A stretch of 59,860 nucleotides of DNA. Origin: Promethearchaeota archaeon (GTDB taxonomy: Archaea; Asgardarchaeota; Lokiarchaeia; Sigyniarchaeales; SOKP01). The notes beneath the pieces were generated by a model. It did not search any database. It had not been told where the DNA came from and saw only the letters and a program-made list of their open reading frames with translations. The stretch covers positions 1 through 59,860 of the forward strand of contig JAGXNO010000021.1 in assembly GCA_019894975.1 (NCBI GenBank), given 5' to 3'. The stretch's first letter is position 1. Every line of letters starts with the position of its first letter. Made by a program: the position numbers and the translations under genes. Below, in pieces: positions 1 to 59,860 of the stretch.

Positions 1-133
1 GGCCAAGTGATGTTCTGACTGCTTCAGCGATCACAATTGCAGCAGCAATGTTATTTGACATAGCATCTCTGCCACGCGTTCTTTCAGTGCCTTCTTTCAT
101 TATAAATATAGGTGTTCCGCCTAATTGTGCCAT
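1..133 (-). CDS. Thermosome (group II chaperonin) subunit, N-terminal part; runs off the window
   Basis: Manual translation [44 protein letters not shown] is the typical thermosome N-terminus. Confidence 0.93.
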
Positions 134-346
134 TTTTTTTCACTTTTTGTTAATTTAATATTGAATTATATTTTTGATATAATAATTTCTATATATAGAT
201 CTCTAAGTCATAAAATTAAAAAAGTTTACGAATTATGGGAAAACCAGAAAAAATTTAATAATTGGAGCAAAACATGGTTTAAGAAATCTTTACAGTAATG
301 TAAAATTAAAATGTTTAGAAACTGGTTTGAAGATATTAGTTTTGAA

Positions 347-508
347 TTATTTTGTAAGTTCTCTTCTTTTTGGTCTTAGATCTTTACTAAAACATCGCCG
401 GCATTTTTTAGCTTTAACTGGGTTTAAAGAACCACATTTCCGACAAACGCTTTTCTCCAATAAATGATATCGAGCAATTCTTCGTTTCACAGGATCGTCA
501 ATCGGCAT
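347..508 (-). CDS. rpl40e: 50S ribosomal protein eL40 (L40e), 53 aa; not in the ORF track
   Basis: MPIDDPVKRRIARYHLLEKSVCRKCGSLNPVKAKKCRRCFSKDLRPKRRELTK; CxxC/CRRC zinc ribbon and LRPK motif. Confidence 0.93.
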   Translation of the reverse strand: MPIDDPVKRRIARYHLLEKSVCRKCGSLNPVKAKKCRRCFSKDLRPKRRELTK

Positions 509-700
509 TTTTTTTCAGCTTTCCTCTGCTTAAGGTTTTCTAAGAACTAATATTGATTTAAAAAAGATAAGAATAAATTCAAAAACACATCATTCAAAAT
601 AAAATTTTTGATTAAATTATTGTACAATATGATAAAATTAAAATTCTATAGTAAATAGATCTATTCAACGATTACATAATCAAAAGTTAGTTGAATTACT

Positions 701-895
701 ATGCCCATAGAAATTTTTGATGAGGAAAAATTTATAGAATTATCTGAATTTGCAGTTCATTGTAGGGTTAAACGCTTGAAAGAAGTAGTTAAATTGAAAC
801 TTAGAACAAAAAAAATCCTCTATACTTTTAAGACAGATCCAACAACAGCAGAAAGGCTTCTAAGGAGTATTCCCTGTGATGTAATTGAGTTATAA
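701..895 (+). CDS. rpl38e: Ribosomal protein eL38 (L38e)
   Basis: 64 aa; VKLKLRTKKILYT matches the eL38 K.K.R..+.LYT pattern. Confidence 0.85.
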   Translation: MPIEIFDEEKFIELSEFAVHCRVKRLKEVVKLKLRTKKILYTFKTDPTTAERLLRSIPCDVIEL

Positions 896-1056
896 AAACA
901 ATATTACAAACTCATTCTTTGAAAATCTTATTACGACCTATCTTAAATCTGCTTAATTATCTATTTTTGAAAAAGATAATTATAAATTTTACAATTAAGA
1001 TATAGTAGATATAGCATACTACAATTCCAAATTTTCGAAAGAAGAAAATCACTACT

Positions 1057-1977
1057 ATGATCCAATCCGTGTATCTATTTCAAACAAATACAACGAAACT
1101 ATTATATAATAAGAATTTTCAAAGCGATGAAAAGATGGAAATGTTTAGTTCTTTTTTCTCTGCTCTTCAAACATTTGTTTCTGAGTTAACAGCCAGTAGC
1201 ACTGAAACATTGAATAAAATTGAGTTAGGAGAATATTTTGTACTAATTTCAAGAATTTCTGAAATAGCTTCAGACTTAGTGATAATTATTGATAATGAAG
1301 ATATGAAGGAAGCTCAGAAGTTGATCCCTAAGATTATTAAGCTTTTAAAGATGCATGAGGATTTATTTAATAATTGGGATCAAGAACCAGAGAAGTTTCA
1401 ATCATTTGATTTAGATATCATAAAGTTAATTTCATCTAGTAAAAAATTGATTTCTGAATCATCTTTAACAGTCAACCAGAGTTCCATATTAAAATCAATA
1501 TGGGAACAAAAGGGAGCCCTTTCTGAACAGTTGAGACAAAATCTGCTACAGGAAAAAGAAGAACTTAAAGCAAAATATTCCGTTGAGAATAATTACATCA
1601 AAAAATATGAATTCTGTAAAAAATTAATCGAGATTTCAGAAAAACTTCGTGATGACGAGAAATTTATTAAGTTTCAAACAGAAGCAAAATCGTTAAGGGA
1701 TGAAATTAAAGATAGAAGACTAAGATTACAATACTATTTAGATATGATGAAAGAATCTCTACGATTAACAAAATATGCTGAAACGTATTCATATCTCTAT
1801 TCCCTTTGTTTAAAGCTTGAAAATTTTACTGACCCTGATATCATTGAGAAATATAAAGTAATAGCTAAAACTGTACTAAATAGAGAAAAAGTATCTAAAG
1901 TAGAATTTAGAACGGCTATCAGGGAAATTACAATGATTGAAGATGAAATAAACGAGAACCTAGCATATAAATTGTAA
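1057..1977 (+). CDS. Hypothetical protein with N-terminal longin/roadblock-like domain and helical C-terminus
   Basis: Beta strands followed by the MFSSFFSALQTFVSEL helix seen in Asgard longin-like proteins. Confidence 0.5.
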   Translation: MIQSVYLFQTNTTKLLYNKNFQSDEKMEMFSSFFSALQTFVSELTASSTETLNKIELGEYFVLISRISEIASDLVIIIDNEDMKEAQKLIPKIIKLLKMHEDLFNNWDQEPEKFQSFDLDIIKLISSSKKLISESSLTVNQSSILKSIWEQKGALSEQLRQNLLQEKEELKAKYSVENNYIKKYEFCKKLIEISEKLRDDEKFIKFQTEAKSLRDEIKDRRLRLQYYLDMMKESLRLTKYAETYSYLYSLCLKLENFTDPDIIEKYKVIAKTVLNREKVSKVEFRTAIREITMIEDEINENLAYKL

Positions 1978-2170
1978 AATCTCTTCTTAATATATGTTCT
2001 AATAAAGATTTGATAGGATTGAAAGACAATGATCGTATTTAAAAGAAGAATTTAAGAATCTTTATCACAAAATTAATTAAACATAATTAATAGATCACAA
2101 TAGTAATAGCTCTACTAAACTTTTTTAGGGAATAATTTTTAATCGATCTTTTCACTCGAGTTTAAATCTT

Positions 2171-2686
2171 ATGAGAGTTCTTCCTGCTGATAAAACTTGT
2201 ATAAATTCTGGTTTCTTATGTACCAATTGTCAGGCTAGACTTGATGCGGGTGAAATAACAGAGTTTGAAATTGATTTAACCAAGGATCTCTTGGAATTGG
2301 AAGAAGTCAATGAGAATTTTGCATTTTTAAAAAAAATTTCTTTTTATAAAGCCATTGATTATGAAGATCTCTTAATTCTTATAGTTGGGAAAAGAGATAA
2401 ATTAATATTTTCCTCAGAGTTATTAAATTGGATAAAAGAAACGTATGAAGTAGACGATATTATACTAGTTGGCAAAACTGATAAACCTCGTCCAGTTATA
2501 GAAGCATTAATCAATCCTTATACGCTGATCTCTTTAAATGAAATCTTTTTAGCAACAGGAGATGTTCAATTTAGAGCAGTTCTATGGGAAGAAGATAGAG
2601 AGAAATTTTTGTTTACCAAAGAGGAACTTGAACAATTGATTTATGAACTAACGGGAAAAATTACTCGTGTAGAGTTTCAACAATAA
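2171..2686 (+). CDS. Archaeal NusA-like KH-domain protein with N-terminal Cys cluster
   Basis: C..SGFLC..C N-terminus and ELTGKITRVEF C-terminus. Confidence 0.65.
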   Translation: MRVLPADKTCINSGFLCTNCQARLDAGEITEFEIDLTKDLLELEEVNENFAFLKKISFYKAIDYEDLLILIVGKRDKLIFSSELLNWIKETYEVDDIILVGKTDKPRPVIEALINPYTLISLNEIFLATGDVQFRAVLWEEDREKFLFTKEELEQLIYELTGKITRVEFQQ

Positions 2687-2733
2687 TCAATAATTTTTAA
2701 TTAATCCTATTCCTACTAATTAATAGAAATACT

Positions 2734-3090
2734 GTGGAAGAATATAAACAAGTAATTTTAGTTAGAACAGATTTAAAAATGAGTACAGGAAAAAAGTGTG
2801 CTCAATCATGTCATGCAAGCCTTTCGGCTTCAGATATGGTACGTATTCAAAATAAAGGATTTTGGAAATCGTGGAAAAATTCAGGGCAGAAAAAAGTTGT
2901 TCTTAAAGTAAGCACCTTAGAACAATTAACAGAAGTGGTGAAAAAATTAAAATCTAATAAAATCCCTTATTTCGTTGTAAAGGATGCAGGACTCACTCAA
3001 CTATCACCAGGTACAACCACTGCGGTTGGGATTGGTCCTGATCTATCAGAGGAAATTGATAAGATTACGGGAGATCTTAAATTATTATAA
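2734..3090 (+). CDS. pth2: Peptidyl-tRNA hydrolase Pth2
   Basis: [36 protein letters not shown] and GIGP motifs. Confidence 0.95.
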
Positions 3091-3115
3091 TTGTAAAAAC
3101 TTAGGATAAAGAAAA

Positions 3116-4507
3116 TTGTTAGATCAAGACATTAATAATATTACTTATTCTTTCAGTAAAAATAATGAAAAAGAAGTAGAGCAATTTGTTGGAATTGAGA
3201 ATTATGCGACGTATAAAACTAAGGGTTTTAAGGGGGAGTATAAAACTCTCTATAAAGATTTTATTGTGAAAGAAATAGATGCTAATGGGAAAATTCTCAG
3301 TTTAAAAGAAAATAGAAGAAGCTCGAGTTTTTCAAATGAATTAAACGATAGATATACCACATTTAATTTAACTAAGATTAACAGAGATACTTTTGAAGCA
3401 GTTAGAAAACTTAGCAAAGCCCTCAATGTACCGTATAGTTCGATACATTATTCAGGATTAAAAGATAAACAAGCTATTTCTGTTCAAAAAATTTCAATTA
3501 GAGGAAATTATATTAAAGAATTAAAAACCCTAAAGATAAGAGATCTTTTTGTAAGAAATATTTATCCTTCAAAAAAACCGGTTAAATTAGGGAGCCATTT
3601 AGGTAATCATTTTACGATAACAATGAGAAACCTTGAGAATATCAATAATCTTAGACAAAGAATTGCTAAAAGTTTAAAATTTTTAAACACCTTTGGGTTT
3701 CCTAATTATTTTGGTCTTCAACGATTTGGAACTTATAGGCCAAATTCACATATAGTTGGACAATTAATCTTAAAAGGCGATTATGAAAATGCATTCAAAG
3801 AATATGTTTCAACAACTTATTCTACGGAATCTGATGAATCGAGGAGAGTAAGAAGTGATTTCAGAAAGGATGGAGATTTGAAAAACGCTTTCGATAATTT
3901 TCCTAGAATCTTAAAATATGAACGAACGATGATTCAATTTTTACTAGAAAATGAAAAGGATTATCAAGGAGCTATAGAAACCTTGCCAAAGGATTTGATA
4001 AGGTTGTTAATAAGCTCATTTCAATCATATTTATTTAATAGAATGCTCTCTACAAGAGTAAAAAAGGGTATATCCTTGTTTAAACCAGTGAAAGGAGATG
4101 TCATTGCTATTCTGGATGATTACAATGGAAATATAACTAAAGTTAAGTATATCTATGGGGAAAACTATGATAAGTTTGTGAAGAAAGCTCTAAAATTAGA
4201 TCGAGCCACTGTGGTCTTACCAATCATTGGAAGTACTACAAATCTAGATAATTTTCCTCTAATGAAAACCATATTTAAAGATCTATGTAACATAGAGAAT
4301 ATAGACACTAAAATCTTTATCAGTGAACATATTGATGGGAATGATTTTAAAGGAACCATTAGAGCTATGACTATCAAACCGCATGGATTAAAAATGGTAG
4401 AATTTACTGATGACGAACTAAAGGAAGGTAAAATAAAAGTTACAATTGAATTTTCACTTCAAAAAGGCAGTTATGCTACAATGTTATTAAGGGAACTTAA
4501 TAAATAA
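3116..4507 (+). CDS. truD: tRNA pseudouridine(13) synthase TruD/Pus7
   Basis: GLKDKQAISVQ, LGNHF, GFPNYFGLQRFG and GSYATMLLRE motifs. Confidence 0.95.
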   Translation: MLDQDINNITYSFSKNNEKEVEQFVGIENYATYKTKGFKGEYKTLYKDFIVKEIDANGKILSLKENRRSSSFSNELNDRYTTFNLTKINRDTFEAVRKLSKALNVPYSSIHYSGLKDKQAISVQKISIRGNYIKELKTLKIRDLFVRNIYPSKKPVKLGSHLGNHFTITMRNLENINNLRQRIAKSLKFLNTFGFPNYFGLQRFGTYRPNSHIVGQLILKGDYENAFKEYVSTTYSTESDESRRVRSDFRKDGDLKNAFDNFPRILKYERTMIQFLLENEKDYQGAIETLPKDLIRLLISSFQSYLFNRMLSTRVKKGISLFKPVKGDVIAILDDYNGNITKVKYIYGENYDKFVKKALKLDRATVVLPIIGSTTNLDNFPLMKTIFKDLCNIENIDTKIFISEHIDGNDFKGTIRAMTIKPHGLKMVEFTDDELKEGKIKVTIEFSLQKGSYATMLLRELNK

Positions 4508-4509
4508 AC

Positions 4510-5994
4510 TCAAATGTTAATTGTATAAGAATTTTGAGTTACAGTTCCAAAAATATCAATTAACTTGATTGATAGATTATATAATCCATTTTGTTCATAG
4601 TTATATGGCGTTGATTTTAATTTTAATTCTCTCTTTTTCCCAGAACGAAAAGAAAACCACATATTGTTGAATAAATTATCTTCGAAATCATAATCTATGG
4701 CCCAGTAATCGATAAAATCTGAGAATGATATGATTTTATCCCTTATTTCTCTAGAGATTAATTTTTGATAAGGGAGGTTGTAGTCTAAGAGCTCGACAAT
4801 TACAGTTTTATTATTTTGTTGTAGATCTATGCGTAGTTCTGGCAAATTTTGAGAAGTATAAACAGGCTCAATTTGAATCCCTTTTTTTAAAAAATCCTTT
4901 GAAATAAATTCAGTGTTGTCTTCCTTGCTTAGAGAGAGGACTCTAAAAGAATGAGGTTTTCTATTATAATTTTCCTTCCATTTTAGAATATTATTACTCT
5001 CACCTATATTGAGAATTCTTTTTCGAGACATATGTATAGTATGTTTATTTATATCCGTTCCAATCCAACGCCTTCTTAACTTTTCTGCGACCGCTAGAGT
5101 AGTACCTGAGCCACAAAAGAAATCTGCTATAATATCGTTTTCATTTGTTGACGCTAAAATTATTCTTCGGAGTAACCGTTCCGGTTTTTGGGTAGAAAAC
5201 CCTTGATATTCCTTAGTATTTGCTCTTATATAAGGTATATCATTCCAGACGTCTCTGGGAAAAATTCCTTCTTGTTGTACATAAACCTTCCTTGATAACT
5301 TCTTTCCATTATGACTTCCTCCTCGATAATAAAATATTCCCTCTTCATCTTTCTTTAAAGCGTTTTTAACTCGATTAGAATACTCCATATATATGTTTGG
5401 GTCATCGTTAAAAATGTAATCATCCGAATTTGAATAAAATAGGATAGTATCATAAGATCTAATGAAAAAACGTCTTGTTTTTACAGAAGCAGCAGGATAT
5501 GCCCAAATTATTTCATTCCTAAAGTTATCAATACCGAAAATTTCATCCAATATTAATTTTATATAGTGAGAGATATGCCAGTCTAAATGAACATAAATTG
5601 AACCATTAGGTTTTAATAATTGTCTCATTTTAACAAGCCTATTATATAAAAACTCTAAATAGGAATCTAATCCTTTTTCCCACTTATCCTTATAGGCTAC
5701 TTTATCTATTGACTTTCCATGCTCACCTATTTGAATCTTAAAATTAAAATCTCCTCCAGTGGCAAAGGGAGGGTCAATGTAAATAAGAGAAACTTGTTTT
5801 TCAAATTTGGGCATTATAGAGTTTAGTATTGCTTCATTTTCACCCCAAATAAGTAGGTTATACCAGAGGTCTTTTTCTAAATGACCATAATCAGAAGAGG
5901 GGTAAACATCAAGAGTATGGAAAGGTTTTATATTTTCTAATCCTAATTTGTTTTTTTCACTTACTTTCTTTCCTTCCCAATCCAAATTTGCCAT
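4510..5994 (-). CDS. Site-specific DNA methyltransferase (beta-class N6A/N4C, Mod-like)
   Basis: IYIDPPF catalytic motif precedes DFFCGSGTT SAM motif; TQKPERLLRRII. Likely start MANLDW at 5994, since the longer ORF overlaps aspS. Confidence 0.9.
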   Translation of the reverse strand: MANLDWEGKKVSEKNKLGLENIKPFHTLDVYPSSDYGHLEKDLWYNLLIWGENEAILNSIMPKFEKQVSLIYIDPPFATGGDFNFKIQIGEHGKSIDKVAYKDKWEKGLDSYLEFLYNRLVKMRQLLKPNGSIYVHLDWHISHYIKLILDEIFGIDNFRNEIIWAYPAASVKTRRFFIRSYDTILFYSNSDDYIFNDDPNIYMEYSNRVKNALKKDEEGIFYYRGGSHNGKKLSRKVYVQQEGIFPRDVWNDIPYIRANTKEYQGFSTQKPERLLRRIILASTNENDIIADFFCGSGTTLAVAEKLRRRWIGTDINKHTIHMSRKRILNIGESNNILKWKENYNRKPHSFRVLSLSKEDNTEFISKDFLKKGIQIEPVYTSQNLPELRIDLQQNNKTVIVELLDYNLPYQKLISREIRDKIISFSDFIDYWAIDYDFEDNLFNNMWFSFRSGKKRELKLKSTPYNYEQNGLYNLSIKLIDIFGTVTQNSYTINI

Positions 5995-6079
5995 AAATAA
6001 TAGATAGGAAACCAAAAATTTTATTTTTTCTTTAATTTTATAAATTATATTCGTATAATTATTTACAACTTTAAAGAAA

Positions 6080-7411
6080 ATGTTATTAGATAAACTTGGC
6101 AATTGGAGAAAAACTCATTACACGAAAGATGTTACACCAGAATTAGTTGACAATGAAATAATTTTAGGTGGATGGGTTCGAAATTTTCGAGATTTAGGTG
6201 GTTTAAAATTTATTTCATTACAGGATAAATATGGAGAACGACAAATTACTGTAAAAAAAGGTGTAGTATCTGATGAGTTATTTGAAAAAACTAAAGTTGG
6301 ATACCAGTACTGCTTAATGGTAAAAGGTACAGTTAAAAAGTTTAATTCTGCTCCTGGGGGAATCGAAATAATTCCTTCAGAAATAAAGATATTAAATAAA
6401 ACACCTGAAAAACTCCCAATAGACATGACAGGAGAAACAATTTCAGAATTAGATCTTAGGTTAAATAACAGAGCATTAGATTTAAGATCTCTGAGAAATC
6501 AAGCTGTTTTTGAAATCAGAGGTGAAATGCTTAGAACTATTAGAAGTTTTTTGCTTGAAAGAGCTTTTTCTGAAGTGAGCACTCCTAAAATTATAGGCTC
6601 AGCCACAGAAGGGGGTACGGAATTATTCCCTATTATGTTTTTTGAAAGAGAAGCATTCTTGACTCAATCTGCTCAACTATATAAAGAGCAACTTAGTGGG
6701 ATCTATGAAAGAGTATTTGAACTCAGTGATTGTTTTCGAGCTGAAAAAAGTCGTACAAAAAGGCACTTATGTGAAATCTTTACTTTAGATGTGGAGATGG
6801 CATTTGTTACCATGGATGATGTAATGACTTTATTAGAAAAATTAGTGCACAATGTTATAAAGGATTTAAGAGAAAATAAAATGGGAGAATTAAAAATCCT
6901 AAAGATGGAAAATATGACAGAATTGCCTGAATTACCATTTCCAAGATACAGATATGAAGAAATTATTAATCTCATTAATGATAAACTTGGATTAGATCTT
7001 GAATTCGGGGAAGATCCTGGAAAGCTTACATCTGAAGCTTACAGAAAATTAGGAGAAGAATTATCAGGCTATTACTATATTACTCATTGGCCAATGTCAA
7101 TTAAACCATTTTATATAATGCCATCAGAAGATCCTAAATACAGTGAGTCCTTTGACTTACAAAAAGGAATGTTAGAACTAACTTCTGGGGGTACTAGAGT
7201 TCATAATAAGGTACAATTAGAGGATGCCTTGGAATCTAAAGGATTAAATCCTATTTCTTTTGAATCACATATTAAGACATTTGATTATGGAATGCCTCCT
7301 CATGCAGGATTTGGATTGGGAATTGATCGATGGCTTACTATTTTATGTGGATTAGATGATATACGAGAAGCGGTAATGTATCCAAGAACACCAGATAGAT
7401 TAACTCCATAG
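6080..7411 (+). CDS. aspS: Aspartyl-tRNA synthetase, archaeal type
   Basis: OB-fold N-terminus, EGGTELF, FRAEKSRTKRHL, PPHAGFGLGIDR, PRTPDRLTP. Confidence 0.95.
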   Translation: MLLDKLGNWRKTHYTKDVTPELVDNEIILGGWVRNFRDLGGLKFISLQDKYGERQITVKKGVVSDELFEKTKVGYQYCLMVKGTVKKFNSAPGGIEIIPSEIKILNKTPEKLPIDMTGETISELDLRLNNRALDLRSLRNQAVFEIRGEMLRTIRSFLLERAFSEVSTPKIIGSATEGGTELFPIMFFEREAFLTQSAQLYKEQLSGIYERVFELSDCFRAEKSRTKRHLCEIFTLDVEMAFVTMDDVMTLLEKLVHNVIKDLRENKMGELKILKMENMTELPELPFPRYRYEEIINLINDKLGLDLEFGEDPGKLTSEAYRKLGEELSGYYYITHWPMSIKPFYIMPSEDPKYSESFDLQKGMLELTSGGTRVHNKVQLEDALESKGLNPISFESHIKTFDYGMPPHAGFGLGIDRWLTILCGLDDIREAVMYPRTPDRLTP

Positions 7412-7442
7412 TTAGCATTCAAAAGGTATTTGTATTGGGCTT

Positions 7443-8360
7443 ATGACAGAAATACAACTTGATGATTATATAAAAGCAGGAAGAGGAGTTATTGCAGCGA
7501 AGAGATTAGCTAAAAGAATTGTTAATCCCGGAGTGCTTTTCTTAGAAATTGCAAATAGATGTGAGGAAGAAGTTATTAAAAGTGGATGTGAATTATCCTT
7601 TCCAATCAATATGTCCTTGGATGAAGTAGCTGCCCACTACAGTCCCCCCATTGATGATGAAATGAAGGTTCCTGAAAAAGGATTATTAAAAATCGATATT
7701 GGCGCTCATTTCAATGGTTATATTGCAGATTCTGCCTTTACTATTAATCTTGATGAAGATCCCAAACTTCAAAATTATGTATATGCTGCTAAAGAGGCAT
7801 TGGATGCGGCTATTGAACTTTTTAATCCTGGAATTAAATTATATGAACTAGGAGAAGCAATTGCTCAAAAAATTATGAATAGGGGATTAAGACCAATAAC
7901 TAATTTAGGTGGTCATGAGTTAAAACAATTTAATCTGCATGCAGGACCATTCATTCCAAATTATAAAGAAAAACTACATGATCAAATATTAAAAAAGGGC
8001 GATGCTTATGCTTGTGAACCGTTTGCTACATCTGGGGGGGGTAAAGTTGAAAATGGAATACATTCATATATCTATCGTTTTGTTAAAAGAGTAAAAAAAA
8101 ATATACCTTACGAAGACCAAGGATATATGAATAAAATCGAGAAGAATTTTAGCCAACTACCTTTTTCTCCTCGATGGATTGAAAAAAAAAATTTAATACC
8201 TAAAAATAAAATAGAAAGAACCATAAAAACATTTCTAGGAAGGAAGATCTTAGATAAATACCCCATTTTAATAGAAAAGAGTAGAGAACCCGTTGCTCAA
8301 GAAGAACACACAATAGTATTGGATATGGATGGGAATAAAATTGTCACTACCAGAGAATAA
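7443..8360 (+). CDS. map: Methionine aminopeptidase type II
   Basis: AAHYSP, KIDIGAHFNGYIADSA, NLGGH, EPFAT and EHT metal ligands. Confidence 0.95.
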   Translation: MTEIQLDDYIKAGRGVIAAKRLAKRIVNPGVLFLEIANRCEEEVIKSGCELSFPINMSLDEVAAHYSPPIDDEMKVPEKGLLKIDIGAHFNGYIADSAFTINLDEDPKLQNYVYAAKEALDAAIELFNPGIKLYELGEAIAQKIMNRGLRPITNLGGHELKQFNLHAGPFIPNYKEKLHDQILKKGDAYACEPFATSGGGKVENGIHSYIYRFVKRVKKNIPYEDQGYMNKIEKNFSQLPFSPRWIEKKNLIPKNKIERTIKTFLGRKILDKYPILIEKSREPVAQEEHTIVLDMDGNKIVTTRE

Positions 8361-9168
8361 ACTTGAAGGAAAAATATCTGCCATTATATTATGTGCTGGT
8401 GAAGGCAAAAGAATTAGTGGTTTTATTCAAAACATCCCCAAACCTTTGATTAATATAAAAGAAAAACCTCTTCTAATGCATATAATCTCAAATTTAAATA
8501 TAAAATTGCTTAAATCTATTATTATAATAACAGGACATCTAGGAGATGAGATTGAACAGTATGTCTCTTCAATTGAAAAGACAAATATTTCTCTCTACGA
8601 AAAAATAAAACTCATAGACTCAGGTGAAAATTATAAGAAGGGACCATTGTATTCTTTTCTTTCAATTACGATCGATAGAACGATCCTCAGAAGAAATAAA
8701 ATCTTTTTACTTATTCCAGGCGACACTTACTTCAACCCAGATATATTCCCCGAAATTTTTGATAAAATCTTAAGAGCTTTTGATGCATTTAAAACAAAAT
8801 CACTTATTTTCTATCAGAAAATACAGGGGAATCTCTTAAAATCAAAAGCAGACTATGAAAAGCGAATCTCAATTGTCAAGCTTGAACAGTTAAAATCAGA
8901 AGAAATTATTAAAGAAATTATACAAAAAAAAATATTTGAAATTGATGATGATGAAGAAGTCAATCAAATCCTTCCAATTATAGCATTCAATTATAAATTT
9001 GTTAATAGAATTATAGATGCAGAAAAAGAAATTTCTGTGAGTACAATCAGAGAAGCTGTTAACTATATTATCCAACAAAAAAAACATGTTTTTCATGCGA
9101 TTCCTATTAAATCTCACCATGAATTCTTTGATATCGATACGCAATCAGATTTAATAAATATTAGCTAA
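8329..9168 (+). CDS. Sugar-phosphate nucleotidyltransferase family protein
   Basis: AIILCAGEGKRI..IPKPL and FFDIDT motifs. Confidence 0.8.
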   Translation: MGIKLSLPENKLEGKISAIILCAGEGKRISGFIQNIPKPLINIKEKPLLMHIISNLNIKLLKSIIIITGHLGDEIEQYVSSIEKTNISLYEKIKLIDSGENYKKGPLYSFLSITIDRTILRRNKIFLLIPGDTYFNPDIFPEIFDKILRAFDAFKTKSLIFYQKIQGNLLKSKADYEKRISIVKLEQLKSEEIIKEIIQKKIFEIDDDEEVNQILPIIAFNYKFVNRIIDAEKEISVSTIREAVNYIIQQKKHVFHAIPIKSHHEFFDIDTQSDLINIS

Positions 9169-9176
9169 GAAAAAGA
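9169..9176 (-). terminator. U-rich terminator of the large ncRNA
   Basis: Minus strand reads UCUUUUUC immediately after the terminal stem. Confidence 0.5.
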
Positions 9177-9690
9177 GGACAATAGATGCTCCGATAATTC
9201 ATAGTATATTTGATTCAACGTAATTTATATATTGAAATCCCATGAAACATTTTTGTAATCGACACTTTCATTATTGAGAATCTTTTAATTAACACAATAG
9301 ATGTTATAGATTTAGTGTCTCGTGTATTTTTAATTTAAACTCAATTTTCGCAACCTAATCTTCAATGTGTTAAAGTTTCGAAGGATAGTCTTACTAAATA
9401 TACAAATCCGAAGCATTACTTAAACAACTGCTCCAAAGTGCTATCTGTAGTAATTGTATCACAGAAGCTAAAGAAATGTTAAATCTTCTGTATTTTTGTT
9501 TAAAGCACTGTAGGAACATTAACTATGTTTGAAATTTTTACTAAAATATGATGTACTTCTTAAACTCGCTTATATTGAAAATAAAATATTGTCGGCAAAA
9601 AAGGAATCAGCGCATATGGAGTAAACAACTTAATTTGTGTTTGAACCGTAATAACGTATCTAATTCCAATGCAATATTGACCTATTGTCC
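9177..9690 (-). ncRNA. Large structured non-coding RNA (~514 nt), OLE-like
   Basis: Terminal stem GGACAAUAG/CUAUUGUCC, at least 8 internal helices, upstream TATA box, downstream U-tract, no credible ORF. Motifs UUACGGUUC, UUUUGCCGA and UAAGCGAGU resemble OLE RNA as recalled. Confidence 0.75.
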
Positions 9691-9713
9691 AACTAAATAT
9701 ATGAAATTTTGAA

Positions 9714-9721
9714 TATATAAA
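9714..9721 (-). promoter_or_regulatory. TATA box of the ncRNA
   Basis: TTTATATA on the minus strand 24-31 nt upstream of the predicted 5' G at 9690. Confidence 0.6.
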
Positions 9722-9807
9722 TCTTGTTATTAACGTTAATAAAAAATGCATCTTTAATTTGTTAATTAAAATAATATAAATATCTGTAATTACATTATTT
9801 ATAGAGT

Positions 9808-10197
9808 ATGAATAGTGATACAGGTATTATTGCCATAGAAATTGAATTATCCGGAATTGGTACAGTGGGTGGAGAAATTATCAGGCATATCGCCCCCCTT
9901 ACAGCAGACGTAATCATTGGAAAATTACCAATTAATAAGAGAGGAAGATTCAGTTTTGGTTCTAAGAATTATTGGACTCTCCCGGGTATGGGAATATACA
10001 AAGGTCCAAATCGAAAATCATTAAAAGATGTAGAAAAAGGAGACATTATATATAATCCTAAAACTGATGAATTGATAATACTTATTGAAAATACACAAAT
10101 GCCCAATAAAGTCAATAAAGTTGGAAAAGTGAATTCAAATCTAGAATTATTACTTAAAGGAAGAAATGGATTGAATACGAGAATACGAAAATCTTAA
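9808..10197 (+). CDS. Cyclophilin-like fold protein (TM1367/DUF369-like)
   Basis: RHIAPLT..I..KLP, VEKGDIIYNP and VNKVGKV patterns. Confidence 0.7.
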   Translation: MNSDTGIIAIEIELSGIGTVGGEIIRHIAPLTADVIIGKLPINKRGRFSFGSKNYWTLPGMGIYKGPNRKSLKDVEKGDIIYNPKTDELIILIENTQMPNKVNKVGKVNSNLELLLKGRNGLNTRIRKS

Positions 10198-10201
10198 TAA
10201 T

Positions 10202-11026
10202 ATGCCGGTTCCGAAGAAATTAATAATCGTTTTTACCAGTTTTTATATAGTTATAATTATTTATATCCTGTTATTTCTTCTTATCCCAGATTTTCAAGAC
10301 ATAGTTATCAAGCTAAGAGAAAATCTTACAAATATAACTGAGGGATCTAATTATCTTTGGGCATTATTAATTTCTTTAGTAATATGCTTTTTAGGTTCAG
10401 CATCAATAGGTTTTCCCATTCCCTTTCCCTTTGTACTATTTTCGCTCTCTAATTCAATTCTCTTTAGATATCTTGATGCCGGATTTTCACTTAATGAAAT
10501 TTTGCTTTTTGGAGGATTTTGGCTTGAAATTATGGGTATTACTCTTGTTGGCGGTATAGGGAGTGTACTGGGGGAATTTACGGGATATGCGGTTGGATAT
10601 GGTGCAAAGAAAATTGCTGAAGAAAGGAATTCTGATTTATTTAATAATGTCGACGGATTTGGAAAGTTAATTTTGGAAAATCAGAAACGAACTCCATTAT
10701 ATATTTTTTTATTTGCGCTGACTCCACTTCCAGATGATATTTTATTTCTACCCTTAGGTATGATTAAATACCCATTTTGGAAATGTATTATTCCTGGGTG
10801 GTTAGGTAAAAATTTTACTATCCTTTTTTATTGTTGTTGGCCAATATTTATAGCCTTAGGATTTTCAAGCCAGGGAATTCAATCTAATAATATATCTACG
10901 GTTATTATAGAAGCAATTCTTCTTCTAGTGACTTTAGTAATTATGTTTTTTATCATGACATTTAATTGGACAAAGTTACTTGAGAAAAGAACTAAGAGAA
11001 GGGAATCACGTACCAGAAATCACTAG
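10202..11026 (+). CDS. VTT/DedA (SNARE-associated) membrane protein
   Basis: GSVLGEFTGYAVGYG, FALTPLPDD and PLGMIKYPFWK motifs; several TM helices. Confidence 0.8.
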   Translation: MPVPKKLIIVFTSFYIVIIIYILLFLLIPDFQDIVIKLRENLTNITEGSNYLWALLISLVICFLGSASIGFPIPFPFVLFSLSNSILFRYLDAGFSLNEILLFGGFWLEIMGITLVGGIGSVLGEFTGYAVGYGAKKIAEERNSDLFNNVDGFGKLILENQKRTPLYIFLFALTPLPDDILFLPLGMIKYPFWKCIIPGWLGKNFTILFYCCWPIFIALGFSSQGIQSNNISTVIIEAILLLVTLVIMFFIMTFNWTKLLEKRTKRRESRTRNH

Positions 11027-11044
11027 AATATCTAAAGCCCGTTT

Positions 11045-11215
11045 CTAATCTTCATTATTTAAACAATTTTTACACACGAATATGGTTTTTTGCTTGCTCT
11101 TTGAATTTTCATCAAAATAAATACGTTTATAAATGAAATTGTTACAAAGATTACAGACTTCCGCTGTTCGATCTTCACTTAATAACGGACCCAAGTCCTT
11201 GAAATTAGATTTCAT
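11045..11215 (-). CDS. Small zinc-finger protein, 56 aa; not in the ORF track
   Basis: MKSNFKDLGPLLSEDRTAEVCNLCNNFIYKRIYFDENSKSKQKTIFVCKNCLNNED has two CxxC and starts 3 nt after the Alba stop. Confidence 0.7.
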   Translation of the reverse strand: MKSNFKDLGPLLSEDRTAEVCNLCNNFIYKRIYFDENSKSKQKTIFVCKNCLNNED

Positions 11216-11218
11216 TTA

Positions 11219-11545
11219 TTATGCAGTAGATTTGGTTTGTAGCGTAATTTCAATTTGGGAAATAATATCTTTTTTATTTGCATTATACTTAGGATTTCTA
11301 TTGGGATATCGACGATTTCTGTTGTCATAAAAGGGACGACTTCCTAGAGAAACATTTCCGATTTCTAATCGGGGATACATACGGTTTTTCAATATTTCGG
11401 CAACTTCTACCGCTGTACTTATTTCTTCTCCCTCCCCCTTAATCAATAAAGATTTTTTGCCACCAGAAAATGCAAAAATTGCATCTTTAATCGATTTTTC
11501 TTTATCACTTCTGTTTCTGATAATAATAGTGGTGTTGTTAACCAT
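11219..11545 (-). CDS. Alba family DNA/RNA-binding protein
   Basis: IKGEGEEISTAVEVAE and ISQIEITL Alba motifs. Confidence 0.8.
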   Translation of the reverse strand: MVNNTTIIIRNRSDKEKSIKDAIFAFSGGKKSLLIKGEGEEISTAVEVAEILKNRMYPRLEIGNVSLGSRPFYDNRNRRYPNRNPKYNANKKDIISQIEITLQTKSTA

Positions 11546-11706
11546 GAAAGAACCTCTTTCGGGAAAAAAATATAAATTTCAATAAAAAGAAGCTTTGTAT
11601 AATCTTATTAATATCTTATTTGTATTAAATTTATCTTAAAAATCTTAATTTGATAATATTAACACCTATTTTTAAAGTTTAACAAAAAGAAATTCAAATT
11701 TTGGTG

Positions 11707-12834
11707 TTAAAATTTCTCTAAGTTTAATTCTGCTCTACTATTCAAATCATCTAAGATTCTGTAATATTCAGAACTTCTTTCTTCAAAATGTTCTATAACT
11801 TTTCTCTCATAAGTATCTAAATAGTCAAATAAATGACTAATGTTTTCTATTCTTTTAGCAAAATCGTCCATTAACTTATCATACCATTCATTTGGTTTTA
11901 CTACCATATTTTGAATTTTATTAGTTAATTTCTGTTTTCTGTGTTTTAATTTCTCAATATCTTTTGATCCCATTAATTTATCTAATTCATCATAAGCATC
12001 AGATATCGCATTCTCAATTTTTTCCCTAAATTTAGGAATTCTATAAGATTTTTTATAGAAATCAGGATCCCACTCATACAGAAACCGTTCATCTTCTTCA
12101 GCTTCTTCTTCATTTTCTGTTACTTTAATATCCTCTTTTGGAACAAGGATCAGTCCATAATTTCTCTGTAACTGAGCAAGTGCTTTTTTTCTGAGAACTT
12201 CGTCAATATATTTAATTTCATTTAAAATATCTTTCATTTCTTTGTTTATTCTGATAATATCTTTATCCACTTTTTGAGCCATTGTTTTTTGATCTGTTTC
12301 ATAACTCAACTCTATTAAATCATAAGTAGATGACATTCCCAAATCGGGATCTTTTAATCTTAAACCTGCTATTCCAAGTAAATTTTCACTCGTGCCTTTT
12401 TTACAATGATCAAAAATTAATCCAACAGCATAAGGATTTGGAATTTGATAACCTAATTGAGTCATACAATCTATTGGAGAATAAAAAAAACCGAATCCTG
12501 GATGAGTATGCCACCAACCAATGATGAAATCTTCCCTATTATCTTGAACAGATCTTTCAAATACAGAAGCATCTATCTGAGCCATGTCAACATACTGTTT
12601 ACTTTCATACTTCACCCCCGCTCGGTCACCAACAATCATAGGGATGGCGTCTTTTACAATTAATTTAGAATTTTTTTCTATTGATCCTACTAAAATCCCA
12701 TAAACTTCTCGCCATTTGTCTGGTTTTAGATTTTGGTTAGCGTACCTTATCGCATAACCAACAATCCTTCTATAAGCCTTTAATGTTAGTACTACTGTTG
12801 AAGAGAAGGGGGTAATCTTTTTTTTCTCCTTCAT
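11707..12834 (-). CDS. JAMM/MPN+ metalloprotease (Rpn11/CSN5-like) with helical C-terminus
   Basis: EVYGILVG plus GWWHTHPGFGFFYSPID (E...HxH-x7-S-x2-D). Confidence 0.85.
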   Translation of the reverse strand: MKEKKKITPFSSTVVLTLKAYRRIVGYAIRYANQNLKPDKWREVYGILVGSIEKNSKLIVKDAIPMIVGDRAGVKYESKQYVDMAQIDASVFERSVQDNREDFIIGWWHTHPGFGFFYSPIDCMTQLGYQIPNPYAVGLIFDHCKKGTSENLLGIAGLRLKDPDLGMSSTYDLIELSYETDQKTMAQKVDKDIIRINKEMKDILNEIKYIDEVLRKKALAQLQRNYGLILVPKEDIKVTENEEEAEEDERFLYEWDPDFYKKSYRIPKFREKIENAISDAYDELDKLMGSKDIEKLKHRKQKLTNKIQNMVVKPNEWYDKLMDDFAKRIENISHLFDYLDTYERKVIEHFEERSSEYYRILDDLNSRAELNLEKF

Positions 12835-12939
12835 TATTCTATACTTGATGCTTATTAAAACTATATTTTTAAAAACTTAATTTCTTATTCTATATAGAAT
12901 CTAAACAAATTCTAGATATATAAATTATATTAGTAAGAT

Positions 12940-13488
12940 TTGCTTCAAATGAAAATTTGTGCTATAGTTGGTAAACCCGGTTCTGGTAAAACAACCGCCA
13001 TAGATTCAATAAGAGATTTAGGACTTGTTGTAACTATGGGTGATATTATTCGGAATGAAGTTAAAAAGAGGAATTTAGAACCTTCTAGAAACAATGTAGG
13101 TAAAATGGCAAAAGAGTTGCGTGAAAACGAGGGTCCCGCAATTGTTGCAGAAAAGTGTGTTGAATTAATTAAGTTAAAAAAAGAAGAGATAATTTTTGTG
13201 GATGGGGTTAGATCTCTTTTCGAAGTTAATGTATTTAGGAAGTACTGGAAATTCCCAATAATCGCTATTGTGGTGAATGAAAAAAAGAGATTCAAATGGC
13301 TTTTTGAGAGAGGTCGGAGTGATGACCCCAGGAACATTGATGATTTAAAGGAGAGAGATCAAAGGGAAACTCAATTCGGACTTGAAGAGGTAATAAACAA
13401 GGCTGATTTTTTTATTGAAAATAACTCTTCAGTTGAGGAATTAAAAAAAAAAACTAGAAAAATTATACTTGAAATAATTAATTCTTAG
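12940..13488 (+). CDS. P-loop kinase (UPF0200 / dephospho-CoA kinase-like)
   Basis: GKPGSGKT, MGDIIR, DGVRS and RGRSDD motifs. Confidence 0.8.
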   Translation: MLQMKICAIVGKPGSGKTTAIDSIRDLGLVVTMGDIIRNEVKKRNLEPSRNNVGKMAKELRENEGPAIVAEKCVELIKLKKEEIIFVDGVRSLFEVNVFRKYWKFPIIAIVVNEKKRFKWLFERGRSDDPRNIDDLKERDQRETQFGLEEVINKADFFIENNSSVEELKKKTRKIILEIINS

Positions 13489-13505
13489 GAGTCCGAGAAG
13501 TATTA

Positions 13506-14450
13506 CTATTTTAAATAATCAGCAACAATTTTTGCTAATGAAACTTTACTTACTTCATTGTCAATGGCGTCTGTACCAATTATCTCATCTGCACCTGCTT
13601 TTAAAATCTTAAATTTAGCCTGTCCCAATAATAAAGCATGAGTTGCTACAGCATAAATCTTATTGGCTCCACTTTTTCTTGCTAATTTTATTGCTGTAGC
13701 CATTGTACCTCCTGTGGCAATAATATCGTCCGCAATTACAACATCTTTATTTTTCAAATTCAGGTTTCCTTCCATGGTAATTTCACCTGTTTCTACATCT
13801 CGTTCTTTTTTAAAGAAATCTACAGGAATATTTTCACCAAAATGACTGGCAAAAACTTTTGATCTTTCTACAGCTCCTTTATCTGGTGCTACAACAACAA
13901 TATCCTTTGCTCCTTTAGCTGTGATATAGTCTGCTAAAATTTTCATAGAATCGATATTAACTGCTTTACATGAGCATTCTTCCATTACTTTAGGAGCATG
14001 GATATCAACTGTATAAAATTCATCTATTCCCATTGAATTAATCATACGAAAAATTACATTAGCAAATTGACTTTCCCCAGGTCTAAAGATCTTATCTTGA
14101 CGGGCATACGCAAGATACGGCGCAACAACAATAATTTTGGTTGCTCCCATGCGTTTTACAGAATCTATCATCATGAAAAGTTCCATCAGGCGACTATTTT
14201 GATTACCATTAGAACTGAGGGCGGTAGATTGAACTATAATAACTTCTTTACCCGCAATTAAGGTTTCATCTTCAATATTTATTCTTAAGTAATTCTCGCC
14301 ATCGGGGAATAGTTTCACTTCGGTACTTATTGCTTCAATTTCTAATTCTTGAGCAATCTTTACCCCAAGTATTTGGGAAGCAGGTCCTGCTATCAATATT
14401 TTTTTTTCTTTCATAATGAACTCCACCATTATATATAGGCAAATAGTCAT
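13506..14450 (-). CDS. prs: Ribose-phosphate pyrophosphokinase; true start probably at a downstream Met
   Basis: FPDGE, PYLAYARQDK, VVAPDKGA and DDIIATGGT motifs. Confidence 0.95.
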   Translation of the reverse strand: MTICLYIMVEFIMKEKKILIAGPASQILGVKIAQELEIEAISTEVKLFPDGENYLRINIEDETLIAGKEVIIVQSTALSSNGNQNSRLMELFMMIDSVKRMGATKIIVVAPYLAYARQDKIFRPGESQFANVIFRMINSMGIDEFYTVDIHAPKVMEECSCKAVNIDSMKILADYITAKGAKDIVVVAPDKGAVERSKVFASHFGENIPVDFFKKERDVETGEITMEGNLNLKNKDVVIADDIIATGGTMATAIKLARKSGANKIYAVATHALLLGQAKFKILKAGADEIIGTDAIDNEVSKVSLAKIVADYLK

Positions 14451-14467
14451 ATATTTTTTTTTCTTTT

Positions 14468-15205
14468 TTATAATCTCTTTAAAAATTCAATTGAATAATT
14501 AAAAATTTCTTCTCTATGACCCGAAAATGTGTGTCCTCCTGACGCAAACTTAACAACATTTTCATCGTTTAATCCAAGATGTTCTTTTATATGATTAAGG
14601 TTATCAAAAGGAACTGTGTCATCATCTTGACAATGTGCAATCATAATCCTTTGGTTATTTCGAGGATTTTTCTTTAAGAATGATTTGGGGCTGATTTTAT
14701 TAATGATTTCCTCTCCTTCTTTCTCTTCAACAGATTGATATCTCCCACGAATCGTTTGGTAATCATATCGAGCACTAAGAGCAATTAAAATTTTTGCTCT
14801 CTCATCTATAAATCCATGAGATAAAATAATGGCACCACCTAAACTTCTACCAAAGAGAGCAATTTTTTTTTCTAAAAGTCTTTTAGATTGAACTTTTACA
14901 ATCCACTCTATCACGGAGTGTATATCCGAAAATATTTGAGGAACCATCTCAAACCAATTTCCTCCAGTCTCCTTTTTTGTTTCTCCATGACCACGATAAT
15001 CATAAGACAGCACATAAAATCCTGCATTAGTAAATCTTTCAGTAAAATATTTTACAAGATAGCTTTCTCTGTGATTCATGAATCCCGCGAGGTTGACAAT
15101 CCAAGGGGCTTTAGAAGGGGTTCCTGAAGTGGAATAAATAGATCCTTTAAGGTTTATATTATCCACCGGAATATCTACATTTTCAATTATTATGCGTGAC
15201 ATCAT
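14468..15205 (-). CDS. Alpha/beta hydrolase
   Basis: DYRGHG, GRSLGG nucleophile elbow, DDTVP and GGH. Confidence 0.85.
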   Translation of the reverse strand: MMSRIIIENVDIPVDNINLKGSIYSTSGTPSKAPWIVNLAGFMNHRESYLVKYFTERFTNAGFYVLSYDYRGHGETKKETGGNWFEMVPQIFSDIHSVIEWIVKVQSKRLLEKKIALFGRSLGGAIILSHGFIDERAKILIALSARYDYQTIRGRYQSVEEKEGEEIINKISPKSFLKKNPRNNQRIMIAHCQDDDTVPFDNLNHIKEHLGLNDENVVKFASGGHTFSGHREEIFNYSIEFLKRL

Positions 15206-15217
15206 AGATTAAAATTT

Positions 15218-15652
15218 TTAATCTTGTTTATACTTTTCAATTGTACTTTTGAGCGTTTTAATAGCTAAATCCAAACAATGGTACTCACCCTTAGGTAATT
15301 TCATTAGTGCTTTATCTATATCGATTGCAGTCAACTTCTTCGCGAATTCAATAGATTGACCTTCGATTAAAATCGTTGTTTGACTTCCAGTAGCAATCAT
15401 TACACCACAACCATCTGTAACAAAATTTGCTTTGATAATGATCCCATTCTTTATCTTTAGATATAGACCCAAAAAGTAATTTTTTGGTTCACCCCTCAGT
15501 TCTTCATAAACGGTAATTTCTTCCTTAAGAGGTTTTCCCCAATTCTGTGGATTGTAACATAAATCCACTATTCTTTCATTATGGTCTTGAATTTCCTTTC
15601 TAATTATTTTCTTTTGAAGTTTTTCTATAAATTTCTCAAATTTCTCAGACAT
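15218..15652 (-). CDS. IscU/NifU-N-like Fe-S scaffold protein
   Basis: NPQNWG, FVTDGCG and LPKGEYHC motifs. Confidence 0.8.
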   Translation of the reverse strand: MSEKFEKFIEKLQKKIIRKEIQDHNERIVDLCYNPQNWGKPLKEEITVYEELRGEPKNYFLGLYLKIKNGIIIKANFVTDGCGVMIATGSQTTILIEGQSIEFAKKLTAIDIDKALMKLPKGEYHCLDLAIKTLKSTIEKYKQD

Positions 15653-15672
15653 AAGAAAATCAATATATATAA

Positions 15673-15942
15673 TTAATCTTTTTTATGTTTTAGTACGTGG
15701 GATTCTAAGCCTGCTAAATCTTCCGTTGTTCTTTGATATTTTTTTACAATTTCAATTATTTTTAGGTTTAATTGATTATGTTCAGCAAGACAAGAAGTCT
15801 TATTAAGAAATTCTTCACCATGACGCAAGGTTGCAGTGTTTTCTGTGACTTTAATCAACTCGGTTGCTATAACTCCGTTGAGATAAATTAAATCTGCGAG
15901 CATATTTTTAATATATAATAAAATTGCAATTTGTTCAGACAT
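15673..15942 (-). CDS. Hypothetical protein
   Basis: 89-aa ORF in a co-directional gene run. Confidence 0.6.
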   Translation of the reverse strand: MSEQIAILLYIKNMLADLIYLNGVIATELIKVTENTATLRHGEEFLNKTSCLAEHNQLNLKIIEIVKKYQRTTEDLAGLESHVLKHKKD

Positions 15943-16051
15943 AAGTTAGAAAAAGGTGCTTAAAATAAAAAATTAAATCATATTTTATATTATATTTTTA
16001 TCAAATCTACTAAAATTAGGTTATAAATAATTATAGTGTGGTGTCACCCTC

Positions 16052-16528
16052 TTGGATTTTAAAGAATTTCATAATGGGCTCTTATCTTTAGCATTGACAT
16101 TACTCATTTTCTCTGCGACATTAATATTCGGTTCAATTATTTTGAAACCTTATATTAATATTAGTATCCAAGAGAGAAATTTTATTATTATCCTATGTTC
16201 CGGTAATTTTATTTTTGGTTTATACTATTTATGGGAAGTTTCAATTTTAGAAAAAATATTCAAGTTAGAAAGCAAGCATATTATCAAATTTGGTAAAAGA
16301 ATTGGATTAATTACATTAATCTATCTCCCACATGCGGTCTTAATGATTTCACTTTTTTTTAGAGAACTCCATAATTTAGAAGTTTTATTAATTCTGTTAA
16401 TATTAATTATAGAAGTGTTGATTATTGGACTAGTGTTTAAAGAATCTTATGATTTAGTTTTTTTGAAAGAAACTCGTAGAGAATTTGAAATAGAAGAAAA
16501 TCGTAAAAAATATTTTGAAAAGGTATAA
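16052..16528 (+). CDS. Hypothetical membrane protein (4 TM)
   Basis: Hydrophobic segments; TTG start after GGTG. Confidence 0.65.
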   Translation: MDFKEFHNGLLSLALTLLIFSATLIFGSIILKPYINISIQERNFIIILCSGNFIFGLYYLWEVSILEKIFKLESKHIIKFGKRIGLITLIYLPHAVLMISLFFRELHNLEVLLILLILIIEVLIIGLVFKESYDLVFLKETRREFEIEENRKKYFEKV

Positions 16529-16550
16529 TATTTTTACTGGGAAATTAAAT

Positions 16551-17780
16551 TTATTTCTTTGTTAATTTCTCAATGGCAGAATCAATCATCTTCAATTTAG
16601 TTGAGAATTTTTCCATGAGTTCAACGAACTTATCGATATCAACTTCGTTATTTTCTTTCAGCAGCTTTAATTCATTTATTGTTCGAACGACCCCCGCTTT
16701 CTGATCGATTAATTTTTCTTTCTTGCTATAGGGAATTTTTTCTTCTAACTTCTTCCTCTGATATGTCTTAAATCTCTTTATATTTAAATCTTTAGGCACG
16801 AATTTAGTCAAATAGATTATATTCTTGGGAACAAAGGGAGCTAAGTTTTCAGGAATAATGATTATAGGTTCTGGGTCTTGTATCTTTTTGATGTCTTCAT
16901 AATCTAATGGTTCGACATCGCTTTGTTTAAGATTCTCATCTACAATGGATAAGTTTAGTTCAATACTTTCTTTTTCTTCAGTGGAAAGAGAAAGAGTTTT
17001 TAACATATCATCCCAAATATCTTTAGCTTTTACATAATACCATAAAGCTTTTTGGGTTAATTTTATAACTTTTTCTTTGTTGATGTTTGTTATTGATGAT
17101 TCAAAAGAGGCTTTGGCTTTTAGGTTGCAAGATTTTCCCATATCATAATGAAATTGAGCTCGTATTTGTTGTTTCTTTTTTTCATCATGTTGTTTCAAAT
17201 AAAACAATCTTTTTGATAACAAACTAAGTCCGGCATATAATTTCGAGGCAAAGTATATGTTATTATTCGTTTCTTCACGTAACGCGGCAATACTTTGGGC
17301 GAGAATCCTTGATTCTTCGGAATTTAATTCTAAATTTTCCGAATAAAGGGTAGTCCCTAAATCTCGTTGATCAACAACAGCAACACTGAAATATGCAGCA
17401 GTTTTGTACATTTTGCTACACTCTGTCATTGCAATTATTGCGTTTTCCCATGCTCCATCTTCTTCATATTTCTCAGAAAGTTGAGAATATGCTCTTGCCA
17501 TAACCCAAAGAACACGAGCGCATTCAAACATTAAATCTTGAATTTCAATTTCTTTGTTTGTTACCGGATCTTGGAAGACACTGGTAATGTCTAATTCCTT
17601 TAGGATTTCTTTATGGTTTTTTGTTTGATAATTATTATTAAGGGCTTTTGTATATTCTAAAACTAAATTTAAATCATCAAGATTAAAATGTTCCTCATCT
17701 TTTTCTATGGCTTCTTCAATTTTTTTAATTTTGAAATGAAGATACCTAATTCTTTGCATTACTTCTTCATTAAAGTACAT
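16551..17780 (-). CDS. Hypothetical alpha-helical (TPR-like) protein
   Basis: 409-aa ORF with helical A/Y-rich repeats. Confidence 0.6.
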   Translation of the reverse strand: MYFNEEVMQRIRYLHFKIKKIEEAIEKDEEHFNLDDLNLVLEYTKALNNNYQTKNHKEILKELDITSVFQDPVTNKEIEIQDLMFECARVLWVMARAYSQLSEKYEEDGAWENAIIAMTECSKMYKTAAYFSVAVVDQRDLGTTLYSENLELNSEESRILAQSIAALREETNNNIYFASKLYAGLSLLSKRLFYLKQHDEKKKQQIRAQFHYDMGKSCNLKAKASFESSITNINKEKVIKLTQKALWYYVKAKDIWDDMLKTLSLSTEEKESIELNLSIVDENLKQSDVEPLDYEDIKKIQDPEPIIIIPENLAPFVPKNIIYLTKFVPKDLNIKRFKTYQRKKLEEKIPYSKKEKLIDQKAGVVRTINELKLLKENNEVDIDKFVELMEKFSTKLKMIDSAIEKLTKK

Positions 17781-18004
17781 CAGAACCAGTATTTTTTATT
17801 AGAGTTAAGTTAAATAACTATATTCAAAGTTTACTTTAAAACCTTTTGAATAGCACAGACCATCAATTTAAGTTCTGAAAAACTTCTATTCATGTAAATG
17901 TAAAATGAATTATTTTTGATAGAAAATATTTATAGTCCTCATTACTAATGGGATTTAGAAAGAAGTTAGAAAAAAGAAGAAAGTTTGAATTTTTGCCATT
18001 TATT

Positions 18005-19306
18005 ATGGGTAAGAGAATTTTTATTTTTGAATATGTTTCTGGCGGAGGGTTTAATAAAGATGAAATTCCAATTTCACTTTTTTGCGAAGGTTTTGGGATG
18101 TTAGTGGCTCTTATTAAAGATTTTAAATCGTTAGGATATGAAGTCTGCACCCTTATAGATTATAGAATTTACCATCTATCTACAATATTACCCAATGATA
18201 ATAGAATTATCGTTAAAAAAGATGATAATTTTCTGAATCATTTTAAAATCCTTGTTAAAGATTCGGATTATAGTTTTATTATCGCTCCAGATTCTAGAAA
18301 TGTCCTTTATAATTTAACTAGAATTGTAAAGAAATACAATAAAATTCTGCTAAGTATTGATTTAGAAGGAATTGTTATAGGTTCATCTAAGATGAATACT
18401 TACGATTTTTTTAAAAAAAATAAATTATTAACACCTAAAACCTATTTAATACCTTTTAAGAAAAACAAATTGGATAGTAATTTTATAATTCAGAAATTTG
18501 GTGATTTAAAAAAAACGATAATAATTAAGCCTGAAGATGGAGTTGGGGCAGAATCAATTTTTCTTTTTGAAACAAAAGAACAAATTGAGAATTTTTTTCA
18601 AGATTATTATTCTAAGATTGATACAAAAAGAAGTTATATTCTTCAAGAGTATATTGAGGGTAAGGATCTAAGCATCTCATTGATAGGCCTGCAAGAATCT
18701 TTAAATAATGAATTTAAAAATCCCTTTATATTAACAACTAACTCACAAAACGTTAACATTAAGAATCCAAAGTATGAATCTGAATATTTAGGGGGATACA
18801 CCCCTATAAACAATTATCAACAAATTACACGTGAATTAACTGAAATTTTAGAAAAAGTTGATTTGTCATCGTTTTCAGGTTATTTTGGGATTGATTTAAT
18901 TAGAAGTGAGGATTCCAAATATTATTTTATTGAAATTAATCCTAGGCTAACGACCTCGTATATAGGAATAAGAAATGTATTGAATCAAAATCCTTCAAAA
19001 TTAATTTTAGAATCAAATTTAGGTCACTCAATGCCTAGGGATCTTAAAGTACAGTTTACTTCAATTTTTAGGAGATTGGATTTGGAGTATATGAAGTCTA
19101 ATCTTGGTAAGGAATTGAAAGTGGATTTGATCAATCATTTAATGAGATTAATACCTGAATTAGTTACACCACCTATTTCATTGAATGAATCAAACCAATT
19201 CACCTGTTTCATTGCAACCAAAACAAAAGATTTAACTTCTTCTAACAGAAGAATGCAAAAAATACATCAAATATTACGGACTCTAAGTTTTGAGATTGTT
19301 AAATAA
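18005..19306 (+). CDS. ATP-grasp ligase, MfnD-like (tyramine-glutamate ligase family)
   Basis: IFEYVSGGG..EGFGML, IIKPEDGVGA, QEYIEG and IEINPRLTTSY; start placed at MGKRIFIFE. Confidence 0.75.
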   Translation: MGKRIFIFEYVSGGGFNKDEIPISLFCEGFGMLVALIKDFKSLGYEVCTLIDYRIYHLSTILPNDNRIIVKKDDNFLNHFKILVKDSDYSFIIAPDSRNVLYNLTRIVKKYNKILLSIDLEGIVIGSSKMNTYDFFKKNKLLTPKTYLIPFKKNKLDSNFIIQKFGDLKKTIIIKPEDGVGAESIFLFETKEQIENFFQDYYSKIDTKRSYILQEYIEGKDLSISLIGLQESLNNEFKNPFILTTNSQNVNIKNPKYESEYLGGYTPINNYQQITRELTEILEKVDLSSFSGYFGIDLIRSEDSKYYFIEINPRLTTSYIGIRNVLNQNPSKLILESNLGHSMPRDLKVQFTSIFRRLDLEYMKSNLGKELKVDLINHLMRLIPELVTPPISLNESNQFTCFIATKTKDLTSSNRRMQKIHQILRTLSFEIVK

Positions 19307-20180
19307 AGGTTAACATTATTAAGGTGAAGGGAAGCATATGTAACAATAGAGCTATTATAAATCCATTCTCAATTTTTAATCCTTTCTTTACATATAGACT
19401 ATAAGAAAGTAGCCATAATGACCATACTTGAAAGATAATCATCAAGATATTATCTGTAAAATTAAACACATTTATGGAAATAAGCTCTGTAAATTCAAAA
19501 ATAGTGTGAATTATGAGATAAAAAATCATTGGAAATTGAATTAACGCGAAAGAAATTAAAAACCTAAGTGTATTCTCGTTTTTCTTATATAATATGCGCA
19601 CAATAGTTTCCACTATTATAAAGAAAGTAAAGAAATTTAAAATAAAGCTTATTTTACTTAATAATCGAAAGAATAATGGCAGAGTGTTTTGATTAGTCTC
19701 AAGGAAAATTAATAAAAAGGAGCTAAGTCCATTTAAATTGCAGAAAATGGCGCCTAGTATAATTATCGAAAGAGATATTAATATCGTATAGATTCTATCT
19801 TCTTCTTTAAATAGAATAAATCGTTTTAAGGTTAAAACCATTGACTTCTTTAGAAATGAAGCTCTAAGATCTTTTTGTGGAGTTTTGATTGAATCAATAT
19901 TATCTTTCAAGGAATTGTAGGCATAAACACCCAATTCTTTTAAATAATATTTTTTATCTTCCTTTTGTTCAATTAGTTCTGATAATGTTTCTAGATGGTG
20001 ATATATCGTACCTGTGCTTACTTCTAACTCTTTTTTTAGATAAGTAAAGGAGGTAAATTTGTTATCCCCAATGATTTTAATGATATTTCTTCGAATTTCA
20101 TGACCGAGAGCATAATAAAAACTTGATTCTAAGTCTAAGTCTTTACGATCTTTTGAATTTTCCTTGTTTTCTTTGCTGAT
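19299..20180 (-). CDS. ArsR-like winged-helix domain fused to a multi-TM domain; probable ATC start
   Basis: Frame is open 82 codons upstream of the track ORF (FYYALGHEIRRNIIKIIG..FTYLKKELEVSTGTIYHHLETL); GGAGGT lies 9 nt before ATC. Confidence 0.75.
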   Translation of the reverse strand: MSKENKENSKDRKDLDLESSFYYALGHEIRRNIIKIIGDNKFTSFTYLKKELEVSTGTIYHHLETLSELIEQKEDKKYYLKELGVYAYNSLKDNIDSIKTPQKDLRASFLKKSMVLTLKRFILFKEEDRIYTILISLSIIILGAIFCNLNGLSSFLLIFLETNQNTLPLFFRLLSKISFILNFFTFFIIVETIVRILYKKNENTLRFLISFALIQFPMIFYLIIHTIFEFTELISINVFNFTDNILMIIFQVWSLWLLSYSLYVKKGLKIENGFIIALLLHMLPFTLIMLTFI

Positions 20181-20186
20181 AGCTAA

Positions 20187-20615
20187 TTAACCTCCTGATG
20201 GATTTTCTAATGTAGTTAAAACATAAATTAAATTAATCAAAATTAAAAGAAAGCCAAAAATCCCTAAATAGAGTCCGATTCTTGCATCAGAGATAAATTC
20301 AATCTCTTGAGTAATATGATCAATAAAGAAGAGAAGTTGAAATCCTATTCCTACAAAAGATAAAATTATGGATTTAATCCTATATTCTGAATTAAATATA
20401 ACTAAACCGTTTGCTATAAGGCAAATAACTCCGCTTATAATTGGAAAAAGAAATAAGAATGAATCTTCAATTTGTGAATCAGTAACTATAACATATAATT
20501 CAATTAAATTATAATCTGAAAACCAAGAGAAAAACTCGGAAAATATTAGGAGAATTGGGCCACTTAAACCCAGAAGCAATACGAGATATATGTTTTTAGG
20601 TTTCATTGAGAGCAA
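20187..20615 (-). CDS. Hypothetical membrane protein (4 TM)
   Basis: Hydrophobic ORF. Confidence 0.65.
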   Translation of the reverse strand: MLSMKPKNIYLVLLLGLSGPILLIFSEFFSWFSDYNLIELYVIVTDSQIEDSFLFLFPIISGVICLIANGLVIFNSEYRIKSIILSFVGIGFQLLFFIDHITQEIEFISDARIGLYLGIFGFLLILINLIYVLTTLENPSGG

Positions 20616-20755
20616 ATTTTGTATTATTTATAATCTTTAAAAAACCATAATTGAAAAACTTTAAAAATTCAAAAAGAATAATATTAAAATAAATTTTGAA
20701 AATATTAATTTAACTTGGATATCTCATTATAAAATAATTAAATTCCCCAATCATT

Positions 20756-22144
20756 ATGACGGATATAGAAACGGAATCAACGGAATCACCTCCACTTTTC
20801 AATTATCTTAAGCAAGAAATTCCTCTTGAAGATTTAAAGGATTATGCTTCACCTAGGCGTATTCAATCAATTGATTTTGTAAAAGGATTTGCAATCATTT
20901 TTATAATGCTTGCTCACACAGCTTCAGGCTGGCTAAACTCTGAATCAAGATACTTGTATGGGATTCTTTTTACTCTACTTGATATTCTTGGACCTTCATT
21001 GTTTGTTTTCCTTTCAGCATTGAGCGTAATATTTAGTATAAAAAGGAAGGAAGGTATTTTACCGCAAAAAATAATCAGAAACCGTATTTTCACAAGAGGT
21101 ATAGTCATGATTGTTATTGGGATGTTGACAAATATCGTTGTTCTCGAAGGAGAAGAGGTAAAGGTTGCAATTTGGGGATGGAACATCATCACCTTTCTCG
21201 GATTCTCTCAAATTTTTTCATTTTATATTTTAAAATTAAAAAAAACTAATCGGATTATACTAGGATTAGTAATTATTATTTTATCCCCTCTGATTAGAGC
21301 CATTCTCTATGAAGGAAAAGAAGCAGGAAATATCTTATTGACCATTGTTCATTATTTTATAACATCTCCTACACCTCATCTGACTTTTTTCCCTTATATT
21401 TCGTATATTTTTATCTCAACAATTTTTGGTGAATATATTTACGACGCGATGAATAAGGGAACAAAAGATGCCTACATAGGATTATTCCGCATTTTCTTGG
21501 TGTGGGGGATATTTTTTGTAGCAATAGGAATTTTCTTCTATTTTCCAAACGGTCTTAGTTTAACTAACTGGCAACCTGGTTGGGCACTACAAACCGCTGA
21601 TTCTATGGTAGGGGGATTATCTGAATATCCACATCTAAGATTATTAGATACTGCAAATAATCAAGACTTTTTTACAATCCCAGGGGTACCACTTTTTTTA
21701 ATAAGATGTACATCTGCAAACATGTTTTATAACCAAGGGTGTGCATTAATTATCATTGCAGTTTTCTTTTATTTTATTGATATTAAAAACAAATCAAATA
21801 GTTTTATCAATATGCTAATATATTATGGAAAAGTTTCATTGAGCTTATTCTTGCTTCATTTCTTATTTATCCCTATCTTTTTCAGTCAGTTTAATATCAC
21901 ATTTTTCCTAATAGTTGGTATTGCATATTTGGGATTTATGGGGATTTTCATGTATATTTGGAACGAATTTGGGCGTGGTGTTGGCTCTCCGGAATGGTTG
22001 ATGGTCCAGATGGGTAGAATCGGTCAGAAATCTGGTGAAGCTGTAGTGAAAACAACTAAAATAGTCTACAATAAGATTAAAAAGGAAAGAGTAAAAAAAA
22101 TGGAAGACTTCATGAAGAAATTATCGAAAGATGATGAAAAATAA
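20756..22144 (+). CDS. HGSNAT/DUF1624-family membrane acyltransferase, paralog 1
   Basis: RIQSIDFVKGFAIIFIMLAH and many TMs. Confidence 0.8.
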   Translation: MTDIETESTESPPLFNYLKQEIPLEDLKDYASPRRIQSIDFVKGFAIIFIMLAHTASGWLNSESRYLYGILFTLLDILGPSLFVFLSALSVIFSIKRKEGILPQKIIRNRIFTRGIVMIVIGMLTNIVVLEGEEVKVAIWGWNIITFLGFSQIFSFYILKLKKTNRIILGLVIIILSPLIRAILYEGKEAGNILLTIVHYFITSPTPHLTFFPYISYIFISTIFGEYIYDAMNKGTKDAYIGLFRIFLVWGIFFVAIGIFFYFPNGLSLTNWQPGWALQTADSMVGGLSEYPHLRLLDTANNQDFFTIPGVPLFLIRCTSANMFYNQGCALIIIAVFFYFIDIKNKSNSFINMLIYYGKVSLSLFLLHFLFIPIFFSQFNITFFLIVGIAYLGFMGIFMYIWNEFGRGVGSPEWLMVQMGRIGQKSGEAVVKTTKIVYNKIKKERVKKMEDFMKKLSKDDEK

Positions 22145-22220
22145 AATAACTAATCTATCTTACTATTTTTTAATTATCAAAAAATTATTTAGTATCTAAT
22201 TATTACAAATAGAATAATTT

Positions 22221-23504
22221 ATGAATAAAACTCAAACGTTTCTATTTATAGCTATATTTGCTAACACGATTTATCTGTTAATTACCTTTATTTTCTTCTA
22301 CTTCTTGGATAATCCTGTAATGAGTTTTGAAAATAATGATTACAAAACCTTCCATGACGCGGGTTTAATAATCTTAGAGGATTTGCCTGATTTATATGAT
22401 CCTTCACTTTATTTATTTCCATTCAGGTATTTTCCTCTTTCTGCTTATTTTTTTATACCTTTCTCTTTATTGGGGTTAAAAGGGGGGTATTTTGCCTTTC
22501 AAATTTTCAATTTTTTTTTAAATTTTATAAATATGTATTTAATTTTTAAAATAGTTCAGATTTATAAAAATATAAATCCAAAGATAGATCTCCGTTATAA
22601 ATTAGATTCCCCGAGACAAATCTTCAGTCATTCTGAAAATGAGTCAATACTTCATCAAAATGCAGTATATTTAATAATGGCAGCACAATTTATGAATTAT
22701 TTCTTAGGACAGATAAATATTTTAGTAACTTTTTTCACTCTTGCTTCTGTTTTTTATTTTTTGAAAGGTGGAACTAAAAATGATTTGTTGGGGGGATTTT
22801 TTTTGGGGTTTGGGATTCTATTTAAACCAACTTTAATTCTAATTCTGCCGTTTATAATCCCTTTAACTTATAACCGAAATAATAAGAAACTTCTTTTCGG
22901 TTTAAATCAAACAATTCTAAGGTTTTGTGGAACAATTGTCTTATTAGTAATCTCTGGAATATTTTTCCTAATCTATCCTAAGATGTTAACTGATTTTATT
23001 GAAGTTAATTTTGCGGGGAAATATACTTCTAATCTTGGGGATGATGTAGGAATTAATCCCTCTTTTAGTTTAACAAGAATTGTTTTAACCTTCTTCGGTC
23101 TAATTGGATTGAACTTTAGTAATTTTTTAGTGTTTATTGCAATAATGTTTCTATTTTGGCTTCCAATGTATTTTCTTTATATTTCCTCATCAGACCAATC
23201 AAATAGGTTAATTTTTGGTTATTTTGCGGGAATTCTCATAATTTCAATAGTATATTTCGACACTTGGCCTCATCATCTCATAGTATTAGCTCCATTTTTA
23301 ATTCTCTTCATCATTTTAAATAAAGATTTTGAACGCATTAACGCTGTTAAATCTATACATTACCTACTTGTTACAATAATATTAGGTTTCTGGCTGTTAT
23401 TTTATTTAACTTATAAAATTTTCCCATTCAACATAGGTGGGCTTGTATTACTAATACTCCTATATTATAATGTGTTAATGTACTTTAGAAACAAACACCA
23501 TTAA
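22221..23504 (+). CDS. GT87/DUF2029-like polytopic glycosyltransferase (GT-C)
   Basis: DYKTFHDAG..LY, FRYFPLSAYFFIPF, GQIN, FKP and WPHH motifs. Confidence 0.75.
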   Translation: MNKTQTFLFIAIFANTIYLLITFIFFYFLDNPVMSFENNDYKTFHDAGLIILEDLPDLYDPSLYLFPFRYFPLSAYFFIPFSLLGLKGGYFAFQIFNFFLNFINMYLIFKIVQIYKNINPKIDLRYKLDSPRQIFSHSENESILHQNAVYLIMAAQFMNYFLGQINILVTFFTLASVFYFLKGGTKNDLLGGFFLGFGILFKPTLILILPFIIPLTYNRNNKKLLFGLNQTILRFCGTIVLLVISGIFFLIYPKMLTDFIEVNFAGKYTSNLGDDVGINPSFSLTRIVLTFFGLIGLNFSNFLVFIAIMFLFWLPMYFLYISSSDQSNRLIFGYFAGILIISIVYFDTWPHHLIVLAPFLILFIILNKDFERINAVKSIHYLLVTIILGFWLLFYLTYKIFPFNIGGLVLLILLYYNVLMYFRNKHH

Positions 23505-23683
23505 AAATGGTTTAAAACAACAAAAATTCAAAAAAACTCCTTTCTTTCTAAAGGAAACCAATTTAAACCTTAATATTTATTATGATTTATGTCCTAAATA
23601 AAAATATATAAATATTTAATTAGGAAATTAAATTTTTTTCTTTAATTTCAAAGTAGATAAAAATAAATCCTAGAAGAATTCAA

Positions 23684-24913
23684 ATGTCAAATTCCAACCA
23701 TATTAAACAGGATGCAGAAAGTATTGAAATTCCTACTGAAGGATTTGCAGATAATTCAAAAGCAAAAAGAATTGCGTCAATAGATTTTGTAAAAGGCATT
23801 GCAATGGTATTTATTATTTTAGCCCATGCAGCGCTTGCCTGGCTTGATGATGATTGGCGTTATATCTATGGACTTGTTTTTTCTTTCTTAGATATATTAG
23901 GACCTTCTTTATTTGTCTTTTTATCCGCACTTAGTGTGATTTTTAGTATCAAGAAAAAGAAAGAGAGGGTATCAGAAAAAATGATTCGGAATCGAATTTT
24001 TACTCGAGGTATCATAATAATCATTATCGGAATCTTATTTAATCCAATGTCGTTATACACTTCAGGAGTAAGTGTTGGTTTTCCTCTTAACTTATGGGGC
24101 TGGAATTTTCTAGTATTTATTGGATTTTCCCAGATATTTTCTTATTATGTCTTAAAAATCAAAAAAGTACCACGTGTGATAATAGGAGTAACAATAATTG
24201 TAATTTCACCTTTTATCCGGGATTTTCTCTTTATTAATAAGGATCTTAATCCTGGAATCTGGATTTTACATTTCCTCATAACTTCCCCTCTCCCTCAAGT
24301 TCCTTTTCTCCCTTGGGCTGCAATTTGTTTTATTTCTACGCTATTTGGCGAATACTTATATGAAGCAATGATTAAAGGCACCAAAGAAGCTTATTATCGC
24401 TTATTTCGAATATTTGCTTATAGTGGAATTGCGCTCGTTGTAACAGGACTTATATTAGGATGGGGTAGGCACACACCTGCCACACTGGACGTATCAGAAT
24501 ACTTACACTTAGATCTACTTAGAATTGCAAATCAACAAGATTATTATCATTTTGATGGTATGCCAGATTTCATGATCAGGAGTACTATGGCGAATATGTT
24601 TTATAACCTAGGGGCAGCTTTATTTCTTATTGCCATAAGTTTTTACTTTATAGATATTAAGGGAAAAGAAAATAACGTAATTAAGATGGTAATTTTTTAT
24701 GGGAAAACCAGTCTATCACTATTTTTAATTCAATATTTGTTTCTTCCTCTCTTTATTGGCCAATTCTCAATAATATTTTACCCTATTGTATGGGTTGGAT
24801 ATTGTGGATTTCTAGGGCTATTAATGTATGTATGGTATAAATTTTTCGATGGAGTAGGCAGTCCTGAATGGTTGATGACTAAACTTGGAACAATGGGACA
24901 AAAATCTAAATAA
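23684..24913 (+). CDS. HGSNAT/DUF1624-family membrane acyltransferase, paralog 2
   Basis: RIASIDFVKGIAMVFIILAH; shares DILGPSLFVFLSALSVIFS and GVGSPEWLM with paralog 1. Confidence 0.8.
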   Translation: MSNSNHIKQDAESIEIPTEGFADNSKAKRIASIDFVKGIAMVFIILAHAALAWLDDDWRYIYGLVFSFLDILGPSLFVFLSALSVIFSIKKKKERVSEKMIRNRIFTRGIIIIIIGILFNPMSLYTSGVSVGFPLNLWGWNFLVFIGFSQIFSYYVLKIKKVPRVIIGVTIIVISPFIRDFLFINKDLNPGIWILHFLITSPLPQVPFLPWAAICFISTLFGEYLYEAMIKGTKEAYYRLFRIFAYSGIALVVTGLILGWGRHTPATLDVSEYLHLDLLRIANQQDYYHFDGMPDFMIRSTMANMFYNLGAALFLIAISFYFIDIKGKENNVIKMVIFYGKTSLSLFLIQYLFLPLFIGQFSIIFYPIVWVGYCGFLGLLMYVWYKFFDGVGSPEWLMTKLGTMGQKSK

Positions 24914-25182
24914 CTTATTAATAAAATCTTATTTAGTATCCCCTTTGTTAATTCAGGTAGAATTAATCCTAGAACATTAAGTAATCTTCAACGAATTCAT
25001 GAATGGGGTTATAAGATTTTTACTTTTTATAAATATATAAATATCTTACAAGAATAATATGAAATATGAATAAGTGAATTTTTATTACTATAATTCATTA
25101 TTTTCATATTAAATCAAATTAAAAAAAATTTTAATTTCTAAGTATAGATATTTAATATATATTTTTAGTAAGGAGCTTAAAT

Positions 25183-25739
25183 ATGTCAGGGAAGGAACAA
25201 TATAAATTCAAGATAACATTATTCGGTCCAGGCGGAGTAGGGAAGACTTCTCTATTATTAAGGTACATTAAGGATTATTTTAGTGATGACCTTAAAAAGA
25301 CAATAGGAAGCAATTTCCTGATTAAAGATGTGGACATTGATGGCAAAAACGTCCGTTTGCTATTATGGGATAGCTTAATCTAAGATTCTTAGATTGCCCT
25401 AAAATTGGCGGACAACCACAATTTCACAAACTCAGGACCATATATTTTAAGGGTAGCAATGGCGCTTTAGGAGTTTTTGATTTATCGTCTAGTCAGACCC
25501 TTTTAAAAATACCAGGGTGGATTAGCTCTATCAAAAAAACGGTAAAAAAAACCATCCCTATGATTCTATTAGGTAATAAAGTCGATTTGGAGAGAGAAGT
25601 TGAGGTAGAAGAGGCGGAGGATTTAGCACAAAGATTAAGTTGTGATTATTTAGAAACTTCCGCTTTAACTGGTATAAATGTGGAAGAAGCATTTAAGAAG
25701 ATCGCTAGAGCATGTTTACAAGATGTAGGGGTAATATAG
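25183..25739 (+). CDS. Rab-like small GTPase, 174 aa after splicing (exons 25183-25371 and 25404-25739)
   Basis: G1 GPGGVGKT, G2 TIG, G3 WD|IGGQ across the intron, then LRTIYFKG, G4 GNKVD and G5 ETSAL; TAG at 25737-25739. Confidence 0.92.
25372..25403 (+). other. 32-nt bulge-helix-bulge (BHB) intron in an mRNA
   Basis: Central helix UGGG(25366-69)/CCUA(25398-401), 3-nt bulges AUA and AAA, inner hairpin AAUCUAAG/CUUAGAUU, outer helix GUCCGUU/GGCGGAC. Confidence 0.87.
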
Positions 25740-25755
25740 CCTAATATCTTAATTC

Positions 25756-26379
25756 CTAATCCTGAAGAATCTCTAATTTTTTAAGTTCTTTTACAAGATC
25801 TTCTTTATCTAAAAATTTGATACAGATAATTCCTAGTTCTCGAGCAGTGAGGATGTTGTTCATTCCATCATCAATAAAAACAATCTCTTCAGGTTTGCAT
25901 CCCGCTTTTTCAATTGAATACTCAAATATCTTTTTTGTGGGTTTGGTGACATGTACTTCATGAGATAAGATAAATTCATCGAAATATTTAAGAAAACCCC
26001 ATTTTTTGCTAATTAGATATTCCCAATGGCTGGAATTTATATTAGATAAGCAAAGTAGTTTGATTCTCTTATTTTGTTTAATCGTTTTTATCAGTTTAAC
26101 AATCTCTGGATTGAAACCCGCAATGATACTATTAAAGGCCTTAAAAAAGTTTTTTTGATCTAATTCACAAACCTGAAGCAAATCACAAGCTAAATGATAG
26201 AACTCCTCATCCCCTATCAAGCCTTGGTGGTATATATCAGACTGACGGAAAAACTCTAATATTATTTGCGTTTGGGGTTTGTTTAGAGGAGATTGGGTGA
26301 TAATGCTATTATAAAAATTCGAGAAATCTAAGTCAACAATTACGCCACCTAGATCGAAAATTATAGCTTTAACCATCAC
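25756..26379 (-). CDS. HAD-superfamily phosphatase (YihX-like)
   Basis: FDLGGV, LSN, KP and FIDD motifs. Confidence 0.9.
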   Translation of the reverse strand: MMVKAIIFDLGGVIVDLDFSNFYNSIITQSPLNKPQTQIILEFFRQSDIYHQGLIGDEEFYHLACDLLQVCELDQKNFFKAFNSIIAGFNPEIVKLIKTIKQNKRIKLLCLSNINSSHWEYLISKKWGFLKYFDEFILSHEVHVTKPTKKIFEYSIEKAGCKPEEIVFIDDGMNNILTARELGIICIKFLDKEDLVKELKKLEILQD

Positions 26380-26397
26380 TATAGAATCCCAATTATT

Positions 26398-28458
26398 TTA
26401 TTTTCGAAAGAAAATTCTTGTTGAAAACCTTCTGAAGGGTTTCGGTAATTTATATCGAGGAAAATTCCTTGTATCATCTTCAAGCATTTCAAATAGGTTA
26501 TCTAATTTGATATCATTAATTTGTCTAGAAGTTTGCTTTTTTGGACCATAGGGTTCACCAATTAATCTCTTTCTTACTGAGATCGTTTGGTTATCTTGTT
26601 CTCTTTTACCCAGTATTAGTGTATAAGGTATCCAATCAATCTCAGATTGTCTTATTTTTTTACCTACGGTTTCTTCCCGATTGTCGAAGTCTGCTCTAAA
26701 TTGCTCACCATTGATTACATCCAGAATTGATTCTGCATATTCATTTTGATCATCTGACACAGTTATAATTCGCACTTGGATAGGAGATAACCAAGTTTTG
26801 AATCCTGGAACTATTGTATTCTTATTTCGTATAGCTGACTCAATCAGTCCCCACAAAATCCTTTCTATAGCACCAGTTGGAGAATTGTGAAGGATAATTG
26901 GATGCTTTATTTGACCATCTGTATCTGTGAAAGAAATATTGTATTTCTGTCGTTCTACGCCATCAGTATCTCTCATATATTCTAAGGAACTCTCTACATC
27001 TATTTGATTTGTGGCTAATGTAGCACTTTTACCTTGGGCTGAGAGTACATTTCTCTCAAATTTCAGAACATAATAGTAATATCTATTGTCCCACAGTTCT
27101 AATAAGGTAGGGTGCTTTTCTGATTTTATTAAATTAATAATCCAATCCTTATTTTCTTTATAAAAATCTCGTGTAGCTCTAAAAATAACATAACTCTTAA
27201 CACCTAAATCATTTTCAAGATTTTTTATTAATTCATATTGTTTTTTAAACTCGTCAATAGAAGATTCTAAATCTTTACACATTGTATGCATATCCGGCAT
27301 GGTAAATCCACGAAGTCGTCTTAATCCCGATAATTCTCCCTCTTGTTCACGTCGAAATGCATATTGTTCATACTCATAAGCCCTTAAAGGGAGGTATTGT
27401 GGTTTTAAATTCATCTGAGAGAATAAATCAAAAAGAAGAAAATCATTTGCATATCTTAATAGGTATCTATCTTTTCCAGATTCAACCCAATAACTCCTTG
27501 CAGGAAATCGAGCAGTTTGAGCTGTTAATTTCTTATTTTTTACAGTATACATAACAGGAGTATCTACTAAAATCGCACCAAAATCTATTAACCTATCTTC
27601 AATAAAGTTTTTCATAAGATTTTTCATCACTACCCCTTTAGGAAACCACCTTAGATTCCCTGCATCAGTGCTAGGATCAAAATCCACTAGTTCGAACTCT
27701 TTCATGACTTTTATGTGAGCAGGTTCAATGGCTTTATCAACAATTCTAGAACCTAATTCTGATTTTAGGAATGCAACATAGTTCTCATCTTTTATCTCTT
27801 TTGGGAGTATTAATTTGCGATTTTCATCAAAATTTAAATCTATTTCCTTCCCAGAAAGAGTTATTATTTTAAACACTGAATTTTTGAGTTCCTCCTCAGG
27901 TTTAATTGCCAATTTGACATCTCGGTACATTTCTGCTAATTCATGACCTAAACAACTGATTTTAAAGGATTTATACCAACCGAAAGGAGAAAATTTAGCT
28001 TCAATGCCCTTTTCCTCTAAAAGATTCGCAATTTTAGGACACACTTCCATCGCGTTTGCTTCATTACTAAGGAACTTGCTTAAATGCGCCCAAGGATATA
28101 CTAAAACTTTATCTACCCGATATTCATCCCTTTCTTTTATTAATTCTATTGACTTTCTTGGCTTCCCTTTGAGCTCCCCTTTTTCGATCTTTAGATTAAT
28201 ATTTCTTATTTCTTCATTCTTCTGTCTCACCTGCTCTGGAAATCCTGTAATTTGCAATATTGCAGATTCAATCTCTTCAGCACCTTGTTTTGCAATTAAA
28301 TCTGTATCATAGGTGTCTTGATCTTCAACGGATATATAACAAACTAAGATCAAGCCCTCCATTTTGATATAATCTTCTGCAAACTCTTGAGGATTGCTGG
28401 TAGCTTCTTTATTTTTGGTGACTTCAACATTCTTAGAATGGATTAGCAAGATTTTCAT
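26398..28458 (-). CDS. thrS: Threonyl-tRNA synthetase, archaeal type with N-terminal editing domain
   Basis: VYPWAHLS, PFGWYKSF..SCLGH, FRREQEGELSGLRRLRGFTMPDMH and an anticodon-binding domain. Confidence 0.95.
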   Translation of the reverse strand: MKILLIHSKNVEVTKNKEATSNPQEFAEDYIKMEGLILVCYISVEDQDTYDTDLIAKQGAEEIESAILQITGFPEQVRQKNEEIRNINLKIEKGELKGKPRKSIELIKERDEYRVDKVLVYPWAHLSKFLSNEANAMEVCPKIANLLEEKGIEAKFSPFGWYKSFKISCLGHELAEMYRDVKLAIKPEEELKNSVFKIITLSGKEIDLNFDENRKLILPKEIKDENYVAFLKSELGSRIVDKAIEPAHIKVMKEFELVDFDPSTDAGNLRWFPKGVVMKNLMKNFIEDRLIDFGAILVDTPVMYTVKNKKLTAQTARFPARSYWVESGKDRYLLRYANDFLLFDLFSQMNLKPQYLPLRAYEYEQYAFRREQEGELSGLRRLRGFTMPDMHTMCKDLESSIDEFKKQYELIKNLENDLGVKSYVIFRATRDFYKENKDWIINLIKSEKHPTLLELWDNRYYYYVLKFERNVLSAQGKSATLATNQIDVESSLEYMRDTDGVERQKYNISFTDTDGQIKHPIILHNSPTGAIERILWGLIESAIRNKNTIVPGFKTWLSPIQVRIITVSDDQNEYAESILDVINGEQFRADFDNREETVGKKIRQSEIDWIPYTLILGKREQDNQTISVRKRLIGEPYGPKKQTSRQINDIKLDNLFEMLEDDTRNFPRYKLPKPFRRFSTRIFFRK

Positions 28459-28583
28459 GATAGATCATTTTTTTTGCGTGGTAATTAATACCTTATAATA
28501 AATTCTAAATACTTTTCTTACTTTTGATATATAATTATATACTTAATTCAAATTAATTTTTACTAGAATTTATCTCTATATTT

Positions 28584-29192
28584 ATGAATCTTGAAAAAAT
28601 TTTTAAAGAAATATCCAATTCATTAGACGTTTTATACCATGATAGAGAAAAAATTCTGCATTTATCTCGTGATATTGTGCGAGACTGTAGCATAGGTATA
28701 AAAAACATCCACCGTCAAGAAGGAGAAAAATTTCAAGATAAAGTAAATGTTATAAAATCTAATCTTGGGAATTTAGTTAAATTAGTGAATAGCAATCCGG
28801 GTCTTTTTTCTACATATCTGAAAACTCCAGAGCAAGAGTATACCGAATTAGTTGCTTTTCATGCCATAATTAATAATAAAGACATTCCCACACCCTCAGA
28901 AATGAAGATAAATCCTCTGAATTTCGCATTAGGTTTAGCAGATGTCATTGGGGAGTTGAGAAGGTATGCTTTGGACAACATACGAAATGATAACATTGAA
29001 GGATTGAATAATATTTTAGAAAACATGGACGAAATATATACTTATCTCTTTTCTATCGATTATCCCGTAGGAGTTACTAAAGATCTAAGACACAAAGTTG
29101 ATGTAGCACGAAGCATTATTGAAAAGACTAGGGGAGATGTGACTTTAGCTATTCAAATGAATGATTTAAAGAAATGTTTTGAAAATGAATGA
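28584..29192 (+). CDS. Translin/Trax (C3PO-like) protein
   Basis: QEYTE and LGLADVIGELRR, LRHKVDVARSIIEKTRGD. Confidence 0.88.
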   Translation: MNLEKIFKEISNSLDVLYHDREKILHLSRDIVRDCSIGIKNIHRQEGEKFQDKVNVIKSNLGNLVKLVNSNPGLFSTYLKTPEQEYTELVAFHAIINNKDIPTPSEMKINPLNFALGLADVIGELRRYALDNIRNDNIEGLNNILENMDEIYTYLFSIDYPVGVTKDLRHKVDVARSIIEKTRGDVTLAIQMNDLKKCFENE

Positions 29193-29643
29193 AACTAAGA
29201 AAAGAATACTTGTAGCCGGAACTTTTGATCTTATTCACGCGGGGCATATTTATCTCATAAATGAAGCTGCAAAATTAGGTGACGTTTATGTTATAGTAGC
29301 AACAGATAGAAATCGTGAGTTGTTTTCAGGTGAAAGCCCAATCATTCCTCAAGAACAAAGATTAGAAATTATTAGAAACCTAAAAAATGTGAAAGAAGCA
29401 AGATTAGGAAGAAATGATAACGACACTCTTAAAACGGTAAAAGAAATACATCCAGATATAATTCTCCTTGGTCCAGATCAAAGATATAGTATTAAAATAC
29501 TCAGTAAAGGGCTTAAAGAAATAGGACAAGAACATATCGAAGTGAAAAGACTAAAAAAATACTATGATAAATATAAGCTACATAGCTCAAGCTTAATAAA
29601 ACAAAAAATTATTGAACGATCAAAAAAAAATAATAAAAGATGA
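29185..29643 (+). CDS. ribL: FAD synthetase (cytidylyltransferase family)
   Basis: AGTFDLIHAGH, PDIILLGPDQ and SSS motifs; next to ribK. Confidence 0.85.
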   Translation: MNETKKRILVAGTFDLIHAGHIYLINEAAKLGDVYVIVATDRNRELFSGESPIIPQEQRLEIIRNLKNVKEARLGRNDNDTLKTVKEIHPDIILLGPDQRYSIKILSKGLKEIGQEHIEVKRLKKYYDKYKLHSSSLIKQKIIERSKKNNKR

Positions 29644-30365
29644 TAATAATGGATGAAGAAGAAATTCCACCAGACCATTACGCAAATTGGTTTGCACTCT
29701 TTCATCTTTGCCAAAATATAGGTAGTCAGAAAGCAATTCATATGAGCAGTGTTGAGTTTGCTAAGATAATCAATTTATCTCAACAAACAGCATCTAGAAG
29801 ATTAAATCAATTAGAGGAAATTGATTGGATAAAGCGAAAAACAATTGGAAAAGGACAGAGAATTAAGATTACTAAAAAAGGAGCTGATGTTATGCTAACA
29901 ATGTACAAAAATTTAAAACAAATTCTTGAAGAAATCTTAATTGTAGGTGAAGTAACAGAGGGTATGGGAGAAGGTGGATATTATGTTAGAATTCAAGAGT
30001 ACTATATTCAATTTAAAGAGAAATTAGGATTTAAACCTTGGTATGGAACACTAAATTTACAATTTAATGATCTTAATAAAGAATTGCTGGAAGAAAGCTT
30101 AAATAATCAGATTCCAGTTAGAATTGAAGGTTTTGAAAAAGAGAACGGAGAATATGGAAAGCGTACCTATGGATCAGTTGATTGTTATAAATGTATAATA
30201 TCTTGTCTAGATAACCAGGAAAAAAAAATAAACGCAGCCATCTTAAGAATTAAAAGAACACACCACAAAAAAAATATTATTGAGATTATTGCAGAACCTT
30301 ATCTAAGAGAGATATTGAAGTTAAAAGATGGAGATAGAATTAGAATAGAATTCTCAAAAAAATAA
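29640..30365 (+). CDS. ribK: CTP-dependent riboflavin kinase with N-terminal HTH
   Basis: SQQTASRRL HTH, GMGEGGYY, GTLN and LKDGD. Confidence 0.9.
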   Translation: MIIMDEEEIPPDHYANWFALFHLCQNIGSQKAIHMSSVEFAKIINLSQQTASRRLNQLEEIDWIKRKTIGKGQRIKITKKGADVMLTMYKNLKQILEEILIVGEVTEGMGEGGYYVRIQEYYIQFKEKLGFKPWYGTLNLQFNDLNKELLEESLNNQIPVRIEGFEKENGEYGKRTYGSVDCYKCIISCLDNQEKKINAAILRIKRTHHKKNIIEIIAEPYLREILKLKDGDRIRIEFSKK

Positions 30366-30383
30366 GTAGAACAATCTAATTTA

Positions 30384-31013
30384 CTAGATCTTTTGAATAC
30401 TTTCGTTTTTGTTTATTTGGCTATAGATCCGTGTTATCCTAAATACTAAAGTTGCAATAACTAACCACATGAAGATAAATAGGAATACTTGCATGTAACC
30501 ATAAAAGAAAGAGATTAGCATTGTTAAAAATAAATAAAAAAGTCTTTCAGACCTAGCCATCAGTCCAATGTCGAAATCTCCTTTGAAGATAACTTCTGCT
30601 CTTGCTCTGGTGTAACTAATCATAATAGAGGTAAAAAAAGAAATAAAAACTATCAATTTCATATCAAACCATTCCCATAAGACTTGATCTTTACTAAAAA
30701 TAAGGAGACCGAAGAAAATAAAGAATTCTGAAAATCTGTCCATGAATGAATCAATGAAACCACCGAACTTTGTTGCTGTATTAGTTAAACGGGCGATTGC
30801 TCCATCGCACCCATCCATAATTCCCGTAATAAACACAAAAATTGAAAAATATAAAAGATTTCGAAAACATACTAAAGATATAAAGCTGAAAAAAGAAAAA
30901 AGAAGCATTATAATCGTAGCTAAGTTTGGTGTGACTCTAAGTTTAATTAAACCTTTTGCGATTAGATTTACCAACCACCTAAAAATTTTTCTTACTCGAA
31001 ACTGAGAAGGCAT
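30384..31013 (-). CDS. CDP-alcohol phosphatidyltransferase (archaetidylinositol-phosphate synthase-like)
   Basis: DGCDGAIAR..FGGFIDSFMDR and SYTRARAE. Confidence 0.88.
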   Translation of the reverse strand: MPSQFRVRKIFRWLVNLIAKGLIKLRVTPNLATIIMLLFSFFSFISLVCFRNLLYFSIFVFITGIMDGCDGAIARLTNTATKFGGFIDSFMDRFSEFFIFFGLLIFSKDQVLWEWFDMKLIVFISFFTSIMISYTRARAEVIFKGDFDIGLMARSERLFYLFLTMLISFFYGYMQVFLFIFMWLVIATLVFRITRIYSQINKNESIQKI

Positions 31014-31136
31014 GTTTTATATCGTTTTATAGGATAAATTAAAATATATTTAGCATTATAAAATAACATAGTTTTTTTATTTTGATTATTTTAACTATAT
31101 AAATATTCACACACACAACAAAGAGATTGGAAGGAT

Positions 31137-31442
31137 TTGAAATTACGCTTAATTTTGAAAACCAAAACCAAGAAAAATAAAGATATAATTCTAAAATTTA
31201 ATATTGCTCCAAGTAAACATATCGGTTTTATCAATTTCATAAATCTAGCTCATGGTCAAGATCTACCTATCGAAATATCTTTTGAAAAAATTTCAAAATC
31301 TGGTGAGCGAGACGAAAGCAAAATTGTTGGGCAATTTAAACTACAGGGAAAAGCGGATTTAAAGCTATCTGAATTAGAAGAAGAAATTCAAGACGCAGAG
31401 CGTAAGAAGAAAAAACTCCAACAAAAACGAAAACAGCAGTAA
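31137..31442 (+). CDS. Hypothetical basic protein
   Basis: 101-aa ORF with TTG start. Confidence 0.6.
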   Translation: MKLRLILKTKTKKNKDIILKFNIAPSKHIGFINFINLAHGQDLPIEISFEKISKSGERDESKIVGQFKLQGKADLKLSELEEEIQDAERKKKKLQQKRKQQ

Positions 31443-31463
31443 ATTTATCGTCATTCTTATTCT

Positions 31464-32450
31464 ATGGAATCGATTGTTAATCCTATATATCAAACACTAT
31501 TTGTTATGAAATCTAAAGTTTCTTTAAAAGTTCCTGGCCGAATTTGCTTAATGGGAGATAAGGTTGATCTGTTGGGTAAACCCGTTATTGGAATGGCTAT
31601 TAATTTAATGATGACGATTAATTATGAAGAAAGAACAGATGAAAAGATTGAATTCTACAGTCATGACACAAAAGAAAGAGTGAAATTTATATTAGGAGAG
31701 TCCCCTCCTAAAAATATTGATCTTGCTTATTGGAGTGTTTTATATGAAAGATTGAAGCATCATATTAGAAAAGGATTTTACATTGATGTGAGTTCCGAAA
31801 TTCCGATCGGGGCGGGATTATCCACATCCGCAGCACTTTCTATAGGATTTATTAAGGCATTAAATCAAGCTCTTGATCTGGGCCTTTCAAATGGGGAAAT
31901 TGCGGAATTGGCATATTTAGGTGAAAATCACGATCTTGGTATTCAGTGTGGTAGACTCGATCAATATACTGAAGTATATGGGGGAATAGTCTTTATTCAG
32001 ACTGATGAGAATCCTAGTGTAGAATATTTAGATGTAGGAAGTTTACCTATAGTTGTTGGAGATTCCATGGAAGATAGGAAGGCTTCATTGATATTAAACA
32101 GAGTTAAAGCTCAGATTAAGAAAAAAGATTCAACCACGCTAAAAGCATTTACAATAATAGAGAAATGTGTTTATGAAGCTAAAGATGCTCTGTTACAAAA
32201 AAACTATAGCAAATTAGGAAAATTGATGGATATTCAACAAGAGCAAGAGAGAATTATTAAAGCCAGCACCGAAAAGATTGATGATTTATGTAATGCTGCA
32301 AAAAATGCCGGGGCTTTAGGTGCTAAACAAATGGGTGCTGGAGGAGGAGGCTGTATAGTTGCAATAGCACCTGGAAATCAAGAAGAAGTCGCCAAAGCAA
32401 TCAATCATGCTGGTGGTAGAGCTTGGATATTTGATATATTTAGATATTAG
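31464..32450 (+). CDS. GHMP kinase (mevalonate/galactokinase-like)
   Basis: PGRICLMG, IPIGAGLSTSAA and GAGGGG motifs. Confidence 0.85.
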   Translation: MESIVNPIYQTLFVMKSKVSLKVPGRICLMGDKVDLLGKPVIGMAINLMMTINYEERTDEKIEFYSHDTKERVKFILGESPPKNIDLAYWSVLYERLKHHIRKGFYIDVSSEIPIGAGLSTSAALSIGFIKALNQALDLGLSNGEIAELAYLGENHDLGIQCGRLDQYTEVYGGIVFIQTDENPSVEYLDVGSLPIVVGDSMEDRKASLILNRVKAQIKKKDSTTLKAFTIIEKCVYEAKDALLQKNYSKLGKLMDIQQEQERIIKASTEKIDDLCNAAKNAGALGAKQMGAGGGGCIVAIAPGNQEEVAKAINHAGGRAWIFDIFRY

Positions 32451-34612
32451 GCAATAGATTCTTGAATAATTTTTCTATATTGAAATTCCCATGACTTTCG
32501 AACATACAATGTATCATTTATTGTATCATAGACAATGGATCGTTCACTTAATCCTCCTGTATCCTCTGCATCAATCTCTATATCTAATGATTTTAATTCT
32601 TTTTTAACTACATCTAAGTTTTCCTGATAAGTCAGATCATAATCTAAGAATAACTTAGCCCCACCAACTATTAAAGCTCTGATATTTGACTCGTCTGCCC
32701 CATTATATATTAAATTATCATATAAATCCTTTACTGAAGTATCAGCGAAGGTATGAGGAAATAATAAATGGTAACCTTGTTTTGAAGCTGATGAGTCTGG
32801 TAAAGATATATGCGACATAGCAAATATATTATTTATTGGATCTTTAAGAATGAGACCTATACTTGACCCTAACCCCTCAATAGAAAATTTATTGCCATGG
32901 ATTGTATTGTCAAAAGAATTTATTAAACCATAATATCCCATCGGGATAATGTATTCCTTCTTGCTATTTGTTTTTTCAACTCGATCATACCTTTTTTCAT
33001 CAAACGGAGGTATAATTTCCTTTTTTTCCTCTCTAAGTTCAATTTCCTTCGAATTAATATTATTTTTTATTTCTCCTTGAATTACTTTCCTAGAGTACTG
33101 TCCTATATGATTTAAACGATCCTGTAACTGTCTTTCTTTTTGTTCTATTACTTGCTCTCGTTTTTCTAATCGTTTCTTTAGTTGTTCTAATGACTGTTTC
33201 TTATTATCGATCTGTCTTTCTTTTTCCTTTGAATTAGTATAAGATTTCTGTATTTTTTTTCTCTGTATTTCTAATTTTTCCCTTTCTTATACTAGATAAT
33301 TTGATCTGTTCTCAAGATCCTCTAATCTTCTCTCTAAACTTATTTCTTTTAATCTTAGATCTTCTTCTTTTTTACCTAGTAAAATCTCTTTTTTTTCAAT
33401 TAGAGATTTTTCTTTTATTTTGGGATGGAGTTTTGGTTTCTCTTTACTTTTAGACTCAAAATTATTGTATCCATTATTTACAACGATGTCAGTAAATTTT
33501 AATTCAGCGGGTTCTAGTTTTTTAACTATTGGATCACTCTGAGATTTAGGGGTATTTTGAGCTCGATTTTTAACTTGTTTTTTATTTACTATACTCTTTT
33601 TCTCTGGGTGCTTTTCTATCTCAAATTTTTTTACCTTTTTTTCGATGAGGTTTCCTTTTTGGACCATACCAACCTTCTTTTTATTATGAACTTCTCTTTT
33701 TTTATTATCTACGGATTTTCTTATATTTCTTGCTTCACTACTTTGAAATGCATTATAAATTTTACGTTGAAAACTATCATTCTGAGAGGATAAATTTTTT
33801 ATATAAAAACGATCCCTAATATTAATTGCTTCAAAACACGTACCTTGGGGCGAAAAGGTTTCTGATCCACCTAATACTAACAATCCACCATTACGTAATC
33901 GAGATTCTATAACTCTCATTAATTTTTCTCGAGCATATTGATTAATGTAGATAATGAAATTACGACAAAAAATAATATCAAATTTTTCATTATTTTGATG
34001 TCCCTTGATTATATCTTCTTGAAAAAACGTTACTTTTTTTTTGATATTGTTGTTAATTGTATATTTTGGGCCAATAGCTGTGTCTTGTCTTGAAAAGTAG
34101 GCGTTTAATACAATTTTGGGAGTTTCATGTACCGCATATTCTCCATAGATTCCTTTTTTAGCAACCATCAAAGCATTTTTATCTATATCAGAAGCCACAA
34201 TCTTAAAATCAGGAAAATCTTTAACGGAGTTTTTATATTGGTCTAACATCATTGCAATCGTATATGGTTCATCTCCTGTAGCACAAGGAGCAGACCATAT
34301 GTTAAGAGGTCGTTTGAGATCTCTAACATATATTTTTAAATATTTCTCAAAACTCTCAAACACGTTAAAGTTTCTAAAAAAGTAAGTATAATTAATGGTG
34401 AATTTATCCAAAAATAAATCAAGTTCATTAGGATTTGAGTTGATGTAGTTTATATACTGTTGATAACGTTCTAAATTTAAATGTTTCATTCTATAATGAA
34501 TTCTTTTTTCTAGAAAGTTTCTTTGATAGTGTTCAAATTCCATTCCAGTAGCTCTTTTTAATTCACTTATCAATAGGTCAATGGAGTTTGGATTAAGAGC
34601 TGGTAGCGAAAT
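32447..34612 (-). pseudogene. CheR methyltransferase-coiled coil-CheD fusion interrupted by one in-frame TAA (33287-33289)
   Basis: CheR motifs TINYTYFFR, IWSAPCATGDEPY, DIIFCRN. After the TAA the same frame stays open for 115 codons into CheD (GLGSSIG, SHISLP, FADT, GGA, AEDTGG..R). Confidence 0.75.
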
Positions 34613-34765
34613 AATTTACACCAAATCGATAAATAGTTTGAATTTTTTCTAATGCATTATATATTAATGCATAATAAAATTTTGGGAAGAAAAATTTGTT
34701 CTTGTTAGTGTAACGTAATAAAATTAAGATTTCCTTCCCTTTTTGTGGTAAAAATTATTGCACTT

Positions 34766-35515
34766 TCATGTAAAAGAGATAAATCCCATTTTAACGAGAT
34801 TTTTACAAATGTTATAGACCTTATTATGCTCTACATTAAGTTCTTCTGTGATTTGGTTAATAGTTTTCTGACCATCAATATTATCATATATCTTACAAGA
34901 GACATTCCCTGTTAAATAATGTTTGGGATTGATCTTCTTTGTAGAGGTGAAATTAGGAACAAAATCATAAAAATCGGGATTCGATTCAATTCCTTCTAGA
35001 TCGCTCTCAAGTTTTACAGGTACATCAATGTTATCTTCGAAACTTTTCAACCAACTAACAACGCTATTATCATAACTTACTTTTTTTACTTTTTCTTCTT
35101 TCTCATTGTATTCTTCAATTACACTGAGAAAATCTTTAAAACGGTCTAATTTTCCGTTCCAGTTTATTATTTGATTATAACTATAGGTTTTTAAAAAAAG
35201 ATTAGAGATTTTACTTAAAAACTTCTGTACATTCATAAGTTCTGAGTTTTTATCATAAGTTGCGAGGAAAATTAAATCTGGAATGTTAGGATCTTTTAGA
35301 AAAGATAGCTTAAGATTGTTATTCGAGAGTTTCAACTCGCTTATTGTACCTAAATCTTCAAATGAATCAGAAAAAGAATTTAGTGCAGAGAAAAAGCCAG
35401 ACACCATTATTAGATTGTCTATTTCTGAGAACATATTTTTTACATTTGAAGAATTAGAGAAGCTCTTAGACAATAGCGGTAATCCATCTTTTATAATCAG
35501 AACGTCGCAAATCAT
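34766..35515 (-). CDS. Longin/roadblock-like domain plus C-terminal winged helix
   Basis: IIKDGLPLL..MVSGFFSALNSF and IDGQKTINQI..NLVKMGFI. Confidence 0.6.
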   Translation of the reverse strand: MICDVLIIKDGLPLLSKSFSNSSNVKNMFSEIDNLIMVSGFFSALNSFSDSFEDLGTISELKLSNNNLKLSFLKDPNIPDLIFLATYDKNSELMNVQKFLSKISNLFLKTYSYNQIINWNGKLDRFKDFLSVIEEYNEKEEKVKKVSYDNSVVSWLKSFEDNIDVPVKLESDLEGIESNPDFYDFVPNFTSTKKINPKHYLTGNVSCKIYDNIDGQKTINQITEELNVEHNKVYNICKNLVKMGFISFT

Positions 35516-35623
35516 TAATCTCAGCAGAACAATCCATATTTAACAGTAAATAATAAAACTGCCTAAAATAAAATAATATTATCTACGATAGTGGAAAAAA
35601 GAAGAATTATAATACTGAAGTAA

Positions 35624-35649
35624 TATCGGAATAATATAATATTCCGATA
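35624..35649. promoter_or_regulatory. Perfect 10-bp inverted repeat, candidate operator
   Basis: TATCGGAATA-N6-TATTCCGATA between divergent genes. Confidence 0.5.
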
Positions 35650-35705
35650 AAAAAAGGGCTACTACAAACCTTTACATTCAAAATTCTAATTGGTGAATAC
35701 ATAGA

Positions 35706-36440
35706 TTGAAAGCCATTATACTATGTGCTGGATTTGGAAAGCGAATGAAACCATATACTAACACTTATCAGAAATCGATGATACCTATTCACGGAAAACC
35801 ATTATTAGAATATATTCTTAGTGGAATATCGTCTGCGGGATTGAAAGATTTTATAATTGTTGTAGGTTATCGTAAAGATCAGATTATCGATTACTTTCAA
35901 GAGGGCGATAAATGGGGGATTAATATTGATTATATAGAACAAAAAGATTTAAACGGCACTGGGGGTGCTTTACTAATTTGCGAGGATCTAATAAAAAATG
36001 ACCATTTCTTTTTAACATGGGGAGATATTTTGGTTCAATATAAAGTATATAAAGAAGTAATCGACATTTTCAATACAGAAAGTCAAAATTTTGTTTTAGT
36101 AGCAAACGAAACAGAGGATCCCTATAGAGGTGCTGCGGTTTATCATGAAAACGATTATTGTACAAATATTATTGAAAAGCCACCGTTAGGGAAGTCGAGA
36201 TCAAATCTAAATAATAGCGGAGTTTTTGTTTTTTCCCAAGACATATTCCAAGTGTTAAAGATGTTAAAACCATCAAAAAGAGGGGAAATTGAACTGGTAG
36301 AGGCAATTAATTATGGGATACAATATAAAAAGTGGAAGATAAGAATGATAAAAACAAAGTTTAGAGGAGATTTTGGCAATATTGCTGTGTATGAACAACT
36401 AAGTAAAGAAAAAAACTGGTTAGATATATTACTTACATAG
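35706..36440 (+). CDS. Sugar-1-phosphate nucleotidyltransferase
   Basis: AIILCAGFGKRMKP, GTGGA, EKP and SKRGEIEL. Confidence 0.88.
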   Translation: MKAIILCAGFGKRMKPYTNTYQKSMIPIHGKPLLEYILSGISSAGLKDFIIVVGYRKDQIIDYFQEGDKWGINIDYIEQKDLNGTGGALLICEDLIKNDHFFLTWGDILVQYKVYKEVIDIFNTESQNFVLVANETEDPYRGAAVYHENDYCTNIIEKPPLGKSRSNLNNSGVFVFSQDIFQVLKMLKPSKRGEIELVEAINYGIQYKKWKIRMIKTKFRGDFGNIAVYEQLSKEKNWLDILLT

Positions 36441-36604
36441 CAATTCATTGAGTCAAAAATTTGAAAAGAAACTATATTTATATTTCTAAGAAACGTAATA
36501 TTATTTTTTTAGATTTACTAGTTTATGGACTATAGAAGTAAATTATATTATAACGGTAGTTATACATTATATATCTCTAAATTAATAAATGAGTGTGATT
36601 CACA

Positions 36605-37171
36605 ATGACAGATGATAAGTATAAAAATCGTTATTATTACAAGGAGTCCTATGAGGCTGCTATAGGAACCTTCGCAACAGCTTTAGTCTTTCTTTTTGTT
36701 GCTTGTATGTCATTAGTATTGAATGCTTTTGAACGTCCTTTCCTTGGTTTGAGATATTGGGGTTATTGGCTCTTTATCCCAGCCTTCTTTATATTCATAG
36801 GTGGATTTCAACAGTTGTACAGAAATACGAAATATAAACAATTAGTCAAAAGTGCTTTAGCTCAAAGAAATTTTGAAGGGACCCACAAACTAGAACATAT
36901 TGCATTAGAAATCGGGATGCGACCAAAGGATATACTACGCGTCCTGCAAGATTTAAGAACTAAAGGTGTTGCACAATACAGCTTTAACTCAGAGACGGGA
37001 CAGATTATCTTGGGAAAAACAATAACATATGAACCCGCAAGTGAATATGTTGCTCCTGCTAAAAAATTAGAAAATCCCTTACCTACAGAGGGTAAGAACT
37101 TCTGTGTTTACTGCGGTCATAAAATCGAAGTAAAGGGTAGTTTCTGTCCTAATTGTGGTTCTAATCTATAG
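36605..37171 (+). CDS. Membrane protein with winged-helix-like region and C-terminal double zinc ribbon
   Basis: 2 TM; FCVYCG..FCPNCG. Confidence 0.7.
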   Translation: MTDDKYKNRYYYKESYEAAIGTFATALVFLFVACMSLVLNAFERPFLGLRYWGYWLFIPAFFIFIGGFQQLYRNTKYKQLVKSALAQRNFEGTHKLEHIALEIGMRPKDILRVLQDLRTKGVAQYSFNSETGQIILGKTITYEPASEYVAPAKKLENPLPTEGKNFCVYCGHKIEVKGSFCPNCGSNL

Positions 37172-37275
37172 ATATTTTTTTTATAATCCTCTTTTTTTTG
37201 TTTTTAATAAAATTTTTTACTTACCATTAAATTAGTTATATAGGAATTAGGGTTTTCTATTATTGGTGATTTAAG

Positions 37276-38796
37276 ATTACGACATGTGAAGGCAAAAAAA
37301 CTGATTTCAGATCAGATGAAGAGATTAAAAATAACAATATCCCCTTTCAAAGAGATAATATCCCATTTAATTTAATGTTCAATCCCCGAGCTGTAGCAAT
37401 TGTTGGTGTTAGTAAAGGAAGGGATTGGGGTGGAACTCATTATTTAGAAACTTTTAGAGAATATAATTATTCAGGACCTGTTTATCCCGTTAATCCTAAA
37501 TATGATGGAGAAGAAATTCATGGATACAAAGTATATGGGTCAATAGCTTCTTTACCAGATGATCCACCAATCGATCTTGGAATAGTGGCTGTTCCCGCAA
37601 AAGTTACACCACAAATAATTGAGGAATTAGGACAGAAGGGAGTTCTTTTTGCCCATATATTTTCAAGTGGATTTTCAGAACTTGGAGAAGAAGGTAAGCA
37701 ACTTGAAAAGCAACTAATAGAAAAAGCAAAGAAAAATCATATACGGATTCTCGGCCCTAATTGTATGGGAATTTATAATCCTAAGAGTCGTATCGGTTTT
37801 ACTCATAGACTTCCATTAAAAAGTGGACCTGTAGCTTTTGTAAGTCAATCGGGTGGAAATGCACATCGACATGCGTTTACGGGAGTTGTAAAGGGTTACT
37901 TCTTCTCAAAAATCATTTCTCTTGGTAATCAGATAGATATCGATCTCGTCGATTTCTTGAATTATTTCAGATCTGACCCTGATACTAAGGTTATTACTAT
38001 GTATGTTGAAAATATAAAAAGAGGGGGAAATGAATTCGTCAAATTACTGAAAGAAACCACAAAGGAAAAACCTGTGATAATATGGAAAGGTGGTAAACTA
38101 GAAGCAGGCCATAGCGCAGTTAGGAGCCACACTGGAGGTTTAGCAGGTAATATTAAATTATGGAAATCTATGGCACGGCAAACAGGAGTTATTCTCGTAA
38201 ATAACTTCAAAGAGTTAGCTGATATGATTCAAACTTGTTTACTTTTTAAGATTCCTGATAATCTTGGTACGGCTATCATAACTGGAGGTGGAGGTCCTGC
38301 GGTGGAACTTACAGATGAGTGTGAAGCATATGGTCTTAAAGTACCAAGGATAACAGAAATAGCCCAGAAGAAGATAAATGAATTCATTCCTCAAGTAAAC
38401 TCAAATCTTTCAAATCCTTTAGAATTCGGGGCTAATGGTGGTCATCAAAATATGGTTAAAGTCATGAAAATTCTTGATGAAGAACCTCATATATCCTCAA
38501 TAATGATTACAAATAATCCTGAATGGTATTATTCTTCAAAATTAAATATGGATGATGTCGTCAAGAGCTTAGCTAATACGATATCCCCTAATTCGAATAA
38601 AAATTTGTTTAGTATTTATAATTCTTCTAGAGCCCGGAAAGAAACAATAGATATCATTGATGAATTTTATCTAAAAACAAGAGAACATGGAATAATTATT
38701 TATGATTCAGCAATGGCAGCGGCCAAGAGCATTTATCATTTATGGACTTATGGAAATTATCTGAAAAACCACGGATATAAAGATAATACCAAATAG
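37276..38796 (+). CDS. Acetate/acyl-CoA ligase (ADP-forming) alpha subunit; possible ATT start at 37276, ATG at 37375
   Basis: FNPRAVAIVG, GPNCMG, SQSG, SHTG phospho-His and NPLE. Confidence 0.88.
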   Translation: MTTCEGKKTDFRSDEEIKNNNIPFQRDNIPFNLMFNPRAVAIVGVSKGRDWGGTHYLETFREYNYSGPVYPVNPKYDGEEIHGYKVYGSIASLPDDPPIDLGIVAVPAKVTPQIIEELGQKGVLFAHIFSSGFSELGEEGKQLEKQLIEKAKKNHIRILGPNCMGIYNPKSRIGFTHRLPLKSGPVAFVSQSGGNAHRHAFTGVVKGYFFSKIISLGNQIDIDLVDFLNYFRSDPDTKVITMYVENIKRGGNEFVKLLKETTKEKPVIIWKGGKLEAGHSAVRSHTGGLAGNIKLWKSMARQTGVILVNNFKELADMIQTCLLFKIPDNLGTAIITGGGGPAVELTDECEAYGLKVPRITEIAQKKINEFIPQVNSNLSNPLEFGANGGHQNMVKVMKILDEEPHISSIMITNNPEWYYSSKLNMDDVVKSLANTISPNSNKNLFSIYNSSRARKETIDIIDEFYLKTREHGIIIYDSAMAAAKSIYHLWTYGNYLKNHGYKDNTK

Positions 38797-38845
38797 AAGC
38801 TTTATATTTACAAATTAAAAATAAAAAAGATTTAACTAAAATTTC

Positions 38846-38953
38846 CTATAATTTTCTACCTATTGTTGCTTTTGCTTTTTTATCTGAGTATAGTTTTTGC
38901 ACATCTTCAGTTAATTGATCATATTTTTCTTTATTTATTGGAAAGAAGCGCAT
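38846..38953 (-). pseudogene. C-terminal remnant resembling an MFS (GPH/MelB-type) transporter tail
   Basis: MRFFPINKEKYDQLTEDVQKLYSDKKAK with no upstream body. Confidence 0.4.
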
Positions 38954-39192
38954 TGCTATTATATTCTGAATCAGAATTTGTAGCGTGCAATAATTTTGTA
39001 TATTAATTTGCTATTAGTATTAATAAAATCTGCTTTTTGTCAAACTTGTGTAAAATTTGATTCTTTTAATATACATATAGATTCTGCCCTTAAGATGTAA
39101 ATTTGTCGAATTGCCACTAAACTACTAGGGGCTTTCATTTTAAATATGTAATTGCTGCAATATATATCAAACTGTAATTTTCTCCGAGATGA

Positions 39193-39672
39193 GATATTAT
39201 TTCAAAAGGCTTTGCTAACAAAGAAATTTCGGAAATTTCGATTCTAAATAGCCAAAATTTAATAAGGACAGTTTATGTTGGCCAGTTAGATTCTCAGAGT
39301 AAAAATGACAGCGTTATTTCTGAACTTGTTTCTGAGCTATTTAAACATATTGAATCAAAAGATTCGTTTGATTTCATTTCGGATTTACTTCTTACTTCTT
39401 TAAGTAAACATAAAAAGACGTATTCGATTGAAAATAGTCAATCAACTCATGAAAAAACATTAGAAATTATTAATAACATTAATATAAATAGTTTTAAGAC
39501 AAAAGCCTCCGATGTAAAAACAGAGTACCTTTCAATTTCTAATGATATTCATTCTATATTAGCTAATTGTCCTGATTTATCTCGTGATCAAAAACTAGAC
39601 TACTGCGATAGTCAAAGATATTTCATGAAAATGTATATGAAAGAAATTGTTGTTAAATTAAAGAACCAATAA
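39193..39672 (+). pseudogene. Start-less ~159-codon open frame, probable gene remnant
   Basis: Open from after TGA 39190-92 to TAA 39670-72; first ATG only near the end. Confidence 0.5.
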
Positions 39673-39791
39673 TTAATATTAACTTTGACTAAGGAATGTT
39701 CTTTTTTTAAACAAATTGATATATCACAATCGTTTAAAATAAAAATATTAAAAAAAAAGAAATTGATTTAATTATTAGAGGACGTAAGTTT

Positions 39792-40493
39792 CTACGTCCT
39801 CAGTCCTAGGTACATCCAGACACTATAAGTCATCATAACGACTCGAACAAATCCAATAGCCAAGGGTAATGTAAGGATTGAGTCCAATGCTCCGCAAATG
39901 ACAAAAACATAGAACCCTATAGTTAAATATATAAATTTTTTTCTCAATTGGCCCGTTGACTGCTTAGCTTTGATTGTAAACCCTATTCCTAAGAAAATTA
40001 AAGCAGAAACTAAGAATCCAGCAACCATTAGAAATGTCGGGTGAGTTCTGTTAAAACTTGCATCAATCAAACCGTCCACTACTTGAACTTCAATGTAGTC
40101 AAATGATTGCCATGGGCTAAACCAGAGAAACATTTCAAAAATTACACCTAAAACTATGAAGATTCCAACAAGTAGCCATTTATATTTAGGTATTAGAAGT
40201 TCACCCCCTAAAAACATCGCAAAAAACAAAGCAGGTGCAACTGATGTATAACTTAAAAGGACATAAACCTGTCTTGGCTCAATATTATTATTTGCGATCA
40301 ATTTGAACAGAAAGTCAACTGTTGGTCCAAGCCATAAGAAACCAACAAAAAATATCATTATTCCCGCTATAGAGAGTAGTTTAGCCTTCAATTTAATTGA
40401 TTTATAGAGAGATAGCAATCCAAAAATCGCAGTTGATAAAACTATACCAGAAGCGGTTAATCCATCCAACCAACCTTCAAACGCGATAGTCAT
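39792..40493 (-). CDS. Hypothetical ~7-TM membrane protein
   Basis: Seven hydrophobic segments. Confidence 0.65.
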   Translation of the reverse strand: MTIAFEGWLDGLTASGIVLSTAIFGLLSLYKSIKLKAKLLSIAGIMIFFVGFLWLGPTVDFLFKLIANNNIEPRQVYVLLSYTSVAPALFFAMFLGGELLIPKYKWLLVGIFIVLGVIFEMFLWFSPWQSFDYIEVQVVDGLIDASFNRTHPTFLMVAGFLVSALIFLGIGFTIKAKQSTGQLRKKFIYLTIGFYVFVICGALDSILTLPLAIGFVRVVMMTYSVWMYLGLRT

Positions 40494-40665
40494 TTGTTCA
40501 TTCCACCATTTTTTATAAAAATATCATTCTAAATTTAAAATTATATATTTATTTATTTTGTTTCTATTTATAAATATATTTTTTGAAGTTATAAAACAAT
40601 CTGATGTTTGAAGCTGTAAGTCTAAAGGTTCTCTAATTATAATTATTTTAGGATTTCCAACCAAA

Positions 40666-41214
40666 TTAAACCCTTCTATAGATAAATGTACAGATTTTTT
40701 GATCTTCTATTTCATGTTCTACTTTATACCTTAATTCTAAGAATTGATTAAGTTTTTGTATTGGATAAATATGAGAAATAATAATAGCTCCACATTTCGC
40801 TGTTAGTAAGACGTGTTTCAGATATTTTTGCATTGTAGGTAAAGAATAAATATATATATAATCAAATGTCTCTAAATTTTGCTGATAAAAATCTCCATGA
40901 ATTATTTTAATCTTTTTAAACCAGTTTTTTTCAGATTTTTTATGTTTCTTTAATGATTTAATAGAATTTTTAGCTTCCTCTATTAGAACAGGATCAATTT
41001 CAATACCAATTGATCTTATCCTATAGTTTATTGCAGAATAAATAATAACTTGTCCATTTCCCGCACCTAAATCTATAAAAACCTGATTTGAATCTTCTTT
41101 TAAACCAAATTGGTTTTTGAGAGATTCAAATATATTTTGCAGATGGATCTGTTTGGTTTCTAAAAAAGGCAAATCAAGTTGAGAAATAAATTTATAAAAA
41201 TCCTTTTTGGGCAT
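40666..41214 (-). CDS. Class I SAM-dependent methyltransferase
   Basis: FIDLGAGNG, GIEID and GDF motifs. Confidence 0.85.
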   Translation of the reverse strand: MPKKDFYKFISQLDLPFLETKQIHLQNIFESLKNQFGLKEDSNQVFIDLGAGNGQVIIYSAINYRIRSIGIEIDPVLIEEAKNSIKSLKKHKKSEKNWFKKIKIIHGDFYQQNLETFDYIYIYSLPTMQKYLKHVLLTAKCGAIIISHIYPIQKLNQFLELRYKVEHEIEDQKICTFIYRRV

Positions 41215-41294
41215 CTTATAGTTTAAAATTCTTAAAATTATAAAATTTTCATATTCATTAATTATTGAAATATAATTAAATCTTATGGAACAAT

Positions 41295-43124
41295 TTAGGA
41301 AGTTCCTTCAGTTTGTTTTGACTTAATTTCGTCTAAGAATTCATACGATTGATGCCTGAAATACGTATTATATAATCTAGCATAATATCCGTTTTTTTGT
41401 AAAAGAGTTTCATGATTACCCTCCTCTACAATTTTTCCATGATCGAGTACAATTATTCGATCTACATGCCTAACAGTAGTAAGTCTATGAGCAATAACAA
41501 TAGTAGTTCGTCCTTGCATAACTTTTTCCATAGCCTCTTGAATTTGTAGCTCTGTAAAAGGATCAACAGAAGCAGTTGCTTCATCCAATATTAAGATTGA
41601 TGGATTCTGCAATAAAACCCTAGCAAATACAACTAATTGTCGTTGTCCCATCGATAACACTTTCCCTCTCTCTAGGATAAATGTCTCAATCCCATTATCA
41701 AGATGTTGAACCCAATCCATACCACCTGATTGCTCTAGAGCCCATATTACTTCTTCTCTTGTTGCATTTGGTGAGCCATATTTGACATTATTCTCAATCG
41801 TGTCTGCCCAGAGGAATGGTACCTGAGGTATAAATCCAACTGATCTCCTAAATTCTGAAAGTGAAATATCTCGTATACTATGGCCATCTATACGAACATC
41901 TCCAGACTGGAACTCGTATAAACGTAATAAAACCTTAGTTAAGCTAGATTTACCCGCACCCGTATGTCCTACAATAGCAACGGTCTCTCCGGGCTGAAGG
42001 TTTAAATTAAAATCATCGAATACAGGGTGTCCTGGGACATATTCAAATTTTAGATCTTCAAACTCAATTTTTCCTTTTATTGAATCTAAGACATGATCCC
42101 CTTGCTTAATATATGATTGGGAGTCTTGTAGTGCAAAGATTCTTTCTGCAGCTGATAATCCTTCTTGAAATTGAGGCCAAAAACTAGCAATTTGAAGCAA
42201 AGGTTGGAATAAAATTAAAGAGCTTTGAAGGAACAGATAAATATCTGATCCACTTAGTACTCCTTGTATGATAAAATTGCCCCCAAAAAAGATAAGTAAA
42301 GCATATAAAACAGCAATAAGAAAATCTAAACTCGGAAAGAGAATAGACAAATATAAAGCCCTACTCATATTCACTCTATATGATTGATTATTAATTGCTT
42401 CAAAATTATTGAATTGGCTGGATTCTTGACGAAAGCTCTTTATTATTTGAATACCTGCCATTGATTCCTGTACAAATGCATTCACTTGTGCTAAAGAACG
42501 TTGACCATACACAGATTTCCTCCTTGAAACCTTTCGAAAAGAGAGTGTAAACACAAATACTATAGGAACCATTATCATAAATACACCTGTTAATAGGGGA
42601 CTTATAAAGATCATAGGTATGATTACAATTATTAACATTAAAAATGAGGCAATTAAGTCCGTAAACATTGTAATTGAACCACCGAACTTCTGTCCATCTG
42701 AATTTATTCTACTTACTACTCTCCCAGTTGGATATTTATCAAAGAAAGAAAGATCTTGTTCAAGAACTCTTAAATTGGTTTGTCTACGTAAATTATAGCA
42801 AACACCATAAACCATACGATTCGCGGTACGCCTGTTTACATAGTTGAAAAGATATCCTAACGAATTTATAAGTAAAGTAGTAATAATAAACAAAATTAAA
42901 ATGAATGGATCTGAATTCAATTCAAGTTGTTTTATGATTAAACTCATTAAAAAAGGAGTTAAACCATAAGTAATTGATGAAAGTACAAGGAAAGTAATTA
43001 CAATTATCATTTGACGTCTATGGGGTCTGAATAATTTTACTACTCTTGTAAATAATTCTCTATCTGAATAAATTCTATCATAACCTTCTTCGCCCAATCC
43101 AAAATATCCCATTTTTCCTGCCAT
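41295..43124 (-). CDS. ABC exporter subunit (TMD+NBD)
   Basis: GHTGAGKS, LSMGQRQ and LILDEATA. Confidence 0.93.
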   Translation of the reverse strand: MAGKMGYFGLGEEGYDRIYSDRELFTRVVKLFRPHRRQMIIVITFLVLSSITYGLTPFLMSLIIKQLELNSDPFILILFIITTLLINSLGYLFNYVNRRTANRMVYGVCYNLRRQTNLRVLEQDLSFFDKYPTGRVVSRINSDGQKFGGSITMFTDLIASFLMLIIVIIPMIFISPLLTGVFMIMVPIVFVFTLSFRKVSRRKSVYGQRSLAQVNAFVQESMAGIQIIKSFRQESSQFNNFEAINNQSYRVNMSRALYLSILFPSLDFLIAVLYALLIFFGGNFIIQGVLSGSDIYLFLQSSLILFQPLLQIASFWPQFQEGLSAAERIFALQDSQSYIKQGDHVLDSIKGKIEFEDLKFEYVPGHPVFDDFNLNLQPGETVAIVGHTGAGKSSLTKVLLRLYEFQSGDVRIDGHSIRDISLSEFRRSVGFIPQVPFLWADTIENNVKYGSPNATREEVIWALEQSGGMDWVQHLDNGIETFILERGKVLSMGQRQLVVFARVLLQNPSILILDEATASVDPFTELQIQEAMEKVMQGRTTIVIAHRLTTVRHVDRIIVLDHGKIVEEGNHETLLQKNGYYARLYNTYFRHQSYEFLDEIKSKQTEGTS

Positions 43125-43129
43125 CTTAA

Positions 43130-44959
43130 TTATTCTCCTCCTAAAAGTTCATTTAACGATTTATCAAAACGTTTTATAAAGATTTTTTGGTATTCCTCTG
43201 AATTTTTTAGTAAATATTCATGTGATCCTTGATTAACAATTTCACCCTGACTTAATACTAATATTAAATCGGCCCATCTAATCTGAGAAAGTCTATGAGT
43301 TATTATAAAGGTAGTCCTTCCCTTTAAAATCTTAAACATCGCCTTTTGGATTCTTTCTTCGGTTTCTGAATCTATTGCAGAGCTCGAATCATCTAAAATT
43401 AATATCTTTGGTTCTGTAAGGAAAGCACGGGCAATCGCAACTCGTTGACGTTCTCCTCCACTTAGTTGTACCCCTCTTTCACCTACCTCTGTTTGATACA
43501 TATCTGGTAAATCTTCAATAAATTGATGAGCTTGTGCTTCCCGTGCGACAGCTATTACTTGTTCTTCGGAAGTTTCTCGTCCAAAAGAAATATTGTCAAA
43601 AAGTGAATCCGAAAAGATGAAAATGTCCTGCTCAATGTAAGCAATTTGGTCGCGAAGAGATTGTAGAGAATAGTTTCTTACGTCAATCCCATCTATTAAA
43701 ATTCGACCCGTATTAACATCATAAAGACGTGAAATCAATTTGGTCAGGGTAGTTTTCCCAGATCCTGTTGTTCCCACTATTGCTACAGTTTGTCCTTCTG
43801 AAACTTCAAAATTAATCTTTTTTAATACTTTATTTTGAGTACCGGGATAAGAGAAAGTAACATCTTCAAATTTGATTGTACCCCCTATCTCTTTAGATAT
43901 CGCATCTTCGGAATCGTAAATTTCTGATTTCGTATTCATAATTTCTAAAAGCCTCCTTGCGCCTACCATCCCTTCTTGTACCATTAGAAATGACCTGATC
44001 GAAGCATTAACAGGAAATCGTAACCGTAATAATAATCCCACTATACCAAGAATATCACCAATAGATATTATTGCTCTATCGTAGAATACAGTGATTGTTA
44101 AACCTAAAGTAACTGTAACAGAAAGAAGTAAGATTGGAAGATACTTTGCTTGTATATCTCCTTGTTCAACACCCGCATCTCGATAACTTTGAGCACTATC
44201 CCTATATTTTTCAACACTATCCTCTTCTTGAGCCATAGATTTTACAACTTCGATACCGCTCAAGGATTCATTTAACACAGTGTTCATAAAACCGAAGGCA
44301 ATTCTCCGGGCTATTGTTGGAGGTGCCAATTTCTTTAGAAATTTTCTAAGGTATACAATAAAAATAACGCTAAATATTATCGGGATCAAAATTAATTCAA
44401 GTCTATATTCGGCACCAATTAGATAGATTGGCATAATTAGATTAATTACAGCATCCAAAATCATGGCTAAGGCTGGTGATATTAAAAAATTTAAAAATCT
44501 TACATCATTCGTCGCTCTTGCCATTATGTCACCTATTCTTTGATTATCATGGAAAGATTGGCTTTTACCTAGCAAACTTAAGTAAAATTCCCTACGCACA
44601 TCTCGTTCTATTCTCTGTGCAACAATTTCTCGAAACGTTCTTGCTAATAATCCCGCTAATGGGGTTCCCAATCCAAGAAATAATACAATGAATGTATAGC
44701 TAACCACTTGGTCAGATGTACCCCCAGGAAAAGTATCTATCGCTTTCCCGAATACAACATAAATATACGAGCCAAAAAATGATGTTAAAATAATTAAAGT
44801 GAAGAATAATACCATTAAATATTTATTCGACTTATAAAAAATATGCTTTATTACCCAGCGGCCTGTACCCTTGCGCTTAGCCTTTAAAAAATCATCCTCT
44901 TCGAAGTTAAACTCAGAATCGTTTCTTAGATTTTGATCATGTAAATTCTGATTTTTCAA
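43130..44959 (-). CDS. ABC exporter subunit (TMD+NBD), heterodimer partner with degenerate Walker B
   Basis: GTTGSGKT, LSGGERQ and LILDDSSS. Confidence 0.93.
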   Translation of the reverse strand: MKNQNLHDQNLRNDSEFNFEEDDFLKAKRKGTGRWVIKHIFYKSNKYLMVLFFTLIILTSFFGSYIYVVFGKAIDTFPGGTSDQVVSYTFIVLFLGLGTPLAGLLARTFREIVAQRIERDVRREFYLSLLGKSQSFHDNQRIGDIMARATNDVRFLNFLISPALAMILDAVINLIMPIYLIGAEYRLELILIPIIFSVIFIVYLRKFLKKLAPPTIARRIAFGFMNTVLNESLSGIEVVKSMAQEEDSVEKYRDSAQSYRDAGVEQGDIQAKYLPILLLSVTVTLGLTITVFYDRAIISIGDILGIVGLLLRLRFPVNASIRSFLMVQEGMVGARRLLEIMNTKSEIYDSEDAISKEIGGTIKFEDVTFSYPGTQNKVLKKINFEVSEGQTVAIVGTTGSGKTTLTKLISRLYDVNTGRILIDGIDVRNYSLQSLRDQIAYIEQDIFIFSDSLFDNISFGRETSEEQVIAVAREAQAHQFIEDLPDMYQTEVGERGVQLSGGERQRVAIARAFLTEPKILILDDSSSAIDSETEERIQKAMFKILKGRTTFIITHRLSQIRWADLILVLSQGEIVNQGSHEYLLKNSEEYQKIFIKRFDKSLNELLGGE

Positions 44960-45148
44960 ATAGCCATAGCCTCAAGCTAAAATAAATTCTGAATAAATTA
45001 TAATAGTAAAAGAATTGAAGAAATTAAGTTTTTCGATTAGTTTTTAGTTTGATATTTTGATAAAAACAAATTTTGAATTTCATAAGATTTAACACTGAAT
45101 GTAACTCTTAAATACATAATTTTCATTAGAAATTGTGGTATTGGTATT

Positions 45149-46153
45149 ATGGTTTCCAAAATTCTAATTACGGGGAGTACAGGCTTTGTAGGGATCCCAC
45201 TAGTACAAAAACTTCATGAATTAGGTCATCAGCTGAAATTATTGGTTAGAGAAAGTAGTGATATTACCCCTTTTGAAGGACTAAAAAATATTGAGTATAT
45301 AACGGGGGATGTTAGAGATATGAAAAGTTTATATGGGGCAGTAGATGGCGTTGATTTAATCTATCATTTAGCTGCATATACTCGGATGTGGGCAAGAGAC
45401 AAATCAGTTTTCGAAGATACTAATATTAAAGGTGCAACGAATATTGCAAAAATTGCACTTGAAAAAGAAATTAGACTTATCTACATCAGCTCTTTTATTG
45501 CACTTGGTGCGACGCCAATCGAACCAGTTGATGAATTGTTTGAAAGTGAAGAAGGTTTACTGCTGGATTATGCAAAAACTAAATTTCAAGTTAAGAAAGT
45601 AGTTAAGGACTATATTAGTAAAGGCTTAAATGCAATAATTTTTTATCCTGGTATAATTTATGGTCCAGGAGATTTTAATATTTTTGGTCAAACTATTTTA
45701 GATATCACTAGAAAGAAATTTCTAGGTTGTCCCGGAAGAGGTGAAGCTATAGGGAGTTTTGTTTATATAAAGGACGTTGTTGATGGGTTTGTAAGTGTAA
45801 TTGAAAGGGATGACTTAAATGGCGAAGAATTCATTCTTGGTGGAGTAAATATAAAATTTGGGGATTGGATTAACATGATTTCTGAGATTGCGGGAAATAA
45901 GAAAAAACCTCGCCATTTTCCAATGAGCTTAGCTAAATTTTATGGCTGGCTATGTGAAGTTAAAACGAAAATAACTAAAAAGATGCCCTATACCAACAGA
46001 CCTACTGTAAAAATGATTAATCATAATTGGTCTTATTCCTCAGATAAAGCCATAAACCGGTTAAATTATAAAATTACTCCATTAGCAGTTGGCTTACCAG
46101 AAACAATTTCATGGTATAGAGAATATTCTGAATCTCAAAATAAATTAAAATAA
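45149..46153 (+). CDS. NAD-dependent epimerase/dehydratase (extended SDR)
   Basis: TGSTGFVG, HLAA and YAKTK. Confidence 0.88.
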   Translation: MVSKILITGSTGFVGIPLVQKLHELGHQLKLLVRESSDITPFEGLKNIEYITGDVRDMKSLYGAVDGVDLIYHLAAYTRMWARDKSVFEDTNIKGATNIAKIALEKEIRLIYISSFIALGATPIEPVDELFESEEGLLLDYAKTKFQVKKVVKDYISKGLNAIIFYPGIIYGPGDFNIFGQTILDITRKKFLGCPGRGEAIGSFVYIKDVVDGFVSVIERDDLNGEEFILGGVNIKFGDWINMISEIAGNKKKPRHFPMSLAKFYGWLCEVKTKITKKMPYTNRPTVKMINHNWSYSSDKAINRLNYKITPLAVGLPETISWYREYSESQNKLK

Positions 46154-46177
46154 ATAAAAAAATTTGCTGAAATAAAT

Positions 46178-47677
46178 ATGAAATTAGATATTTTAGATAA
46201 ATATACTGGAGAATTAATAGATTCTCTTGAAGCCGATACAGAGGAAACAATAAAAGAAAAGATACAGAGAACTGCCAAATGGGAATATAAACTATTAAAT
46301 ACAACTCTTGATGAAAGGCTTGATACAATAAAAGATATTGCTAAAGTTCTAATAAAAGACAAAGAAAAAATTAAAAAAATAATTGTGGCAGAGGGAGGAC
46401 TTCCTGTTAAGTATTCCGAATGGGAATTCCAGATGATAACAAAAGCATATAACAATATTGATTGGTTGCTTGAGAGTGGTATCTTTCCTCTTAATGACGA
46501 AACGATTCCAGATTTAGATACTAATAAAATTTCAATAATAAAAAAGCAACCAATGGGTTTAACGATTGGAATAACACCTAGGAATACTCCCATGAGTTTG
46601 CCAATGTACTTTTGGGGGGCGAGTTTTTTAACTGGAAATCCTGCTATAATTAAACCTTCTACAGCATGTCCTTTAACTATGAAATATTGTATAGATCAAA
46701 TCAAAGCAAGCGATTTTCCTTTTAACGATGCTTATGATTTAGTCATTAGTCCAGGAGATTTTGCTACAAAAGTATTTATTGAATCAAATTTAGTGAAAAA
46801 TATTGTTTGCGTAGCTTCTTCACATACTGCTAAGCAAATTTTAATTGATTATGCGGATTTCTTGAAAAAAAACATAAAAAAATATCTAGGCATAAATATG
46901 ATCACTCAACCTTTCAAAAATTTTGTTTTTGAATGTGCAGGCAACGATGCGGGAATAGTTATGCCTGGTGTCAATTTAGAGTTAGTTGCTAAATGGAACA
47001 TAATCGCTTCTTACACAAATTCAGGACAACAATGTTTTTCAATGAAAAGAATTATTGTTCATGAAGATATCTATGATGATTATATTGAATTACTGCAAAA
47101 AGAGATTGAAAAATTGAAAATGGGAGATCCTCGAGATCCTCAAACAGATTTAGGGCCTCTTGGTTCTCGTCGAATTTTAATGATGATGGAAGTAATGGTT
47201 AGTGAAGCACAAGAACATAAAGGAGTTAAAGTTTTATGCGGTGCTGAAAAAATAGATACAGGAAAAAGTTATGGACTATTTTATAAACCAACCTTAGTTG
47301 AAATTCCAAGAGAAAATATACTTAATTTTGATAAAGCTCCATTTTTATGGCGGGAAGAAGCTTTTGGACCAGTAAGAAGTATAACCAAAGCTAATAGCCT
47401 TGAAGATGCCATTTTTCTGGCAAACCATTCCAATTACGGGATGAGAGCAGTTGTATATACCCCATCTGAGCATATTGAAAAATTTTCTACGGAATTACAA
47501 GCGGGAAGTTTATATATAAATTCAGAACCAATGCAAGCTAACATAAGTACGGCATTAGGTGGTTGGAAGGATAGTTCTTATCCACCTGGGATAAAATATT
47601 ATCCTCAAGAAATGGTTCAAACCAAAATCATCTATAATGGTTCAGAAAAAATGGCAAAACAATTATTTAATTCCTAG
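46178..47677 (+). CDS. Aldehyde dehydrogenase family protein
   Basis: IKPS, NSGQQC catalytic Cys, EEAFGPV and ANHSNYG. Confidence 0.88.
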   Translation: MKLDILDKYTGELIDSLEADTEETIKEKIQRTAKWEYKLLNTTLDERLDTIKDIAKVLIKDKEKIKKIIVAEGGLPVKYSEWEFQMITKAYNNIDWLLESGIFPLNDETIPDLDTNKISIIKKQPMGLTIGITPRNTPMSLPMYFWGASFLTGNPAIIKPSTACPLTMKYCIDQIKASDFPFNDAYDLVISPGDFATKVFIESNLVKNIVCVASSHTAKQILIDYADFLKKNIKKYLGINMITQPFKNFVFECAGNDAGIVMPGVNLELVAKWNIIASYTNSGQQCFSMKRIIVHEDIYDDYIELLQKEIEKLKMGDPRDPQTDLGPLGSRRILMMMEVMVSEAQEHKGVKVLCGAEKIDTGKSYGLFYKPTLVEIPRENILNFDKAPFLWREEAFGPVRSITKANSLEDAIFLANHSNYGMRAVVYTPSEHIEKFSTELQAGSLYINSEPMQANISTALGGWKDSSYPPGIKYYPQEMVQTKIIYNGSEKMAKQLFNS

Positions 47678-48423
47678 ACGTATCCAACCAGTTCTTTTAA
47701 ACTCTTAATTACTTTAACGTCTTTAATTTCCTTATCTAGTGTATTCGTATTTAGTAATACTTTTTCTGTATTATAATCATATAATAGTTCATCTTCAGTG
47801 TCAACTTTACGCTGGATTAAAATTGGAAGTATTTTTGCTCTTACCGCAGCGGTCACATCATCTCTTGTATCTCCAATATAACACACTTCATTAGGTTTTA
47901 AATTGGTTTGCTTGAGGGCAAATGAAAAAATTGATGGATCTGGTTTTTTAACACCAACTTCACTGGAGATAATAATGGAATCGAAAAAATGTTTAAGTTT
48001 ATGTTCAGATAATATTGAATAAATGTGAGGGTAGTGATCAAAATTAGAGATTAATGCAAGAGTTTTTGTTTTTTTAAGAGTATTTAATACAGAGACAGTA
48101 TCTGGATCTAAGGGGACGTATTTTTGCCAAGCGTTTACTGCTTCTTGTGAAATTCTTCTTATTTCATTCTCTTTTACATCTAAACCTAATTCATTTGTTA
48201 AACCATAAATTCTCTGCTCAAAAATAGTCAAATCTAGATTACTATAATTTGGTTCAGATTTACTCATAATACCATTACATTTAATCGCAAATGATTCTTT
48301 TGTTTCTTTGTAACCACAATTCCTTAAGTTATTATATAAAACTGACAACCAATCTTCCCAGGCTTTCCGGCTATTAGTATAGATCAATAAAGTACCGAAA
48401 AGATCGAAAAAAACCCCTTGCAT
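47674..48423 (-). CDS. HAD-superfamily hydrolase
   Basis: FDLFGTL, ISN, KPDP and IGD; start at MQGVFF avoids the overlap. Confidence 0.88.
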   Translation of the reverse strand: MQGVFFDLFGTLLIYTNSRKAWEDWLSVLYNNLRNCGYKETKESFAIKCNGIMSKSEPNYSNLDLTIFEQRIYGLTNELGLDVKENEIRRISQEAVNAWQKYVPLDPDTVSVLNTLKKTKTLALISNFDHYPHIYSILSEHKLKHFFDSIIISSEVGVKKPDPSIFSFALKQTNLKPNEVCYIGDTRDDVTAAVRAKILPILIQRKVDTEDELLYDYNTEKVLLNTNTLDKEIKDVKVIKSLKELVGYV

Positions 48424-48528
48424 GACTAAATTCTCTTTAGAATAGATGTTGATTATATTGCAAATAAAGCAAGTTTTATATTTTTTCTCAACAGATTTAA
48501 ATATAATAAAAAAAAAGTGGATGAAATA

Positions 48529-49959
48529 ATGAATAAAGAAGATATTTGCTTTATGCCTGCTTATGAGATGGCAGAAAAAATTAGATCGCAAGAAATAACT
48601 TCACTAGAAATCACAGAAACAATAATTGAAAGAATCGAAAGGATAAATCCAATTTTAAATGCTTACTGTACTACTACATTCGATCTAGCAAGAGCAATGG
48701 CTAAAAGGGCTGATGAATCAGTAAAAAAAGGTGAGAAATTAGGATTACTAAATGGAATTCCTACTTCAATTAAAGACTTGATGGATACAAAGGGTATATT
48801 AACAACTCATGGATCAAAATTACATGAAGATTTTATCCCTGAGCAGAATGACATTGCTGTCCAAAGGTTACTTGACGCGGGGGGAGTAATGCTTGGTAAA
48901 ACAAATACCCCTGAGTTTGGTCATATTGCACTTACTAACAATAAAATCTTCGGGGAAACAAAAAATCCATGGAATGCAGAGATGAACTCTGGAGGTTCTA
49001 GCGGAGGTGCTGCTTCATCTGTAGCAGGGGGTTTAGGTCCTTTAGCGTTAGGTTCTGATGGTGGAGGGTCAATAAGAGTTCCCAGCAGCTGTTGTGGTGT
49101 CTATGGGTTAAAACCTACTTATGGACGCATTCCAAGTTATCCCCGTATAGGTATACATTTTATAACAATGGATCATTATGGTCCACTTGTCCGATATGTA
49201 GAAGATGCAGCCTTAATGTTGAATGTTATGAAAGGGTATCACCCTGCGGATCCTAATTCATTCCCAGATGATACTATAGATTATTTAGAAATCTTAAATG
49301 AAAAACCTAAAAAATTAAAAATAGGTTATTCTACAACTTTAGGATTTGGCAAGATTTTGGATGATGAGGTTAAAAATAATGTTCTTGATAGAGTTCAAAT
49401 GTTTGAGCAATTTGGATGGGATGTAGAAGAAGCAAAAATTAAGATAAGAAATCCTGATACAGCATTCAAGACACTAGTTAGTATAGGGTATGCCTACGAT
49501 CTTCAAAAAGATTTTAATAATAGACTTGAAGATCTCAGCCCAGATTTAGTTAATACTATAAGATTAGGATTAGATAATAACTCTATGAATATTGGAAAAG
49601 CAAAAGAAAAAAGAAAAAAATTGTACGAGGTGCTTTTCAGATATTTTATGGAGTATGATATTCTGATTACTCCAACAATTCCATGTCCAGCTTTTAAACC
49701 AGGTTGGTTAGACTCAGGGACGGTTTTTCCAATAATTGGTAAAAAAGCATTAAATATCACAACTTGGATGACATTTACATACCCATTTAATATGACGGGT
49801 TTACCCGCTGCTTCAATCCCATCTGGATGGACTAATTCCGGATTGCCGATTGGTATGCAAATCGTGGGTAAACGTTATGATGAAAAAACTGTGCTTCAAG
49901 TTTCGAAAGCGTTTGAAGAAGTAGCTCCTTGGCAAGATAAAAGACCAAAGTTTAATTAA
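48529..49959 (+). CDS. Amidase signature family protein
   Basis: GKTNTPEF, GGSSGG and GSDGGGSIRVPS. Confidence 0.92.
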   Translation: MNKEDICFMPAYEMAEKIRSQEITSLEITETIIERIERINPILNAYCTTTFDLARAMAKRADESVKKGEKLGLLNGIPTSIKDLMDTKGILTTHGSKLHEDFIPEQNDIAVQRLLDAGGVMLGKTNTPEFGHIALTNNKIFGETKNPWNAEMNSGGSSGGAASSVAGGLGPLALGSDGGGSIRVPSSCCGVYGLKPTYGRIPSYPRIGIHFITMDHYGPLVRYVEDAALMLNVMKGYHPADPNSFPDDTIDYLEILNEKPKKLKIGYSTTLGFGKILDDEVKNNVLDRVQMFEQFGWDVEEAKIKIRNPDTAFKTLVSIGYAYDLQKDFNNRLEDLSPDLVNTIRLGLDNNSMNIGKAKEKRKKLYEVLFRYFMEYDILITPTIPCPAFKPGWLDSGTVFPIIGKKALNITTWMTFTYPFNMTGLPAASIPSGWTNSGLPIGMQIVGKRYDEKTVLQVSKAFEEVAPWQDKRPKFN

Positions 49960-49991
49960 TTTTTTTTAATTTCTTTCTTTTTCTTAAAAAA

Positions 49992-51071
49992 CTATGATCT
50001 CGAAGTAGTAATATAAGAGGAATCGCCTATTGTTATTCTTTTCTTGATTAGATCTTCTAAAACCGAATAATCCCCAATAATACTTTCTGAAGAAATAATC
50101 TTCTTTAAGTTAGCACCATCCCCAATCACGCAATCAGATAAGATACATTTATTTAAAGTAACGTTATCACCAATAGATACATTAGGACCAACAACAGAAT
50201 CGCTAATTTTTGTTCCCTTTCCAATAAATACAGGGGAGACTATTTTGGAATCTACAATATCACCGGATTGAACCAATTTCTCATAAGTAGGATCTTTTAA
50301 ATTTGTTTCGGATAGTAAAAGACGATTTCCCGCTAACAAACTATCTGGTCTTCCAAAATCTAGAATTTCTCTTTTCATCTCATTGACTTTAAATTTAAAT
50401 CCTTCGTCGATAAGTTGTTGAATAACGGGGGTTATCGCATGTTCCTGACCGTTTGCTAATGGTTTTTTGTGTTGAGCTTCTAATAATTCAAATAAACGGG
50501 GAGTAATACTCATTCCAAATAAATAGGCTCCTGATACTGCATAATTTGACTTAGGATTTTTAGGTTTTTCTTCAATACTTTTAATATTTTTATTTTCATC
50601 TAATTCCGTTACACCATAATACTCGGGATTATCTACATGTTTCACATTTATTACGCCATCGCATATATCTTGATGAAAGTTTAATAAAATTTGTGAATGA
50701 TCCTCCATAGGAAGTCTATCACTGAGAAATATGAAAATTTCATCATTTTCAGCAAATTCTTTAGCGAGTAATATTGCATCTCCTAATCCACTAAAAAAGG
50801 GAGTATCTGCTTCATAACCGAGTGGTTTTTGTTCTATAAAATGGAGATTAAAATAATCTGAATGGTTTTTTTTAAGATATTCTGTTATTTGTCTTTTTTT
50901 ATATCCAACAATAAAACAAATATCTGTGTCTTTTGGAAAGGTCTTCTTCAATTTTATAAGAATATGATCAATTAATCTTTTCCCTGCTACTTTTAAGAAT
51001 GCCTTCGGTTTAGAATAAGTAAAAGGTTGTAATCTTTTCCCAACACCAGCAATAGGACAAATAAGCCACAT
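49992..51071 (-). CDS. Glucose-1-phosphate thymidylyltransferase-like nucleotidyltransferase with LbH tail
   Basis: AGVGKRLQP..PKA, EEKP and hexapeptide repeats. Confidence 0.88.
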   Translation of the reverse strand: MWLICPIAGVGKRLQPFTYSKPKAFLKVAGKRLIDHILIKLKKTFPKDTDICFIVGYKKRQITEYLKKNHSDYFNLHFIEQKPLGYEADTPFFSGLGDAILLAKEFAENDEIFIFLSDRLPMEDHSQILLNFHQDICDGVINVKHVDNPEYYGVTELDENKNIKSIEEKPKNPKSNYAVSGAYLFGMSITPRLFELLEAQHKKPLANGQEHAITPVIQQLIDEGFKFKVNEMKREILDFGRPDSLLAGNRLLLSETNLKDPTYEKLVQSGDIVDSKIVSPVFIGKGTKISDSVVGPNVSIGDNVTLNKCILSDCVIGDGANLKKIISSESIIGDYSVLEDLIKKRITIGDSSYITTSRS

Positions 51072-51153
51072 CTAAATTCATCTAGCGTAATAATTTGTAT
51101 AAAGAATATAAAAATGTATAAAATTTAAATTATTTTGAATTTTTCTCGAAGTT

Positions 51154-51690
51154 TTACAGTAAATTTAGTATCTTTTCTAAAATCTCATAATATTTCGACT
51201 CATTGAGTTTTTCTTGGACAGTTTTCTTTAGTTTCCTTAGATAGTAATTATCAGAATTTGTTCTTGTTGTCCCATTAATCTTCTTATTTATTGCTATCCT
51301 TGTTTTCTCATCCAAAAAGTTAAGAGGAATCTTTTTATAATCTTCTTTCAATTTTTTCTTTGAATTTGAATCTTCTTTTCCTGAAATATGCTCTGAAACT
51401 TTTAAATGCATATTCTTAATCCATGTTTCGATTTTATCAATATCTCCTTTTAAATATGTCCTTTGGTTTAACCATTCTTTAAATTCAAGGATTTCATCAA
51501 TAAATTTATCACTCTCTTCAGATTCGATAGATTTTTGCTCATTTTTCATAACTATATTTCTGATTTTTTTTTTCTTTAGTTCCTTAACTTCGCCTTCAGA
51601 AAGGTTTTTGAATGCTTTCTCTTTTCTAATCCTTTCTTCCTTTGAGTCCTCCTCAGAAAGCCATTTATCAATTGACATCTTTTTTCTCAT
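51154..51690 (-). CDS. Hypothetical protein
   Basis: 178-aa charged ORF. Confidence 0.6.
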   Translation of the reverse strand: MRKKMSIDKWLSEEDSKEERIRKEKAFKNLSEGEVKELKKKKIRNIVMKNEQKSIESEESDKFIDEILEFKEWLNQRTYLKGDIDKIETWIKNMHLKVSEHISGKEDSNSKKKLKEDYKKIPLNFLDEKTRIAINKKINGTTRTNSDNYYLRKLKKTVQEKLNESKYYEILEKILNLL

Positions 51691-51808
51691 TTATTATAAA
51701 TGATTTTGTTAATAATTTGTTTTTTATTAAGTATTTAACAGAAACTAAAGCTGTAATAACATTAGCGATAAATTAAAATTGAGAATCAATTTCTAATATA
51801 ATTATACA

Positions 51809-52579
51809 ATGTCGATTAAAGGAATAATTTTTGACTATGGATTTACTCTGTTTCATTTTGATAATCCTTCAGTGGAAAGATATTATGAATGTTTTAAAAA
51901 TGGTTTGTTAAAATCCGTTGAATTGTTAAAAAAGAAGCGTATTTGGAATGATAAACTAACAGATGAATTACTTATACAAAGATTTTCAAAGAAACGAGAG
52001 CAATATTGGAGAGAGAGTAGAAAAACGAAAAAAGAATTTCCAACCTCTTTTATATATAAGGAAGTGCTTGAATCTCTACAAGAAGAGAATTTAATAGACA
52101 AAATTGATCACCTCGATGAAGTAGCATATGAAAAATTGGCTGAAATATATCACTCCTTTGAGCAAAAAGAATGGAAACCTTTTCCTCAGACAAAAGAAAC
52201 GCTAGAAAAACTATCAAAGTATGAAGATATAAAGCTGGCCGTTTTATCTAACCACCCTAACCATACAATGATTGAAAATTCGTTAAAAGAGTATAATCTT
52301 TTTACATACTTCGATGCTATTGTTACTTCTGCTAAGTTTGGTAAAAGAAAACCTGATCCAGAAATCTTTTATTATACTTTAGAACAAATGGGCTTAACAA
52401 TAAATAATGAATGTCTCGTATGCGGAGATGAATACGCTGACGTAGTAGGGGGCGATAGAGCTGGTATGCAAACCATTCTGTGCGAAAGAAAATATAAATT
52501 TCCCTTTGAGAGAGAGCTAGATGTACAAGATTTGATAAGAATTGATGATATTTCTGAAATTTTAAAACATTTGGACTAA
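51809..52579 (+). CDS. HAD-superfamily hydrolase
   Basis: FDYGFTL, LSN, KPDPEIF and GD..AD..G. Confidence 0.85.
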   Translation: MSIKGIIFDYGFTLFHFDNPSVERYYECFKNGLLKSVELLKKKRIWNDKLTDELLIQRFSKKREQYWRESRKTKKEFPTSFIYKEVLESLQEENLIDKIDHLDEVAYEKLAEIYHSFEQKEWKPFPQTKETLEKLSKYEDIKLAVLSNHPNHTMIENSLKEYNLFTYFDAIVTSAKFGKRKPDPEIFYYTLEQMGLTINNECLVCGDEYADVVGGDRAGMQTILCERKYKFPFERELDVQDLIRIDDISEILKHLD

Positions 52580-52605
52580 TTAAACATGCAATAAATAAGT
52601 TAATA

Positions 52606-52706
52606 TGGCCCGGGGGGGATTTGAACCCTCGATTTCCATTGTGAAACACGATTTCACATTTCTGGCTTCGCAAGCCAGCGCCCTATCCAAGCTGGACTAC
52701 CAGGCC
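52606..52706 (-). tRNA. tRNA-Arg(GCG) with a 26-nt intron at position 45/46 (52634-52659)
   Basis: Acceptor GGCCTGG/CCGGGCC-A, anticodon arm CTGGC-TTGCGAA-GCCAG, T-loop TTCAAAT; 75 nt after removing the intron; CCA not encoded. Confidence 0.92.
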
Positions 52707-52882
52707 AAATTTAGTATTTCTCGACAATTCTGTCGAAAAAATATTAACTAAATTTCCAAAATTTTCTCTATACTTAATTTTTAATTATTAACAATTCTCT
52801 AAAATACTTATGTAATCGTTCTTTATAGATATATATAATAAAAATTTGAAATATTATTGATTTTTCTATAATTTCAGAGCTT

Positions 52883-54643
52883 ATGGAAGAAAAAGAGATT
52901 AAAAAAATCCTTTGGATTAGTGGGTTAAAAAATGCTTTAGAATTTGGAGGTGTACCAAATAAAAAAGCAATGATGGGAAAATTAATGGCTGAGAGAAAAG
53001 ATCTTCGGCCTCATGCTAAGGAAATTATACCCATATTAGATGAAATAATAGAAGAAATAAAAAATCTAAATCCTGAAGAACAAAAAAGAAAACTTTTAGA
53101 ACTTGATCCAAAAGCATTAGACAAAAAAGAAGGAAAAGCAGAAGAAAAATTATTGCCTCCTTTACCTGAAATAGAAAAATATAAAAAAATAGTAATGCGT
53201 CTTGCACCTTACCCTAGTGGCGCACTTCATATTGGAAATGCTCGAATGATTGTTTTAAATGATGAATATGTCAAAAAATACAATGGGGAGCTGATACTCT
53301 TCTATGATGATACAATTGGAAGTCCAATGGTACTAAGGGAGAGTCCAAGAGCGAAGTATGTTTTACCAGAAGCTTATGATTTGATAAAGGAGGGACTAGA
53401 ATGGTTGGGAGTAAAATATTCCAAGATTCTGTATAAGAGTGATCGTCTAGATATTTTTTATGAATATTGTGCGAAATTAATCAAAGATCATATAGCATAT
53501 GTGTGTTTTTGCTCCGCTGTTGATTTTAGGGAAAAATATAAAGAACAAGGAATGAGTTGCCCACACCGAGAGCACACAATCGAAAAAAACTTAAATGAAT
53601 GGAATGCAATGCTCAATAAGGCTTATCATGAGGGAGAAGCAGTAGTAAGACTAAAAACTGGAATGGATCAGAAAGATCCTGCTCTAAGAGATCAAATCAT
53701 TATGAGAATATCAGAAGCAAAACATCCTAGAGTTGGAGAGAAATATATCATATGGCCAATGCTAGAATTCTCATGGGCTATAGACGACTATTTAATTGGA
53801 GCCTCCCATATAATTAGAGGTATAGATTTGGTTAAAGAGGGAATCATTGAAGAATTTGTATGGGATCATTTTGGTTGGAAAAAAGCAAAACTGCTGTATT
53901 ATGGACGATTAAGATTCCCAGGATTGAAATTAAGTAAAACTGAAGCTCGTAACAAAATTCAAAGTGGAGAATATACAGGATGGGAAGATCCCAGGACATG
54001 GAGTATGCAATCTCTCAAGAAAAGAGGAATAAGGGCAGCAGCATTAAGAGAATCTTTATTGGATCTGGGAATGTCTCAAACGGGCATAAATTTTTCAGTA
54101 AATTGGTTGTATTCCAAAAATCAGAATATCATAGATAAAATATCTGATAGATATTTTTATGTTGAGGATCCAATTACAGTCGTAGTTGATAATGTTCCTT
54201 CTGATGAATACATAGCCGAACCATTATTACATCCTTCAAATCCAAAAAGGGGGAAGAGGAAAATTCGATGTGTTGCAAAAAATCATCAATTAACCTTGGT
54301 AATATCCTTTTCAGATGCAGAGAAATTAAAAACCAATCAAATTCTTCGCTTCAAAGATTTAGTAAACATTAAAATCAATTCGGTTGATCTCAATAAAAAA
54401 TTAATTCAAAGTTCTTTTCATAGTAAGGAGCTGGATAGGCAATTTTCAATAATTCACTGGCTCCCTAAAGATGAGAATATCAAAGTTATACTTGTTAACC
54501 CTGATGGTACCACATCAAATGGTTTAGGAGAATTAAATCTTTTACAAATTCCTATGGATCAAACAATACAATTTGAGCGTTTTGGTTTTGTTAATCCCAT
54601 TGAATTAAAAGAGAATTGTCTTTTCTGTTATTTTTCTCATTAA
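52883..54643 (+). CDS. gltX: Glutamyl-tRNA synthetase, archaeal type
   Basis: RLAPYPSGALHIGN (HIGH), HIIRG, LSKT, GWEDPR and QFERFGF. Confidence 0.95.
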   Translation: MEEKEIKKILWISGLKNALEFGGVPNKKAMMGKLMAERKDLRPHAKEIIPILDEIIEEIKNLNPEEQKRKLLELDPKALDKKEGKAEEKLLPPLPEIEKYKKIVMRLAPYPSGALHIGNARMIVLNDEYVKKYNGELILFYDDTIGSPMVLRESPRAKYVLPEAYDLIKEGLEWLGVKYSKILYKSDRLDIFYEYCAKLIKDHIAYVCFCSAVDFREKYKEQGMSCPHREHTIEKNLNEWNAMLNKAYHEGEAVVRLKTGMDQKDPALRDQIIMRISEAKHPRVGEKYIIWPMLEFSWAIDDYLIGASHIIRGIDLVKEGIIEEFVWDHFGWKKAKLLYYGRLRFPGLKLSKTEARNKIQSGEYTGWEDPRTWSMQSLKKRGIRAAALRESLLDLGMSQTGINFSVNWLYSKNQNIIDKISDRYFYVEDPITVVVDNVPSDEYIAEPLLHPSNPKRGKRKIRCVAKNHQLTLVISFSDAEKLKTNQILRFKDLVNIKINSVDLNKKLIQSSFHSKELDRQFSIIHWLPKDENIKVILVNPDGTTSNGLGELNLLQIPMDQTIQFERFGFVNPIELKENCLFCYFSH

Positions 54644-54790
54644 ATCTTTCTAATTTTACTTTCCAAATAATACATCAAAATATTATGATATTATGCAATT
54701 ATATGATAAAATTTTAAAAATCAAGAATAAATTTATAATGGTATAAGAATAATATTGCAATAAATTTCATAATTATATAGGACACTAATA

Positions 54791-56695
54791 TTGATATCTC
54801 ATCTCCCTTGTAAAAAGTGTGGTTCCTCTTTATCCTTAGTGAAGGGTTCAGTTGTTCAGTGTCCTTATTGTAGAGCAGAAAACTTATATATGGAATCTTT
54901 CTATACCTTAAAATATTACATGTCTGATATACTGAAGCTCTCCTCATTAAGGAAAGAGAAAAAGGTTGATAAAAAAGAGATAGTAAGAAGAAAAATATTT
55001 ATCGAGACGTATTTTACAAACCTTAGGTCAAACTTTAAGGAATATAGACATTTAATAATAACCAAGTTAGATTCAGTTAGTATCAATCCTGTAAAATTAT
55101 TTTATTTAATTCGAGCTGCAGGTAATTTAGAGCTTATCATTGATAGATTCCTCATTAGATACTTAGAGGAGGATAATTCCAAGCAAAAATATCTGGAATT
55201 TAGAGATAAGGCTTATATTATTAATAAATCACTATTGGGATTATATTATAGCTACTTAGCCAAAAATACAAATAGATATAACAGATCATTTAGATTTTAT
55301 CAGTACGCAGAGAAAAATTACCAGCACGTAGTAGATTATTGCAATATTGTTAATTTAAGCGATATCCAACCTCTTTTTTCTAAGATCGGTAAATTCTATT
55401 CTGTTTTAGTGAAATTCACTACAATTATTCGGAATATTTTAGATAAAAATCCAAAACTCTTTACAAATGAATTGGAAATCTTACTTAAAGAATTGGATCC
55501 TATCTATAAAAATGATATCCAAATCTATAATCTTTATAATCAAATTGTAAATATTGTTCAATTGGAACGAAACACGTGGATTTTGCTAGAAAATATTCGA
55601 GTAGACGATCCCTTCCAATCAACTGATTCTTTTTATGAAGCTAATTCAGAAATAGATGAGGAAAACCTTAATGAATTAAATCGAGTAAGAAATTGGATTA
55701 AAAACATTTCTGAAAAATATCAAGAATATCAGAATAGCCTTCTAAAATTACATTCTGGGAGAATTGTTAAATATTTAGGCTCTTATCGTGAAGAATTTAT
55801 CTCTTACAAGCAAAAAAATGCCGAGAAATTCGATTTTATTTTGGGAACAATGATTAACAATGCTTTAGAATCTTATAATAATGAAACTATTGAAGCATTA
55901 GAAACTCTGCGGCATCTTATGCAAAAAAATATTTTTAATAGAAATCTGCTTGATAAATTAAAAATTAGACATGATGAAATAATTGAGATGGATGATGTAC
56001 TACAAAAATTTGCTACTAATTTATTCAAAAAACCATTACTTAGAAATCTAGAATCAGAATATTATAAAAAATTGATTTCTATTATTTCTGGTAAACATAG
56101 TGAGTTTGATAGACATATCTTAAAATATATTAATCAAATGTTAAAAGATTTCGAAGAAGTAAGAACAAAAAGTGATTTATCTCTTGTTGAACAGCGGAAG
56201 CAATTTATCTCCCAAATTAAGCCTAACCTTCAAAAATTAATCGATTTAAGCTTTACATTAAATGAAGAAATCCTTCCTTATCCTCTTTTTATTGATGTTA
56301 TAATTCCCAGTCGAAAATTTAAAGTTAATAATCCTGGAGTTCTAACATTATTGATTGAAAACCCAAATATAACTGATATTAAGAATATAAGGATTCATTT
56401 CATAATACCTGATTCTGTCCAAAATAAATTGAAATTTACGAGTATTAAAAAACTTAAAGCTAATGAGACAAGAAAAATCAAAATTAGAATTAACCCTAAA
56501 GAAAAAGGCACTTATTCTTCAATGGTAATGATAGAATACCAACATATTAATAAGACCTTTTGGATGCCTTCAATCAAATTCAAATTAGAAGTTGAGGAGA
56601 TTAAGAAATTTATTCATTATCCAATATACTCTAGAGAAGAATATTATCAAGTAAATGCAAGTAACATATTCAAATTTGTTAGAGATAAGGCATAA
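54791..56695 (+). CDS. Hypothetical protein: N-terminal Zn ribbon, helical core, C-terminal Ig-like domain
   Basis: CKKCG..CPYC; beta-rich C-terminus (LLIENP..KLKANETRKIKIRINPKEKGTY). Confidence 0.6.
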   Translation: MISHLPCKKCGSSLSLVKGSVVQCPYCRAENLYMESFYTLKYYMSDILKLSSLRKEKKVDKKEIVRRKIFIETYFTNLRSNFKEYRHLIITKLDSVSINPVKLFYLIRAAGNLELIIDRFLIRYLEEDNSKQKYLEFRDKAYIINKSLLGLYYSYLAKNTNRYNRSFRFYQYAEKNYQHVVDYCNIVNLSDIQPLFSKIGKFYSVLVKFTTIIRNILDKNPKLFTNELEILLKELDPIYKNDIQIYNLYNQIVNIVQLERNTWILLENIRVDDPFQSTDSFYEANSEIDEENLNELNRVRNWIKNISEKYQEYQNSLLKLHSGRIVKYLGSYREEFISYKQKNAEKFDFILGTMINNALESYNNETIEALETLRHLMQKNIFNRNLLDKLKIRHDEIIEMDDVLQKFATNLFKKPLLRNLESEYYKKLISIISGKHSEFDRHILKYINQMLKDFEEVRTKSDLSLVEQRKQFISQIKPNLQKLIDLSFTLNEEILPYPLFIDVIIPSRKFKVNNPGVLTLLIENPNITDIKNIRIHFIIPDSVQNKLKFTSIKKLKANETRKIKIRINPKEKGTYSSMVMIEYQHINKTFWMPSIKFKLEVEEIKKFIHYPIYSREEYYQVNASNIFKFVRDKA

Positions 56696-56764
56696 TTAAT
56701 GTAGATTTGTATTGTAGTCAATAATTTTAAATGTAAAGCTTTTTGTATTTAAAAATCTTTTTTT

Positions 56765-57871
56765 ATGTTAGTTATGGATAATAAAGAACTTCATAATAAA
56801 GATAAGAAACAAGAATCTCCTGAATCAGATTGGATGTTTTGCCCTATTTGTGGACACAACCTACCAAAAGTTCAAAAACTTAAGTTTTGTACTAAGTGTG
56901 GTACAAATATTGAATATATTAAAGAAAATAAAAGGTTACCATCTTCCCAAAACGTAAATCCATATAAATCTCAAATATCACCTCGTCAGTATCAACCACC
57001 TCTTATTTCTTATGGTCCTCCTAAAATTTCAGATAAAGAATTAGTTGATAATAAGGAGCATAAATTGTGGGGAACATTCCATTCCATTGGAATATCTTTG
57101 CTTGCATTCCTATTTATGAATATAATACTTGGAGGATTCTTGGCTTTTGTATCCTTTATTACTTTAGATATAGAAATTATTTATGATCTAATATCTAATC
57201 CTTATTTCATCTCTCTTATTTCACTTTTTGAACTAATTTTTATAATTGTTCCTGTTATTTATGTTAAAAGGTATCTCGAGAATCCAAGTTTTAAAAATAA
57301 TTTAATTTTATTAGGATTTACAACAAGAGGATATGACCGAAGAAACCTAATTAAAGAAGTTCTAATAGGATTGAGTTTTGCTGTGATTGGAGTATTGTTA
57401 GTTACTTCTGTATCAATTTTATTAGAATTAATAATAGAAAATATTTTTAACGTTGATATTATTCAAGATTCCAGCGAATTAACTGATGTAGGTTTACCTA
57501 TTGATATACCTAGCTTAATAGTTTTTGTTATAATCATGATATTAGTCATTGGAACTTCTGAAGAAATACTATTTAGAGGATTTATGCAGAAAGGATTAGT
57601 CAGGAGTTTAGGTAATAAATGGGGAATAATTATTACTGCTTTCATATTCTCAATGATTCATCTAATTGGTATTCTCTTTTTGGCCCTCGAATCACCAATA
57701 GTTTTCATAGTTTCCTTTATTCTAACATTCTTACCCTATTTTGCAATTTCATTGATGCTTGGATTTTTATTTCATTGGAGGAATGAAAATTTAATAGCAG
57801 TAGTTATAATGCACGGAGTTTATGATGCAATAACAATTATTTTAGCTTATTTAATATATGTGGCATTTTAA
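56765..57871 (+). CDS. CPBP/Abi (CAAX protease II) intramembrane metalloprotease with N-terminal double zinc ribbon
   Basis: EEILFRG, FSMIH, HGVYD; CPICG/CTKCG. Confidence 0.88.
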   Translation: MLVMDNKELHNKDKKQESPESDWMFCPICGHNLPKVQKLKFCTKCGTNIEYIKENKRLPSSQNVNPYKSQISPRQYQPPLISYGPPKISDKELVDNKEHKLWGTFHSIGISLLAFLFMNIILGGFLAFVSFITLDIEIIYDLISNPYFISLISLFELIFIIVPVIYVKRYLENPSFKNNLILLGFTTRGYDRRNLIKEVLIGLSFAVIGVLLVTSVSILLELIIENIFNVDIIQDSSELTDVGLPIDIPSLIVFVIIMILVIGTSEEILFRGFMQKGLVRSLGNKWGIIITAFIFSMIHLIGILFLALESPIVFIVSFILTFLPYFAISLMLGFLFHWRNENLIAVVIMHGVYDAITIILAYLIYVAF

Positions 57872-57904
57872 TAGATTCTATAATTTTATTAGAACATTAA
57901 TCTT

Positions 57905-58759
57905 ATGACAATTTTAAATAAATTCAAGGTTATGGCAAAAGAAAAAAGTACTAACATAGGAATAGGTCTCGGACAATCGGATCATCAAAATGAATGCATT
58001 TTATTAGCAATCACCAACTTTTTGCGAGAAAACTCATCAATAATTTATATTTTTGGTACTACAGAATCTTTAAGTCATATAAATTCTCTAATCGATCCAA
58101 ATTATAAATCTAGGATAATAATTAATGAATCTGCAAATCCTGAAGAGGATATATTTGAGTGCCTTTTAAGTAAGAAAATCGATGGTGTTATTAGAGGCTC
58201 ATTAAGTTCAAATAAATTTTTAATGGAATTAAGGAAATCTCTCGATCCCAAAACCATTAATCGATTAGCACTTCTTGAAACTGTAAATGGGGATCAGTTT
58301 TTTTATGGACCAGTTGGTGTCGATGAGTGTAATAATTTGGGAGAAAAAATTGAATTTATAGTAAACTCAATAAAGCAATTGAAATTTCTTAATATCACTC
58401 CTAATATTAGTGTTTTAAGTGGTGGTCGAAAAGGAGATGTGGGAAGAAATAAAGAGGTCGATATCTCCATTCAGAATGCAGAAAATACTGTATTAGAAAT
58501 GAAAAAACTATATCCTGGTTTAGCTATCCACCATGATGAAATTTTAATTGAGAACGCAATTAAAAATAAATCTAATCTAATTATTGCTCCAAATGGAATT
58601 TCAGGGAATTTAATCTATAGGACATTGGTTCACTTGGGTGGGGGAAAAGCGTTTGGTGCAATCTATATGAACTTAGAACATGTCATTATTGATACCTCAA
58701 GAGTAGGTGAAAAAAGTGAAATTCAAGGTGCTCTTCTCTTGGCACTAGCTTTATCTTAA
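57905..58759 (+). CDS. MtxX/Mmp4-like methanogenesis marker protein
   Basis: IRGSL, PVGVDE, LSGGRKGDVGR, EILIENA, GISGNLIYR and DTSR. Confidence 0.8.
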   Translation: MTILNKFKVMAKEKSTNIGIGLGQSDHQNECILLAITNFLRENSSIIYIFGTTESLSHINSLIDPNYKSRIIINESANPEEDIFECLLSKKIDGVIRGSLSSNKFLMELRKSLDPKTINRLALLETVNGDQFFYGPVGVDECNNLGEKIEFIVNSIKQLKFLNITPNISVLSGGRKGDVGRNKEVDISIQNAENTVLEMKKLYPGLAIHHDEILIENAIKNKSNLIIAPNGISGNLIYRTLVHLGGGKAFGAIYMNLEHVIIDTSRVGEKSEIQGALLLALALS

Positions 58760-58900
58760 AAATTTAAATATTACTTTACAGTTTGTTTTGACTAATTATA
58801 TAGAGGGTCTGTTCCCAAACCTATTTCACTAACATTTAAACCCGTATTCCCTAAATACCTATAATTTATTTAATATTCTCCGAATGTCTGATGTTAGAAC

Positions 58901-59467
58901 TTACTTCTTCATCATTTCAAATAAATTCACAGATGTATCAATTAAATCTCTACTTGTTTTTCCATTTTTTATCATATCTTCAATCCATAACTGAACTTCC
59001 TTCTTTTTTCCCTTAGCAATTGCTTGTAAATTTTTTAGGTTAGTATTTTGGTATCTTTTACTTAGGAATCCAAGATAAATTGGAGCTGGAGGTGTGAATG
59101 CAGACTCTTGTGGGGTTGGAGGTGCTGTGCAAATACCTTTATTTGCATCAAAACTCTCACAATTAGCACAATTTTCTACTCCTTTCTCTTTAGCGCATTG
59201 ATTGATGCTACAATGCATACTACTTGCACACCCGGGGCATGGGGGGAAACCTTCTAATTCCTTTAACATATTTTTAAAAGTTGTAATGTTTTCCTCATTG
59301 AAGCTTGATTTTGGATTCATCATGGATATAATTCCACTAAACATCGGATCTTTTAGTACTTTTAAAAAATACTTAGCACTATCTTGAAGGTTTGTTGTAT
59401 TTGAATCACATAGGTCACAACTCAACCCACAAGTGGTTATTTTATATTTATCGACCATTTCGCTCAT
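58901..59467 (-). CDS. DUF3795-like Cys-rich protein
   Basis: CGLSCDLC..CPGC..CSINQCAKEKG..CANC. Confidence 0.75.
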   Translation of the reverse strand: MSEMVDKYKITTCGLSCDLCDSNTTNLQDSAKYFLKVLKDPMFSGIISMMNPKSSFNEENITTFKNMLKELEGFPPCPGCASSMHCSINQCAKEKGVENCANCESFDANKGICTAPPTPQESAFTPPAPIYLGFLSKRYQNTNLKNLQAIAKGKKKEVQLWIEDMIKNGKTSRDLIDTSVNLFEMMKK

Positions 59468-59617
59468 TCTATTTTGATATTATTTAATAATAATACATTA
59501 TATATTATTCAATTCATAAATACCTCTGATATATTTAAGGTTAAGAGGGTATAGATCTTGAAATTTATCAATTTTTCCATCATGAAAAAATAAAAGAAAA
59601 GAATTAATAAATTTAAC

Positions 59618-59860
59618 TTACGTTAGAGCTCCTAAAAACATTGCCAATAATACGACTATACCTCCGATTAAAACAGCCAAAACTATCAGAGCAATCCCTA
59701 AAATACCTAAAAAAACGGGAGTATAATGAATAGGTCTAATAGCTAAAAAAATAACTAATACTGCAAAAAGTAATCCCAGAACTCCACTTAGCACACCAAA
59801 TCCATACGGCATTAAACCTGACCCTATTAATTCTAATATCGATTCAATAACGGCAATAAC
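59618..59860 (-). CDS. Membrane protein, C-terminal part; start lies outside the window
   Basis: Hydrophobic frame open to the window end. Confidence 0.6.
   Translation of the reverse strand, partial: VIAVIESILELIGSGLMPYGFGVLSGVLGLLFAVLVIFLAIRPIHYTPVFLGILGIALIVLAVLIGGIVVLLAMFLGALT

Follow-up and report, generated by a model that had tools for sequence, protein, structure and literature searches.

Two plus-strand genes of a Promethearchaeota archaeon, one nucleotidyltransferase-like and one cyclophilin-like, are separated by 639 nt without a gene (positions 9169-9807), and the question is what this gap holds. All positions refer to the window, which is the whole stretch of 59,860 nucleotides that was analysed. 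Based on the letters of the DNA, the sequence-only reading had described a gap of about 640 nt and an independently transcribed, highly structured minus-strand ncRNA of about 514 nt in it, which it took for either an archaeal OLE homologue or a new large RNA class. The gap is as described, and the minus-strand ncRNA gene in an archaeon is borne out by the promoter, the +1 G, a covarying terminal helix (P1), the G.U strand bias, the T-tract, RNA contigs that do not extend beyond the locus and the absence of any conserved ORF. We show that the gene encodes a previously undescribed, abundant, single-copy and lineage-specific ncRNA of 350-630 nt (514 nt here), which is confined to one Promethearchaeota family of the Loki-type Asgard archaea. 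It has its own strong TATA/BRE promoter, a conserved G start and an oligo-T end, and its ends are closed by a helix of 10-15 bp. The coordinates of the features are collected in Table 1.

Table 1. Features of the ncRNA locus and its neighbours, in window coordinates
Feature	Position	Strand	Remarks
Nucleotidyltransferase-like gene	8329-9168	+	279-aa MobA/sugar-phosphate nucleotidyltransferase-like protein
Cyclophilin-like gene	9808-10197	+	129-aa protein
ncRNA gene, ~514 nt	9177..9690	-	73 distinct homologues, RNA contigs, without conserved ORF
Upstream promoter block TTAATAACAAGA	9722..9733	-	family consensus TTAATAA.AAGA, directly 5' of the TATA box
TATA box TTTATATA	9721-9714	-	-31 to -24 from G 9690
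P1 5' strand GGACAAUAGG	9681..9690	-	paired in 97% of family cells
5' block UUGCAUUGGAAUUAGAUAC, first CAUUGG copy	9656..9674	-	CATTGG at least 90% conserved
Internal U-rich tract, degenerate here (UAUUUUAUUUU)	9578..9588	-	broken as U4 A U4 in the window copy
P5 5' strands UGUUCC (9518-9513) and AGUGC (9509-9505)	9505..9518	-	78-81% of cells paired
P5 3' strands GCACU (9441-9437) and GGAGCA (9434-9429)	9429..9441	-	pairs with 9505..9518
CGAGAC block	9317..9322	-	G, A and C are invariant columns in the 73-sequence alignment
3' domain	9177..9273	-	sequence-conserved; GGAGCUUUGAUU (AAGUGUCGAUU here), second CAUUGG, AAUCGGAGC
P1 3' strand UCUAUUGUCC	9177..9186	-	CUAUUGUCC invariant or nearly so
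T-rich terminator tract UCUUUUUCUU	9167..9176	-	directly after the P1 3' arm

Promoter, ends and transcript of the RNA gene

On the minus strand the TATA box TTTATATA (9721-9714) is followed, after 23 nt, by GGACAATAGG (9690-9681), and the 5' end of the RNA was placed at G 9690 from the promoter geometry. Among 73 sequences of the family the TATA box has the consensus TTTAAATA, with positions that are 90-100% conserved. It ends 24 nt 5' of the start, where +1 is a G in 71 of the 73 sequences and -1 is a T in 61. Every copy read on the minus strand also contains the promoter block TTAATAA.AAGATTTAAATA, which is a putative BRE-like element. At the far end TCTATTGTCC (9186-9177) runs into TCTTTTTCTT, and the longest T-run that lies within 16 nt past GUCC has a median length of 9 (range 4-14, 73 sequences). 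The 3' end of the RNA is probably a few nt inside this T-tract, near 9170. GGAYAAUAG at the 5' end, and CUAUUGUCC followed by a T-run at the 3' end, occur in every copy. An independent archaeal ncRNA gene is expected to have a correctly spaced TATA/BRE promoter, a conserved start site and an oligo-T terminator, and all of these are present here. The sequence-only reading had placed the TATA box 24-31 nt upstream and a U-tract just downstream; both were found again (TTTATATA and the T-rich 9176-9167), and its coordinates for the RNA ends, the TATA box and the U-tract were exact.

The nucleotidyltransferase-like gene is convergent with the RNA gene, and 2 nt of its stop codon (9166-9168) lie within the terminator tract; the two genes end tail to tail without a spacer. 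As listed, the nucleotidyltransferase-like ORF (8329-9168) also overlaps an M24 peptidase-like ORF (7443-8360) by 32 nt, and its true start may lie further downstream than 8329. On the other side of the RNA gene, the cyclophilin-like gene has a conserved TATAAATA at 9775-9782. This element ends 25 nt before the ATG (9808), and therefore the cyclophilin-like mRNA is probably leaderless or nearly so. The two promoters stand back to back and share a region of 118 nt, which is the best-conserved DNA of the locus. Neither flanking gene is RNA-related.

The two ends of the RNA are complementary, with GGACAAUAG (9690-9682) pairing with CUAUUGUCC (9185-9177). A terminal inverted repeat of 9 nt alone is unremarkable, being one of 15 such pairs in 1.4 kb. 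Pairing and compensatory changes in P1 were counted on the alignment of the 73 distinct homologues. Pair 10 is GC in 32, UA in 30, AU in 3, GU in 3 and UG in 2 sequences, and pair 4 is CG in 55, UG in 8 and UA in 1. The changes at pair 10 follow the genera, with G-C in the genus of the window, U-A in genera g14, g23 and g13 and A-U in g16, while the variants C-G, U.G and U-A of pair 4 are seen as GGAUAAUAGU/ACUAUUAUCC. In 59 of 59 full-length folds P1 has a pair probability of 0.98. For transcripts that start a few bases earlier, the leader pairs in some lineages with the first bases past GUCC, including the start of the T-tract (GAAAAGGACAAU/AUUGUCCUUUUC, GGAGGAUAAUAGG/CCUAUUGUCCUCU and GGAUGGAUAAUAGG/CCUAUUGUCCAUC). 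The terminal helix is established by covariation, and the perfect pairing of the ends that had been noted in this one copy is a helix of the whole family. We rejected a conformational switch in which an internal AAUAGG pairs with the 3' CCUAUU, as it has a pair probability of 0.02 versus 0.98 for P1, and the covariation of pair 10 follows P1 instead.

In the helices tested, 411 cells are G.U and 137 are A.C. Two U.G pairs are invariant and would be C.A mismatches on the opposite strand. The earlier argument from wobble pairs for the minus strand is therefore upheld by these counts, and the promoter and the T-tract agree with it.

Six RNA libraries contain part of the 1.8-kb stretch around the locus. 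Contigs from four RNA libraries, which belong to three metatranscriptome studies, were placed on 8400-10200, and all of them lie within 9188-9674 only, as those of a discrete transcript would. Their lengths are 483 nt (9192-9674), 387 nt (9188-9575, depth 303), 343, 265 and 151 nt and they stop 11-29 nt inside the predicted ends, where the contigs show neither strand nor exact ends and where depth and contig ends are not taken as an expression rank or an end map. The RNA contigs have no loose ends and no joints, and their cover over both flanking genes is zero. In DNA runs, 90-100% of the sampled words were contained across the whole 1.8-kb stretch. Because the flanks are silent in the RNA contigs, carry-over of DNA is argued against.

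Conservation and structure of the RNA family

In a DNA search of relatives, each of the 24 genomes sampled from the window's own genus contained the locus region. Using tblastn with both flanking proteins, we recovered the arrangement of the two genes seen in the window at 21 loci, where the gap is 480-640 nt long and free of ORFs. Blocks of the gap DNA have a column identity of 70-84%, while the nucleotidyltransferase protein is only 33-52% identical. Across 24 syntenic copies no reading frame is shared in place or in frame. The locus is conserved in eight genera, and 24 syntenic copies have no reading frame in common, as is expected for an ncRNA gene. In total, 73 distinct homologues were collected, and they covary in P1 and P5.

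The covariance model R1, which was built on the 3' domain, scores the window copy with 77 bits (E = 7.5e-15) and finds one locus per genome in 90 out of 131 genomes of the family. By genus, the matches are in 47 of 52, 37 of 42, 5 of 8 and 1 of 1 genomes in four genera. The model has no match in three sister families of the order, and the RNA was not found in the sister family f2. The RNA lies between the same two genes in the genera g1, g14, g16 and g23. In g12, g13, g15 and g18 these genes enclose an ORF-free gap of 620-740 nt, which is occupied by a diverged RNA with the same ends. This diverged form has the same promoter, the 5' GGAYAAUAG...GCAUUGG and the 3' CUAUURUCC with a T-run, and its interior is different. 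Outside this family, the cyclophilin-like gene is flanked by different genes and the gap is absent.

We scanned 400 genomes of the phylum with a pattern made of the TATA box, the spacing, the 5' end and GCAWTG. This promoter-plus-5'-end pattern occurs in 61 of 134 family genomes, in eight genera, and in none of 266 genomes belonging to 32 other families, and no match was obtained with the reversed pattern as a control. Searching species-representative genomes with a pattern for the 3' end gave 51 records; about 40 of these are MAGs that carry the name Promethearchaeota, Promethearchaeia or another Asgard name. The remaining records are scattered bacteria, at about the number expected by chance.

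The transcript had been called highly structured, which is too strong for the window copy. The minus strand of 9177-9690 has a minimum free energy of -92.9 kcal/mol versus -87.9 +/- 5.9 for shuffles (z = -0.85, and -0.5 in a second test), and the plus strand has a z of +0.57. Over the family the folding z is negative in 17 of 17 homologues tested, with a mean of -2.5 and a range of -0.4 to -7.6, and the window copy is among the weakest. The gap has a G+C content of 26%, which is not above that of its surroundings, and the family RNAs have 26-29%. Taken together, eight helices have 85.7% of their cells paired versus 39-49% with partners slid, and their covariation score is 0.123 versus 0.084 for shuffles, a value that none of 500 shuffles reach. 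Most of this signal comes from P1 and P5. In P5 both sides change in 7 of 11 pairs, with compensatory changes from G-C to A-U and from C-G to U-A in L009 and L018. The helices of the 3' domain (GCUUUGAUU/AAUCGGAGC and two inner stems) are paired in 91% of cells, and no measure is above shuffles for them. The consensus folding energy is weak, and the alignment is uncertain outside P1 and P5.

Most of the internal helices that had been read from the window copy are not conserved. The helix 9504-17/9430-42 stands in part, as GUUCC/GGAGC and GUGC/GCAC around an internal loop, and for 9665-72/9612-20 the paired share of family cells is 54%. The window copy carries an ACAGAAG/CUUCUGU hairpin insertion, common to few relatives only; the helix 9485-91/9461-67 exists in the subset of homologues carrying that insertion and is absent from the others. 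The remaining four (9409-16/9186-93, 9396-9403/9204-11, 9375-86/9237-48 and 9366-73/9289-96) pair in the window, but in the family only 35-46% of their cells are paired, which is the level of the slid control.

Consensus folds of six subclades share P1, a 5' hairpin, a hairpin with a U-rich loop, P5, a second U-loop hairpin and the 3' domain. In these folds the 5' hairpin is tipped by a short stem, CGGU/ACCG or ACAG/CUGU, and the second U-loop hairpin sits just before the invariant GAGAC. Throughout the family, the paired ends and the promoter are kept, together with a GCAUUGG close to the 5' end, a CGGNG ahead of the 3' arm and the U-tract at about nt 96. The second CAUUGG, three GGAGC and GAGAC are additionally kept in the four best-sampled genera, and the 5' CAUUGG block is retained even in the diverged genera g12, g13, g15 and g17. 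Within its own genus the window copy is an outlier which has lost the family motifs ACACCG and AUAGGAGC; ACACCG reads ACACAA and AUAGGAGCUUUGAUU reads AUGAAAGUGUCGAUU.

The internal U-tract is a run of at least five T in 72 of the 73 homologues, with a median start at nt 96 and a median length of 8, and the run is also at its place in the diverged genera. It is usually found in a hairpin loop, the stem of which is lineage-specific (CCGA/UCGG, GUGAC/GUUCAC or UCUGG/CCAGA). Thus a U-rich single-stranded site between stems, which is the form of an Sm/Lsm site, is present in 72 of the 73 homologues.

Comparison with known RNAs

OLE RNA is an ornate RNA of about 600 nt in Bacillota, which works with OapA, OapB and OapC at the membrane. 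The RNA described here is similar to OLE RNA (RF01071) in being large (about 500-600 nt in this comparison), abundant and lineage-restricted, with a gene of its own, and the sequence-only reading had named short motifs of OLE in the same order. Using cmscan, no match to OLE or to another relevant Rfam family was found in 8900-10000 at E<=10, none to RF01071 (gathering score 50 bits) in the whole genome at E<=10, and none to any Rfam family in 12 homologues from four genera at E<=1. The 14 control genomes hold no OLE, and the search for RF01071 is thus one without a positive control. Of the four motifs cited as OLE-like, UAAGCGAGU (9572-64) falls where the family alignment is variable. The genes on either side are unrelated and are not oapA, oapB and oapC, the host belongs to Promethearchaeota and not to Bacillota, and a G+C content of 26-29% with sparse covariation, little of it beyond two helices, is unlike an ornate RNA. 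There is next to no chance that this RNA is an archaeal homologue of OLE, and of the two identities that had been offered it is the new large RNA class that stands.

The archaeal RNase P and SRP RNAs are likewise stable RNAs with their own promoters. That the present RNA is neither of them had been concluded from missing signatures, and it is confirmed by the location of both on other contigs of the genome, with RNase P RNA on contig 86 (132 bits) and SRP RNA on contig 175 (56 bits), both at a G+C of 46-47%. The SRP RNA (contig 175: 9948-10242) scores below the Rfam gathering score of 96.5 and yet matches the model over its full length. In this lineage the SRP RNA has diverged, and routine annotation would miss it. 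A search of the assembly with one primer-site motif gave no 16S gene.

The large RNAs GOLLD, ROOL, HEARO and raiA were also found by conservation in an intergenic gap. They have a rich structure that covaries strongly and are frequently associated with phages or mobile elements, whereas the present RNA is chromosomal, syntenic and single-copy and has no match to their models. Sm-class snRNAs, Y RNA, 7SK and the SRP Alu domain have paired ends closing the 5' and 3' sides and an oligo-U tail at the 3' end, as the present RNA does, and are abundant and stable. The U-tract between stems would further resemble the Sm site of the snRNAs (purine, A/C, U7-12, G/A). In contrast to snRNAs and Y RNAs, the present RNA is 2-4 times longer and has no similarity to them in sequence or in Rfam models.

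The only Rfam match of the window is a tRNA at 52606-52706 on the minus strand, which spans 101 nt for a model of 71 positions (49 bits) and is probably an intron-containing tRNA gene. At the locus itself, ARAGORN detected no tRNA or tmRNA in 9000-9900. A multi-intron tRNA was rejected, as the RNA contigs have no joints, there is no T-arm and ARAGORN made no call. Weak snoRNA-like matches at 8937-9007 are due to chance, as they lie inside the GAUGAUGA coding repeat of the neighbouring gene. In the full-text literature no description of the present RNA was found.

Possible roles of the RNA

The explanation that we favour, and hold to be slightly better than an even bet, is that this undescribed single-family ncRNA acts in trans as a scaffold or sequestering RNA through the proteins bound to it. 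The closed ends and the 3' U-tail would make the RNA stable. Its interior would be AU-rich and only moderately folded, with selection acting mostly on sequence and not on helices; the kept sequence would comprise two CAUUGG, three GGAGC, the invariant GAGAC and a U7-12 tract flanked by stems at about nt 96. Since the interior is conserved mostly as sequence, we read the RNA as working via bound proteins. A U-tract between stems and a 3' U-tail are the kind of site bound by Sm-like proteins, and both tracts would be likely candidate sites for Sm-like (Lsm) proteins here. A search of the genome for trans targets by complementarity (blastn-short) gave only matches at chance level, with sense equal to antisense.

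LSM-domain genes are present in all genomes searched, with four matches in the genome of the window. It is possible, albeit improbable, that the RNA forms the core of an Asgard-specific Sm/Lsm-type RNP that is snRNA-like, in which the U-tract would be the Sm site and the paired ends with the U-tail a stability module. If this is true, a large and abundant snRNA-like particle would exist in a close prokaryotic relative of eukaryotes. RNA-bearing genomes of the family mostly have 4 LSM-domain matches, versus 3 in the five sister-family genomes sampled. An extra Lsm paralogue as a family-specific partner was considered, and 4 versus 3 matches are too weak to use.

Other explanations can be weighed against a protein-bound scaffold. 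The least improbable of them, which we nevertheless regard as unlikely, is a two-part unit in which a conserved 5' domain, about 100 nt long, stops at the U-tract and yields a short RNA by default, with conditional read-through to the full length, as in an attenuator or a riboswitch. The fixed place of the T-run in nearly all homologues and in the diverged genera speaks for it, as does the deep contig of 387 nt, which ends at 9575 just after the tract. According to PMC8716108, oligo-U tracts terminate transcription in archaea; an internal U8 tract should therefore do so, and the full-length RNA may be one of two products. However, P1 is a covarying helix between the 5' end and the distant 3' end, and selection therefore acts on the full-length RNA; the contigs of 483 nt and 343 nt also cross the tract, and contig ends are not RNA ends. 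A core that performs catalysis or binds a ligand, within a large structured RNA, would account for the size, the closing helix, the invariant short blocks such as GAGAC and the negative folding z of all 17 homologues, but we doubt it: the G+C is far from the 46-47% of RNase P and SRP RNAs in the same genome, the consensus folding energy is weak, the best-conserved domain has no covariation and the interior is replaced in sister genera. Low G+C, a replaceable interior and conservation of sequence over pairing would suit a stable RNA recognised by proteins better than a compact catalytic fold.

The RNA could also act in cis, or through its divergent promoter, on its neighbours and chiefly on the cyclophilin-like gene 118 nt away. 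Two observations speak for it: the order of nucleotidyltransferase, RNA and cyclophilin-like gene is fixed across the family, and no DNA of the locus is better conserved than the promoter region between the latter two. Yet the RNA overlaps no coding region except for 2 nt of a stop codon under the terminator, interference between promoters needs less than a 500-nt RNA with conserved paired ends, and the RNA contigs show an abundant RNA but no sign of its neighbours. We give action in cis a low probability. Very improbable is a last group of readings, in which the locus is the mRNA of a very small protein, regulatory DNA that is not transcribed, or a mobile element bounded by terminal inverted repeats. 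The window copy does have ORFs of 41-63 codons, but no ORF is conserved in the 24 syntenic copies and the translations are of low complexity. The RNA contigs show that the unit is transcribed, against regulatory DNA. The ends are inverted repeats as in a mobile element, but the gene is single-copy, with no second copy of 9177-9690 in its own genome and one locus per genome in the family.

The reach of the finding is limited by the confinement of the RNA to one family and by the lack of a match in sister family f2. To our knowledge, large ncRNAs of unknown function are few and almost all bacterial, and we know of no archaeal RNA of such size that has been described beyond rRNA, RNase P RNA and SRP RNA. 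The present RNA is conserved, and it is abundant in sediment metatranscriptomes of three studies. Its sharply defined ends, promoter and terminator make it open to probing, pull-down and modelling. The host phylum comprises the archaea closest to eukaryotes, in which RNA-protein machines are of special evolutionary interest.

What the first reader, a model, noticed from the sequence alone, without database searches (positions are those of the whole stretch)
25351..25413. BHB-type mRNA intron splitting the G3 motif of an Asgard Rab-like GTPase
Seen in sequence: the ORF from 25183 encodes G1/G2 and LLLWD, then stops at TAA 25381-83. The rest of the GTPase (IGGQPQFHKLRTIYFKG..GNKVD..ETSAL) resumes in another frame at 25404. 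The junction folds into a full BHB: 4-bp central helix UGGG(25366-69)/CCUA(25398-401), bulges AUA(25370-72) and AAA(25402-04), inner stem GC/GC plus AAUCUAAG/CUUAGAUU, and exon-exon helix GUCCGUU(25351-57)/GGCGGAC(25407-13). Established: the archaeal splicing endonuclease EndA cuts after the second nucleotide of each bulge. Applied here it removes exactly 25372-25403 and gives TGG GAT ATT GGC GGA CAA = WDIGGQ and a 174-aa protein. Archaeal mRNA introns are rare; the known case is crenarchaeal cbf5. Inference: a eukaryotic-signature GTPase depends on EndA/RtcB splicing. The unspliced RNA yields a dead 66-aa product, so splicing could act as an on/off switch, conceptually like HAC1/XBP1 non-spliceosomal splicing.
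Basis: partly seen in the sequence, partly recalled or inferred. Interest (0 to 1): 0.95.

Follow-up and report, generated by a model that had tools for sequence, protein, structure and literature searches.

The report
tRNA-type mini-intron in Asgard Rab-like GTPase
A 32-base insert shaped like the introns that archaea cut out of tRNAs splits a Rab-like GTPase gene of an Asgard archaeon. Comparison with about 80 related genes, plus one environmental RNA contig, indicates it is spliced out of the mRNA, which papers document for only one archaeal coding gene (cbf5).

Summary
A Ras/Rab-family GTPase gene (25183-25739, +) is interrupted at 25372-25403 by 32 nt, inside the G3 motif (WD|IGGQ).

About 70 orthologous alleles from the same Asgard (Promethearchaeota) genus are uninterrupted. 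They join exactly at the junction predicted by the bulge-helix-bulge (BHB) cut rule.

Eight diverged alleles from independent assemblies carry a homologous 32-nt insert at the same site:
- The 4-bp central helix and both 3-nt bulges are kept in all eight.
- One intron stem pair occurs as CG, GC, UA and UG.
- Both exons stay under strong purifying selection (dN/dS 0.01-0.09, with dS often saturated).

A metatranscriptome contig about 95% identical to the window lacks exactly these 32 nt. It shares the window's flanking haplotype. No DNA of that lineage could be checked.

The genome encodes a two-subunit-type EndA and RtcB.

Best reading: a genuine EndA/RtcB-spliced mRNA intron (about 0.87). The motif is relaxed on the 3' side. 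The intron is facultative and patchily distributed, and it is linked to an approximately 200-nt recombination tract. The HAC1/XBP1-like switch idea has no support.

This scan has already noted many similar mini-introns on other Asgard DNA and elsewhere in this genome. I found no paper describing them.

The parts
25183..25371 (+). Exon 1 of the Rab-like small GTPase (63 codons: G1 P-loop, G2, up to ...LLLWD)
   Evidence: Translation. Pfam Ras profile 1-54, E 1.7e-14. 100% identical in protein to the first 63 residues of uninterrupted relatives such as P0003.
25372..25403 (+). 32-nt BHB mini-intron. It carries the in-frame TAA at 25381-83. Its length is not a multiple of 3.
   Evidence: Absent, exactly at these borders, from about 70 orthologous alleles. 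Present as a homologous 32-nt insert in 7 other alleles. Unique in the genome. Skipped exactly by an RNA contig.
25404..25739 (+). Exon 2 (111 codons plus stop: IGGQ of G3, NKVD G4, ETSAL G5)
   Evidence: Translation. Pfam Ras profile 57-161, E 2.5e-27. dN/dS 0.01-0.08 between alleles.
25366..25369 (+). Central 4-bp helix H, 5' strand (exon, UGGG). It pairs with 25398-25401.
   Evidence: Paired in 8/8 alleles, with G-C/G.U exchanges on the intron side. Predicted by RNAalifold.
25398..25401 (+). Central helix H, 3' strand (intron, CCUA)
   Evidence: alignment columns 48-51.
25370..25372 (+). 5' bulge AUA. Predicted cut between 25371 and 25372.
   Evidence: Invariant in 8 alleles. Cut rule from PMC2738675. 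The junction equals that of the intron-less orthologs.
25402..25404 (+). 3' bulge AAA. Predicted cut between 25403 and 25404.
   Evidence: Invariant in 8 alleles. The joint 25371|25404 is seen in the RNA contig.
25373..25397 (+). Intron hairpin h'. It comprises 2 bp (25373-74 with 25396-97), a 2-nt bulge, 8 bp (25377-84 with 25388-95) and a 3-nt loop.
   Evidence: 92.5% of cells paired. Pair 25374/25396 occurs as CG, GC, UA and UG. Pair 25378/25394 occurs as AU and GC.
25365..25365 (+). A at position -7, third base of the Leu codon. It pairs with U 25405 and closes the 3' bulge (helix h, 1 bp).
   Evidence: A in 6/6 intron alleles tabulated and 8/8 in alignment A2, against 19/69 intron-less alleles.
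25351..25357 (+). Exon-exon helix, 5' strand. It pairs with 25407-25413.
   Evidence: 7/7 pairs in 5 of 6 intron alleles, against 6 of 69 intron-less alleles. It has more pairs than the nearest intron-less neighbour in each of the six comparisons made.
25407..25413 (+). Exon-exon helix, 3' strand (GGCGGAC, codons of GGQ)
25170..25175 (+). AAGGAG, a possible ribosome-binding site 7 nt upstream of the ATG at 25183
   Evidence: Read in the sequence only. Not tested.

Best explanation
25372-25403 is a genuine 32-nt bulge-helix-bulge intron in the pre-mRNA of a Rab-like small GTPase.

Proposed mechanism:
- The transcript folds so that exon bases UGGG pair with intron bases CCUA. This places a 3-nt bulge on each strand.
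- An intron hairpin lies on one side. On the other side lie a single A-U pair and, further out, a 7-bp exon-exon helix.
- RtcB joins the exons, and probably circularises the intron.
- The ribosome then makes the 174-aa GTPase with an intact WDIGGQ G3 motif.

Shown here: the anatomy, its conservation with compensatory changes, coding constraint on both exons, exact agreement with intron-less orthologs, presence in DNA from independent studies, presence of the enzymes, and one RNA contig that lacks exactly the 32 nt.

Inferred: that EndA and RtcB are the enzymes, and that splicing is constitutive.

The intron is optional in evolution. It is found in 8 of about 80 sampled alleles of one genus, scattered over the gene tree. 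It appears to be exchanged together with about 100 nt of exon on each side by homologous recombination.
For: 1. Exact junction. In about 70 orthologous alleles, exon 1 and exon 2 abut with no gap at WD|IGGQ.

2. Eight distinct alleles carry a homologous 32-nt insert at the same site. They are the window, G064, G054, G004, NCBI GCA_048941405.1, an ENA scaffold, and JGI metagenome contigs of two allele types.

3. Structure.
- 96% of pair cells form standard pairs, against 27-54% when partners are slid.
- The central helix is 100% paired and both bulges are invariant.
- Two pairs show compensatory double changes, and one pair has four pair types.
- RNAalifold finds the BHB core unaided.

4. Selection.
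- dN/dS is 0.02-0.08 among the intron-bearing pairs where it could be computed. In the other pairs synonymous sites were saturated. It is 0.01-0.16 for intron-bearing against nearest intron-less alleles, both exons.
- None of the eight alleles has a second lesion.
- It is the only ortholog in the genome; the next paralog is 44% identical.

5. Exon context tuned to the fold.
- Position -7 is A in 6/6 tabulated intron alleles (8/8 in A2) against 19/69 intron-less.
- The exon-exon helix has 7/7 pairs in 5 of 6 intron alleles against 6 of 69 intron-less, and has more pairs in each of the six nearest-neighbour comparisons.

6. RNA.
- A 452-nt contig of metatranscriptome run X20 joins 25371 to 25404 ('skips 32').
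- It is about 95% identical to the window, and 18 of 22 listed differences are synonymous.
- It shares the window's central tract (0.94). The nearest intron-less DNA relative, L135, has a different tract (about 0.80).

7. Not an artefact. DNA contigs of runs X5 and X7, from other studies, cover the intron/exon-2 junction without a difference.

8. Machinery.
- EndA catalytic subunit on C22. Best PDB hits are chain B of tRNA-splicing endonuclease entries 3P1Z, 3AJV and 2ZYZ (crenarchaeal two-subunit enzymes, by my memory of those entries).
- A second paralog on C55 that appears to lack the catalytic Tyr and His.
- RtcB on C90.

9. Cut rule: PMC2738675.
Against: - No DNA from the sample or lineage of the RNA contig could be laid. 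The contig could come from an intron-less near relative or from DNA in the RNA library. Intron presence does vary between alleles only about 8% apart (L053 against L048).
- Five differences of that contig lie too close to piece ends to be listed, so its bases right at the joint are unknown.
- The 3' half of the motif is relaxed: one A-U pair, and the thermodynamic model disfavours it (-11.1 against -14.7 kcal/mol).
- In the window's own sequence a competing hairpin is 4 kcal/mol better.
- With 8 related sequences the covariation statistics are modest (2 pairs with double changes; 4/500 shuffles reach the score).
- No cleavage assay and no Asgard EndA biochemistry exist.
Confidence: 0.87

Rival explanations
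1. The insert is a disruptive hairpin indel, and the gene is a pseudogene in the lineages that carry it.
For: The unspliced frame stops after 66 aa. Most relatives lack the insert. The genome has more than 30 other small-GTPase paralogs that might buffer a loss.
Against: Eight alleles have diverged to synonymous saturation, yet both exons stay open and under dN/dS 0.01-0.09, with no second lesion. The insert itself has diverged by up to 12/32 nt while keeping its pairs through compensatory changes. Exon synonymous sites are tuned to the fold.
Confidence: 0.03
2. The ribosome passes the 32 nt by translational bypassing or frameshifting (as in T4 gene 60), without RNA cutting.
For: A stable hairpin and a nearby stop codon follow the break, as in gene 60.
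Against: In the window, the only landing that matches the take-off codon is GAU 25369-71 to GAU 25392-94. It would insert three residues into the DxxGQ motif, and it is absent in allele G004 (read). What is conserved is the bulge/4-bp-helix geometry and the exact 32-nt length, which bypassing does not need. An RNA-derived contig lacks the 32 nt.
Confidence: 0.03
3. The 32 nt are removed from the RNA, but by an enzyme or route other than EndA/RtcB. Alternatively, the two halves are made separately and assemble as a split GTPase.
For: No enzymology for any Asgard EndA. The 3' site is not a textbook bulge.
Against: The geometry and cut positions are those of EndA substrates. Both enzymes are encoded. 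32 nt is far too small for a self-splicing intron. Exon 2 has no conserved start codon; the first ATG/GTG/TTG in frame is at 25560. The G3 motif itself would be split.
Confidence: 0.05
4. The insert is an assembly or binning artefact.
For: The genome is a MAG with 8.6% estimated contamination.
Against: The same junction is seen in contigs of runs from three other studies. Homologous inserts occur in seven other assemblies from NCBI, ENA and JGI.
Confidence: 0.01

Closest known systems
BHB intron in the cbf5 (aCBF5 pseudouridine synthase) pre-mRNA of Crenarchaeota (Desulfurococcales, Sulfolobales; Watanabe 2002, Yoshinari 2006, Yokobori 2009 = PMC2738675)
   Same: - A short intron inside a protein-coding frame, in a conserved catalytic motif.
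- A relaxed BHB cut between the 2nd and 3rd bulge nucleotide.
- The host has a hetero-oligomeric, broad-specificity EndA.
- Patchy gain and loss among relatives.
   Different: - A different phylum (Asgard/Promethearchaeota) and a different gene (a eukaryote-signature Rab-like GTPase).
- Only 32 nt.
- Present in a minority (about 10%) of alleles within one genus.
- Presence or absence is coupled to an approximately 200-nt mosaic tract.
- Splicing here rests on comparative data plus one environmental RNA contig, not on cDNA and in vitro cleavage.
Non-canonical tRNA introns of Asgard archaea and Thermoproteales (PMC11291895; bioRxiv 10.64898/2026.10.13.758758)
   Same: The same size class, the same BHB/relaxed-BHB logic with half the motif supplied by exon sequence, and the same presumed enzymes. 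The preprint infers a two-subunit EndA for 44 of its 60 Asgard genomes.
   Different: The host RNA is an mRNA. The exon half of the motif must be built from codons, so synonymous sites carry the constraint. Removal must also restore a reading frame.
BHB intron in a 5' UTR of a Haloferax volcanii mRNA (Schwarz et al. 2020, PMC7714728; listed, not read by me)
   Same: EndA acting on an mRNA.
   Different: That one lies outside the coding frame. Here the frame is broken and must be repaired.
HAC1/XBP1 unconventional splicing (IRE1 cut, RtcB or Trl1 ligation)
   Same: Non-spliceosomal removal of a small frame-changing intron from an mRNA, with RtcB-type ligation.
   Different: A different endonuclease and recognition motif. 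HAC1/XBP1 is stress-regulated, and no sign of regulation was found here. The resemblance is an analogy only.

Membership tests
Archaeal EndA-type (BHB) intron | [quoted passage not shown] | tested here: met
   25370-72 and 25402-04 flank 25366-69/25398-401. The helix is paired in 8/8 alleles and both bulges are invariant. RNAalifold predicts it.
Archaeal EndA-type (BHB) intron | Flanking helices h (exon side) and h' (intron side) that close both bulges (strict hBHBh') | tested here: inconclusive
   h' is present and covarying: 2 bp, a 2-nt bulge, then 8 bp. h is a single A-U pair, followed by a 7-nt / 1-nt internal loop and then a 7-bp exon helix. This is the relaxed class that broad-specificity EndAs are reported to cut (PMC5829648 abstract; PMC12397907).
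Archaeal EndA-type (BHB) intron | Cuts between the 2nd and 3rd bulge nucleotide give the functional mature RNA | tested here: met
   The rule (PMC2738675) removes 25372-25403. The result equals the uninterrupted orthologs codon for codon.
Archaeal EndA-type (BHB) intron | The host encodes the splicing endonuclease and an RtcB ligase | tested here: met
   PF01974 hits at G000:C22 and C55, and PF01139 at C90. The C22 protein is closest to chain B of PDB entries 3P1Z, 3AJV and 2ZYZ. The C55 paralog appears to lack the catalytic Tyr and His (read).
Archaeal EndA-type (BHB) intron | The intron is absent from mature RNA while present in the DNA of the same organism | tested here: inconclusive
   The RNA-library contig of X20 lacks exactly the 32 nt. 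It is about 95% identical and shares the window's central haplotype. DNA of that lineage was not available.
Archaeal EndA-type (BHB) intron | Cleavage by purified EndA at the predicted bonds | not testable with these tools
   Bench experiment.
Ras-superfamily small GTPase, Rab-like | G1-G5 motifs in order and best similarity to Rab proteins | tested here: met
   Pfam Ras matches both halves. NCBIfam small_GTP scores 4e-30, and the best PDB hits are Rab21, Thorarchaeota Rab 7EZB and Rab1B for intron-less ortholog L033.
Translational bypass (T4 gene 60 type) | Matched take-off and landing codons that give the functional protein, conserved among carriers | tested here: not met
   The only GAU..GAU pair in the window would add 3 residues inside G3, and it is missing in allele G004.
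Repeated mobile hairpin element (MITE-like) | Multiple copies in the genome | tested here: not met
   blastn-short search of the 32 nt and the 80-nt region finds only itself in 3.9 Mb.

The most novel reading that the evidence does not exclude
This intron is one member of a genome-wide population of about 30-nt BHB mini-introns in ordinary protein-coding genes of Asgard archaea. They are removed routinely by the tRNA-splicing enzymes. They spread or are erased between alleles by homologous recombination that carries about 100 nt of exon on each side. If so, mRNA cut-and-rejoin splicing would be a normal part of gene expression in the closest archaeal relatives of eukaryotes. A stronger variant is that splicing efficiency is used as a switch for this GTPase. 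My data neither support nor exclude it, and I put it at about 0.1.
Probability: 0.55. Interest if true: 0.9.

Novelty: new member of a known kind. Interest (0 to 1): 0.78.

Why it matters
- In the papers I could search, splicing of a coding sequence by the archaeal tRNA endonuclease is confirmed only for cbf5 in Crenarchaeota. A solid case in an Asgard archaeon, inside a eukaryote-signature Rab-like GTPase, extends protein-gene splicing to the lineage nearest to eukaryotes.
- It shows that exon codons can be recruited to build the splice motif.
- It matters for annotation. NCBI records list the two halves as separate proteins (P0011, P0012), so gene counts and ESP catalogues of Asgard genomes are distorted by such inserts.
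- The presence/absence polymorphism, with its recombination tract, offers a natural system for studying how such introns move.

Tried and rejected
- Single-sequence MFE of the window does not show the BHB. This is explained by a non-conserved competing hairpin.
- A genome-wide scan for strict BHB motifs (h at least 2 bp, h' at least 4 bp) that restore a frame between two abutting ORFs gave 53 candidates. Eight decoy geometries gave 60-88, so there was no enrichment. The listed hits look like ordinary gene boundaries. The scan is uninformative because this intron, and the purA one, are themselves relaxed and fail the strict filter.
- An HMM of the orthologs run against all six-frame ORFs of the genome found no other small-GTPase paralog split in this way.
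- The cdhC check: the CdhC Pfam domain at C131 is uninterrupted, and a loose local scan gave nothing convincing.
- I considered arguing that the RNA contig is identical to the window right at the joint. I dropped this, because up to 5 unlisted differences may lie within a few nt of the piece ends.
- I looked for a called protein carrying the RNA contig's substitutions (T12I and others) among the 120 listed relatives. None was found, so the DNA state of that lineage stays unknown.
- Five of the ten pattern matches in metagenome contigs were unrelated chance matches.

Full report
**Observation.** The window (G000:C89; genome 3.9 Mb, 31.6% G+C) holds an ORF at 25183-25383 of 66 aa ending at TAA 25381-83. 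The remainder of a small GTPase reads in another frame from 25404 to the stop at 25737-39. Pfam Ras covers profile positions 1-54 in the first piece and 57-161 in the second. Removing 25372-25403 (32 nt) therefore gives an uninterrupted 174-aa protein with WD|IGGQ as its G3 motif.

Two refinements apply. First, the 3' bulge is closed on the exon side by one A-U pair only (25365/25405). The 7-bp exon-exon helix lies further out, so the motif is relaxed on that side. Second, the window's own MFE prefers a competing hairpin. That hairpin is not conserved, and the BHB core (central helix, 5' bulge, h') is already in the MFE of 5 of the 6 alleles folded.

**Organism and gene.** Orthologous loci carry record titles of Promethearchaeota/Promethearchaeia (Asgard) MAGs. 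An intron-less ortholog (L033) has Rab21, the Thorarchaeota Rab 7EZB and Rab1B as best solved relatives, and it matches NCBIfam small_GTP. The interrupted gene is the only ortholog in the genome; the next paralog is 44% identical.

**Comparative test.** Searches covered the 54 species genomes of the genus (the window's own included), GTDB contigs, JGI metagenomes and the protein collection. After removing duplicates they gave about 80 distinct orthologous alleles.
- In about 70 of them, exon 1 and exon 2 abut with no gap, exactly at the BHB-predicted junction.
- Eight alleles carry a 32-nt insert at the same site: the window, G064, G054, G004, GCA_048941405.1 (L137), an ENA scaffold (L139) and two JGI allele types (L053/L056, L055).
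- The inserts are homologous but differ at up to 12 of 32 positions.

**Structure.** On the 8-allele alignment A2:
- 96% of pair cells are standard pairs, against 27-54% with slid partners.
- The central helix is paired in all eight, with G-C/G.U exchanges on the intron strand. Both bulges (AUA, AAA) are invariant.
- Intron pair 3-25 occurs as CG, GC, UA and UG, and pair 7-23 as AU and GC.
- RNAalifold predicts the outer helix, the central helix, the 5' bulge and the hairpin unaided.
- The cut rule 'between the second and third residues in the bulges' is stated for cbf5 in PMC2738675.

**Selection.**
- Among the intron-bearing pairs where dN/dS could be computed it is 0.02-0.08, with dS from 0.7 upward. 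In the other pairs synonymous sites were saturated.
- Between each intron-bearing allele and its nearest intron-less relative, dN/dS is 0.01-0.16 in both exons.
- No allele has a second lesion. Exon 2 is therefore still translated in frame in every carrier, which requires removal of the 32 nt.
- Exon synonymous sites are tuned to the fold. The Leu codon before Trp ends in A (the partner of U 25405) in 6/6 tabulated carriers (8/8 in A2) against 19/69 non-carriers.
- The exon-exon helix has 7/7 pairs in 5 of 6 carriers against 6 of 69 non-carriers. It has more pairs in the carrier in each of the six nearest-neighbour comparisons. These sequences are related, so the counts are indicative rather than probabilities.

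**DNA and RNA reads.**
- Contigs of DNA runs from other studies (X5, X7) cover the intron/exon-2 junction without a difference. X1, possibly the source, covers the whole stretch. The insert is therefore real DNA.
- One 452-nt contig of a metatranscriptome run (X20) lies on 25191-25371 and 25404-25673, with a joint that skips exactly the 32 nt.
- That contig is about 95% identical to the window, and 18 of 22 listed differences are synonymous. The next known allele is 88% identical (L135, intron-less) and the next GTDB allele 81%.
- On its own this is ambiguous, because intron presence varies between alleles only about 8% apart (L053 against L048).

**The mosaic tract.** The window, X20 and the syntenic DNA contig L135 are 93-97% identical in the outer parts of the gene. 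From about -99 to +110 around the junction, the window and X20 stay together (0.94). L135 drops to about 0.73-0.87 per 60-nt window (about 0.80 over the tract) and resembles intron-less alleles of other species. X20 therefore carries the haplotype that holds the intron in the window. That makes spliced mRNA the more likely reading, which I put at about 0.75-0.8. DNA of that lineage was not available, and a few differences close to the joint are not listed.

**Evolution.** On a GTR+G tree of the exons, the carriers are not one clade but lie in three well-supported subclades. Near the junction, several carriers are markedly less like their sister non-carrier than in the rest of the gene. Examples are L009/L042 (0.90-0.92 far from the junction, 0.83 or less near it) and L055/L037 (0.89-0.90 far, about 0.82 or less near). 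The window/L135 tract shows the same. I infer that the intron is gained or erased by homologous recombination that carries roughly 100 nt of exon on each side. The direction of each event is not resolved.

**Machinery.**
- The genome has an EndA catalytic-type subunit on C22. Its best PDB hits are chain B of 3P1Z, 3AJV and 2ZYZ, which by my memory are crenarchaeal two-subunit enzymes.
- A divergent paralog on C55 appears, by eye, to lack the catalytic Tyr and His.
- RtcB is on C90.
- This is the two-subunit architecture that the literature links to relaxed BHB substrates (PMC5829648; PMC12397907). A 2026 preprint infers it for 44 of its 60 Asgard genomes.

**Rivals.**
- Pseudogene: contradicted by selection and by compensatory change.
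- Translational bypass: no conserved take-off/landing pair gives a functional G3 motif.
- Artefact: excluded by independent assemblies.
- Repeated element: excluded, because the 32 nt are unique in the genome.
- The HAC1/XBP1-like switch: unsupported, since most orthologs do without the intron.

**Known and new.**
- The papers I could search confirm archaeal coding-sequence splicing only for cbf5 (PMC2738675).
- The same searches list an EndA-substrate survey in Haloferax (PMC7714728, not read by me) and papers on heavy tRNA interruption in Asgard archaea. None describes BHB introns in Asgard protein genes.
- This scan's own earlier notes report many such mini-introns in other Asgard genomes and elsewhere in this genome.
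- I checked one of them. purA at G000:C86 near 62894-62926 carries a 32-nt insert inside its SWG|DEGKGK motif, with a GGGG/CCCU helix and an AAA 3' bulge.

The case is a new member of a known kind. It is well supported comparatively and has suggestive RNA evidence.

Noticed in passing
G000:C86:62880-62935 (not in the window): purA is interrupted in its P-loop-like motif (SWG | DEGKGK) by a 32-nt insert. It has a GGGG/CCCU central helix, an AAA 3' bulge, and the same ...CCCUAA|A 3' end as the GTPase intron. Its h' begins with an A.A mismatch, so it also fails a strict BHB filter.
   Followed up: partly
window 25273-25513 compared with L135:3091-3299: An approximately 200-nt tract around the intron is 13-27% divergent per 60-nt window (about 20% overall) from the closest syntenic relative, which is intron-less. 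The gene's outer parts are 93-97% identical and the 6.5-kb region 91%. This is a recombination mosaic coupled to intron presence or absence. Similar local drops are seen for L009/L042 and L055/L037.
   Followed up: partly
whole genome G000: ARAGORN finds only 16 tRNA genes (6 with introns of 9-30 nt) in a genome scored 95% complete. It finds none in the 60-kb window. This fits reports that Asgard tRNA genes are so interrupted that standard finders miss them.
   Followed up: no
P0011 (G064 contig JBHLNR010000017), P0012 (GCA_048941405.1, L137:1280-1836), L139:153-709: Public annotations call the two halves of intron-bearing alleles as separate proteins, with starts placed inside or at the end of the intron. 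One gene caller even read the intron's TAG as Gln. The split is therefore hidden in protein databases.
   Followed up: partly
G064:C163 (L034) and G064:C313: One MAG holds two copies of this ortholog. One carries the intron and one does not (90% and 87% protein identity to the window). This suggests a mixed-population bin or contamination.
   Followed up: no
L100 (DATKTW010000171.1): A contig labelled 'Candidatus Nanopelagicaceae bacterium' (Actinomycetota) carries an ortholog of this Asgard GTPase, nearly identical to L098. It is probably a mis-binned Asgard contig. Submitter phylum labels within this one GTDB genus also vary (Hodarchaeota, Hermodarchaeota, Thorarchaeota, Odinarchaeota, Promethearchaeota).
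   Followed up: no
G000:C33:26981-27259: An orphan 93-aa ORF matches only the C-terminal half (profile 84-166) of a small GTPase. No N-terminal half lies upstream on that strand, so it looks like a gene remnant rather than an intron case.
   Followed up: partly
G000:C88:51412-52086: A 225-aa ORF matches the GTPase profile in permuted order: positions 57-160 first, then positions 3-57. It could be a circularly permuted GTPase or a fusion of two partial genes.
   Followed up: no
L016 (G024:C73): This ortholog shows a 10-residue longer alignment in exon 1 and an open frame of only 162 aa. It may hold an in-frame insertion or a different start; I did not examine it.
   Followed up: no
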